Source: Anolis carolinensis (taxonomy: Eukaryota). From it: 64,000 bases of DNA. The stretch spans positions 18,546,647-18,610,646 of the forward strand of contig NW_026943820.1 of the NCBI RefSeq assembly GCF_035594765.1, in the 5' to 3' direction. The notes under the pieces were generated by a model. The model worked only from the letters and a program-made list of their open reading frames with translations. It was not told the DNA's origin and did not search any database. This document shows positions 1 through 64,000 of the stretch, piece after piece (positions within the stretch are counted from its first letter, which is position 1; every line of letters starts with the position of its first letter). Position numbers and translations under genes: made by a program.

Positions 1-1010
1 GTTGTTTGAGCCAGGAATAGACCTGCAAATTTTGATTTCTGGTCTTTTGATTATCACATAAGGAGGGGTAGATCATAATCAGGCTTGGGAGGGAGAGTCT
101 TATGGCATCTATAAAGCAAGATTTAGGCCCATCCTAGCGTTAAAGTCTCCTCCCAAAATGACAGAAGCATTTGGGTTCTGCCTTATAAGATCACACACAT
201 ACATTGTCTTAGTCAACTGTTATGGGTTTTTTTTGTATTTTTATAGCGTTTTATAGTGTTTTTGGTGTTTTTTGTACAATGTTTTTGCTGATTTTATATT
301 GGAAACCGCCCTGAGTCCCTTTTGGGAGAGAGGGCGGTATACAAATAAACTTTTACTTACTTACTTACATTTCCAAATCGGATCACTGGGCTCTGATCTG
401 TAGCTCTGATTTCCTCTTCATTGGGGGCATATATACATTAACTACCAGCAGCGTGTGATGTTGGAATTGTATCAACACTGCTATTGCACTATTTTTGGAT
501 GGAGGTAGGGGCCTAGTGCAGACACATAATGAGGTGGAAACCAGGATCCCTATTCTCCTTTAGGTCTCCCACATTTTGCTAGATCTTCACCGTATATGAA
601 TGGAATCCACTAAATGTCAGTTCATCCACTGTCCCTGCTCCCTGGATTAGTAAAATGTGGTGATGAGTGCTGCTGGAGAATAATGAATTCTGGATAGACT
701 TTTGTAGTAAAAATATCATTTATGCTGAATGGCATTAAAATGGCAGGGACTGAGTTTGCTGATTGTACCCTGCAATTTACTGCAGTGGCTTCTCTAAACT
801 GATGTGTTTGTTCCAGATGTGTTTTTATAATCTTGCTGCCAGGATTTATAGTCCAACACTATAAATCTGGAGGACACCCTACTGATGTAAACACACACCT
901 TGGAATTCAGAAGCATAATGTAACAAGTTTTCAAACTTCTTAAACAGCTGGCCATTATACCATTTTCCTAGAAAAGAAAGCTGCGTGCTTCCTGGCCCCT
1001 TCTGTTCTAC

Positions 1011-1206
1011 CTGGTTTCTTGGTTGCTGGTGCTGCTGTGCTGCTGCGACTTGGTGGAATCTGTGGAGTTGGACTCTGAATAGTTCACTGATGAAGGCGAT
1101 GATGAGGAAGAGGATGATGATGATGAACTCAGTGCAGGATATTTACTGTGGCTCTGTTTGTTTTTTATGGAAGTGACTCCATTACTACAGCTTGGGCTCT
1201 CTGCTC
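1011..1206 (-). CDS. RANBP10: RANBP10 exon 10 (Ser-rich); gene continues beyond the window start
   Basis: [12 protein letters not shown]...[39 protein letters not shown]; CAG acceptor, GTAG donor; 196 nt. Confidence 0.93.
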
Positions 1207-1650
1207 CTGAAAACAGAAGGAAAAAGTCAAGGCTAGAGGTTCTTTTCTCTTCCATTATTATAAGGATCTTTAAGTTGTGTCTAAGATTCCAAGAGAAACC
1301 TCAGAAATAGTCCAGTGATTCACAGAATGGTGAATGCTGGCAGGGAAAAACTGGAAACATAGCTGAGACAGGGAAAAAAATGAGTATGCTGGAAGAAGGC
1401 ACATCCTTCAGGGTCACATTGTATGCTGCACAGCTTTCATTTGCAACATAATTTTGCTGTTGAATATACCTGTTTATTTATTTTGTATAGAAAGCAATAA
1501 TCTTTGGCAGTGGCTCCACAGAGCCCTAGAATTTGACAAAATCATCATAGGGATTCCATGGAAAAAATCTTTTTTAAAGTGCAGGCCAGAGTATGAAGTT
1601 TTTATTGAAATTCAATGTGCCTCTTCTTTAAAAGTGAAATTTGAATCTCT

Positions 1651-1990
1651 TTGGGTTGCTGTGAGTTTTCTCAGCTGTATGTCCATGTTCTAGAAACATT
1701 TTGTCCTGATGTTTTGCCCATATCTATGGCAGGCATCCTCGGAGGTTGTGGGGTCTGTTGGAAACTAAGTAATTGAGGTTTATATATCTGTGGAAGGTCT
1801 AGGGTGGGAGAGAGAACTCTTGTCTGTTTGAGGAAAGTGTGAACGTTCCAATTGTCCACCCTGATTAGCACTGAATGGCCTTGCAGCTTCAAAGCCTGGC
1901 TGCTTCCTGCCTGGGGGAATTCTTTGTTGGGAGGTGTTAACTGGCCCTGATTGTTGTCTTGGCTGTGAGGCCATTCAATGTTAATCAATG
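1651..1990 (-). mobile_element. Penelope-like element 3' fragment
   Basis: Homologous to the other copies in the window; degenerate hammerhead motif; short inverted segment at its right end. Confidence 0.85.
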
Positions 1991-2087
1991 CCCGGGATTT
2001 AGGGAAGACATTCCAATACTGGCTGTGAAATGTCATGAAATAAATAGTGAGAACAATGCCTGACACAGCAAAGGAGGATACACTTAC

Positions 2088-2236
2088 CAGTACTGTGAAT
2101 GTGCAAGTTATTACAGCCATGTCTGGGACTGAGATTAGGGGAGTTGGGGTAGCTGTCCTGGGATTTGGGGCTGCGGGCGCTAAAACATCGTACTTCACTG
2201 TCAGTTCCGTTCACCATCTCCACAAACTGCCTGCAC
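2088..2236 (-). CDS. RANBP10: RANBP10 exon 9
   Basis: [40 protein letters not shown]...; TAG acceptor, GTAAGT donor; 149 nt. Confidence 0.95.
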
Positions 2237-2334
2237 CTATGAACAAGGGGGAAAGATGTGGGACCTGGTTTTGACCCCCAGCTGTTCTGCACGGTACACA
2301 CCCGTTTTCCTTAACAGGTTTTGAAAATACTCAC

Positions 2335-2443
2335 TTTAGCATGAAAAGAAGGTTAGGATTGTGCTCTAGAAGTCCTGGGTATAGCTGCTGTGTGGCTTCA
2401 ATGGCTTCCCCCACTCTTCCTGCCAAAACCAGCTTTTGTATTC
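2335..2443 (-). CDS. RANBP10: RANBP10 exon 8 (CTLH)
   Basis: [36 protein letters not shown]; TAG acceptor, GTGAGT donor; 109 nt. Confidence 0.95.
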
Positions 2444-2519
2444 CTATAGGTGACAGATGAATCACTGAGATGAAAGCTGCCCTATTATTCCAGTGATAAG
2501 CAACACATAATTCCATATA

Positions 2520-2924
2520 CAGACAGTTCCCAAGTTACAGACAAGATAGGTTCGGTAGGTTTGTTCTTAAGCTGTATTTGTACCTAAGTCAGAACAGGTA
2601 CATTTTTTTAAAGTGTAACTCCAGCCAAATATATTATGTTTTAGCTTTGGATGGCATAGGGAAATATGAACACCTCTATAATGTTTGTTTAGCTGTCTGT
2701 GCCCTTGTTCAGAAGAATTCACTTTACTTTCTGTCCCTTGAATTTTGAAAAAGTTGGCTGGATTGGTGGTAAAGTTTCAGTGGAGATTACTTTTCTCATG
2801 ATAACCCTTTCAGGAGTGAATTTCCCTTCCTAGGGGAAGATTTCTCTTATTTCCTGCTGTCTCACCCCTGTTCTTGACTATCAGTCATATGCAAATCGTA
2901 TGTTTGTAACTTGGGGATTGCCTG
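2520..2924. mobile_element. Tc1/mariner (Tigger-like) MITE
   Basis: TA|CAGACAGTTCCCAAGTTAC...GTAACTTGGGGATTGCCTG|TA; second copy at 53132. Confidence 0.8.
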
Positions 2925-4487
2925 TACAAACAAAGAATTAAGAAATATCTCATTGAGATCTTGCAATTGGTGCTAAGCTACATCACTCCAGTTATGGAGA
3001 TCTACAGTGTTCCGTCTCACAAGCTGTTTAATGGCTTGTAGATGTTACTAAATGACTTTGGAAAGGTGACAATGCTATTTTTTCTTAGTGATGGGTCAGA
3101 ATACTTTTCTAACTTGTTGTCCTAACTGAAAGAGTTACACCTTAATCAAATTTAGCTGTGGACACACCATACATTACAGAAGGAAGAAAAAAAAGGGGGG
3201 GGGGGAAGGATCCAGAAGCATCTTTAAGAAACATTTATGTAATTTAATATAGTTAGCATTAAAAATTTAATTTATCAAAAATAATAGTAGATTCCCTCCA
3301 AAGTCTTTTCCTTTTTATACTGAAACAGACCAATGCTGCTCTCTCTTTGAAAACAATATGAATCAGTATTAATTTGAAGTTTACTTGGGATAATAATGCT
3401 GTAAAATAGTGTTGACAGACTGACTAACTATTAATACATGGAACTTTTTATGTTTTATATAAGCAAATGGCTTCTGGTGAATTTCTCAATGTAGTTGAAA
3501 ATATGAGTTTTTACCTTCGAAGATATCTTATGACTTTGATTATGTGAAGAATTGCCTATTTTTATATAAGCCTGCCTGATTAAGATACACTTTAAAGGAC
3601 CTTCTCTGCCTTCACAGGATAGAGGGGCAGTGGTTGCAAATAATAATTGCTCTGTTAGGTCACCCCAATTTGTAAAATTTCTTTTTTGGAGAGGGTCATC
3701 TATTGCAAAGGCTGATATTGAGTAAAACTGTGTAAGTTTTTTTATTGAATATTATGAGCTTATCTCATAAAGTAATTTTAAAATTCAATTTGTTTCTCCA
3801 AACAAAACCTAGGAGCCACTATGGCAAAATGATAGTCTGCCAAAATAGTTAAAGTATTACTCAATATTTTTGTAACAATTCTTCAAAAACCTGAAAATAA
3901 TTTGAAGTCTTTATTTTTAATGAGTGGTGCAGATTCACCCACCCAGGGTTAGACATAGTAATACAACAACAACAACAATTTATTACCCGCCTTTCCCTAT
4001 AGCTTGAGGTGGGATACTTCATGATTAAAACAAACAGACAAATACAACACCATTAAAATTCACAATGCAAAATACACACAATAAAGACCAATACCAATAA
4101 CATGCAGGTTAAAATTCACAGTTTAAAACTTACTGGGTAGAAATGTTGTATCAAGATGTTCGAGGCAAGGCTACATTTATGTACATTAAAAGTAAAGACT
4201 TCAAAGTCTTTTCAGGTTTTTTAAGACTTAAAAGAATTTTTGAAGAATAGGATATTGTGTTTCTCGATCTCGCACAGAATTTAGTTTTGAAGGGGCAGAA
4301 CAAGGAAAGAAATACTGAAGTTAGACAATAGTAGCTGAGATCAGGAACTGAGAAAGCGGGCAGGACCCTGATGTCGACAGATTCTGACTACTTTCCACTT
4401 GACTTATAAGCCTTCAGATACTGGTCCAAAGGCACACTGCAGGCTGTCTGCAGAAGACTTTAGGGTAAATTATAAGAGCAAGCTTAC

Positions 4488-4600
4488 TTTGTCTGTTCTT
4501 TATGGATATCTGTTCTTCCTGGATTGTACTTTCTGTCACCCTGGCAAAGGCAGTCGCTGTGGCACAGTACCCATGATGAACCAGGTAAGAGGAGACCATA
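4488..4600 (-). CDS. RANBP10: RANBP10 exon 7 (LisH)
   Basis: [37 protein letters not shown]; CAG acceptor, GTAAG donor; 113 nt. Confidence 0.95.
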
Positions 4601-5628
4601 CTGGAAACATTGAAAATGAACAGAAAAATAGGCATCACAGTCAATATAGATACATAGCAAAGCTGAAAAAAGTATTTCTGAGAAGAGGAAGTTAATGTGA
4701 GGCCAGCTGGGTGTGTACCAACTGATTTCACATTACCGGTAATTTAGCTCTGCTTTTTACATTGAAAACAAGCTACATTTTCTGTGGTGAACGAAGCGCA
4801 TGACAAGCCACACTTCCATGACATTCATATAAATGAACCATATAGGAATCCAACTATAACTCCTCTTCATATGAATAGTAAAGTTAATAAAATACTATGA
4901 GCCTGATGGAAACTTTTAAGGATTCTGTACACATACACATGGCGAAAAAAATTAACATACCTGCATGAGAATATAAAATATACATTTGTTTCAACATAAA
5001 CAAATAACAAGTGGCTCTGGGCCAAGTGATAAGAAGAACCATGAAATATACCACCTGCTTTATTGAGGTCTTTAGGTGTTCTATCAGTCTCATCCTTTCT
5101 GCCAATCATATCTCACATAAGACTAATCACTGCTATAAAATGCCAAAAACAAACTAAAATGCTATTGGTGTTGGTCTTGTGTGTATTTTGTATTATGTAT
5201 TTTAATAGTGTTATGTCGTTTTAACCATGTTGTATGGTTAAAATAGATACGACGGGCAGGGAACAAATAAATGTATATTGTTATTGTATATATCTTACCT
5301 TCATTACTGGGAAACAATCTAGTGATATGTCATCACAGAACCTAAAAAAGTGATCAAGTCTGAAAACAGCACATCGCTGAAATGATTGCTGAATGAAGAT
5401 ATGTATGGTTTAAGAAAGGAACACAATAACAAAAAAGGTGCAAGGCAAGCAGCCAGCTCATTTTTTACTCATTATTTTTGTTCTGATATATCTCAAACAC
5501 CAGGAAGGGAAGGGAGGTGGGGGTACAAATTTACCACAGACAATGGTATAGCAACAACCTGTTTCAATTAAAGATTTTTAGTAAAAAAAAAACAAAAAAC
5601 AAAAAAAACACCTGCAACACCCACTCAC

Positions 5629-5813
5629 TTCTGCAGCATGGCTTGCCATTCACCTAGTCGGTCACCTATGGGAAATCTCTTAATGGTTCCCTGAATCTTT
5701 GCTCGCCACTCTCTCATATAATCTTCAATGTCGAAAACAAATGGCTGTTGCCCAAAGTTGGCATCTACTATCTCTCCTGGTGTCTGGAGACCCACAGTGG
5801 GATACAGATTGGC
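5629..5813 (-). CDS. RANBP10: RANBP10 exon 6 (end of SPRY)
   Basis: [41 protein letters not shown]...WQAMLQ; CAG acceptor, GTGAGT donor; 185 nt. Confidence 0.96.
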
Positions 5814-7833
5814 CTGGCAAAAGAAGAAACCCACATTAAAGCCCTAGGCCCTTTAGAGAAGGAAGCAACAAAACACAGGAAAAATGTTTTCCTAAGGCAG
5901 GGGAGTTAATCTTCTTAGGGGAAGCTTGAATGAAATCACCAGACCGGACAGATGTAACGGATACTGAGCAGAAAGAATATCAGTGACACCCATTTAAAAG
6001 CCTAATAATTCATTTAAAAAAACTAATAACTATAAATGCTTTTAAATTAGAAATAAGATTTTATTAGATCTTCTGTGATTTCCAGCAATAGTTTAGAACT
6101 AAATGATATAAGCACAAGTAGGACAATTTCAGTCCTTGCATGAGTAAAGAGCCAGTGCTTTTACCCAGAGGGCTTCAATTTCTAGAATTAAATAGGAGGA
6201 AGACAACAGAGAACAATGATATGAGCAAACAGTCATATGAGCCTTGCATTGTGAGAAAGGTAATTACATAAATAAAATGCAGTAAAGTTTCCCTAGTAGT
6301 TACAGAGTGCATTTTATAATTTGTCAAGGATGAAATCTCAGTTTTCCCTTTATTTACCTCAAACCCTCCAAGTATTTATTTCCCCTATAAACAATTGTAG
6401 TTATCTCTGGCTAATGTGTTTCGTAAGCCCACCCCTACACATATTTGAAAAAGAAGCTCAGTGTGTGCTGAGCTTCCATTTTTCTCTTGTTGGAAAAATG
6501 AAAGGGCTGCTTAGAAAAGAGAGTTGGAAATGACAACTGCAAGTAATGGTTCCCAAAATATGGAGACAAGATAGATATTGAAGTTCAATCCAAAAGGCAA
6601 TCCATGATCACGAGTGAACTCTCAAATGCCATACAGGAATCAAACACCCCTTCTAGGAAAATAAAGTAGCAGCTGTGTTTACAACCAGTTGGACAAAAAC
6701 AGCCTTCTCCAATGTGCATCGCTCCATATTTTTTGCCCTACAATCACCCCTGTCAGTGTCTATTAATGCTATGAGGAGTTAAGAGTTGTAATGCAAACTA
6801 TTTGGAAGGACACAGTGTAGAGAACGTTGGTTTGAGCTTTAAAGTATAAGAGCTGCAAGACAAGTTTAAGTGATTTAGAAGATGCTATTTCACCCACATT
6901 TGCAGGTTCTTGTAAGGAGTCATACAAGTTAATGAACACTGAAGGAAGGAAGCCAAACAACTAAATGAAAAGGACTTGGGCAAAACTTTTTCAAGCAAAA
7001 ATATGACAGCAATGAGAAGATCAAAACACTAGAGAGGATTGGATAAAGAACAATTTATAGGAGAATGGAGACAGACTGCTCCTTAGTACTAAACAACAAG
7101 GCAAAGAGTTTAAAAGAGCTGATCTCTAATGCCTAGGAAGATGCTCATCAAGATAAAACAAGTTTAATACAAGCAAGTATAACACAGACTGCAAACAAAT
7201 TGTACAGCAGATCTCAACAATGTACAAGGAAGCTGAAATGTTCAGAATGCTTTTTTCTACTTACAACTATGCAACAACTTGCAGCCACTGAAGAAGACAA
7301 CATCCTTTAGTCTTGAACATGTAAAAGAGCACATATACTTAACAATGATATTCTAGATAATGAAGAAATATTTTTTGTCCTGAATTATCACAGAGAAGGG
7401 ACTCAACAAGGCAAAATGTAAGTTAATTTTCCAGACAAAGGAGTAAATCAGGAGGAACTCAGCCAGAGCTGATACATGCCAGAACACAAAGAAGTGCGCC
7501 TTAAATCCTTTATTGGCATTCAGGTGAGAGTGAAACACTGTACTGATCTAATCTGATATTTACACAGAGCCCTGTTCCTCCTTTGCTCCCTGAATTCTTT
7601 CTAAAAGGAAAAAAAACAAGGAAAATGCAAACCATCACCTGAAGAGTAGAAAACAGTTTTGTAGGCAACAATTAAGTGAGCATTGATGGATAGCAGCAAT
7701 GGAAGCCTAATCTCTCAAACCTACAAAGCAAATATAGACTTCTGATCTCCATTAGCTCTTTATTAATACAGGAGAAATAGGAAAGAACACTTGAAAGCAA
7801 GCAAGATTTCCACAGTCAGAAGCAAAACTTTAT

Positions 7834-8697
7834 CTAGCTTGGGAACCCAGCGATGCCTGGGTTATTTGAAAAAGGCATTATTTGTCTTTGATGGTTAGGT
7901 ATTCACAGTTTGGAGTGGGTGAACTACAATTCCCAGAATTGTGGGTCAATCCTCCCAAAACCTGCCAGTATTCAAAGTTGGCCATTTTGGGTCTGTGTAC
8001 CAAATGTGGTCCAGATCTGTCGTTGGCTGGTCATCGCCTGGCTGCAGTGCTCTCTGATGGGGGTGGACTACTACAACTCCCAGATTCCTGGGGCAAGTGT
8101 CCCAAAACATCTGTCAGTATACACAGCAGGCTATGTTGAGTCTGTGTGCCAAGTGTGGTCCAGATCTGTCTTTGGTCGGGGTCAGTGCTCTTTGGATGCA
8201 GGTGAACTACAACTCCCAGAATCAAGGCCCATTCCCACAAACCTCTGCAGTATGTTCAGTTGGTCACGAGGCTTCCCTGTGCAAAGTTTGGTCTCGGTCC
8301 ATTGTCGGTAGGGATCACTGTTTCTCTGGATGCAGGTGAACTATAACTCCCTTTTCCCCAAACTTGTCCAATATGTTCTTTTGGTTGTGGGGACTCTGTG
8401 TGCCAAGTTTGGTCCTGATCCATCATCGGAGGGGTTCGGAATGCAGGTGAACTATAAATCCGAGTACCTACTACTCCCAAATGTCCAGGCCAATTCCCCT
8501 CAAAACTCACCAGTATTGAAATCTGGGCATATCAGGTATGCATGGCAAGTTTGGCCCAGAGCCATCATTGTTTGGGGTCATAGCATTCTGGGTGCAGGTG
8601 AACTACAACTCCTCTAAATTCCCCAGTAGGAGTCACAGTGCTGTGACTTGATGCAGGGTGAACTACAACTTCTACCATGTGGATATAGAAATATAGA
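7834..8697 (-). mobile_element. Non-autonomous Helitron-like element with internal tandem repeats
   Basis: On the minus strand: 5' TCTATAT, 3' CTAG with a subterminal CCCAG..CTGGG hairpin; 110-150 bp units containing GAACTACAACTCCC and GTGCCAAGTTTGGTCC. Confidence 0.65.
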
Positions 8698-9012
8698 TAT
8701 ACTCAAGAGCCTGAAGTCACAAAGCACATACAAATGTTATTCTGGGTTGCTGAATGGGTGCCTCCAAAGTTTTTTGCTTAATCAAAGTTAACTGAGAAAA
8801 ATGCAACGCCTGCATTTCTCTATGTGTTGGTTTGCCTTTCAACACAATGTGTCATCAGTGCTTCTAGTCTCTGCCTGTTGTACATAGATCTGCTTTTCCC
8901 AACAATCATATTAGAACAATGCATCACCCATCGTTTGTGTCTTTATGTGTCTTTTAAAAAGGAAAAACAATTTATATATACAGATATTGTTTCTGTCTGA
9001 ACTACTACACAT

Positions 9013-9110
9013 GTAGAATCATAGAGTTGGAAGAGACCTCATGAGCCATTCAGTCCTACCCCCTTCCAAGAAGCACCCCTGACAGATGGCCATCCAGCCT
9101 CTGCTTAAAA
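9013..9110 (-). mobile_element. CR1 3' end fragment (similar fragments at about 12680-12850, 29400-29460, 40950-41023, 52850-53030 and 58903-59135)
   Basis: TAGAATCATAGAGTTGGAAGAGACC, the reverse complement of the CR1 (ATTCTATG)n tail. Confidence 0.8.
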
Positions 9111-9964
9111 GAACGTGGAAGGTTAATTTTTTAAAATCACTACACTGAGTAGTTCATTGTAAATTCACTCAAAAAGGAATGCCTTAATATTGATAACCAA
9201 TTTTCAGGAACTTATTAAATTACTCGCTACATTTTTTTCCATTTTGTTTTATTTTTGGAGGAAAAATAGGGTTGTCTTCCTCAGTCATGGGCCAGCTTTG
9301 GTCCTCCAGGTGTTTTGGATTTCAATTCTCATAATTCCTAACAGCCTCAGGCCCCTTCCTTTTCCCCCTCAGCTGCCTAAGTTTGCTCATGCCTGGTCTT
9401 GCTGCTCCTACAGAAAATGAAGCCTGGCTTAGTTCATCATGTCCATTCAAGGACAGCTACTGGCTTTGCACTTCAATCTGTGAGTCAAGAAGAAAGGGGT
9501 GGCCCTGATGGCAGTGTATGACACAACACAGCAAAAGAATTCAGATACTGGGATTTCCCCATTGTTTCCTAATTCACTAACATGTCATTTTTAGTTTGCT
9601 AAAGGTAAGCAAGGCAAAAAGGTAGTATTTTTTTTTAAAAACCTGAAGACTTGTTTTTCTTTTTCTATTTTGAAAAAGCAGGCCACGTTTCAAAATAAGC
9701 TGCGAAATAGTCTTTTGTTATCATAACACTTTGGTTTTTTTTTTTATAAATCGTAGCAAATTCCAGAAAAAAGTAGTAATTGCCAGCATCTACAAGAAAC
9801 TGCTTCCCTAAGAAACGTTAACAGCCATTGGCACATCCAAAGCACACGGTCCAATACTATCCCATTTCCAATGGCATGGCAAAAACAAGGCGTCAGAACT
9901 TTGCAGCAACCCCCTCCCTTCAATTTGCATATTTTATTAGAAAACTGAAAACAGTTGTACTTAC

Positions 9965-9987
9965 AGGGAGGTCTGTAAAGGCTATAC
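9965..9987 (-). CDS. RANBP10: RANBP10 exon 5 (23-nt microexon)
   Basis: cag|GTATAGCCTTTACAGACCTCCCT|gtaagt encodes (G)IAFTDLP; needed to keep frame between exons 4 and 6. Confidence 0.93.
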
Positions 9988-11449
9988 CTGTGGGGGGAAA
10001 ATATTAGAATTAAAACCACAAAATGTTCCCCATTTGCCTGCAACGTCAACTTAACACATACTACAAGGTATCAACAAATTCTAAGATGGGCTCCAGGAGA
10101 AAGAAGCAGAGATGAAGTAACAGAGCCTCCCAACCATTATCATCTTCTGTGACATTGTGATGAGAAATCTTACATTGCAACCCTATTAAGCTTTATCCTA
10201 GGGCAATGATTCCCAAACTTTGGTCCACAACTCCCAGAAAAAAAGGCTTGATGGTGAGGATATAATCTACTGGCAGTGGGCAGGACTACTGCCAAAATTG
10301 TTTTGTGAGGGTCTAGAGTGCTCCAAATACTACACTCTACAGAAAGATACCGTAACTCATTATATGTGAGTCACTGAGACCACAAAGAAGAACGTATGGC
10401 CAATAGTCAATATAGTGCCAATAAAACCACAAAGGAAGAAAGATCTTTAATCACAATCCCACATTTAATAAGCCTGAAAAGGGGGGGGGGGGTCTGCAGC
10501 AATGGGCAAAATACATCAAGACATGGCATTCCTCATATTTGTCTTTCATCATCACCATCCGTCCTCCACCCTATTTCTTACAGGAAAAAAAAGCCTCTTA
10601 TGGTATGAGCAGACTGCTGCACGAAAAAGTAATCTATCAGGTATCCTTGATGGCTTTACAATGATTTCTGTTGAATTGAATTGTAGAACAAACAAGTGTA
10701 GACATTGAAGAGCTGGTATAATATCTTAATATTTAATATGTTAATAGCTAATATGATTTATTCAAACATATTCAGATATGGTTAGCTTTCAAACTTCTTA
10801 AGACTGCAGTGCAGATCCAGAAGCATGGAACTCACAAAACAAGCAACCTGTCCAAACTATAGTGTACTACCTTATTAGAGGGATTTCCACAAGTATATAA
10901 CAATCTGAAGCAGGCCAAGAAAACGCAACCGATGTTTACATTTCCAGAAAGAGAATTTAACCTGCTTCTCCCTTCCTGCCAAAACAACTCACTGTGCACT
11001 TTGACCTAATTAGGGTTTGCATAGGAGGCTGCTCATCTCTGTTGACAAATTGCGCCACAGCCATTCAGAATGCTGTCACCCAAACAGGAGCATCTCAGGA
11101 CAGACTACTTCCCATTTTAGCCAAGCACAGCAGATTTAACACATGCAGATGAACAATGCTGCAGGCTGGAGAGGAGGAGAAGCACAGCACACAAGGAGTG
11201 GCATTCTAACAACCAGACTGCTAGTGTGAGGGGAAACAAAGTATTTGCTTGTTAAAATAAGACAATGAGATACTACAAAGGCATATACTTATCTCTTTCA
11301 AAATTAACAGCAAGCTCTGTCAGAAAAAGTTTGCCAATAAAACTTTCTTGGTTCTCCACAGTAAGGGAGAAAATCTCTCTCCAATCAAACAATGTAGAAG
11401 ACAGCTAAAAGGGGTTGCAGCATCATATCTGAATATAAGTATCCCCGCT

Positions 11450-12010
11450 TGGGTATTAATCACAGTTCCCAAGTGATGTATATCTGGTGTTAATCCGAAA
11501 TGGCTTGTTTAGTTTCACTTGTAAGCCATGCTGCTTCCAGGAGTCAAAGACCCTCCCCCACATCCTGCTGCCCTTGGCACGTGGACCGGAGTGGACCAGC
11601 AAGTCCTTGAGATATGGTTAGGGCTGCAGACTTATCTTCTGCTAGTGTTCTACCAGGGCCACTATTCATTTTGGTGAGTATCTTTCATTCTGATGACAGG
11701 ACAAAGGGGGGACAACAACAATATAATGCAAGTGCTATCTTCTTTAAACAAGGCAGTGTGGCTGTATCAGGAAGTGGAGACAGAAATGAGGTCCCTTGAC
11801 CGAATTGCCTCTAGGATGTGCTTCAGCATTTCCACATCGAAGCAATGCTTCCTGATGAATCGGTTCATAACCCTGAGATTCAGGGTGGCTTTCCATTTTC
11901 CATGGGCGTGAGATATAGGATAGCGACATCTCATAAACTCTCTGTGAGGGTGGCACAGGCTCGATTGCCCCCATCTCAATAGGTGTTCAATGGCTTCCAT
12001 ACACTTGAAC
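11450..12010 (-). mobile_element. Degenerate DIRS-like retrotransposon RT relic
   Basis: Across frameshifts and in the expected order: GAIEPVP, GKWKATLNLRVMNRFIRK, PFVLSS (PFGLSS), PYLKDLLV (YLDD), IHHLGTVINT. Confidence 0.7.
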
Positions 12011-14117
12011 TTCAACAAAGGAATGAAGATCTTGTGTGGCCTGCACAGAAATTCTATTCTACCTAAGTAATAATAACCCAGATCCAGACTGCAAGTTCTG
12101 GGGAGAGGTCCTAGCTACTCAGGCATGAGGTCCCATTACTCATGGTCTCATGTGCATCCCTGTTATGGCCAGCCTCCTCGGTCCCTGGTCTGTTTTGTGA
12201 TGGGGGATAGTGGCACGAAGGCATGACTACTTGCAGAGTTTTCCCTTTTCCTGGCTGCTCCTGTGCTTCTACAGTGGGGCTCATCCTGTTAGGCATGTTT
12301 CCTGAGTTCCTGCCCCTCATTAGTTCATGGGGAGTGGGGTTTTATCCTCAAACTGGGAGTTCCCTTCTCTGACTTCGGCATCCTTTTACTTGTTTTGCTC
12401 TGACTCTATGCTCCCAGAAAACAAGGAAGGGTGGAAGGGCCAGGTAAGGGTGATAGGCCCAGTTACATAAGATTCAAGTTAAGGAAAGGGAACACTTTTT
12501 TTTTTACACCAGAACCAATAGGTTTGCACAATAAAGAAAAAAGAGGAACTGGGGTGACTGCAGCGATGAGTGGAAAGATTTCCAAAACACAACCTGTTTT
12601 GTCTTATTCTAGCAGTAGGCTGGAATAAGGCTAACCTTCTAAGACTGCTCTCCCCCGTGGAAACACAAGAAAGTCTTTCTACATCCTGTCTGGTTGAGAA
12701 AGTGCCTTAGAATATGGTGAGGTATCCCCTGGAGGTTTTTAAACAAAGACTGGATGGCAGTATGTCAGGAGGGCTTTGATTGTGTGTTCCTACATGGCAG
12801 AGACTTGCAATATATGGCCCTCATGGCTTCTTCCAACTCTATGATTCTCTGGGGCTGGATGAACAACCATAATGGAATGCAAGGGCAAAATCTAGCTCCA
12901 TACCCTCTGCACTGGCCTAACCAGTTCTAGTCTTTAATTATCCTTCCGTCATGACGCAACCTGAATCAGAACATTTAATCCTGCTTCCTAACAAGACTAG
13001 CTCTGCTTCTAGATCACAGATTTTGCTTAATATCTTACCAATGCAAAATATAATATTAATGGAGGGATGTTAGAATCTATCTGTCAGGTAAAGGCCCATA
13101 TTTTTCAAGTGTCAGATATTTACAAGGCATCTCTGAAGCAACAGAAAAAGTATTCGCCATATGTAAGTGTTAGTAAACATATAGGATCAGTATGGGCTGC
13201 TGTTTCTTTAAGCCCATTTCTAAAACCTTCAGGCACAGAGACGACTTACAAAACAGAATATGAGCTAGAAAGCCTATGGAATCTTAAAGCTTACTTATGG
13301 CAACAGTGAAGGAAAAATTGTTCTGCATCACTGAGGGTGTGGGGCTGTTGGGTTTTGTTGGGATTTTTTTTTTGTACTGTCAGCTTTTTAAAAAAAGTCT
13401 ATCATTCTCAGAAAAAATCAAGAATATCAAGAAACCTGTAACCCGTTGTGATCAGTTTGCATGACCCCAGCAGATAAAACTGTATCTGTGCTGACTTGTC
13501 TGTCATATCTGATAACAGGTTCAGTGACACAACTGTGCCCCCTTTTTTTCTCTAACCGGATATTTTTCAGGTTGTCTATGCCAAAGATATGGACAGACGC
13601 TATGGACAAATGAGACCTTCGACTTGTGCACTAGAATCTTGCTCATTTTGGCTGATAAAAGCAACCTGGGTTAGGGAGGAACTGGCTATCTTGGGAGTTT
13701 ATGCCACTGTACAATTCCATCTTGCTTGAGGTTGGTGAGATATTTGCTGGAAAATTTCCCCTTGAACTACACCCCTTGCCCATCATCCTGGGTAATTTAC
13801 CTGGGCACAACCTTGTGTGGAGACGTATCAGCATTACAGGAATCTAAATATTATGTATCACACATCTCTTTAGATCTGACTTCAGGCTTGATTTCAGGAT
13901 AATATTCTGCTGAATGATTGACTCACAGAACTGGTCCTTGGACTGCCCATCAATTTAAGATACACAAATTATGCACACTTACTACTGTAAGTACAAGTAA
14001 ACATGCTACTTTATTCTCCCTTGTTTTTGTTTCATTGCAGAATGTTTACCCTTAACTGCAAACTAAAGCTGGAACTAGGAAGTTGGACAGTTGCCCAGTT
14101 TGAAATAGGAAAAGTCA

Positions 14118-14540
<423 letters not shown>

Positions 14541-15127
14541 TCAAGCAAACTCTGGAAGATATGCCAAAAACAATGTCTTACAGTGTTTAACATTTTGGAA
14601 GAAAAAGGTTAGTCACAGCTGCTGAAATGCTTTTTATCAAATACTTGATTACAATTTTCAGGATGTATATGCAGGTTCTAGTCACATAAAAATTAAATAT
14701 ATCTGAGGATATCAACTGAATACAAAATCAGGGAAATATACACAGAATTATTTCTGGTAAAGAATTACAATTATATAGAAATGGCATTGGGGGCGTCTAC
14801 AAATTGAATGTACATCTCTATGATGGCATTAACTCAAAATCTACTGAGAGCATTAATAAAGAAAAAGGGAGCTATTAACACCTCCTTATTAACAATATGA
14901 ACATAATTTTGAAAGTAATCCCCCACTGTAAACAAGAAGCATTTTGATTTTCCTTATTTCACTTTAAAGCAATAATTGTCAAATAGACTGTTCTGATTGG
15001 ATTAGAAAAAGTACATGAAGTAAGCAATCTCTGACACCTCTTATTCAGTTATCACCCTGCTTCTTGGTATAATGTGGCTAATATATATTACTGTTGTATT
15101 GGCTTTTTTGTATAACAATTTCCCTTC

Positions 15128-15560
15128 CGGGGTTGTTGTATGTCTTTCGGGCTGTGTGGCCATGTTCCAGAAGCATTCTCTCCTGACGTTTCGCCCACAT
15201 CTATGGCAGGCATCCTCAGAGGTTGTGAGGTATGGAGAAAACTAAGCAAAGAGGTTAATATATATCTGTGGAAAGTCTAGGGTGAGAGAGGTCAGTGTGA
15301 ATGTTGTGTAGTTAATCACTTTAATTAGCATTGAAAAGCTTATCTGCTGTCTTCTTCCTGCCTCTGGGGCATCCTTTGTTTAGAGTCGTTAACTGCCCTT
15401 GGTTGATTCATGTCTGGAAATCCTCTGTTTTCAGAGTATTGCTTTTTATTTACTGTTCTGATTTTTGAGTTTTTTAATACTGGTAGCTAGATTTTGTTCA
15501 TTTTCATGGTTTCTTCCTTTCTGTTGAAGTTGTCCACATGCTTGTGGATTTCAATGGCCA
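15128..15560 (-). mobile_element. Penelope-like element 3' fragment
   Basis: Encodes AIEIHKHVDNFNRKEETMKMNKI (end of the GIY-YIG region), followed by terminal sequence with a hammerhead motif. Confidence 0.88.
15182..15222 (-). ncRNA. Minimal type I hammerhead ribozyme motif
   Basis: CCU CUGAGGA U GCCUGC-CAUAGAU-GUGGGC GAAAC GUC AGG: both core boxes, stem II, palindromic ACGU stem III and a GUC cleavage site. Confidence 0.75.
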
Positions 15561-16101
15561 TATAAAAGCTGAAAGAATAATCTACTGAATGTTCCAGGTT
15601 TGGGAGGAATTGTATACACATATGAATATGACATATTCTAGCTGCCACTTTCTGTATTGTGATTGTTCTAAAGAGCCTAAAACAGTTTCTCTCAACTGTG
15701 GTCCTAAGCATATGAAAATGATTAATTCAGCACACTATCAGGAAATGATATGTCCTAAAGTGAATTGATTTCTAGGAATAAAATGCAGAATCAATGTACA
15801 ATCATGACAGATTGCAACAGATGAGGTTCAGTTGAGCGTCACCTGACAAATTCCATTGGAGAGTTGGAAGAAACCACACGGGCCATCCAGTCCAGGCGAA
15901 GAAACGTGCTTATCTTTATCAAACCAACATTCATTGCACAAGGTATGACTAGTAAAACAAACAAAATTTACCTTCCCTAACACTTAACATGGATTATTTT
16001 TGAGCACAATGCTTGAGATAAAAACCAGGAATGCCTTTACAATTCTATTTAAAGAACTTGCTATTTTGACTGGATTCAAGATATTCTCAGAGGGCCTAAA
16101 G

Positions 16102-16305
16102 ACACCAGATCCTATCTGATCTTGAAAGCTAAGCAGGATCAGTCCTGGTTAGTACTGGGATAGGAGATTGTCTATGAACACCAAGTACGATAGTTTATTT
16201 TTCAGACAAAGGAACAGGCAAAAACATCTAGCTTACCGAAAAAAACTCTATGAAATTCATGGGTTGTCCTACATTGAAAGGCAACTTGAAGACATACACA
16301 CACAA
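16102..16305 (+). mobile_element. 5S rRNA-derived SINE
   Basis: GATCCTATCTGATCTTGAAAGCTAAGCAGGATCAGTCCTGGTTAGTACTGGGATAGGAGA aligns to the 5S internal control region; followed by a non-5S body and a CA-rich tail. Confidence 0.75.
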
Positions 16306-19300
16306 GATATTCTGCATCAAGCAAGGTTTACTGACTGCCACACATTCTATAAAAAGCGCCTTAAGTCTTATACAGACAAGATGAGGGGCCCTCTACATAT
16401 ATACCCTACAAGAATTCCTCCTAAAGCTACCAATGCTTGGAATGCTTCACTGAAACAAAATGTTGCCCAGCAATGGAGCATTATGAGAATGGTTTTTTAG
16501 TCATGTCTGCAGATGGAAGGTTTATACATGATGAGAAACCTTACCTTATGGTGGTCCCCTAAAACTCCTCATAGTAGATGTGTAAATAAGACATCAACAG
16601 CAAAATCTATGGTACCTCAAAAGAAACAGTAAAATCTATGGTACCTCAAATGAAATGTGAAAGCAGTAACATAAAAGCAGCACCGAGTTATACATTTTTG
16701 TCCAGTAGATGAGGTTCAAAAAAGAATCTGAACATTTTGCTAGAGATCAGATATAGCAGCCAGAGAATTTCATGCATACAAGCGTCAACAACTTTCAACT
16801 TAAGGCAGCTGTAAATTCAAGATATAAATGTTCATATAGAAACTGACCCAGAATTTAAACAAGAGATACTACCATGAGAGCATGCTACACATGCATTCCA
16901 TCGTTTTGCAACATCCCTAACCATGGTTTATGGCTTAGCTTCAAACGCAGATTGCATGCTTTTGCTAAAGAAAGACCAGCCGTGGGAGAAACAAGCACAT
17001 GAAATAGAAGAGCTTTTGTAAGAACATTGTTTTAAGGGGGGGGGGGGGGCTAGACTATAAGTTTACTTTTCTCCAGACAGCATGGCCACTCTTAGGGAGA
17101 TGCTGGAATGTATTTTTTTTTTCCTAATAGGCAGGTGCTAACATAGCACAAGATCTCAGTTTTTCTTCCTTTCTTCTCATTCTATGTCTACCTGGTATGT
17201 GTTTGAGAAACAAGGAAAGAGAGAGAAAGTGCACAAAAGTGTCATTAAGCACGTGTTTTTAAGGAGAGAGAAAAATGTCTAAGTGAGATGAAATAACTGC
17301 TAGTTTCCTCTGGTGCCTTCAGCACTTTTTTGATTCTTGCTGCCTGCCAAGAAACATATCCGGAATACATAAGTACTTGCATCCCATTGGAAGGTTGATG
17401 GATCCTGAAAGGATATATTTCAGTGGCTGCAGAAAAGGCCTCTTTGCTTTAATAGAAGTCCCTTGTAGTTACAAAACTAGCTGTTGTCAAGCTTCCAGAA
17501 AGTTTATGTTTGGTTCCATGCTACAGACAATTTTTTTCCATCTCTCTTTCCCTTTTAATGTAAACCATAGATTACAGTCAAGGAGGAACTGAAGCATCAT
17601 ATTACACTAAACACAGACAGATCATCATGGACTAAATATATTTCGCTGTTCCACAGGCACTCATGGGTGAGTAAAGAAGCCAGATCCCACTCCATGAGGA
17701 AAGCTACCCAAATAACCCCATGCTACACGTTCAGAACAAAGAGTCCTGGCAATATAAATCCAAAACCATGAGGAAATTGCTTTGTGTTCCCTAAGCAACA
17801 ATTCATCTCCTGGATTTCCCCTGAGGAATTAAATTCCATCTGCTTACGCTGAAGCTAGTTTATGTATGGTTAAATCTATGTAATGAAAAGCGGAATTTGG
17901 CATACCATATGGCAGCTTGAGTGATGTTATTTCTCTTTTACAAGCGGCAAATCCCAGAGCAGTTCTACAGTTATGTCATCTTGGCAAAAGGAAAAAGGTT
18001 TCCTTCTTGCTTAAAAAAAATGAACTGCAAAACACCACTCCAAAATCTCGTAGAGTCTACGTATAGCTTCTAATAATCTTGCCCAGGCACATGATAATAT
18101 AAGCATATATTTTTGATCTGTCATACTACCCCAAGTATTGTCAACATCTTTGTCTAGAATGACTCAGAGGATATACACCAAACATATCCATCTAAAAACA
18201 ACTTCTCCCTTCTTAATTCAGAGTGAAAAGACATAGAGTGACCTACTTCATTCTGAAAGCCACAAGCTTGCAATCATCTAATTTAAGAAAGATGAACAAC
18301 ACCAGACATTTGCAACAGTAGTTTCTGCAGTGAACACCCATATGACAACTCAGCAAGGAATCCCCAGCACTTTCTGGGCCTGCTTGACCACCACACCCTT
18401 TTGGAAGTTATCTTGAACCACCTATCCACCAATGTCCTCTGGATCCTGAATTGCTCTCATTTTCAAATCAGTACCAGGAAAACAGGATACATAATTTGAT
18501 AAATAAACCAGCAGTACATTTTTAGAGATAAAATATAGAGTCGGTCTCCTTCAAAATCCAATTCACAATGGGTACAATTGCTGCTTTCTATCACTACCTA
18601 AAGTGGCTGGGAATAAATTCTCTGACCAGGGAATTTCTGTTGTGGTAGAAAGGAGGTGACTATACAGACAGTACTTAAAACACCATTTCCCACCCTAGTG
18701 CTCTCCAGATATTTTGTGCTACAACTCCCAAACTGTCTGAATGCTAGCCAGGTGTTGCGACTAATCATTAGTTTGACTGTTCAGTGATGGGGTATTATTG
18801 TTCAGCATAATTTTGAAAGACAGTATTAAAAGCCTAATAATATGGAAGTGCTATCTTCACAACATCTTCTTCACACAAATCCCAATGTCTAGTTCCATTA
18901 TCATCATGGAGAAAAGACCCAGATAAAATGAACCTGAGAATAGTACCCTCAGATTGTTTTGGAATACAACCTCTGCATTTCCTCACTGAACCAGCTTCAG
19001 CTGCTGGGAATTGTAAGCCATAGCATCTGGGGAATGCTAGGTCAGGGACATGCCTAGTCCTGAAACATTTTGAAGAAGAAATCAGCCTTCACATGACTTA
19101 GATGGAAACAGAAACGATACTAGGATACCTATCTGTACTAAATACTGCATTCACCTTTCAACAGATTAGGTGACAGTCCGTAGTTGAACAAAACTAAACT
19201 ATAACAAAAGACACATCGCATGTTTCAGATGAAATAGGTAGATGGTTCACGATAGTATTGCAGCTGTTGTTGAACTGCAATTCCGGACACTACTAATCAG

Positions 19301-19698
19301 CATATGAGAATGAATGCTGGAAGCTATATAATGGCTATGTAACCCCTCACTCCTAGTTTACAAGAATAACAGTAAAAAAAACCAAAAGTTTCAAGTTCAA
19401 GTATCAACAAAGAAAAAGGCTAAAACTTATAACATTCAAGACAATTTGTTTTTGGAGCAATTTCCACATATCCTTAGGCTCAAAAGCATCACATTTACTG
19501 CAACAAGACAAGAAGATCAGATCTAGTTATGGAAACTAAATTTTGGCTCAGAAAAGATTTCTCCAACAATACGCAGCCCCAGAATCCATATATGGCAGGC
19601 AGATTTTCCTTCCCCTGCCCTGAGAATTGCATGACATCAGTGTAATGATGATAAGTACAGCATGGAGACAGCTCCAACAATTCTTAACAGTGACTCAC

Positions 19699-19751
19699 CA
19701 GGAAGTCTGTTCATGTTGACACCTTGGGCCGAGAGTCCTATCCCCATGTAC
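19699..19751 (-). CDS. RANBP10: RANBP10 exon 3 (SPRY)
   Basis: YMGIGLSAQGVNMNRLPG; AAG acceptor, GTGAGT donor; 53 nt. Confidence 0.95.
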
Positions 19752-21644
19752 CTTCAAACAAACAGAATTCTGTTAGTTTATCAAACAGGGAATCAATCAA
19801 GTAACACCACATAGTGCTGCTCTTCCATACTGGAAGCAAATATAAACAGAAGAAAGTCAAAGTTATTAGTAAGTGGAACTTGTGGTCAGATTCCCTCCAG
19901 AGTCAAACAGAAATGCCTTGGGCACCTGGCCAGGCAGCAACTGGGATAGTCACTAACCTGCTTGCTTTCTTTAAAAAGCAAAATAACAACATACAACATG
20001 TCCTTAAACTATTGAGTATGCAAACAATTTCTAATTTTGTTAGTTGCTTCTAAGCATTCAGATATAAAAAATCTGTGTGTCAGAATTGCCTAAGAATTCT
20101 GTTCAATGACAAGCACAATTCATCTTAAACTTGGCTCTGTTACACCTCAATTTAGAATCATCACACACCAATCTGGAAAATGCACCTTTACAGAAGCCCT
20201 GCATGGGCGATTTGTCTTCATCAGCACACAAGATACATCCTTCTTCAGTGACTAAGCAAGCTGCACTGTCTGCCAGATAGATCGTTTGAATTATCTCTAA
20301 CTAGCAGGAGTGATCTCTGTTACTGCCACCCAGGGCTTACATAGCTGTTAGCATTTTTATGCTGTAATGTTTGACTGTAAAGCTTTGTGGTTCTACTGAT
20401 GGTTCAAGTCTAGGAAAAGGAATGGGTAGTTTCCAAGTGCCACTGCAAAGAATGTTTTGCCATAGACATGTAAGTCCTTGCTCCAAAAGGTCTTCAAAAG
20501 TGGAGCTATGTTTTAAATTTTAATCTTACATTTAATTCCCTGCCCATTTTAGACCAGGGCTTCTAAACGAGGGAGTCTATGGAGAATTCTGTGAGAGCGA
20601 GATAGGGGTTTACAAAAGGTCGTGATTGAAAACAAACCCTATCTGCACTGATTGCTAAACACGTAAGTTGGGGATCTGCACCGCCCCCCCCCCCGCCCCC
20701 CCGTTTTGCACAGACCTTCTAGCACTACACTCTCATAAGGAAGAAGAAAAGCAAGGAAGGCCAGCCAGTTGTTCTATTGATGCTCACAAGGTGAACAGAT
20801 GCAAACAGGCAGCCTTCTAGTCCTCCTTCGTCCCTCTCTCCCAGCAGGGCTTGAAGAGCTCCCCATATGTCCCCTTCATCCTCATTGGTCACAGGGCAAG
20901 GAGGAAGGCCAGCCAGCCAGCTTAGAGGGTGGCTGCTCAATCGCATCTCCCAAGGTGACTGAATGTAAAGGTAGCAATAACTGAGCAGCTGGCTCGCTCC
21001 CTGGCCTTCCTTCCTTTGCTTCTTATATGTGAGAGTGCATTATTTATCACTGTGAAGTCAGAACCCCTGGGCCTGTCTTGGCTGAGGAAAGAATGTCCGT
21101 CTTCTTTCTCAGTCAGAAAGCACAAACCAGAGGTGGAGGTGGCAAGCCCAATAGGGAAACAAGTCATCCAGGAACACCTGGCCTGGCCGCTCTAAATGAA
21201 TTCAAGTCTCCAGGGCCGGATCAACTACACCCAAGAGCACTGAAGGAACTAGCGGAAGTTATTTCGGAACCACTAGCAATCATTTTTTAGAGTTCTTGGA
21301 GAACAGGAGAAGTCCCAGCAGTTTGGAGGAGGGCGAATGTGGTCCCTATCTTCAAGAAGGGGGAAAAGGACGATCCAAACAATTACTGTCCGGTTAGCCT
21401 CACGTCGATACCAGGCAAGATTCTGGAAAAGATCATTAAGGAAGTGGTCTGCAAACACTTAGAAACAAATGCAGTCATTGCTAATAGTCAACACGGATTT
21501 ACCAAAAACAAATCATGCCAGACTAATCTGACCTCTTTTTTTATAAGAGTTACAAGCTAGGTAGATGCGGGGAATGTCGTGGATGTAGCCTATCTGGATT
21601 TCAGTAAGGCCTTCGACAAGGTCCCCCATGACCTTCTGGCAAAC

Positions 21645-22589
21645 TGTGATGGTTCATGGGCCATGTAGTCCTGTTCCTAGTGCTGTTGTGACAGATGAAG
21701 AGGAAAACTTGGGTTTTCCACCACTTCAGCCAGAAAAGGAACTATCTCAGCCAGAAATGGAGCCTTTGCACCTGCAGGAGGTTTGTATTCCAGAAGTCTG
21801 TCAAACAAGCCCTGAGCCAAAATCTCCCCCGTTTTCTCGCCATGATTTTTGTAAACAACAGAGGGGAGTCGAACAGGCGTCTCGCAGGAGTGCTAGGATA
21901 GCTGCTAAGCATTCAGCTGATTAAGCCTGCTTTCCATGGGAAACTTTAAGGAGTCATGCATCTGGACTCAGAGAATAGCTTTCGTTTCTGGTTCTCCAGA
22001 GAACTGCTCTTTGGCGGGAAAACGGGACCCTATTTAGGTGTTTTACCCACAAAGGGATCTTGCGGAGTCAATTCGTCAGCTACCGGAGTAGCGTGTGTGG
22101 ACAGCTACTCCCGCTTCCAAGCCTTTGTTCCTGATTCCAAGCCTTCGTTTTCAGCCTTGTTTGCCCCACGGATCTTGCCTTGCTTTCCAGGACTCAGCCT
22201 TGCCTTGTTTCCCGGACCTTGCCAAGTAATTACCACGGATCTTGTTCTTGTTCCTCGTTTTCTTGTTGCCTTGAACCAAGCCTTGTTTTTCCAAGAACCA
22301 AGTTGCTTCCTAGCCTCGCTCTAGTTTCATGGACTAAAGGACCTTGTCATCTCCCCTCACTTTGCTTGGCAAAGTGAGTGTTTCGGTTATTGGATTACAA
22401 CTTTGGACCTTAATATTTCATATTGGACATTGCTTCTTTGGACTAATTTTGCCCTTTCCTGAAAGGTCTACTTCTGGACTATTTTCTACACTTGTTTTTA
22501 TTAACTTTATATATTCCTTCAATAAAGATATTAGATAGATTCTGGCCTCTGTGTATGGTTATTGGTGCTCTGCAGCCTGGGTCCTGACA
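21645..22589 (+). mobile_element. Solo LTR, family A copy 1 (945 bp), inserted into a CR1
   Basis: TGTGA...TGACA termini, 5-bp TSD CAAAC (21640-21644 and 22590-22594), TATA-like TATTTA at 22031, AATAAA at 22521. Confidence 0.92.
21649..21924 (+). CDS. LTR family A U3 ORF, 91 aa, ending RRSARIAAKHSAD
   Basis: Collinear with the ORFs in copies 2 and 3, with the same start and stop positions and synonymous-biased changes in the C-terminal motif. Confidence 0.6.
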   Translation: MVHGPCSPVPSAVVTDEEENLGFPPLQPEKELSQPEMEPLHLQEVCIPEVCQTSPEPKSPPFSRHDFCKQQRGVEQASRRSARIAAKHSAD

Positions 22590-24964
22590 CAAACAAGCTA
22601 GTCAAATGTGAGCTAGGCAAAACTACAGTTAGGTGGATCTGTAATTGGTTAAGCGAACAAATCCAAAGAGTGCTGACTAATGTGTCTTCTTCATCCTGGA
22701 ACCGTCCTGGGTCCGGTTCTGTTCAACATCTTTATTAACGACTTAGACGAAGGGTTAGAAGGCACGATCATCAAGTTTGCAGGCGACACCAAACTGGGAG
22801 GGAAAGCTAACACTCCAGAAGACAGGAGCAGAATTCAAAACGATCTTGACAGATTAGAGAGATGGGCCGAAACTAACAAAATGAAGTTCAACAGGGACAA
22901 ATGCAAGATACTTCACTTCAGTAGAAAAAATGAAATGCAAAGATACAGAATGGGGGATGCGGGGCTCGACAGCAGTATGTGTGAAAAAGATCTTGGAGTC
23001 CTCGTGGACAACAAGTTAAACATGAGCCTACAATGTGATGCAACAGCGAAAAAAGCCTATGGGATTCTGGCCTGCATAAATAGGAGTATAGCGTCTAGAT
23101 CCAGGGAAGTCATGCTACCCCTCTATTCTGCCTTGGTCAGACCACACCTGGAATACTGTGTCCAATTTTGGGCACCGCAGTTGAAGGGAGATGTTGACAA
23201 GCTGGAAAGCATCCAGAGGAGGGTGAATAAAATGATCAAGGGTCTGGAGAACAAGCCCTATGAGGAGCGGCTTAAAGAGCTGGGCATGTTTAGCCCACAG
23301 AAGAGAAGGCTGAGAGGAGACATGATAGCCATGTACAAATACGTGAGGGGAAGTCATAGGGAGGAGGGAGCAAGCTTGTTTGCTGCTGTCCTGCAGACTA
23401 GGACGCAGAATAATGGCTTCAAACTACAGGAAAGGTGATTCCACCTGAATATTAGGAAGAACTTCCTCACTGCGAGAGCTGTTTGGCAGTGGAACTCTCT
23501 GCCCCGGAGTGTGGTGGAGGCTCCTTCTTTGGATGATATATTTGGTTGGCTACTGTACCAAGCAGGTGACTGGAAGCAATAGCGGTAATGAGGAGTGAGA
23601 CCCCTATCTTACTTATCTCGTGACTGGTGAGGATGGAAGGGGTGCACTGGGAGTTTGCCAAGCATTGCTAGAAGGGAAGGAAGGATCGGGTACTGATGCT
23701 GGCTCCCTTGCTGCCTTACTTGAGGAAAGCGCGAGGAACGACAATGGCCAACTGCAGCAGCTATGGCAGTACTGATCCTGTGGATATGGGGTTTGTATTG
23801 TAATTCTCATGTAGGGGATCCTGACAGAAAAGCTCATGTAGGGGATCCTACAGAAAAGCTAGTCTAACTACTGGTAATTATATTACTCTGGCTAACATGA
23901 AGTTCTGTAACAATAGGCATAACAGTCCTGTTCCCGTTTCCTCAGACATCAATCTCGCTGTGTACAGCAGTAAGTGTGCTTAGGATTATGCTCTGAGATC
24001 AGTTTTGAAATATATATCAATAGCCTATTAAGTTCTTAGGTGACTTGTTTATACTACAGGGCCCAAGTGATTGCTTTAATACATTGCTTAGAAAACAGAG
24101 ACAAAAACACAAACTACCCAAACAGGCCACACAAGATATTTGCTTTAAATACCAAATACTGCTTTAAAAGACTGAGAGTCCGGTAAAATAAAAAGTTGAG
24201 ATGCTCAATTCAGCGCAAGAAGCATAGAACACTCAGAACATATGTACATCTCATTGCAATAGAATAAAAAATAAAAAATACAAGTCATACATTTAGGATT
24301 GGTGATATTTTTGATCAGAATAGTAATAACATGTCATTTGCTTGGGGTCTTAAATATGAAAGAAACAGTCACAAGGCCTGAAGCTCAATGAATTGTGGAG
24401 GCACGAGTCCAAATTTTATATGAAACCCCTTAAAGAGAAGTTATTTCTAAACAGCCAAAATGAATATTCTCAAAGGCTTTTTATTTTTTCCTTGTTTTGC
24501 TATCTTTCCATTTTGTCAACATTTTCATGCTAATTTTTCTGGAGAAGTATGTCTTTTCCATTGTATTACCGTAAGAGGTGACAAATCTTTTTGCAGTGCT
24601 GATTAGTACTCTTTTAAAATCCCAACGTTAATCAAGAAGGAAGGATACACATGTATGTTATTTCACACACAACTAGTCTTTTCAAATAGGACCCCCTTGT
24701 CAAGAATAAGAGTCTTTATTGAGTTTGTTTAACATGGTAAGAATATCTGACAAATTGTCAGGAAAGAGAACAGCAGTGCTGCAAATAGTAGGTCATGAAA
24801 TTGATATTAAGCTTATCAATTTAATGACCTATATGGGAATAAATATATCAGCTTCTAAAGAAGAGAGCACAACAGCCAATCATTGTTACTGTAACTGTCT
24901 CATTACTGTTTTTTAATGAAAACAATTCTTACATATCTGGATGGTCCCAATCCAATTACTAGAC

Positions 24965-25335
24965 CAGGGGTCCCCATACGAAGGCCTGCAGGCCAGATGC
25001 GGTCCTCCAAGGTAATTTACTCCCACCCTAAACTTTTAGACTTTAGGTCGCCCTAAGTCTGAAACAACTTGAAGACATACAATAACAATCCTAATTAACT
25101 TGTCTATCTCATCAGCCAAAAATAGGACCACACTTCCCAATGAAATACTGGTAAGTTTATGTTAGTTAAAATTGTTCTTCACTTTAAATATTGTATTGCT
25201 CTTTTATGTTTTTGTGCACTACAAATAAGATACATGCAGTATGCATACGAATTCATTTGTGAGTTTTTAAAACTATAGTCCGGCCCCCCAACAGTCTGAG
25301 GGACCATGTAGCCCTCTGCTTAAACATTGTTGAAT
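24965..25335. mobile_element. hAT-like non-autonomous DNA transposon
   Basis: CAGGGGTCCCC terminus and GGCCC-rich subterminal motifs; right end degenerate. Confidence 0.6.
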
Positions 25336-27200
25336 GGTAAATCAACACTAACATAAACCCTATGGTTTCAATAGATCTATTCCAATAGGGTCGAGCAATT
25401 AGATTTAGGCCATTGAGTTCCAATGCGTGCTGTGGCAGTAAAAAAGAAATGGTTTCCACCCACAATAGGAAATTCTTTCTTTATATGTTAGCATCTCACA
25501 CATGGAGATTGCCAAAGACCTGGGTGCCAAGACACAGTAACTGCTGCTCTCTCTCAATGTGAGAAAAATTAAAACGTTGCCCAATGAGTACCAACACCAA
25601 TCTCTATTAGCCACGAGGAGATGGAACACATCCCAACCCTTGTTTTATACAACCACGGTTTCAAAGTATTTTATAAATATAAGTCGTTCATATGAAAGAA
25701 TCCAAGCACTTTATAAACATTGCAGAAATGAAGCATGAGTTGTGACAGTTACACAGATCATAATATTAATAGCTCACCCTCTTCTAAAGAATAGCAGTTC
25801 TCACAGACTGGCATAAACACTCCCTTAGCACAAGGCTATTTCTAGGTACAACAAACTAAGAAAACTATCCAGTCATGCTGTGCCACACAGCTTTATATAG
25901 AAGTCTTATTAAGCTATCTCACTCCCAAGAATACCACGGGACAGGGTTTGTGATAGAAAGTTTTTACTCTTTCCATTGAGAGATTATCACTAACAGACTT
26001 GACAAGGCAACCACAGCAACACTAGTAAAGCACTTAGTAAAATTAGAAAGCTAAACAATAATTGCAAATACCTATTTATATGACAATGCTAGAACTTTAT
26101 ATGAACTTTTATGTGTTCCTACTTTTAAAAAACCACCCCACAACCCAGAAAATAAACATACCAGTTTTACGATTATTGCATGAAAAGACATACATAGTGC
26201 TTAAAAATAAGTTCATTATTATCAAATCAACTGTCTCCTGTCACCAAATTTGAAATAAGCACTGTGGTATATATTGATTTGTACGTTGCAGATAGTGGGC
26301 ACTTTGCTGGCATGAACCCATTATTCTGTAAAGCTCATTCCATAATCATCCACCATTGAAGTTCAGAAGACAGGTTTTCAGCTATAAAGACCAAACTCCT
26401 TAGAGACTTTTCTTGCTTAAGAAATTAATCTACAGAATACTGGTACCTGTTATTATTTTCTAAGTTTGCCCTTGGCATTATTGTCAAGAGTCAGACGCCA
26501 ATTAGCGAACAAAAATAGAGTTTATTCAGCAGATAAGCCAAAAAGTAATGTTAACACAGAAACAAAACCTTGAAACACTTCACTATCAGTGCTTCAAGAG
26601 CAGTTCAAACAAAAATGTAATTCAGCAACACAAGCAGGTAAAAACAAAGCTAAACAAACTTAGTGCAAACTGCACTTTCTGAGTCCAAGCCCTGCTAGCC
26701 GGCTCTGTAGTTTTCAAAGGAACAGTTCCCAAAAGAAAACACCAAATTGGTCAGGAAACAAACAAACTAAGAATGCAGTAGACTGCTTCCACAATGTGGA
26801 TAAAGCCGAAGACTCCAAAAGGATGGTGAAAAGACGTCGTCCGGGATTCCAAGGTCAGGAGATAACAGCGGTGTCCAAAGAGCAAGCCAGGAGTCAAAAG
26901 CCGATAGTAGTCATCAATCACAGGGCGAAGGCAGTAGCAAGGTCAAATTCTGATCCAAGGTCTGAAGAGGGTGCAGTCATCCAAAACAGGTCCACGATAA
27001 GACACAGCAAGAGCCAAGCTAGGTGATAACAGCAGATTCAAATCATAGTCCAAGTCCAGTCTTCATGGAAACACAGAGATCCCAATGGCGCCTCAGCAAC
27101 ACCTTGCCAAACGCAAAGTGCAGTGGCCAAACATTCCCATTTTATTCCCCTTCCTCCTGGGTGACCAAACACTCACACCCAAACACCAGGTGTCCCAAAT

Positions 27201-27596
27201 CTACTCAGAGTCTGAGCTCCACACAGCTAGAGCTCGTGGATCTGGAGTACCTAGCAATTCGTCGGAGTCCCAATCATCCTGCCCACACTTAGCCCCATGA
27301 ACACTTAAAGAACCATCCTCCCTTCTCCAAGCATCCCAATTGGGATCAGCTCCTGCAGAAACCCCAGGTTCAGAAATATCCATAGACCCAAAATCCCCAG
27401 ACATCTCCGGTGGCTGTGCCCATTCAGTGCCCGCTTCCCCAGCCACCACCTGTTCCTCAGCATCCATCTCCCCATCTGAATCTTCCTCAGAAGATCCCCC
27501 ATATAGCTCTCTAAGTCGCTTCCTGCGCAACTCCTCCAGTGAACCCTCATTACGAGGGTTTTTTCTTCCTCTTCGAATTCCATCCCCATCAACCAT
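27201..27596 (-). CDS. LTR family B U3 ORF, 131 aa, basic N-terminus and acidic/Trp-rich body
   Basis: ATG at nt 26 of the reconstructed LTR; only one copy in the window. Confidence 0.4.
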   Translation of the reverse strand: MVDGDGIRRGRKNPRNEGSLEELRRKRLRELYGGSSEEDSDGEMDAEEQVVAGEAGTEWAQPPEMSGDFGSMDISEPGVSAGADPNWDAWRREDGSLSVHGAKCGQDDWDSDELLGTPDPRALAVWSSDSE

Positions 27597-27602
27597 AATC
27601 CC

Positions 27603-28460
27603 TGTCAGGACCCAGGCTGCAGAGCACCAATAACCATGCGCAGAGACCAGATTCTATCTAATATCTTTATTAAGGAATTATATAAAGTCAATAAAAACAA
27701 GTGAAGAATATAGTTCAGAAGCAGACCTTTCAGGAAAGGCCAAATATAGTCCAGGAAAATAATGTCCAATATAAGATATTAGAGTTCAAAGTTATAATCC
27801 ATTAACCGAAACACACACTTTGCCAAGCAATAGTGTGGGGAGATGACAAGGTCTTATAGTCCATTGAAGCTTGACAACAAGGCTGGAACATAAGCTTGAT
27901 TCTTGGCTGGATCAAAGACTTGAAACGTGGCAACTTGAAGCATGAAACAAGGTCCGTGGCAAAACGTGAGACAAGGCAAGACTTGAAACTAGATCCGGGA
28001 AGCAGGGAACAAGGAATACGAAGTCCACACACGATCTCTCTCTCAAGCTGATCAATTGACTCCGCAAGGTTCCCCTTGCGGCAAAACCCCTATATAGGGT
28101 CTTGTTTTCCCGCCAACAGAACACTTTCCCTGGAGAACAAGAAGCGAGACCCAACTCTGTCCAGATGCATGACTCCTTAGAATTTCCCAAGGGAAGCAGA
28201 CCTAATCAGCTAGTTGTTTGGCAGCGATTCTGAGACTCCGGCGATTAGCCTCCCTGACTCCTCTATCTCTATTATAATTGTCCTTTCAGGAAAACGGGGG
28301 AGAATTCTGCCCAAGGCTTGTTTGGTTAACTTCCTGAGGACAAACATCCTCCAGGTGGAGAGGCTCCGATTCAAGCTGAACCGGTGGAAATCCCATGTTT
28401 TCCTCCTCGTCTGCCACAATAGCACTAGGAACGGGACTACAAGGCCCATGAGACATCACA
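27603..28460 (-). mobile_element. Solo LTR, family A copy 2 (858 bp), nested in a family B LTR
   Basis: Same termini as copy 1; TSD ATCCC (27598-27602 and 28461-28465); TATATA at 28091; AATAAA at 27666-27671 on the minus strand. Confidence 0.92.
28202..28456 (-). pseudogene. LTR family A U3 ORF, 84 codons with one internal TGA
   Basis: Reading through the TGA at 28286-28288 (an Arg codon in the other copies) gives KDNYNRDRGVREANRRSLRIAAKQLAD*; 21 nt shorter, in frame. Confidence 0.6.
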
Positions 28461-31400
28461 ATCCCCGAAGGCGCAGTCACAACAATTATTCATTACATTT
28501 CAAAGAAATACTAAGTGAGGTCCTCAGGCTATCCTGAACAATACCTTATTTTAAAACATATGTCAAATGAAGTGATGAATATAATTCCTAAAAATCCATT
28601 TAACACGGGAATGGCATCTCTAAAAATTGTTACTTTTCTTTTTAAAGGCATGCTGTCTCAATTTTAGCTGGATTTTAGCCCTCATTCTTTGAAGTACTAC
28701 AGTAACCTGCATGTGTCCCCCTCCCACAAGGCTATCGTTCAACCCTACAAATTTCCATATGCTTCCTAAACACCAAAAATTGGGTGGAAATGGCTAACAA
28801 TGCCTCCAACAAGCCTGGTATGTTAGGGGAACAGGTGTGTCAAAAACTCACAAATATGGCAAAATAACAGCAAATAGTCTAGTGGTTTGAAGGGCCTAGG
28901 GGACCGAACTATTTGGAAGAAAAAATACTCCCCCCCCCCCCATTTTTAGGTGGGGAAAAAATGGGGAATGTGGCCTTTGATGGTCTCACTGAGGAAACAA
29001 CACAAACCCCCACTTCGGGAAATTGTCCTCATACTACAAATATCAACCATTATTTATGTTCCCATGTTGACAACAAACTGAATGTTTCTCCTTTTTATAT
29101 TAAAACAAATATTCTTTCTACGTTGCAAAGGAAATTACATAGATAATTATTAGGAAAGAAAAATAATATTACATGCATATGCTTTAGTTAAGCTGCCCTA
29201 AAATATGATCTCTATAGCAAGACTCATAGTGCCCATATTTATTATACTAACACTTTTTGAACATTTCCTGAATACACCTGTCAGAGTTAAATGATAACAG
29301 ATTTATCTATTCTTCTCTCTTGTATCAGACCATTTGTGAGAAATAGTTAAAATTCAACCTCTGCTCATTGGACATATGCAAAGATATTTGCCATAAATTT
29401 GGACTGGATGGCCCATGAGATCTCTTCCAACTCTACTATTCTATGATTCTATGATTCTATAAGAATTTAACGTTATTGGAGAGTAAACCTGAGTTAGTTC
29501 AAGACTACTGAATCACATAATTGGAAGAAACACCAAATGCATTTAGTTCAGTGCAGGCAGGAATGCACAACTAGAACATCCATGACAGCGGATCATCTAA
29601 CCATTGTTTATACGCTTTCAGTAAAGAAAAAATATTTGGGGTAGCAATGTTGACCATGCCAGATATTGAAAAACATTTTTGTATTTCAATAAATAAAATT
29701 TCTGTAGTAGTCTGTTTTACTGCCCGCTTACCATCAGGAAGTTCTTCATAGGAATTTCCTTGACCCATTTAGTTAGTACATCACAAAGACAAGTACATGA
29801 ATTATGATATCACACAGAAAAGCTATTTTACTCCATTAGCAATATTAGAGACTCTGGCTTGTTTAAATCTGAGATGATTTGGATTAATTGACCAATGAGG
29901 GAAAAATATTTCATCACGAACATGAAATATTGTCAAGAGGAATGACTAATTCCCCGAAGGTATGGAACCAACATTTCACACAAAAGTACAGTGGCTTCTG
30001 ATTTTAGTTGCCCAGTTAAAAGGATGAATAAACATGAGTATATATAAGCAAAACAAGTGATTTCTGAACATAAATAGACTATGTGCCACAGGAATTTATG
30101 CTTTATTACATGTTTTCCAGAATCTTGTGAAGTGATGACATGAAGTACATTCCAACATGGAGGATAACTATCAATAACCCATATTTTGTTTGCCTGGTGA
30201 AATTAATAAATGGATCCAGTTTAAACCAGGAATTTAAATCAAGAGTATAAACAGCAATTAGTTGTTGTTCCAAGATCAAGCATCTCAGTTTCTGAACAGT
30301 ACTCTCTACTTTTCCACAAATGATCAACAAATCTCTCAGTGACATCTACCTAGGAATTTCACATCTGTGTTTTGAATGCAGGAAAAACAGAAGATTGTTA
30401 TTGTATTTACTACTGTTTTTCCAAAAAGAGCCTAATTGAGAATTAAGAGTCAGTACTGCTGGGCACTTGTCATGGCCTGTTCAAGAGATTCAGTGTCAGT
30501 TCTGCACTTCAATTCATTTGTCTTCTCAAAGCATCCAAAAAGCAATACGAGTGAGGAGAGTGACAGCACAATTCACAATTTTGTTTTTCCTCGAGGCAAC
30601 TGAAGTGAATCATCCCAGGGAAGTGAGTAACCTAACAGGCAGAGAAGACACTAGCCAGAAGTTGCCAAACCCACTAAGAGCACTTTGCCAAACAGCTTTA
30701 TCTATACTACAGAACAAAAATATTCAAAAGATTTCAGAAGATATAAAACAGGAACTGACAGCCTCCGTGCCACTATCACCTGTGTCCACCCACAGATCTT
30801 ACCATTGCCTGTATACCTGCCACTGAGCTGCCAATTTAAAGCATCAAACCAAAAATATGGCTTTCAAATATTTTAAAGATCAAGTTATTTGCTTTAGAGA
30901 TTTATTCAATAATATTACCATAATCAAAACCATAACTTCATCAAAATATAATCCAACCAAGTAAAGATATCAGAGTTAACAACTGCTCTTCATTGTATGG
31001 ATGTCAGATGAGTTCTATATATGGCCTTCTTTTAACACTCAAAGTTTTCTTCTCTCAAAACCCCCACTTTTACTCCAATAGGTCAGCATAAATACCAAAT
31101 TTCTAGTCTAGTCATTATCAAAATCACTCACGCTAAAATAAGAAGTTTGGAGACAATAAGATTAATCAAAATCTTTTCACAAGGATGATCAAACTGCAAT
31201 CTTTCTCCTATGGACTGAGGAATATGGATATGCAGTTCTCACTATCTGATACATTTTACTGATCATCGACACTCTTGTCTGCAGAAGCACCAAGCACAAG
31301 CTACCTCTATCATTTGTTTTGAGAAACTAGTAGCAGGGAACTACAATAAATAAATAACAGCTCAGTTACACTCAGTTCTGTGGGTGATTTTTCTCCTATA

Positions 31401-31849
31401 GACACTGTCATGTTTGATTTCCTTCTCAACACACTAAACAAGCCACACTGGAATGTTGACATGTAAGCTTGGTATAATTACACAACAGCCAGCAAAGAGG
31501 GCAACATTATAAGGATGCTTCATCTCAATATAGATTACTAGGTTGGCATTTGATGACAGGAAGTCAAACTGGTTTTTTAAAATTTGAACTAGAGCTGAAT
31601 AGGAATCCTAAGTTGTATTTTACCAACTGAAACCCAGAGAAACACGTATATGTGTTTCAAATTTAAACTGTCAGTCTCTATTTTAAAATTAAACTGAAAC
31701 AATAGGCTAAGCTATAGAGATCAACAATGCTTTGCCTTAGATCAAACTTGCCGAAACTTCCCAGCCTAGTTTAAGTGCAAGCACTGGAGCAAACTTCCTG
31801 GAAAACAAAACAAGGAAATTGCCAAAGGTGGACTAAAAGCACGTACTTA

Positions 31850-32002
<153 letters not shown>

Positions 32003-33469
32003 TTATCACATTTCATCAATTGTAAGATACTATCAGTTCTAAGATGTACCTTAATTTCAGCAACACCATCAAAATATATATATGTTACACCTGCAATTCT
32101 AAGATGCAGCCCATTACTTGAGATGTTTATATAGGGAAAAGTGCATATTAGAACTGAAGAAATACAGTATTTCTCCATGAGTTATCAGACTAGAAAAGGA
32201 AAGAGCAAGAACAAGAATAATTTCCCATGGAAATGCAGAAATAGATGCTTCTCTGCTTAAAATAATGGGCCCCTACACTGCCTCTCTCTTTGTAAAGAAA
32301 AGAGAGAAAACACTGACCCCAATCTGATGACCAACAGACAAGCTATTGCAGTTTCCATGGGAAGAAAGAAGCAATGGTATAAACCCAAATCAAGCTGGGT
32401 ATAAACCAAAACAAACTTTCAGCTCTTGCACAGGCCTCACAACGTTTCCTCACAGCTCTCAAAAAAGAGCAACGCTTCATAATTCAACAAATAAGATAAA
32501 GCACCTGCGTCAAACTCAATGCCCACAGCCTGAATTCAGCCTGTAATGTCATTTTATGTGGCCCTTTCATATGCCAGACTAAAACACCTGTATTCTTCAA
32601 TAGACATCTTTATCAGAGCTGATGGGAGTTGTGATATGGCTGCAGTTTGTCCTGTTTAGTCAGAATAGTGGGTTTTTTATTTGATGTCTGACGTTAAAAT
32701 GCCCTCTAACCTTTCCCCAACCTCAGAGCCACAAATGTCATTGGTCTGAATTCCTATTATCCCCAGTCCACATGGCGGATATTCAAAAGTGATGTGAGTT
32801 GTTGTTCAACAACATCTGAGGACCCAAACTGGTTAAAAACTAAAGAGACTGACCACTATCTGGATATAGACTGAATCTCTCTGTATCCAAGGATTCTCCA
32901 TCAATGGATTCAATGGCCCTTTGAAGGCAACTATAAGGTTAATATGGATCTCGATGAAAATGAGTTTGACAGCCCTGGATACCAAAACACATGGTAGAAA
33001 GATCAATACACAGCAGCCACAGAGTACAAGTCCAAAACTCATAATTGACAGTTGACTCGGTAGGCCTGCCGGGAAAGATGGATCTTTAATTAGGTCTTAA
33101 ATTTAGACAGCTTGTTTAGCTTTTGTAGCTCTTCCAGCAGGTCATTCCACAGTCTTCTGTTGAAGCCAATGAAAATGTTCTGGCTGGTTGGAGAAAGCAT
33201 CTCCCTAAAGGGCCATGGATTGTGCAGGAGAATGCAATTCTGTAGGCAACTTGGACTCAAACCATGAAAGACCGTGCACCCATGCACTGGTAACCTTAAG
33301 GTTGAACTTCTGCAATGCGCATTACATTGGGCTATCTTTGTACCAAGTTTGGAAACTTCAGTTGGTTCAAAATACCGCAGCCTAATTGGTTACAAGAACA
33401 TCTAGGAGTGAGCACATTACACCTATCCTAATGTCACTCCCCTGGCTGTCAATTAGTTTCCAGGAAAAA

Positions 33470-33958
33470 TACAAGGTGTTGGGTGCATGGTTTGGGTCCA
33501 GGTTACCTTCAGGATCACTTTCTCCTGTACAATCCACCACGAACCCTTAGGTCCTCTGGGGAGCCTCTGCTCCAGCCTCCCAGAATCTGACTGGTGACCA
33601 CCACTCAGAGGACCTTTTCATCGGCAGCCTGAAGACTTTAGAATGACCTGCTGGTAAAGCTCCGACAGCTAAATCAGCTAAATTTAAAAATCATCAAAAG
33701 ACACATCTCTTCTGGCAGGCCTACCCAGACAGTTTTTAACTAAGAATCTTAAACTCATGTCCTTTGTTTGATGTCTTTTTTGTGTACTTTAATATACATT
33801 TTATAGAAATGCAGTTTTAATGTGCATCTTTTATAGAAATATATATTTGTTAAATTTTTGCATTGTTCGTGTTTTTTATCATGTTGTAACTTACCTCAAG
33901 CCCCAGGAAAAGGCGGGTAAGAAATAAAATTATTATTATTATTATTATTATTATTATT
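33470..33958 (+). mobile_element. Old L2 3' end with (TTA)n tail
   Basis: Degenerate GPGYL and TFSSAA segments, then GGCGGGTAAGAAATAAA(TTA)n. Confidence 0.7.
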
Positions 33959-34079
33959 GGCTTTAAAGGTAACCAATTTATTGTTGGTTTATTGACTACA
34001 ATTTATTGTTGTGTTTCTATTAGTTATTTCATTTTGATTGAGGTGTTTTATGTACATCCTTGTACGCTGTTATTTTATG

Positions 34080-34368
34080 TTATTCGGTGAGACTGAAAGG
34101 GGGCCGGGCTGTGGCGCAGGCTGTTGAGCAACCAGTTGCAGCCAGCTGCAACAAATCACTCTGACCAAGAGGTCATGAGTTCGAGGCCAGCTCGGAGCAC
34201 CGCATTTGTCTTGTCTTTGTTCTATAATAAATAATAATAATCTTTATTTATACCCCGCCACCATCTCCCCAACGGGGACTCGGGGCAGCTTACATGGGGC
34301 CATGCCCAGAACGATACAATATAACAAAATATAAATAAAACAAGAAATCATAACACATTAAACAATAC

Positions 34369-34400
<32 letters not shown>

Positions 34401-34767
34401 TTACAGTAAACAAAATCAAAAGAACAGTAGAACAATAAAACCAGGGCGGGCCACATGAACACTAAGATAAAACTCGGGGTGAGAAAGGAAGTAAGAGTAA
34501 AAACCACAGAGAACAGGGTTATAGAGTGGTGGGGCAATCTGGAGGACAGATATTGGAGGAGAACAGCAAAAAGGGATATATGTAGCAATTACTCTCCAAA
34601 AGCACAGCGGAAGAGTCATGTTTTCAGGTCTTTCTTAAAGGCTGCTAGTGTGTGCTATGTTAAGGCATTGAATGTTTGCCTTATATGTGTAATGTGATCC
34701 TCCCTGAGTCCCCTTCGGGGTGAGAAGGGTGGAATATAAATACTGTAAATAAATAAAAATAAATAAA
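34080..34767 (+). mobile_element. Related SINE interrupted by an antisense L2 3' fragment (about 34226-34653)
   Basis: Head at 34080-34224 and tail at 34655-34767 match the SINE at 54574. Confidence 0.75.
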
Positions 34768-35060
34768 GCAGGGCCTCCCTGGAAAATCTTAATCTCCGTG
34801 GTGGTTCATAGCAGGAGATGCGTTCGGACAGGTAAACTGGGCCGGGGCCGTTTAGGGCTTTATAGGCCCAAGCCAGCACTTTGAATTGTGCTAGGTATCT
34901 AACTGGCAGCCAATGGAACTGACGCAACACGGGAGTTGTGTGCTCCCTGTACGTCGCCCCAATTATTAACCTGGCTACCTCTGTTTGGACTATTTGAAGC
35001 CTCCGAACAGTCTTCAAAGGCAACCCCACATAGAGCGCGGTGCAGTAGTCTATCCTAGAT
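34768..35060 (-). mobile_element. L2 LINE ORF2 C-terminal fragment
   Basis: GLPLKTVRRLQIVQ..ARLI...EHTTPVLRQFHWLPVRY..QFKVL..YKALNG.GP.YL. Confidence 0.88.
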
Positions 35061-35294
35061 TTACTGGACTGGTGTGGTGGTTAAGTACAGAGGTGTTCTC
35101 GTTCTGGGATACAACAGCCCGGGCTCTTAATGGCAAGTGACCAAGGCCCCGCAGCAGGCTCCTCTCCTTCTCCCCACCTCAAGCCCAACATCCCCGCACC
35201 GTCACTATGGCGACCCGGCTGCGTTCTTCCCCAAAGAAGGGCGACACTTCGAGGCTCCTTCCCGTCTCTCTCCCTCCCTCCCTCTCCGCCCTAC

Positions 35295-35526
35295 CTTTGT
35301 AGTGAACGCGCAGGTTGCCCTGGGAGAGGCCGATGTAGTTGTACTTGTCCTTGGGGCTCCAGGCGCGCGGGAGCGGCGTCTCGGCCAGGTTGACGGCGGG
35401 GTAGAGGCGGCGGAGGCGCTGGCTCAGCTCCTGCTCCTCCGGGGCCAGCGGCGAGGGCGGCGGGGGCGGCGGAGGGGCCAAGCCCGAGTCTCCCCCTGGG
35501 AAGCTGGTGGCACCCACGTCCGCCAT
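35295..35526 (-). CDS. RANBP10: RANBP10 coding exon 1 (start codon, Pro-rich N-terminus, start of SPRY domain)
   Basis: MADVGATS...[41 protein letters not shown]; GT donor at 35294; 232 nt. The short N-terminus and head-to-head TSNAXIP1 favour RANBP10 over RANBP9. Confidence 0.95.
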
Positions 35527-35924
35527 CTTGGATCCACTGTTGTGTCAGCAGGAGAGAAGCAAAACTCGTCTCCCCGACTGGCCAATGGGAGGCGGGCTCG
35601 GCCACAATGGGGCCGAAAGGCACTCTGGGAAAGCGGGTTCGCTCGCCTATTGGCGCCCAGCGCGTCTCGAGCGGCGCTGGACTACAAGTCCCGAAGGGTA
35701 CCGCGCGAGAGAGGGCTAACGCAACACGTCACGACGCACGCCGAAACAAACAGTCCCCTCAGAAAACTCACAGCAACCCAGTCTCCTCAGAAGTCTGTGG
35801 CCGAAGCAGGCGAGTGGAGGAGGTTTTTCGCCTGGGGAGAAGGAAGAAGCGTGGCTATAGGGCAGGCATAGGCAAACGTCGGCCCATCAGGTGTTTTGGA
35901 CTTCAGTTCCCACAATTCCTAGAC

Positions 35925-36372
35925 TGGGTGGCTGTGAGTTTTCCGGGCTGTATGCCCATGTTCCAGAAGCATTCTCTCCTGGCGTTTCGCCCACATCTGT
36001 GGCATGCATCCTCGGAGTTTGTGACGTCTGTGGGAAACTAAAGTGGAGTTTGTGTCCAGGGTGGGAGAAAGAACTCTTGTCTGTTGGAGGCAAGTCTGAA
36101 TGTTGCAGTTGGCCACCTTGATTAGCATTGAATGGCCTTGCAGCTTCAAAACCTGGCTGCTTCCTGCCTGGGAGATGTGAGCTGTCCCTGATTGTTTCTT
36201 GTCCAACAAAGGATTCCCCCCAGGCAGGAAGCAGCCAGGCTTTCAAGCTGCAAGGCCATTCAGTGTTAACCAAGCTGGCCAGTTGCAACATTCACACTTG
36301 CCTCAGGTAGACAAGAGTTCTTTCTCCCACCCTGAACATCATTTCACAGATATATAAACCCCACTTGCCTAA
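35925..36372. mobile_element. Penelope-like fragment with inverted arms, inside the bidirectional promoter
   Basis: About 36050-36172 is the reverse complement of about 36218-36335; homologous to the other Penelope-like copies. Confidence 0.85.
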
Positions 36373-36555
36373 CTTATTTCGGAGTAAACTTCACGTCCAG
36401 AGCCGTGCTCTCCTTCAAGCAATTCCCTCTCCTTAGGCCGCTCTTCCGCTGGGCACCTGCAGGGGGCGCGGTGGACTTGGGGGCGGGGCCTGTTGCCAAG
36501 GCGCCGCGATGTCAACAGTCTCGCTCCGCGCCGCTTTCTTCCGGCCTGCGCGGCC

Positions 36556-36584
36556 ATGGAGAGCCGGGCCACGGGCTTTCCTGG
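36556..36584 (+). CDS. TSNAXIP1: TSNAXIP1 coding exon 1
   Basis: GCCATGG Kozak context, MESRATGFPG, GTGAGT donor, inside a GC-rich promoter; phase matches exon 2. Confidence 0.75.
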
Positions 36585-36740
36585 GTGAGTCCTCCGGGAG
36601 GGAGGCTTCTGGAAGCGACTCCAGCTGGTTTGCTTACTGTTGAAGGGGTGGGATAGAGCAGACATGGGCAAACTTCGGCCCTCCCTCCAGGCGTTTTGAA
36701 CTTCAACTCCCACAATTCTTAACAGCCCTGAATCAAGATA

Positions 36741-37048
36741 CAGTAGAGTCTCACTTATCCAACGTTCTGGATTATCCAACGCATTTTTGTAGTCAATGTT
36801 TTCAATACATCGTGATATTTTGGTGCCACATTCGTAAATACAGTAATTACTACATAGCATTACCATGTATTGAACTACTTTTTCTGACAAATTTGTTGTA
36901 TAACATGATGTTTTGGTGCTTAATTTGTGAAATCATAACCCAATTTGATGTTTAATAGGCGTTTCCTTAATCCCTCCTTATTATCCAACATATTCGCTTA
37001 TCCAACATTCTGACGGCCCGTTTATGTTGGATAAGTGAGACTCTACTG
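36741..37048. mobile_element. Tc1/mariner MITE
   Basis: TIR CAGTAGAGTCTCACTTATCCAAC with TA TSD. Confidence 0.9.
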
Positions 37049-37638
37049 TACTGCTTTAAGAGAACACCCCTACGGATTTTTAGGTCTTTCACCTGGGCAT
37101 AGAATCACATTGGAGAATCTGGAGAGTCCTAGAGAAGCGTTCTCTCTAGAAATCAATAGGTCCTCCAGTGTGACCAAAGAAAGTTGAGCATTAATTCACA
37201 CTGGAGGACCTTGGAGATTCCCACAGGGAACCTTTTAAATGAAACCTGTGAATAATCAAATCTGCAAAAGTCAAAATCTGAACCGCATATGTCAATGATG
37301 GGCAACCGTTTGCACTTGGTGTGTCAAAATTCACCAAAAAAACCCTAGCATGACTTGGGTGGTGTGTCACTTTGAGAAAAAAACCCCATAATTTCACAAT
37401 ATATATAGTTTAAATAACAAAAATATATAAATGCAATATATAACTGTATTTAATTAATCAAAAACTATTTACTACCATTATTTCCATGTACAACAATCTG
37501 TGGTACCTCTTGCAGTTTCCATGCTGATTTCTCTCTATTTTAGTTTCAATGTAGTCATGAATAATGAATAATATAATAGTAATATAATAGTAATAATATA
37601 ATAATATACTACAATAATAATAGAATAGTAATAGAATG

Positions 37639-37640
<2 letters not shown>

Positions 37641-37676
<36 letters not shown>
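37641..37676. repeat. (TA)n microsatellite
   Basis: Read directly; a second tract lies at about 38111-38145. Confidence 0.95.
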
Positions 37677-37679
<3 letters not shown>

Positions 37680-38103
37680 CCTGTTTCCCCTAAAATAAGA
37701 CATCCCCAAAAAATAAGACCTAGTAGAGGTTTTGCAGAATTGCTAAATATAAGACCTCCCCCGAAAGTAAGACCTAGCAAAGTTTTTGTTTGGAAGCATG
37801 CCCGGTGCCCACCAAACAAAACACCATAGCATACAGGATTGGTAAATGTACATACCAGTTGTATATGGAAATAATGGTAGTAACAAGAAATTCTTGACAG
37901 AAGTCACAGTATGTCTGGTTTGGTTATATTGGTTTGTGATGACAACTACTGTACAGTATAGAATAAATGTTCATTTTTTTGTTCAACAATAAATGTGAAT
38001 TCTTCTTCATGGAAAAATAAGACATCCCCTGAAAATAGGACCTAGCGCATCTTTGGGAGTAAAAAATAATATAAGACACTGTCTTATTTTCGGGGAAACA
38101 CGA
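37677..38103. mobile_element. Tc1/mariner-type MITE within (TA)n
   Basis: TIR TGTTTCCCC(T/G)AAAATAAGAC; (TA)n tracts on both sides. Confidence 0.8.
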
Positions 38104-38108
38104 TATAT

Positions 38109-38148
<40 letters not shown>

Positions 38149-40128
38149 CATAATTCCCATGGAGTAAACAACAAAACCACTGGACCAAATCACACCAAAT
38201 TTGGCCACAAAAGACATTAGTCATCCAATCAATCTGCATGCGGCAGCGTGTCAGCAAAAATGGCTAGGCGTGTCAGTGCTGACACGCGTGTCATAGATTG
38301 GCCATCACTGGCATATGTTATTACTACCACGAGTACTGTATATCTGGAAAGGAGTAACAGGGATGTCTTGATACTAGATACACCTTTATATCGCCAAACT
38401 ATCTTATTTTCTTTCTGGGGAGAATCTACACTTAGTCCCCTGCATAGCCAAATTCATTATAAAAGCCACCCACCTGAGAGAACTCTATCTCACAATATGG
38501 GGTCCCTTATCATGGTGATGAATTTTCCTAAATTTTCCGATTGATTCTTTCACACTCTTTAATCCTCTTTTTTAATCAAACTTGTTTAATCAAGTTTTAC
38601 TGTGTTTTAATTTATTTTAGTTAACAATTACAGGAGTTTTAGAATGTGATTAGTGTCTATTTGTCTGTTTATTTTTGTTTTTTGTCTTTTATTGTTGGAC
38701 TAATCAATAAACAGATCTATCTATATACACCTTTATGGAGTTTGGTAATGTCTTATGGTCATACACTTTTTTATTTTAGGTTAGGAATAAGCACTCAGGA
38801 ACTTGAGAAAAGGTATTACTTTTATTCTGTTTATACTTTTATTCTGTTTATTCTTATTCTATTCACAAGAGAAGAGAGTTGCTAGAAAGATGACAACACA
38901 AAGGCAAAGTGTTAATATTGGATAATCAGTTTTGATGTTGTTGGAATGATGGCTGATTTACAAGCTACTGTGGCAGTACCTCTTTAATTAAACAGTTTAT
39001 ACCTTCCCCCTAGTTACTTAGAGCAGGGGTGAGGAGTGTGTTACTTACACAGATGTTCTCAAAATGCTTCTCCATAGGTTATGCTGTCTGAATGTGGTAA
39101 TAACATTTGGAAGTTCACAGCATCCCCTCCCTTAATATAGACAGTTCCCAGATTATGAGACACAAGAACACTTTGTCTTGGCTGACTGCAGAGCTGCATA
39201 ACTGCAATGTTAAACTAATGCTATGTTTCAGATCTATATCTGAACAGTCTGTCAATGTATTTGGTACAGCAGACATATTCTGCTATTGAAATGGGGCTTC
39301 TACTGAATCCTATTGCTCTTCTCACTATCCTATCTTCAGTACAGGACTAAACTTTCAATATTCTGGTTGGTAAACTGGTGGTAAAATACAATCTGCAGTT
39401 TCAGACACAATGAGAAATTCTCGTTTAAACAAACCAGGATCTACATGCATGAGAATGAGGAAGAGGGTGAAGGAGGGCATAGACTTCAAATTCATTCCTG
39501 ACTTCTCAAAGCATTAGGCAGTGTTATTTCCAAGGCCACGCAAAGTCTGCTATTTAACATGAAGTTCAAGAATTTGTCATTGTGTGACAATCATCAGCAT
39601 AGCAAAATGGACAGTTTTCCCTAACCTAATTGCAACACACTAGCTGAGGATGGTGGGAGTTATAGTCCAACATATACTGAGGCCAAAGTTGAAAAAAAAC
39701 TGAAATAAGATGCCTGCTTCGAGCCATTGGTTCTCTTTCATCAGATGAAGGTAGCTTGATTGGGTCAAAAGGCCAGTCCTTTGTGATCTGATGAAATGTC
39801 TTCCCAGTCACCCTCCGCTGTCACCATATTTGGCTGTAGGAGTAGCAAAATAAAACAAACTCAAAAGTATTTTGCTTGAAAGAGAATTATGCTTCCAGAA
39901 GGCCTTTCAGAGAATTTATGTCTTTCCAACAGGGATACAATGAAGCATGTAGACTTTGACAGGTTGTTGGTGGTTGCTGCTAACATTCCTTACTTTGGGC
40001 TATTTGGGATAGGCCTACTGCAAGATGGTTTCCATGGGGCAAAGGTTTTGTGCTATAGTGGTGTTAACGCTCTCATGTTCGGAATGTCCTTCTCAGTAGC
40101 ACTGCCAATTCTTCTTGCCATTATTTAG

Positions 40129-40234
40129 GGTCTCATTTCGACAGTCCCTCCAGACTTTAAAAAGCCAAAAAAGTATTCCTGCCTTGAATGCATCATCTCA
40201 GAAGGTATCACTCCTGAAGAAACAGAAAACTCTG
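40129..40234 (+). CDS. TSNAXIP1: TSNAXIP1 exon 2
   Basis: VSFRQSLQTLKSQKSIPALNASSQKVSLLKKQKTL; TAG acceptor, GTGAGT donor; phase-compatible with both neighbours. Confidence 0.75.
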
Positions 40235-41329
40235 GTGAGTGGAGCAGTGCCAGCAAATCGAAGCTTCTGCCTAATCAGAGACAGGCGCATTGGATCTTGG
40301 TAGCCTTCTATAATTTGGGCAGCTTCTGTGATCAAAGGCCTAGGCAAGAGGATGCCATTTCAGTTTTAATTTTGAGTATGTATTTTAAACACTGTTTTCA
40401 ATAACATTTTGATTTGTTTTAAAATAATGTATTTACAAATATTAATGTGTTGTATACCACTTGGGTCTGAAAGGCAAGACATACTTAAATAAACACATAA
40501 TAATAAGGTATGAAATCTTAGAATTATAGAGTTATAATATTGAGATATCCCCCTTTTGATCCAGGTTGGTTCTCATAACTGAGAATACTCTCAAATTAAT
40601 CTATGAAATTATCTCACTGCAATTTGGAGATCAAGGATCACAAAAAGCACAACCACTAAATTTTGGCAAGCATGTGACACTCAAGGTGGTTTTCTTGTAT
40701 GAAGGTGAACACATTCTGGGAAATAATAATTGCTGTTATCGCAGACATCATTAAACAAGCTAATGTAGTTTTCCCTGCCCTTGTTCTGTTGTCAATATTT
40801 CTGGCTAGAAATAAGCACCTTCAACATTAATCATTGCTATGCTTTCCAACATCAGCCACCAGGATAGAAATTGTGGAAAGGAAAGGAAAACAGGAGCCTT
40901 CTTCCTAGATGACTTGTGGTCTGTGATCCTTTACTATTTGAATGAGATTTTCCTGCTTCTTGGCAGGGGGTTGGACTGGATGGCCCATGAGGTCTCTTCC
41001 AACTCTGATTCTATGATTCTATGAAACATTATCAGATGAATCACAGGCCTCACCCAACCTCTTTAACAAAATTCCTTTATTGAAAAGTGGATTCCCTCAT
41101 ATAATACATAAATTAGAGCATGGTGCACAGTACCACTAGCCCACTACTTAAATCTCTTGAAAGATGTCACATCTGATTCCTCTTTTTTGTATGCTTTTCT
41201 AAATATATTTAATGAAGGCTTTTTGTTATCTTCATTATTCTGTAGATGGCATTTGTGTTAACTTTATTCTTTTTTTCACTCTGTTTACACTACACTTAAT
41301 AAAACCAATAAAACATTAACAATTAAAAC

Positions 41330-41586
41330 AGTACAGCAATGAGTTAAACCCTTGTGCTGTCGGGACTGCTGACCAAAAGGTTGGCGGCTTGAATCCGGGG
41401 AGCGGGGTAAGCTCCCATCTGTCAGCTCCAGCTTCCCATGCGGGAACATGAGAGAAGTCTCTCACAGGATGGTAAAACATCAAACATCTCGGTGTTCCCT
41501 GGACACCGTCTTTGCAGACAGCCAATTGTCTCACACCAGAAACGACTTGCAGTTTCTCAAGTTGCTCCTGACATGGAAAAAAAAAA
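41330..41586 (+). mobile_element. tRNA-derived SINE, 5' end eroded, with A-tail
   Basis: B-box-like GGCTTGAATCC; ends GTTGCTCCTGACATGG(A)n. Confidence 0.75.
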
Positions 41587-42007
41587 CCAAAGATCTCCCC
41601 CTAAATCTGACCTTTTAGTTAATTTAACCCTATATTCTTGAATCAGACCTATAGGAGCTCCCTGTGGTTTCAAGCACGATATTTCCTATTTCTACTAGGA
41701 GGTTCCTGGCATTTTCCCGTTGTCTCCCATCCAAATACTCACTACAAACAATACTGTTTAGCTTCTCTAATTAAAAAAAAAACTGGGTATGTGCAGGTTT
41801 GTGAACTCAACCCTGGTACAGGAGCAAAGAAGCATGAGAAAATAAATGAAAGGGGGTGGGAGAAATCCTGCTCCCATATTTTGAAGACTTCCAGATGTGT
41901 AGGTTGCAAGTGGGGTGGTAGTGATCAGATGGAACTTTGTGAAGGGATTATACAAAAGACCAAAAAACAATAGCAAAAAACTTCATTTTTCTCTCCTTAA
42001 TGTTTAG

Positions 42008-42105
42008 GGTCGTTCTAGCAGCCAGTTGTCTTCATGGCCTTCGTATGCCCCGGGACAAGTGATCCTGCAGAACCGAAAACCTTGTACTCTTCCTGAATGG
42101 CAACG
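42008..42105 (+). CDS. TSNAXIP1: TSNAXIP1 exon 3
   Basis: GRSSSQLSSWPSYAPGQVILQNRKPC resembles mammalian LSPWPTYTSGQTILQNRKPC; TAG acceptor, GTATG donor. Confidence 0.9.
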
Positions 42106-43107
42106 GTATGTGTGAAAATAAGATTTTAATGATTGCACTAAAATCTTGCAAGCTCAGGGATGTGGCTTTCTGAGGCAATTTATCTGAGCAAGGCTATCAG
42201 TGACCATGGCTGTTGGAGGTCTCTCAAGTCAAAAGATCACCATAAGTCAAAAGCTGTCTGTATGGCAAATAACAACAATAAGCTGTATGTCCAACCATTC
42301 TCTTTGTCCATCTAGACCAGAACTTTCTAAACTGTGTGTTACAACACATTGATCTGTTGACTGCGATGTGTAGGTATGCCACATGAACGTAATGAGAAAG
42401 CTCTGAATTTATGTAGAATATGCAATACCAACTTGCATATGTATTTTTATGCAGCAAAGGTGCCGATTAGTATTGGTAACATTATTAATGTTAGTATTAG
42501 TAACATGCTGTTACTCATAAATGACAGACATTTTGGACATTTGATATTATTTTACAAATTGTATATTTTAAAAATAAACATGAAATTTTTTTGTAAGATA
42601 TGTTGTGTCCCTGTACATATTGTTGTTACAATTTACGTATGTGTCCATATCGCTTATAATGGGTTGGTTGAACCTCTGGTTTGGTAGTCAAATTGAATGA
42701 TTGTGTTGCGAAATGCTGCTTGTCTAGAAAGTGACTCGCCAACATGAAATGTTTGGAAAACTCTGATCTAGACAGCGCTGTTTATTCTGGATTTGCAAGT
42801 CCTTGAGCAGGGAAGGTTTTCTGTTCTCTGCTTATGAGATGCTATGACTGAAGTTGGGGTTGCCATGCACAGCATGTGCTCTGTCACCAAATTAGCTCTA
42901 TCCCAGCCTGCCATAGTAGACAGCTGATATTTCCTTATTTTGTTTGAAAGGGGGAATATGATTTACATATTATGCTTCAGAACATGCTAGCCAATCTCAC
43001 CTCTATGAGTGTTACAACTAAATTTTCTTGCTGAAATAGTGATATTTTGGTAAAGATGCTAAAATTAAACTGTGAAATAAGTGGCGTATTATTTAATTAT
43101 ATTTCAG

Positions 43108-43237
43108 CACCACTAAAGATACCATATCTAGTTCTATTGCAAAGCCACGCTACCTTGAAGAACTGGAATGCTATCTGTGGAAAGAGCTGCAAGTTCTGGA
43201 TCTTACTAAAGGGAAAGTTCAGGAACTGAAGCTTCAG
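43108..43237 (+). CDS. TSNAXIP1: TSNAXIP1 exon 4
   Basis: AKPRYLEELECYLWKELQVLDLTKGKVQELKLQ; CAG acceptor, GTCTGA donor. Confidence 0.92.
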
Positions 43238-44648
43238 GTCTGAGCACTGAATGTCTGTAAAACAAGTATTTATTACTATTAATAAGGGATGAGGAATGTG
43301 TTTGTTGGGCTCTTCTCTCATTGCTTCTCTTCATTAGTTGTGCTTATGTAGGGATTTTGGAAACTGGTATAAAAAGTAACATTAGCAAGTCCTGGATAAT
43401 GTTCATATCTCATTTTCCAGCTTTCTTGAGATGGTTCCTAGCAAATTACCTTTAGAAGATCCACACTTCTTTCAGAAACAGACAGGGCTTTCTGAGCAGT
43501 GCTGCATACTTGCTGAACCCAGTACCTTTTTAATTTCTAATGTGGAAATTACTAACTGTGGGACTCACATTAACTTTGTGTATGAGGAGCTTCTTCACAT
43601 CTTGGGCAAGTAATCTGTCAGCAAGGGCTCATACCAGAGGAGACAAGTGTGGTGGGAGGTTGTTGTTTTTAAAAGATTTTTTTCCCCCTGCCATTTCATG
43701 ACACTTCCTGGCACCTCCTGAACTTTTAAAATTCATACCCAGAACTGGGTTTATTTTTAAATCCTAAAGATATCAGAAGAAAAACAGTGCCTCTTGTTCT
43801 ACAAGGGCCAACCAGTCCCACACTTGGGCCCCGTGTTTCAGAACCACTAGTTGGTACCAAAATCTATGGCTCTTCAACTCTGATTATATACAATCACACA
43901 GTAAAATCATGTCCTTTATTTAAACAGGGTTCAATTATAATGGGATGTCTCTTTTAGTCCTGTATTGTTTGTAACTTGTAGTCTATGCTTTTAAATTAAT
44001 GGTTTATATTAATTTGATTCCAGATATAGTTTCATATTATTTTATTCTTAACTTTTTGTATATTATAAGGATATTTGGTTATACATGTATCTCTTTTTTA
44101 TTCTATAAATCACCTTGAGTTCCCCTTTTGAGCAGAAAATAGGAGAGAAATAAAAGTGACTGAATGACTGATTGATTGATTCAAAGAGCTCTGTTGCAAC
44201 TCCAAAAAATTATTACAACCTGCTTCCAAAAGAATAGAGTGAGTAGATGTGGAAGAAATGTCGCCTAGCAAAAGTCAATAAAATTCAAGGAGCTGTCCTG
44301 CTATACATCACACCTCTTTAAACCAATCTGGAATAGCCCAAGATACGGTAATTTGATATACTGTTGGCCTGCATACTGTTGGCCTGCATACCCTGAGTCC
44401 CTTCGGGTGAGAAGGGCAGCATAGAAATGATGGAAATAAATAAAATAAAATAAATAGGAGTGCAGAATCCTTGTGTGATACACAGGCCTACTGTACATTC
44501 TTTCTGTGCAGGGGAGAGGGATTATTGAATATCCATTTGCTGTGATAGTTGTAATAATAGTGCTAGTAGTCAAGTCTAAAACATACAACTAGCAGAGTGG
44601 AGTAGTACTAAATTTGTTATCTCTCATTTTCCTTTTCCACCACTCCAG

Positions 44649-44742
44649 CCTTACAAAGAAGTATTTGAATTCTTCATGGAAGAGTTTAAAACATACAAGC
44701 CTTTATTGGCTTCCATCAAGAATGAGTATGACCTAACTATAG
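44649..44742 (+). CDS. TSNAXIP1: TSNAXIP1 exon 5
   Basis: PYKEVFEFFMEEFKTYKPLLASIKNEYD; CAG acceptor, GTAAG donor. Confidence 0.95.
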
Positions 44743-45777
44743 GTAAGAGATGCTGCCATATCAAATATAATAGTTATTCTGAATGAGCCAATCTGCACAT
44801 CAAACTCAGGTGCCAAACAATATCCACTGGTAAAAATTATTAAGCAAAGTGCTGATCAAATCTGGCATAGCTAAGAAAAGAAACATTTGTCTTTGAATTC
44901 AGGTGGGAGAAGCTTTAGGCTTCGTTTTGGATTTAAACTCCCATTAGTCCTAGTTAGCAAGTGGAGTGGGAAGAAATTGTGAGAGTTATAGCCTAGAAGC
45001 CCTGGAAGGCCAAGGAATCCCCACTCCTATTTTAAATATGACACAAAATAGTCATGAATGAATGAGTTCTGTAGCATTGTCTTTCCTAGACTCAAAAGTC
45101 TAATTCAACTTAAATTGACCAAAAACTGATCTGATTCTTCCCAGTTTAAAAGAATGAGAGGACAACATATGTTTACATGAAATCAGTTTATCCTTTAAGC
45201 GATTTTTCATTTCACATATGGTCTCATAGAATAATATCCATCATACAGTATGTCAGGGCACTCTTTCTTTTTAATTCCTCAACATAAAATTCTGGCTCAG
45301 CAAACAATGTGTGCATCATATCAGGGCTCCAAATGATCCGAGTAAAGATCCATTGTGATCAATAAGTGATAGATGCAGACACCTTTTCCAGATTAAGTTG
45401 GCATACTAAGCATCTAATATAAGGAGTCACCCAAGCTTCCTTAGTGGAACCTAAGTGGGCATTCAAAATGCTAGTTTTAAAGACCAAATCTCATTTAACC
45501 AAGCCTTTACATTAGTGCTCACAGTGTTACTTTTTTGGGACTATAGTTCCCAGAATCCCTCAGGAGAACTAGTAGTTCTGTTGTCTGAGGAATAATTAGA
45601 TCTGTAGTCCAGGAAAGTATTTTTCTCGATTCTGGAAAGTACAAATTCTCTGTTAATTCTCTGCAGTCAACTCCCAAGTGTGTGTGAGTTTTGCAAGGCA
45701 ATGCATTGCAGCAGCAGACCCCAGAAAAGAAGGCCTTTTGAAAGATCAATATATCTTTTTGTCACTTTATAAAGCCA

Positions 45778-46119
45778 CTAGCTGTGCCCGGCCACGCGTT
45801 GCTGTGGCATTGTCTGGTGATGTCTGTATTTTATAGGCAGTGTGGAAGAGGCCTAGGTGAGGCCTAACTTTGCCTGTCCCCTGGGCTGAGTAGGTTGCTA
45901 GGAGACAAGTGGGCAGAGCTTAGCCTTCTAACTGGCAGCAATTGGATAAAAACAATTATTCCTCTCCCTCTAATTAGGACTTTATTTTTCTTTTCTTTTT
46001 GTTGTATCAACCTAGAGGCATGGATGAGGGGTTGTGCTATCAATTTTTGAGGTTGTGCGGTGTTTAGTTTTGTTGTTTTGTCGGTCGCCAGGATTCCATC
46101 ACTCTTTTATATATATAGA
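45778..46119 (-). mobile_element. Non-autonomous Helitron
   Basis: Minus strand A|TCTATATATATAAAA...GCCAC-AGCAACGC-GTGGC hairpin...CTAG|T. Confidence 0.8.
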
Positions 46120-46168
46120 TATTCAGAAATCTTTAATAACTTGAGAACTTTCTTTTTACGATTTGTAG

Positions 46169-46365
46169 CACATCTTCAGGAAAAGCTCCACTCCTTGGAA
46201 GCCGTGAATGCTGTCCTGGTCACAGCCTCCGATCAATTCACCCAACAAATCCTGGCAATACAGAAGCAAGAGAAAATTGAAATAACCACATTGAAGAAGG
46301 AGAGACTCTACTTGCTAGAACTCATTGACCAAATGAGGGAAGAGAAGAGTTCTCTGGAGATGCAG
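46169..46365 (+). CDS. TSNAXIP1: TSNAXIP1 exon 6 (coiled coil)
   Basis: HLQEKLHSLE...EITTLKKERLYLLELIDQMREEKSSLEMQ; TAG acceptor, GTGAC donor. Confidence 0.93.
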
Positions 46366-46847
46366 GTGACACACTGATCTGCCTGTCTATTGCATAACCG
46401 ATCCTCAGAAACATAGTTTTAGAGCCCTGTTTCCCAGTGTGAGACACATGCCCCACAGGGGAGCAATTTTATTTTTAAGGGGGGCAATTTGAGAAAGAGT
46501 TATTAATAGCTAATTGTTTTGCATTTCTTATGGTTTTAGGGGCCTCATATACAGTATATAAATATGTATTGCGACATACACATTTTGAAAATTAAAATCA
46601 GAATGTATGAGGCAGTCCGCTTGTGACAATGGAAAAGGAAAAGCCTGCTCATAGAGAGGAAGGAGTGGGGAGAGAATGAACTAGAGAGAGAATGAGCACA
46701 GAAAGGGGAGGCGCCTTTCATTTCAAGCACCCCACTTCTCTCAGTGTCCTGTTGACATGACACAACAAGCTACCCAAGATATATTACAAATATTTTTGTT
46801 CTGCATATGAATGTAGTAAAAAAATCTGTGAAAAAATCCAAAGCATA

Positions 46848-47700
46848 GGGTTGATGTGAGTTTTCCGGGCTGTATAGCCATGTTCCAGAAGCATTTTCTC
46901 CTGACATTTTGCCCACATTTCTGGCAGGCATCCTCAGAAGTTGTGAGGTCTGTTGGAAACTAGGCCAGTGGGATTTATATATCTGCGGAATGTCCAGGGT
47001 GGGAGAAAGAACTCTTGTCTGTTTGAGGCAAGTGTGAATGTTGCAATTAATCACCTTGATTAGCATTGAAAAACTTTGCAGCTTCAAATCCTGGCTGCTT
47101 CCTGTCTGGGGAGATCCTTTGTTGGGAGGCATTAGCTGGCCCTGATTGTTTCATGTCTAGAATTCTCCTGTTTTCAGAGTGTTGTTCTTTATTTACTGTC
47201 CTGGTTTTAGAGGTTTTTTTAAATACTGGTAGCCAGATTTTGTTCCTTTTCATTGTTTCCTCCTTTCTGTTGAAATTGTCCCCATGCTTGTAGATTTCAG
47301 TGGCTTCTCTGTGTAGTGTGACATGGTGGTTGTTAGAGTGGTCCAGCATTTCTGTGTTCTCAAATAATATGCTGTGTTCAGGTTGGTTCGTCAAGTTCTC
47401 TGCTGTGGCTGACTTCTCTGGTTGAGTTAGTCTGCAGTGCCATTCGTGTTCCTTGATTCGTATCTGGGCAATGCTGTATGGTATACAATAGACTCCTGCA
47501 GAGGTGAGAGGATCCCTCTTGTCCTTTGCTAAAAGTCCCCTGCCTATAAACCTCCCTTGCCTAGTTTCAAGTATACCTTACAACCTCTGAGGATGCCTGC
47601 CATAGATACAGGCGAAACATCAGGAGAGAATGCTTCTGGAACATGGCCTTACAGCCCGGAAAACTTACAGCAACACAGTGATTCCAACCATGAAAGCATT
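46848..47700 (-). mobile_element. Penelope-like element with an inverted terminal segment
   Basis: NQPEHSILFENTEMLDHSNNHHVTLHREATEIYKH on the minus strand; inverted terminal copy at about 47545-47700 with a near-intact hammerhead at 47584-47624. Confidence 0.88.
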
Positions 47701-48308
47701 CGGCAAAAAATTCAAACCATACCTTATTTTCATAGGTAAGTCAATATTTAATATGAAAAAAATGTATCAGCTGTAAGAATATTAATTTCAGGTAGCAGGA
47801 TATTGTTTCAGATTCTCACAAAATACAGTGAAGTTGGACACTGAAGTTACCCTGAGTTTCATGCAGACGACGCAAATCAATTTGTTATTTTATTTTAATC
47901 TTCCATTGATGCCATGTTTTTAGGAAGCTTGTTTAGAGCAAGTTAATGGCCCTAGTTTCTTCCACATGAATAAAGAAGAGTTAACTTTTTGAATAATAAT
48001 AATTATATGGCATGAGGGAGAAGGGGGGTATCAGGATTTTAGAGGCTTAGGTGGGGCATGGCCAGAAAAAGGTTGGGGAGCACTTTTTTATACCCTTCTG
48101 AATGCAATTGTCATTTTATGAGACAGTGTGAGGTCACGATTCTTCCATAATTTCCATACTGAAAGCTCTACAAGTATGCAATCAATGGCATGGCATCATA
48201 CATTGTTATTACAGAAATCGGTGCTCCTTGTTTAGTTTCCTGAGCCCATCAAAAGGCACTTCTTTTGGAGATTCAGTAATGTTGAAGTGCTTTTTTTCTC
48301 TGTAGAGG

Positions 48309-49255
48309 TGTCACGACCCAGGCTGCAGAGCACCAATAACCAAACACAGAGGCCAGAGTCTATCTAATATCTTTATTAAGGAAATATATAAAGTTAATAA
48401 AAGCAAGTGTAGGAAATAGTTCAGAAGTAGACCTTTCAGGAAAGGTCAAAATTAATCCAAAGAAACAATGTCCAATATGAAATATTAAGGTCCAAAGTTG
48501 TAATCCAATAACCGAAACACCCACTTTGCCAAGCAAAGTGAGGGGAGATGACAAGGTTCTTAGTCCAAGGAACTTGATGTAAGGCTAGGAAGTAAACTTG
48601 ATTCTTGGAACACAAGGCTTGATACAAGGCAACAAGGTACGAGGAACAGGGACAAGATCCGTGGTAAATACTTGGCAAGGTCCTGGAAAGCAAGGCAAGG
48701 TCCGTGAAGCAAAACAAGGCTGGGAACGTGAACGAAGGCTTGGAAACAGGAACGAAGGCTTGGAAACGGGAACGAAGGCTTGGAAACGGGAGTAGCGCTG
48801 TCCACACACAACCTACTCCAGTTGCTGACGAATTGACTCCGCAAAATTCCTTCAGGGCAAGGAACCTAAATAGGGTCCCGTTCCCACCAAAGAACACTTC
48901 TCTGGGGAACCAGAACCGAAAGTCAATCTCTGTGTCCAGATGCATGACTCCCTAAAGGTTCTCATGAAAGCAGTCTTAATCAGCTGAATGCCTGGCTGCG
49001 ATTCTCAGGCTTCTGCGATTAGCCTGTTGAACTCCTTTTTGTTGTTGATAATAACTACGGCGAGAAAATGGGGGAGATTTTGACTCAGGGCTTGTTTGGC
49101 AGATTTCTGGAAGACAATCCTCCTGCAGGTGCAAGGACTCCAGTTCTGGCTGGGAAAGTTCCAATTCTGGCTGAAATGGTGGAAAACCCAAGTTTTCCTC
49201 TTCATCTGCCACAACAGCGCTAGGAACGGGACTACATGGCCCATGAGTCATCACA
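48309..49255 (-). mobile_element. Solo LTR, family A copy 3 (947 bp)
   Basis: TG...CA termini, TSD AGAGG (48304-48308 and 49256-49260), AATAAA at 48372-48377 on the minus strand, three 20-bp tandem repeats at 48731-48790. Confidence 0.92.
48976..49251 (-). CDS. LTR family A U3 ORF, 91 aa, ending RRSLRIAARHSAD
   Basis: Intact and collinear with copy 1. Confidence 0.6.
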   Translation of the reverse strand: MTHGPCSPVPSAVVADEEENLGFPPFQPELELSQPELESLHLQEDCLPEICQTSPESKSPPFSRRSYYQQQKGVQQANRRSLRIAARHSAD

Positions 49256-49330
49256 AGAGGCCACAGCCCGTGGCAAGCTGAGTTTGTTACATCTCATGAT
49301 TGGTGGTCTTCTCTCTGTTACATGGCACAG

Positions 49331-49466
49331 GTGTATAAAATGCGAAAGGCAGTGGCAGAAGAATACCTCCGGTATCTGAATGAGTGTGATGCACGCAAAA
49401 TGCTGATTATAGATCTTAATGAAATATACCGTCTGAAGGAAGAAATGAAGCTCACCAAGGTCCAAG
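49331..49466 (+). CDS. TSNAXIP1: TSNAXIP1 exon 7
   Basis: VYKMRKAVAEEYLRYLNECDARKMLIIDLNE...; CAG acceptor, GTAAA donor. Confidence 0.94.
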
Positions 49467-50196
49467 GTAAAATACATTTTCCCCAGTTAAAGCCATGTTG
49501 GTTGAGGGATTTGGGAAGTTATAGTCCTGAAAATAACTTTTCCAAGTTTGGCACCAGTGACCAGCATCTAATAGCAAGGAGAAATCCTGTCTCTCTCACA
49601 CATTATATACAAATGTGTACATTTTGTACATGGAACTGAAATCGCATATCTTCTATCTGCAGTCAGCCCTCGTCGCTTGCGGGATTAGGGCATAGGGCCC
49701 CCATGAAAATACAGTAGTTAGCAATTGTTTATTAATGCTTAGGCCATAAGTCATTTGCATAAATAGATACAATATATAGTTTAAGCAGCTGAGGGGGAAA
49801 AGGAAAGGGCCTAAGGCTGTTAGGAATGGTGGGAGTTGAAGTTCAAAACACTTGGAGGGCCGGAGTTGGCCCATGCCTGCTCTAGCATGACTGAAGAAAG
49901 TTGGCATTAGTCACAGGGGAGAACCTATAGACTCCTAGAGAGAACATTTTTACCAAATCTGTGAATAATCAAATCTGTAAAAACCAAAACATCAAATGTA
50001 GAGGGATGACAGTACACGCTGACCAGACCCAGCTTTGTCTAGCTTCAAACCTTTTTATTCAGCGAGGCTTTTAAAGAAGGAGATTTTTAAGATCAAGTCG
50101 GGGTGCTGTGGTTTTAGCTTTGAATACATTTTAAGTAAGTTTTTAAGAATTTTAACTGTTATTTTTTATTAATACAACTGATGTTTAATTCTGTGT

Positions 50197-50920
50197 GTTG
50201 TCAAAGGCTTTCATGGCCAGAATCACTAGGTTGCTGTGAGTTTTCTGGGCTGTATGGCCATGTTCCAGAAGCATTCTCTCATGACGTTTCACCCACATCT
50301 ATGGAAGGCATCCATAGAACATCCAAGGAACATGAAAGGCACTGCAGACTAATTCAGCCAGAGAAGTCAGCCATAGCTGAGCAATTGATGAACCAACCTG
50401 AACACAGCATATTATTTGAGAACACAGAAATGCTGGACCACTCTGACAACCACCATGTCAGACTACTCAGAGAGGCCAATGAAATAATGTGGACAATTTC
50501 AACAGAAAGGAGGAAACCATAAAAATGAACAAAATCTGGCTATCAGTATTAAAAAACCCTCTAAAATCAGGACAGTAAGTAAAGAGCAACTCTCAGAAAC
50601 CAGAAGAATTCCAGACAGAAAAACAATCGGGCCAACTAACACTTTCCAACAAAGGATTCCCTCAGGCAGGAAGCAGCAAGTCTTTCAATCTGCAAGGCTA
50701 TTAAATGCCAATCAAAGTGATCAATTGCAACATTCACACTTGCCTCCAACAGACAAGAGTTCTGTCTCCCAACTTGGATTTTCCACATCTATATAAACCC
50801 CATTTTCCTAGTTTCCAACAGACCTCACACCTTCGAGGATGCCTGCTATAGATGTGGGTGAAATTTCAGGAGAGAATGCTTCTGGAACATGGCCATATAG
50901 CCCGGAAAACTCAAAACAAC
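50197..50920 (+). mobile_element. Penelope-like element with an inverted 5' segment
   Basis: KEHERHCRLIQPEKSAIAEQLMNQPEHSILFENTEMLDHS; flanked by a direct repeat CTGATGTTTAATTC(T/C)GT. Confidence 0.88.
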
Positions 50921-51545
50921 CTGATGTTTAATTCCGTTTTAATGTTTGTATATTTTTGGATTTTAAATTGTGTAAATAATCATAATACACATAAACATGG
51001 TTGCATGCTACCAGGTGATTTTCCTGAGAAATGATTTCCTAGAGCATGGCTTCTTAATCCTTTTCTGGTTGTGTCCGCTTTTCACCTGATGCAACCCTTA
51101 GGGCCTGTAGGTATATAAAATAGGAATACATATCAAACATTTATTGATAATAACACATAAAGAAATTTATTTTGCACATATAACAAAGCACATCAGCAAG
51201 CCACAGTTTCCTGGAAACTGCTGAGCAAGAATATGTTTTGGTATATCACATTAAAAGCAGGATCAGCGTAAACAAGTCCCAAGTCTTTTTTTTCTTACAA
51301 ATTACAAAAAACTATGACTAGTTCAGCTTTGAGTGATGTAAGGGCTACAGTGCTGGAAGAGGATGTGAAGTTCTGATTTCAGGTCCACTTCCTCCCTAAA
51401 GCTCATTAGAAGCCAAAGAAACATCTTACTGGCCTGAGCGAGATGTTCCTATTCTGGTGGAGAATTTAATCCCTGTAGAAAACCATGATTTACGTCACAG
51501 TTTCAGCAATAAATCTGGGTGTTATTAAACCATTTTCTCTTAAAG

Positions 51546-51715
51546 ATGAGAGAGGCGAAGACACAGTTAAGCTGTCGCTTGCATTAAAGATGGCACGCCA
51601 GGACCTCACCAAAGCACAAGTAGATCTGAACACCATGAGAGCAAACTATGGAGACGTTGTGCCCAGGAGAGAGTTTGAATTGCAGGAAAAAAATTACAAT
51701 GAGTTGGCCGACAAG
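51546..51715 (+). CDS. TSNAXIP1: TSNAXIP1 exon 8
   Basis: GEDTVKLSLALKMARQDLTKAQVDLNTMRANYGDVVPRREFE; AAG acceptor, GTACC donor. Confidence 0.95.
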
Positions 51716-52447
51716 GTACCTGAGTATACTGTGCCTCCCTTATACTTCCCAGGTTAGCATATAATTGGTTGGCGGAGTAGAGAAGACGCTCTAGACTAGA
51801 AAGCATTCTCTGGATGTGAAAAAAGGTTAAGTCCATGAAAAAAGGTTGAGTCCATGACATAGAAGCCATAGATAAACTGTTGCGGCAGGAGTGGGAACCT
51901 GTAGAAAGTAGGGGGCTACAGTGGCCCCTCTGGAGACCTCAGAGGCTGTGTTCTCTACATCCACTCCCACAAAAAGAATCACCATTCCTCCAAGTGCTCT
52001 TCAGAAGACATGGAGGGTATTTCACCATGTTTTGGGACCCTCTTGGTTCATTTTAGGCTCAAGTAATGCCTTTTCTAACAGGAAGTTAGCATACGTGGCT
52101 TCTTTTCAGTTCCTATTTCAATAAAGGACTCTTCTGGGTCTAAATTGGAACACTCACAGACCCTCAGACATGAAGGAAATGTTTGCCACACTCTTACAAT
52201 CCATTTCGGAGCCAAAGGAAGTTTTTATTAGAGAGGCATATTTAAGATGGGCACGAAATGGCCCTGGGGGCTGAATGCTTCCCCAAACTTTGCCCACTGC
52301 TGCATCTGAGGGCAGTTTAAAGATGCTTAAAGCTTTCATTTCTTCTTTATGATTACACCACGGGTTGTCATGCATCAATGCACAAAAAGTTGTTAGTTTT
52401 TAATTGAGAAAATTGCATTGAAGGGAAGAATGCCTGAATCACAGATA

Positions 52448-52770
52448 CAGTAGAGTCTCACTTATCCAACGTAAACGGGCCGGCAGAACGTTGGATAAGC
52501 GAATATGTTGGATAATAAGGAGAGATTAAGGAAAAGCCTATTACACATCAAATTAGGTTATGATTTTACAAATTAAGTACCAAAACATCATGTTATACAA
52601 CAAATTTGACAGAAAAAGTAGTTCGATACGCAGCAACATTAGGTAGTAATAACTGTATTTACGAATTTAGCATCAAAATATCATGATGTATTGAAAACAT
52701 TGACTAAAAAAATGCGTTGGATAATCCAGAACGTTGGATAAGTGAGCGTTGGATAAGTGAAACTCTACTG
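52448..52770. mobile_element. Tc1/mariner MITE, same family as 36741 in the opposite orientation
   Basis: Same TIRs and TA TSD. Confidence 0.9.
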
Positions 52771-53131
52771 TAGTAAAAAAAAAAAAAAAACTATTTGAGG
52801 GCATACAATTTTTAGGCCCAGATTAAGTTTACGGACTGACTCCTGTTTCATAGAATAGAATGGAATAGAATAGAAATATTGAGTTGGAAGAGACCTCATG
52901 AGCCATCCAGTCCAACCCCTGCTAAGCAGGAAAATCACATTCAAAGCGCCCCTGACAGATAGCCATCCAGCCTCTGCTTAAAAGCCTCCGAACAAGGAGC
53001 TTACTTCACACAGAGAGTTCCACTGCCGAACAGGGGAGGTTGGACACTAGCCGATAGTTGTCCATTATAGGAGAGTTCAGGGATGGATTTTTTTTCAAAC
53101 TGTTATAAAAAAGGGACTGAACAGGGAATTA

Positions 53132-53581
53132 CAGGCAGTCCCCAAAATACAAACAAGATAGGTTCTGTAGATCTGTTCTTAAGTTCTTAAGTTGAATTTG
53201 AATATGTCAGAACAGGTGCATTTTTAGTGTAACTCTAGCCATATAGAGAGAAGGGGAGGAGGGAGGGAGAGGGAGAGCGCACAATGGACAGCATAGGAAA
53301 AGTTTAACATCCTTTTGGTGTTTTCTTTGCTGTCTGTGCCTCTGTTAAGAAGATTTTAATTCACTTTCTGTCCCTGTGATCATTTGGATTTTGAAAAAAA
53401 AAATGGCTTGTTATGAAAATAATGATTGGTGCCAAAGCTTCAGTGGAAACTTCTTTTCCCCATGATAACTTCCAGGAGTGAATTTTCCTTCCGAGGGGTA
53501 GATTTCTCTCACTTCCTTTGATATTGCCTTGTTCTTAAGTATGATTCATATATAAGTTATCTGAAACTCTGGGACTGCCTG
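53132..53581. mobile_element. Tc1/mariner (Tigger-like) MITE
   Basis: TA|CAGGCAGTCCCC...GGGACTGCCTG|TA; homologous to 2520-2924. Confidence 0.8.
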
Positions 53582-53712
53582 TATAGTCTTTGAAGCTCCT
53601 CTCAGTTCAAGTCCCACTCTATTCAACTTCCTTTGGTTCATAAAGACAAATGCCCTGGGATGACTCTGGATATGCTATGTTTTTCCCCACCCCATGCTTT
53701 TTTTCTTTTCAG

Positions 53713-53872
53713 ATGGCAGCTCTCCAGAAAGATTTTCAGGATCTCCAGAGTGAGTATGACACATTGCTAGATGTACACAAGCAACTTTCTGAGGAGCGGG
53801 ACCAATACTATAATGAACTCATCAGTGTCCAGCGTGCCTCCACCCCTCGGCCCGATTGGGACAAATGTGCAG
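53713..53872 (+). CDS. TSNAXIP1: TSNAXIP1 exon 9
   Basis: MAALQKDF...QRASTPRPDWDKCA; CAG acceptor, GTATG donor. Confidence 0.95.
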
Positions 53873-54573
53873 GTATGCAGTTTATGATTGTGTCGCTGGT
53901 AGGGAAGGCAAGTGCTGGGGCCTTGCATAATGGAAAGATATTAATGTCTGCACCAAGGAACATACGTTTTTGCACCAAAACTGTATTTTTCAATGTGACT
54001 CAGGACTTGCACATATAATGTATTTCATGCATATTCTGGGCCAGCCCTTCCCCTAGGCAGAATGAAGTGGCTGCGTTATGCAGCAAATACTGTGGGCAAG
54101 TTTGCACTTTCTGCCATTTCCCTTGGGTCTCCTAGGCTATCTCTCCTCCATTCCAGTTGGATTCCACATATGGAATGTGTTGGGGTTTCACTCCACAAAG
54201 TGTTGAGAAGGATGGTCAAACAAATGCTAATAGAAGCAGAATGATTAAGGAAGGGGACTCAGTCATGAAGACCATGAAAGCTGTACCCAGCACATTTTGT
54301 GGATGTTCTGTTCTGTACAATGCAGCACCATCTTATAAGCACATTGACAATGCAATTAGCCTATTTTATTGCTCTTCACATTTGTAATCTTGCGTTCAGT
54401 GGTGCTTTCTCCCACTGGTGGGTTTGTGACTGTAGGACTTACAAGATCCCTTGAGACAGATCTACTGGATGACATGGTGTAGATGCTATAGTAGCAAAAA
54501 TAATAATTGGTTTGCTGCCCAGAATAGGCTTTCCAATGAGCTCTAGTCTGTGTTTGATCAGATGTATTTGACC

Positions 54574-55049
54574 AGGGGCCAGGCTGTGGCGCAGGCTGTT
54601 GATCAGCTGCAATAAATCACTCTGACCATGAGGTCATGAGTTCGAGGCCAGCCCGTGGCGGGGTGAGCACCCGTCAATTAAAAATAAAAAATAGCCCCTG
54701 CTCGTTGCTGACCTAGCAACCCAAAAGATAGTTGCATCTATCAAGTAGGAAATAAGGTACCACTTATAAAAGTGGGGAGGCAAGTTTAACTAATTTACGA
54801 CTTGGAATGAGGAAGTGCCATCAGAGTGGATGATGAAGCAGCTGCTCCCCCCTGTGGCCAGAATCGAACATCCCCTCAGGAGAAGGTTAAATTGCCTCTC
54901 CGTCTGTCTGTCTCGGTCTCTGTTTGATGTGTTTATGGGCATTGAATGTTTGCCCTATGTGTGTATAATGTGATCCGCCCTGAGTCCCCTTCGGGGTGAG
55001 AAGGGCGGAATATAAATACTGTAAATAAATAAATAAATAAATAAATAAA
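54574..55049 (+). mobile_element. tRNA-derived SINE with an L2-like tail
   Basis: A-box TGGCGCAGGCTG, B-box GAGTTCGAGGCC, tail CCGCCCTGAGTCCCCTTCGGGGTGAGAAGGGCGG followed by (TAAA)n. Confidence 0.85.
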
Positions 55050-55312
55050 TGTACTCTGAGTTTTCCACCACCAATGATACTGTTTCTGCCCAATTTGTTT
55101 CGTTGCCACGTGCCTCCTGACGAATTAGGAGTTATGGATATATTTATCTTATCTGCCACACCCATACTCTGTGCTATAGTAAACAGCAGATGTAATGGAG
55201 GCTATGATTATTGTCCTTTACATAAAGTGGTCCTTTGTGTTGTCAAGCATGACGGGATCCAGCGTGTTGTAACTGCGGTGCTCTAATACTTTGCACCTTT
55301 TTGTTGTTATAG

Positions 55313-55443
55313 ATGTGATTTCTGGTGGGCTTGAACGCTGGAGCATTTTGTCAGAAGGCAAAACTAGTGACCAGCTGGTAGATGTACTTTTGGAAGATCT
55401 TGGCACAGGACTGCTGAAAGAAAAAGACGCCTTTGTGGGAAAG
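55313..55443 (+). CDS. TSNAXIP1: TSNAXIP1 exon 10
   Basis: VISGGLERWSILSEGKTSDQLVDVLLEDLGTGLLKEKD; TAG acceptor, GTATG donor. Confidence 0.95.
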
Positions 55444-56010
55444 GTATGCGCAGATATGATTATTGCATTGATGGAAATTTATTTTTCCTCATCCTTATCA
55501 GTGGCATTCAAAGGTTCTTTGGAAGTACAGATACTCATCATACCGATCCTTCCACCCCTTAGGGAGTCTGCTGTCTCCTGTGTTTATCCATATCCAAGTT
55601 GTAGCCATTTTCATCTGCACTACGAGCAAGTCTGTTGGGACTTCAAGACACCAGAGTGCTTTCCGCCACTAAAAGATTTGCTCACCACAAACAATCCTTT
55701 GTTACCAGGAACATTCATCCGCGCTTTCCCATTCTGAGAGTTGCATTTATGCCGGGGGTGTATTGTCTGTCTCTCCAGATGTCAGACTACAGCTCCCAGC
55801 ACACCTCACCCATTGTCTGTGTTGAAAGATACTGCTGGGAGTTGCAGTTGAACAACATCTGGATGGTCATCCTTAGCTGACCACTGGGCAAAGTCCTTTT
55901 TCTTTTGCATTTCTCCCAACTTCACTTTTAAAAATTTGGATTGTATTTTTTTTTACTATTAATAACCTGTATTTTATATATTGTGAAAATTCAACAATGA
56001 AAGGACTAAG

Positions 56011-56553
56011 GCATTGACATCTCCAGCTCATCCCCTGTTCAGGTATCAGCCAGCATGCCAATGCCTTAAATCAAGAAATAGCTTTCTAAGATTTACAGAG
56101 ATATTTGCAGGAACATCTCAGCAAGCGAGAGTCCAAAAATGGCAGGCTGAAACCCGGAACCTTAATCAGTGGCTGACGCCGGATGAGAGACTCCACCCCT
56201 GGGCACACAGAAGACTGGGCAATTTGGAAGGCACTGAATAGACTGCGCTCTGGCACCACGAGACGTAGAGCCAACCTTAAGAAATGGGGCTACAAAGTGG
56301 AGTCCGCAACATGCGAGTGTGGAGAAGAGCAAACCACAGACCACCTACTGCAATGCATTCTGAGCCCTGCCACATGCACAACGGATGACCTTCTAATGGC
56401 AACACCAGAGACACTCCAAGTGGCCATCTACTGGGCCAAAGACATTTAGTATTAATGCCAAGGGTTTTTTTTCTTTCTTAAAAAAATCTCTGTTTGCAAA
56501 TCCATTGCAACTTGTACCCTCGGTTCGCTTCTGACACAATAAATAAATAAATA
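56011..56553 (+). mobile_element. Vingi (Ingi-clade) LINE 3' end
   Basis: WKALNRLRSGTTRRRANLKKWGY...CECGEEQTTDHLLQC (CCHC finger); ends GCTTCTGACAC(AATA)n. Confidence 0.8.
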
Positions 56554-56956
56554 ATATAGATAGATATATAAAGATAAAAGGGCAGGGAGATGTCTAATAT
56601 TGAACTTCCCAGAGGAAAAGTGATATACAAATGCAAGAAAGTAGACATCTCTTGGAGGAAAACCAGTTAACTACAACAGAATGTACTGTATTGCATTCTG
56701 CTTAGCTAAATGTTTCCCCCCATGTGTGATTTTTTTCTTCTAATATCCCTCTAGCTACAGAAATTCTTCTGATTGCAAAACAGCACTTAAAGTGAAAGCA
56801 TTCTAGGCATGCCACCCTTGTGCCTATGTAACAGATACTTGTTAAGGACTTAATCTCAACTCTCTAGATTGTGTCTTGATTCCTACTTTAGGACTGATAT
56901 GCCGATATTTTTTCCTAGAGTCGAATTTTATTTTTTTCTTTTCCTTCCTTCCTTAG

Positions 56957-57085
56957 GGGAAAAACGAGAAAGTCCCTATATTCCTCAGGTGTGATGGTCT
57001 GGTTAGAAACAAGAAATTGTCCAAAAAGGAGGTTGTGGCCCTTCTAAGGGAAATATGGAGAGATAAAATTGCATTTGATCAACAG
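56957..57085 (+). CDS. TSNAXIP1: TSNAXIP1 exon 11
   Basis: GKNEKVPIFLRCDGLVRNKKLSKKEVVALLREIWRDK; TAG acceptor, GTATC donor. Confidence 0.94.
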
Positions 57086-58725
57086 GTATCTTGATTTTTC
57101 TGTTCCCTTTTCTAATATGGATAGACCTGAGGAGGTAAGGGATAGGAGGGCCCTATCCCAAACGTTGTTTCAATACCTCCAATGAGGCCTATGAACTAAA
57201 AACCCTCCTCGCTGCCAGCATCCACAAATAGTTGCACAGGCAATTCACATACATTGAACTGAGATTCATTATTCCCATCCACCAATTTCTGTCCCATTCC
57301 TACTATTACAGCTGTGGATTCCTGCATCTGTGGGGCATTAGATGGCTTTTGGGAAACAGGATGATTTTGCTTATTAGTGAAATCCATCAGGACATTATTT
57401 GATATCTCTGTAGCTAGCATGGTATAGATCAACCCTGTCTCCAGCCTTTTTGACCATTAATACTCCAATTGTTGATGAAATTATGTGTACAACATAACTC
57501 CCAGGATGGAAATCAATCAAGATCAGAACATTAGTATGTAAGAATTTACTTTTGTTTTGTTTTGTATGGTCCTGGTGAAAATGGCACAATCTATGAAACC
57601 TCCAGATAGTTTATTCCGTACACATAGCTTGTGTTTGAGATAATTGGACATAACCGATTGTAAATACCTGCACCCAGTCTCTGGGCAGATATCTCTTTGG
57701 AAATAAATGGCAATCATAACCTTGTTGAAAAAGATAAAATGATATCATATCCATTTGGCAAATGTGAATCTCTACGAACATGTGGAGACCACCTTTTGAA
57801 AACCACTAGTCAAGAAAAGCATGACCTTGTTAGAAGTCAACCCTCTGAACAAGTGATATTAATAAGCATTCATATAATGGCACACAGGTAACTCAGCTGA
57901 GGACAAAGACATGCCACTACAAAAATATAATTGGTTAGCAGAGGATGGTTGTTTCTTTGAAGTTGAAATTGCCGTTGCAGTTTGCCCAAAAGATATATGC
58001 TCCCTTAAAACCTCTTAGTTTAAAACATGCACTCAGAGATTAAAAGCAAAGTCTTCTTTGAAAAATAACGTATCTTGTATACTCACAAACATCTTGTATT
58101 AATTCACCATACAGGCACATTTCTTATTTAAGGTTCAGTTATAGATAGGATGTAGTTCTCTCTGTGTGTTGAGTACACAGGGTATAATTTTTAATCAATA
58201 GTTCATAGCCTTTAGGTACAGCTGCATTCACTGAAGTCCATAAGTCATACTTCTCCACTGAAGTCCTAACAGCAACATGTAACTCCACTAAGGTGTGATG
58301 CAAACAAGCATCCACCTCCACAGAGGGGATAGCAGATACACATCCATTGAGGTGGATGCAGATACTGAATACAAAATGGAGTCCTGAGTCTGAACATGCT
58401 CAGTACAATCACATGTATACAACCCCTTCCATACCAAAGAGGTACAAGTTAAACTGGCAAATCAACATACATATAGAATAAAGGTTAGCAAATATGTACA
58501 TTAACAAATAAATAGCATCACCATTAAGTCAGAAACAACTTGGGGACATTCAACACTGACATGGGAGAGCAGAGTCTCACTTATCACAGGGTATGTGTTG
58601 TGCAGACTCTCCAACATTTTACAGATGAATACTCTTGATATTTGTGACCAAGAGGGAGAAACACAAGTTGGGAGAGAATGCAGCAGTTTGCTTTTGCCTG
58701 AGCTTTCCAGTAACAGTAGGATTTT

Positions 58726-58728
<3 letters not shown>

Positions 58729-58760
<32 letters not shown>
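58729..58760. repeat. (CA)n microsatellite
   Basis: Read directly. Confidence 0.95.
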
Positions 58761-58762
<2 letters not shown>

Positions 58763-59224
58763 AATTTCATTCTTGCCAGCGTAACTGAGTTCAAACTCTA
58801 TTTGTAGCAATGTAATCTGAGGGCAAAGAGAGAGAAATAGGACAAAAGAGAAATTGGGGCATTTCACTAACAGCTTTAAAAATTCAGATGACAAAGGAAT
58901 GATAGAACCAGAATTGGAAGAAACCACATGGGCCATCCAGTCCAACCCCTGCCATGAAGAAAAAGCACCATAAAAGTACCCCTGACAGATGGCCATCCAG
59001 ACTCTGTTTAAAAGCCTTCAAAGAAGGATCCTCCACTGGATTCCAAGGCAAAGAGTTCAACTGTTGAATAGCTCTTAAGGTCAGGAAGTTCTTCCTAATT
59101 TTCAGGAGGAATTGTCTTTCCTGTCATTTGAACCCAAGGACTGAAAATCTTCTCCTCCATTCCTAGTTTGGCCTTCACTCAGAGGAAGTGAGTATTGTCC
59201 TTGAAACCGTGGTCTCTTTTACAG

Positions 59225-59386
59225 AAAGGAAAGCGATCCAAACTTGCAGAGTTCTTCCTAAACTTCTTCCAGAAAAAGTATGGCGACGTCTTTGCTTTCG
59301 ACTGGACGTACACCATTTTCGAAAATATCAAACTTTATCGATCCAATGAAACTATGACAATGTTTCATAACATTCTGATGGGAACT
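59225..59386 (+). CDS. TSNAXIP1: TSNAXIP1 exon 12
   Basis: LAEFFLNFFQKKYGDVFAFDWTYTIFENIKLYRSNE...LMGT; CAG acceptor, GTGAGT donor. Confidence 0.94.
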
Positions 59387-60059
59387 GTGAGTAATTTACT
59401 TTCTCGTAGTCTGTTTCTTAAGATATGCACAATATGCAGATCAGGGAATTGGTTCATTTTCTGGCAAGTGGCACTGAAGAAGCAAGAAAGTTGACCGCTT
59501 TAACGGTTTCCACCAACTAGCACCGTTTGCGTGTTTTGCACATCAGTCCCAACCTTTACATGCTGGTGATGGAGTTATAATCCAAAGCATCTGAAGGTTC
59601 TGCTCAATGAGTTTCCTTTTCGTTATTTCTTGGCTGTTTTAGCCTCCCTAAATTGTCTGGTGGAAGATTGTCAGGAAGGAACTGTTTCAGACTAATGCAT
59701 ATTACAAAATATTGCCAAAGGAGTATTTTTATGGGCAGTTCCTATGCAGGTGAATATTCAGGTAACCTTTACATGAAGGGCCCTCTTAATACAGCCTTGT
59801 ATCGTAAGTCCCAACTTGTTCATCACAGCAGGCTATGAACTGTACACAAGGAAGTACCCCTTGCATAGAAAACTGCCGAAGTCTCTCTCACACAAACACC
59901 ATCTCAGACTGTGCTCTTCCACGTTTTGGACTTCAGCTCCCACAATTCCTAACAGCTGTTAAACTAGCTCTGATTTCTGGGAACTGAAGTTCAAAACATC
60001 TGGAGGAGCATATTTTGAGAAACTGCTTTAATTTAACTTTGCCACCATCTCTTTTGCAG

Positions 60060-60169
60060 CTAGATGAAGGAGTATACCACAGCCATATCCAGCAGCTTAG
60101 CACATTGTTCAAGGAGCTGACTGCTGCTGATACTGTGAATACTGGAGAGCTAACAAATGAACAATTTGC
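60060..60169 (+). CDS. TSNAXIP1: TSNAXIP1 exon 13
   Basis: LDEGVYHSHIQQLSTLFKELTAADTVNTGELTNEQF; CAG acceptor, GTAAG donor. Confidence 0.93.
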
Positions 60170-60830
60170 GTAAGAACTTGTAGCCGTGAGGCATTCATTT
60201 TTACTCATATGCAAACAAATAGAACCATAGGACTAGAAAATATACAGTGATTTTAACCAACTTAGGCACATCTAAGTTGTTTTGTTTTGGGTTGGTATTT
60301 AATATTCAGAATATCTTGGGATGCAAAAAAGGAAGACTGGGTGTTTGATACAGAAGTGGTGTATGTGTTTCTGTTTGAGTTTACTCACACATAGCTGCCC
60401 CCTTTTAGGAAGCTGATCTATTCCAGAGCTTCAACTTTTTCCACTTGCGATACTTTTAAATCTGAGAAATGTTATGTGATCCCAGGAATATAGGTATACA
60501 AAATATACCTATAAAATATATAAATAAAACATTCACTGAATGTCAGCATTTTTAAGGCTTGCTAAATAGGCTGATTTTCCTTTTTGTGGAGTACAGCTGA
60601 AGCATTTCCTGCAGGGTCCACTGTAAATACTGCAGGTTATTGCTCAAGGATTTGTGCCGATGGCTTTCAGAAACCTTTTACTGCTGTCATTGCTTTCGTG
60701 ATCCCAACATTGAGATAAAGGAACCCCATTTGGGATCAGGACTCACAGTTTAAGATGCCATGATCTATACAATGTTAACTTGTAAAAATGGCACAGGAGA
60801 CAGATACATCACACCCTTTTCTTCTTGCAG

Positions 60831-60948
60831 CCTTGCCCTCAAGACAGTTTTCCCTTCAAAAACCGAAGAAGAGATACAAGAATTACTTGAGGCAGCAGGA
60901 TACAGATCAGAGCTTGACAGTATTTCGTACAGGTCCCTCTTCTATGAG
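60831..60948 (+). CDS. TSNAXIP1: TSNAXIP1 exon 14
   Basis: LKTVFPSKTEEEIQELLEAAG...YRSLFYE; CAG acceptor, GTTAG donor. Confidence 0.94.
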
Positions 60949-61785
60949 GTTAGTTGCTCATAGCACAGAATGGGAAATGGGAAGATGTGGTAGTGGGAAT
61001 GCGGTAAACACATGGAGAAAACACGTGTCAAAGTATAACTCATCTTTTTGAGCAATCGTTAAACAGAAAATACACAATAAAATAGACAGCAGAATAAGAA
61101 CAGCAATGTTCCATTTGCAAATGGGCAATAAAGGGGAAGTTCTGCTAAAATAATTTGTTTCTCAGTGCTTGCTTAAAAAATAGGCATTTCAGGGCTAGCC
61201 AAAATATTCCATGTGTTCTCACTCTCCCACAACACTGGGATGTAGGTTTATAAAGGAAAATTGGGAGGCCATAAATCTAGACGATTTTATAACAAAGTAC
61301 TCTTTCAAACAGTTTATTTCTACCAGATTTGGTAAAACTAGCTTAGATATGTTTCAAAAGTTAGCAAACCTCCATATTCAGACATAGTCTTTGAATAGTA
61401 GATTCTGAAGAGCACAAAGTAGTCTTAGCCATAATAAAGCTATTAAGAGATGGATGTTCTAATAATATTTAATGATTGCCGTAGCTGACACAAGGTATAT
61501 TCCAGATATGCAGTAGTCTACCTTATTTACAGAAAATTATGGGGCATGAAGATGATTCTGTTGCCCTTGTGTAAAGCTCTTATGCTTTCACAAAGCAGTT
61601 TCTATTTTCCGTCATTCTGCAGAAAATGTACTAAGGCAGAATTACCACGTCTTTTAACTGACAGTGCTAAAAACACTCCCTTTGGAAGGATTCCTCAACT
61701 GTCTGGAGCTCAGCCCTTCTGCTCCCCATCAAGGGGATTACTTGCACTCAATGAGCAGTTTTAAAAGGCTTTTGTGGTTTTGCAG

Positions 61786-61892
61786 GATGATGAGGGGAAA
61801 ACACAACTCCTAGTTACAAAAATCAAGAACCAGTATTTGAACGAGAAGCAAACTTATCTACGTGAGCTCCGTACTGAATTAGGAACCCGGTT
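61786..61892 (+). CDS. TSNAXIP1: TSNAXIP1 exon 15
   Basis: DDEGKTQLLVTKIKNQYLNEKQTYLRELRTELG; CAG acceptor, GTGAGT donor. Confidence 0.93.
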
Positions 61893-62513
61893 GTGAGTAT
61901 CAGAATCCTGAAAATTTCAAACTGCTGAAGTTAGATCTTGATTTCCTATCAGTGGATGTTGAACTATAGCTAGTTAGCTTCAAAAGGATACAACAGCCAG
62001 GCATGTACTGTTGGTGACAAACATGCAATTAATCTGGACTTACTTGAGCATATACTTTGAAGTTTGTTGAGCAAAGAGGTATTAAATATCTTCTTGTACA
62101 TACACACTTGGCTAGACAGCTTTCAAGCCAGCATGTATACCTTCAGGGACCATGGAGGGGAATGCAAGGAGATGCTAGAGAAATATGGGCCATATACCAG
62201 CCAGAGAAGTTGGCCTTCATGGCTGGTTGGGAAAGAAGTCCAATCTAAGTGATTTCATGGTGTTACACTCCATAAGTATCGTGTAGTATTACAGTGCAGT
62301 CCTTGTATGTCTGAGAAGTAAATCCAACTGGATATATTTTATATAGGTGCAGGATCACATCTCTAGTCTGGATAAAGTAAAAATAGCTATTCAAAAATCT
62401 TGAAAAATCAGAACTCCCAAACTTCTGGCTCCAAGAACTTTGGGTAATAATAGTCAATCTGTACAGCCAAACACAGGACTTGTCACTGACTGTTTGCCCT
62501 TCTTTGCACACAG

Positions 62514-62775
62514 GGAAGTAAAGCCAGATGACCTAAGGGCAGCATTCTGCGCAATTGACCCGGGTCTTCCTGAGCAAACGCTTGACTCTTACATCTCTTG
62601 GGCGTTCCAGCTTCCAAAGGAGCAACTGGATCCTTCTGAAACACTACATATAGATCTACTGATGCAAAGGCTTTTGAACGGAGATATTAGACGGCAAGAA
62701 GTTGTTTCAGGGGATGCAAAGAATTTGCCCTCATCTGTCACAGGAGAAGAAACAGAGGCCTCTGTCAATGTCTAA
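62514..62775 (+). CDS. TSNAXIP1: TSNAXIP1 exon 16 (last coding exon, TAA stop)
   Basis: EVKPDDLRAAFCAIDPGLPEQTLDSYISWAFQLP...DIRR...VNV*; CAG acceptor. Confidence 0.93.
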
Positions 62776-64000
62776 ATAGCCTATCTCCTTTCTCTCTTCT
62801 GAACTTGATGGAGTAATTACATTTTAGTGAGTAGTGGCCTAGAATAAGCTTAGTCAACATAAGACCAACTGAAAAAGTGAGGCATAAAACAAAACTTCTG
62901 CTAGAACAGTGCTTTGTGAACCCAAATGAGTAAGAGCTTTGTAGCATAAAACCAAATTGTTATAAATAACCCACTGGCGTGAGAGACGTATGACTTTAAA
63001 TTTCTGAGCCAGATTGTAATATTTCACAGAGGTAGCATATATTAAGACAGAGTGACAGGAAGATTAAAGGCTGCTCACACAAACTTAAATAACTTTTCTC
63101 CACAACTGGATGATGAAACCCTATACCATTTAAAAAGTGTACACTTTGTTTTGCTTTTCTAAGTTTCAGACCCATCATCAAATCTAAATAGATTCCAGGG
63201 CTACAAAATAGGGTTATTAAAAAAAACTTAAAAGTGAAAGTTACAAAAGAAGCTGCTTCCATAATTAGCCCCATGAAGTAAGAGACCCCAAAATTAGAAG
63301 CCAGATAGACACACAGAACTGTTTTAAATGCGTAGGCATTCCTTATTAGGATTTTCACATAAAATGTATTCAGTATATTTATCTCTGCCAAGTATAAACC
63401 TAGATTTAGTTCAATAGGCCAAGGTTGGCTCAGTAAGTGTTTGATACTGGCTAATTCATTGATTAGATTTAAATTGTCTTGCAGGCAAGTAGGGTTGATG
63501 TAAAGAGATATCAAGCTGTTATGTCTGACCAAATAAATGGATAGTGAGTGAATGTTGAGGGGAAAAGGCCAATTCCAATATTTTTGCTCCAGGAACTGTG
63601 TTTATGAAATACTTTGCAGAGAAAACTGTTATGAAGATTTGGGCCAGGAAATTAACTTGTGCTGATATGCAAAGCGGTGGTATGTTGTTGTTCTTGTTCA
63701 GTCAGTTACTTTGCAAAAGTGCTGCCATTCATGGGTTTTCTAAGTCAAGTAAATTTGAATTGTAAAGGAAATCTGAGTCTACTCGCTTTTAATGGTGCAA
63801 ATTTTTATTCATAAAGATAGACATTACACATTTAAGAGACTCGTTTTTTGTCTGCTTTAAGACTGCAGAAGCAGAGAAATATACCACTATATGTTTCACT
63901 TTAAAAAACCCAGAAACTAACAATAAATCCCGCCACCATCTTCCAAAAAGGACAAGGGACGGCTTACAAGCACGTAGTAGTGCAAAAATGACAAAATACA

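Follow-up and report, generated by a model that had tools for sequence, protein, structure and literature searches.

A selectively constrained Pol tail encoded in the 3′ LTR of an Anolis carolinensis chromovirus ends in an HMGN-like arginine motif

Described systems and the solo LTRs of the window

The access of vertebrate LTR retrotransposons to chromatin, and their choice of it, have been little studied. The closest described architecture is that of plant CRM group A, in which the 3′ LTR likewise encodes the end of the polyprotein; that portion is a putative chromatin-targeting element, the CR motif, which replaces the chromodomain and targets centromeres (PMC3059260). The anole element presented here keeps its chromodomain, the LTR adding a second motif, and the likeness concerns the LTR-overlap architecture only. 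The Tf1/sushi (V-clade) chromoviruses, for which a self-priming arrangement has been described, differ from the anole element in that the anole Pol continues for about 115–125 residues past the chromodomain and has an HMGN-like end (PMC6317226).

Concerning the arginine motif itself, RRSAR of HMGN2 and RRSSR of Dsup lie on the nucleosomal acidic patch, the last arginine serving as the anchor and the first two, together with the serine, providing extra contacts; the density of HMGN2 includes RRSAR, the contacts in the cryo-EM structure of Dsup are R363, R364, S365 and R367, and modelled phosphorylation of the serine is predicted to block binding (PMC12487698). Acidic-patch binding of Dsup through the three arginines is likewise described in PMC12480509, and yeast Dot5, with RRSARIAT, binds the acidic patch and needs its three arginines (PMC13347269). 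In common with HMGN, Dsup and Dot5, the anole motif has the RRSAR core—three arginines and a serine—in disordered-type surroundings (PMC12487698, PMC12480509, PMC13347269); unlike them, it is carried by a retrotransposon Pol and lacks the second serine of the HMGN consensus RRSARLSA, and its binding is predicted.

With regard to integration, acidic-patch tethering is known for foamy virus Gag and has been proposed for MLV p12 (PMC9040877, PMC11054761, PMC5072296), the available parts of PMC3601003 and PMC12159745 holding nothing further on the subject. As these sources describe them, foamy virus Gag, MLV p12 and KSHV LANA also use a short arginine motif of a mobile element to hold the nucleosome, which in retroviruses steers integration; they are, however, Gag-derived or DNA-virus proteins with other motifs, whereas the anole motif is located on Pol, behind the chromodomain and in U3. 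In the literature searched, which was seen in part, the acidic-patch tethers so far are retroviral Gag-derived proteins and those of DNA viruses, and the HMGN-like motifs tested outside HMGN are those of Dsup and Dot5. Among the literature matches listed, which covered few subscription papers, none described the anole tail or reported a retrotransposon integrase with an HMGN-like or acidic-patch motif. The combination, in one chromovirus, of an LTR-encoded Pol tail under selection and a probable anchor of the HMGN type is probably new, the extension of Pol into the 3′ LTR being known from plant CRM.

The stretch of DNA analysed, i.e. the window, covers 64,000 nucleotides of the A. carolinensis contig NW_026943820.1. 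It contains three solo LTRs—copy 1 at 21645..22589 (plus strand, 945 nt, target-site duplication (TSD) CAAAC), copy 2 at 27603..28460 (minus strand, 858 nt, TSD GGGAT) and copy 3 at 48309..49255 (minus strand, 947 nt, TSD CCTCT)—all with TG...CA ends and with exact 5-bp TSDs, by which each of them is a complete solo LTR. These LTRs, the ATG at LTR nucleotide 5 and the collinear frame running to a ..AD-stop had all been pointed out in the first-pass annotation and are all found in the window. The frame occupies 21646..21924 in copy 1 (plus strand; the last 92 Pol codons and the stop), 28459-28202 in copy 2 (minus strand; 85 codons and the stop, with one internal stop) and 49254-48976 in copy 3 (minus strand; 92 codons and the stop), and the ATG of copy 1, at 21649 on the plus strand, corresponds in full-length elements to a Met within Pol. 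The motif codons quoted earlier are present in all three copies, encoding the HMGN-like RRSARIAAK in copy 1 (21883..21909, plus strand), RRSLRIAAK in copy 2 (28243-28217, minus strand) and RRSLRIAAR in copy 3 (49017-48991, minus strand), and the sole length difference within the frame is, as noted previously, the in-frame 21 nt in copy 2. The single internal stop reported for copy 2 is present as well, at codon 58; among 30 near-identical loci examined, it occurs in 2/28 of those scored, the other 26/28 reading through, and it is not a trait of the subfamily.

The three LTRs had also been called diverged, which holds for their relation to one another, the aligned parts being about 73–88% alike in pairwise comparison, but not for their age: over the ORF, copies 1, 2 and 3 show 0, 2 and 1 nt differences, respectively, when each is compared with the 3′ LTR of a full-length member of its own subfamily, and all three are young. 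The LTR of copy 1 is 99.9% identical to the 5′ LTR of the full-length element L031, and its frame has 0 differences from the 3′ LTR portion of Pol in that element. Further signals of copy 1, all on the plus strand, are a TATA-like box at 22031..22036 (LTR nt 387, mapped from the equal-length L031 LTR and located 3′ of the stop codon), a putative R start at 22062..22071 (10 nt complementary to the PBS of full-length copies, i.e. self-priming) and an AATAAA poly(A) signal at 22521..22526 (LTR nt 877). It may be added that copy 1 interrupts a LINE reverse-transcriptase fragment, which we take to be CR1-like and which continues on both sides of the TSD (window 21400-23436).

Parent element and Pol read-through into the 3′ LTR

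Own-genome searches showed near-identical LTRs to be abundant and paired about 5.4 kb apart, and 14 paired-LTR full-length elements were taken for study, the comparable pairs among them differing by 0–8 nt between their LTRs. The element has a gag of about 330 aa with a CCHC knuckle, overlapped in the −1 frame by pol, the 1,256-aa product of which is ordered PR-RT-RH-IN-SH3-chromodomain. Pfam assigned RVT_1 to Pol residues 257-417, RNase H to 480-610 and integrase H2C2 and rve to 722-890, with an Asp protease at 51-97 below the cut-off; the chromodomain (PF00385, residues 1090-1138, E 6.6e-9) follows the integrase core, and its nearest solved structures are those of HP1/CBX5 (E 5.6e-8), the three cage aromatics being kept. 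The PBS can pair over 10 nt with LTR nt 418–427, a complementarity on which the self-priming call rests and which would place the start of R near nt 418, 31 nt downstream of the TATA-like box. TG..CA ends with an exact 5-bp TSD were seen in 34 solo LTRs, a set too small for a target preference to be read from the composition of the sites. Judged by these sequence features—the Pol order, the chromodomain, the self-priming PBS, the TG..CA LTRs and the 5-bp TSD—the element is a Tf1/sushi-type Ty3/Gypsy chromovirus.

An 18-nt PPT-to-LTR pattern gave 4,411 matches in the genome and 0 with the reversed control, so that this lizard genome has no fewer than 4,411 internal-to-LTR junctions, and their density over the first 33 Mb of contig 1 is about that of the whole genome. 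The closest named proteins are those of Anolis carolinensis, 95–96% identical over the SH3-chromodomain region, and the presence of its Pol in UniRef makes it probable that the element has already been catalogued. One young full-length element was seen to sit inside an older-subfamily LTR (L027:781-1520).

In 13/14 of the full-length elements, the last long pol frame crosses the PPT and ends 85 or 92 codons into the 3′ LTR, at the very stop given in the first-pass annotation, the remaining one being frameshifted before the LTR; the read-through is found in full-length elements of all three subfamilies represented in the window. Thirty junction loci were also taken, as the first in genome order and irrespective of protein similarity. 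Between the chromodomain and the LTR, across the PPT, the frame is open in 30/30, and in 29/30 it reaches the RRSxRI end after 85, 92 or 97 LTR codons, one junction diverging partway through the tail. Pol has 85–97 of the residues beyond its chromodomain inside the 3′ LTR, and its stop codon occupies LTR nt 278–280, entirely within U3 and upstream of the TATA-like box, where the frame had indeed been placed before. Because the full-length copies read from pol through the PPT into the LTR, the LTR frame is the C-terminal tail of Pol/integrase and not a stand-alone gene. Of the two options raised earlier, it is thus the second one, a Pol/integrase tail read into the LTR, that is seen in the full-length copies, and pol is in frame through the PPT, as the annotation had proposed to verify. 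The 5′ and solo LTRs bear the tail ORF because U3 is copied.

The other option, a small stand-alone accessory protein, is not borne out, the frame being continuous with Pol at all 30 junctions and the ATG lying within the LTR end TGTGATG. This ATG is situated about 410 nt upstream of the predicted transcription start and, since it precedes both the TATA-like box and the R start, the LTR promoter would not transcribe the ATG frame. A stand-alone gene was rejected on these grounds, and the parallel drawn with MMTV sag and HIV nef has to be abandoned too, as there is no separate ORF apart from Pol; for the LTR-encoded anole tail, the right parallel is the CR motif of plant CRM. It is very improbable that the frame is also expressed alone, from its own ATG via a spliced or internally started RNA, as an accessory protein. 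The ATG is found at LTR nt 5 in 11/11 lineages and two database proteins, P0138 and P0253, end in the tail without a chromodomain; yet the continuity with Pol and the position of the ATG relative to the start speak against such expression, and the conservation of the ATG is explained by its place in the terminal TGTGATG, the expected recognition sequence of integrase. In four presumed-RNA runs, in the form of contigs, which cannot show starts or absence, the whole element is covered with no high-depth GT-AG joint into the tail. P0138 bears the annotation of an uncharacterised anole gene; both proteins may stem from gene models that run into solo LTRs, or from exonisation. Annotators should beware that the solo LTRs carry an intact-looking 90-codon ORF liable to be absorbed into gene models.

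Purifying selection on the tail

Selection was assessed on one natural copy per lineage, with 11 lineages, the copies being chosen as intact and no consensus being used. In the tail frame, pairwise dN/dS has a median of 0.33 and a range of 0.14–0.52 over 50 pairs, 5 others having been left out as saturated; four other frames have 1.04, 1.13, 1.10 and 1.21, which supports the earlier claim that the frame is coding; the antisense frame sharing third positions has 0.53. Stops number 0 in the tail frame of the 11 representatives—chosen as intact—and 22–94 in the other frames. When pooled, with the oldest lineage left out and ranges by codon bootstrap, dN/dS is 0.35 (0.25–0.48) for the tail and 0.03 (0.01–0.15) for the 9 motif codons; the linker has 0.40, the 15 codons preceding the motif 0.46 and the last four codons 0.95. 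For integrase and chromodomain, it is 0.06–0.07 (7 lineages). At the R,R,S,R columns there are 8 distinct synonymous and 0 non-synonymous variants over the 11 lineages, as opposed to 62 and 173, respectively, in the 88 other columns (Fisher P 3.5e-5), although, as lineage pairs share history and are not independent, confidence limits and P values err on the optimistic side. A second conserved block, SPxFxR, lies 15–20 residues before the motif, and GFxP and HGP are conserved near the LTR edge.

In a frame-blind DNA alignment, the ORF has 2 distinct gaps, 15 and 36 nt long, and the region after the stop has 59, only 9/59 of which are multiples of three. The dN/dS values and the indel phases, which the first-pass annotation had put forward as the way to decide on coding, therefore agree: the frame is constrained, the gaps in the ORF are all in-frame and frameshifting gaps come after the stop. 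The Pol tail is under purifying selection, and the read-through in full-length copies supports the earlier view that this selection acted in the active element rather than on the solo copies.

A neutral read-through, with Pol having lost its stop and the conservation reflecting a DNA-level constraint on U3 or merely young age, is scarcely credible. The copies are young and U3 does hold promoter elements, but the amino acids are held at a tail dS of 0.64 while arginine codons alternate between the AGR and CGN families, the other frames have dN/dS near 1, and frameshifting indels start right after the stop; this explanation was rejected as contradicted by dN/dS, indel phase and the R,R,S,R column counts. 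As a separate observation, dS between the same lineages (3′ ends of L008, L034, L072, L105, L119, L122 and L134) is 0.68 in the LTR-encoded tail and 0.36 in the integrase, a roughly twofold difference that may be due to LTR exchange between lineages or to a constraint on the pol RNA.

The HMGN-like motif, its relatives and its proposed role

Across the 11 lineage representatives the motif has the form RRS[ALT]R[IL][AI]A, with R-R-S-x-R, including the three essential arginines, invariant in 11/11; overall, the fourth residue varies between A, L, T and V. Lysine substitutes for arginine at two adjoining basic columns and never at the three motif arginines; some anole copies have RQSLR or RRNLR instead. 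The linker is net acidic (−7 to −12) with 9–18% proline, and the last 36 residues of the tail are net basic (+3 to +6). The RRSARIAA of the window is identical to the RRSARIAT of Dot5 in 7/8 positions, and the positions that never change in the retrotransposon (R,R,S,R) are the published acidic-patch contact positions. This position-by-position match strengthens the case, drawn from sequence comparison, that the motif likely functions at the acidic patch. In predicted complexes of the last 36 residues with the H2A/H2B of this genome, three runs gave 0.76, 0.00 and 0.33 (mark 0.34; controls 0.00–0.01), values that speak neither for nor against binding; AlphaFold 3 also fails on the HMGN2–nucleosome complex (PMC12487698). 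Pfam returned no match for the tail and no wider HMGN similarity, the ESM Atlas nothing for the tail (best score 0.78), and the matches listed by a PDB sequence search were all to the chromodomain, none to the tail. Membership in the HMGN family was rejected, the motif not being the full RRSARLSA and the protein being a Pol tail without a Pfam match.

The motif is not confined to the young copies. An older, much diverged anole subfamily, represented mostly by solo LTRs, has a frame of 92 codons whose linker is very different and whose end is RRSARLAA in 11/15 loci and RRSVRLAA in 4/15. The LTR frame continues the PPT frame in both of its 2 PPT junctions, as in young copies; in both, the frame is broken between the chromodomain and the PPT, so that read-through in this subfamily is presumptive. 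The wall-lizard Pol has a 132-residue acidic tail that is otherwise barely similar and ends in RRSARLKAR, two wall-lizard subfamilies sharing the end RRSARLKA[RK]; the chance of RRSxR[LI] in a shuffled wall-lizard tail is 0.0006. This tail was found via the chromodomain, and its place in the LTR would follow from the amino-acid junction only. A tail-only protein search yielded just 2 anole clusters among 38 candidates. In the 120 proteins among which the wall-lizard tail was found (143,335 residues), RRSxR[LI] has 4 occurrences, all past the chromodomain: two are from anole and one each from wall lizard and frog.

The exact motif is absent from the related acidic tails of the viper (RKTMGLL), the rattlesnake (RSMKHL/RSMRHL) and the worm lizard (RPVSLRPKR); [RK]R[ST]xR[LIVM] occurs in the tail of 0/81 single-chromodomain matches and RRSxR[LI] in 0/89 matches outside the named squamates (mostly fish). 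In 56/89 of the latter, RGRP, presumably an AT-hook-like core, stands just after the chromodomain (e.g. P0024, P0066, P0089), and the fish relatives retrieved have short tails, often with RGRP, unlike the anole Pol. In the integrase C-terminal tree, based on 33 rows of database matches with none dropped and no named reference elements, the squamate elements cluster with a support of 94/96, just under the starred level. When wall-lizard and frog Pol pieces were used as queries against the own genome, few or no loci were obtained, and no second family for study. Beyond a GGGS junction, many of the RGRP fish tails have about 20 more residues, the last of them being SP[DE][FY]; a short, conserved read-through into the LTR is thereby suggested for fish as well. 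The worm-lizard, viper and rattlesnake proteins P0141, P0168, P0196 and P0286 have acidic tails of 100–125 residues with other basic ends (RPVSLRPKR after KRGRP; RSMKHL), possibly representing alternative anchors.

Short arginine motifs are common in disordered regions and may be import signals, kinase sites or nucleic-acid binders. We consider it unlikely that the basic end of an integrase-borne tail is a nuclear-import signal or a DNA-binding arm instead of an acidic-patch anchor. The precedent of yeast Ty integrases, which have C-terminal import signals, the net charge of the last 36 residues, the RGRP of most matches outside the named squamates and the basic snake tails without RRSxR would all fit such a role; classical import signals, however, favour lysine, which never occupies the three arginine positions although it is found beside them, the serine is held too, and the spacing equals that of tested acidic-patch binders.

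The explanation we favour, to which we give a probability of roughly 0.6, is that the selected, 3′-LTR-encoded tail of the chromovirus Pol binds the H2A–H2B acidic patch through its terminal RRSxR and so tethers the integration complex to nucleosomes. A flexible tether on the integrase is proposed from the invariant contact positions, the exclusion of lysine at the arginines, the acidic linker, the basic end and the HP1-like chromodomain. Pol would be made by −1 frameshifting from gag, and the protease would likely leave the tail attached to the integrase. Recognition of a methylated H3 tail would fall to the chromodomain and its three cage aromatics, while the acidic proline-rich linker of about 60–80 residues could let the basic end reach the nucleosome face, where the last arginine of RRSxR would act as the arginine anchor; phosphorylation of the serine may switch the binding off. 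The tether would thus work alongside the HP1-like chromodomain, the solo and 5′ LTRs presumably carrying the tail coding sequence passively, as U3 copies.

A distinctly more improbable alternative is that the nucleosome-binding tail is cleaved off Pol as a separate small tether, in the manner of MLV p12 or foamy Gag, or that the motif is chiefly a docking site for a kinase or host protein. The long low-complexity linker after the chromodomain, the additional conserved blocks SPxFxR, GFxP and HGP and the Gag-derived nature of the retroviral tethers (PMC9040877, PMC11054761) would agree with it, but no cleavage site was recognised, the integrases of chromoviruses terminate in the chromodomain region, and the CR motif of CRM, in the same position, is counted as integrase (PMC3059260).

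If the motif of the integrase-bound tail binds as predicted, HMGN-type anchors would gain a new natural example. The motif would then be a candidate explanation of why a family with thousands of young copies has been so successful, and animals would have a counterpart to the targeting motif that plant centromeric retrotransposons encode in their LTR. A wider reading, which we regard as tentative and, on balance, rather doubtful, sees the integrase of squamate chromoviruses as a two-handed nucleosome reader, combining the HP1-like chromodomain, for a methylated H3 tail, with an independently evolved, LTR-encoded acidic-patch anchor of the HMGN type, possibly phospho-switched. The region after the chromodomain would then be a fast-evolving tether slot, filled by RGRP in fish, by HMGN-like motifs in lizards and by the CR motif in plants, and the lizard tether, being in U3, could be exchanged between lineages together with the promoter.

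Elsewhere in the window, positions 35131-36039 contain two overlapping long frames in a GC-rich region (52% over 34001-36000), possibly a CpG island or promoter, and another interspersed repeat family is present in both orientations at 1653-1952, 15130-15558, 35926-36339, 46841-47706 and 50198-50929.
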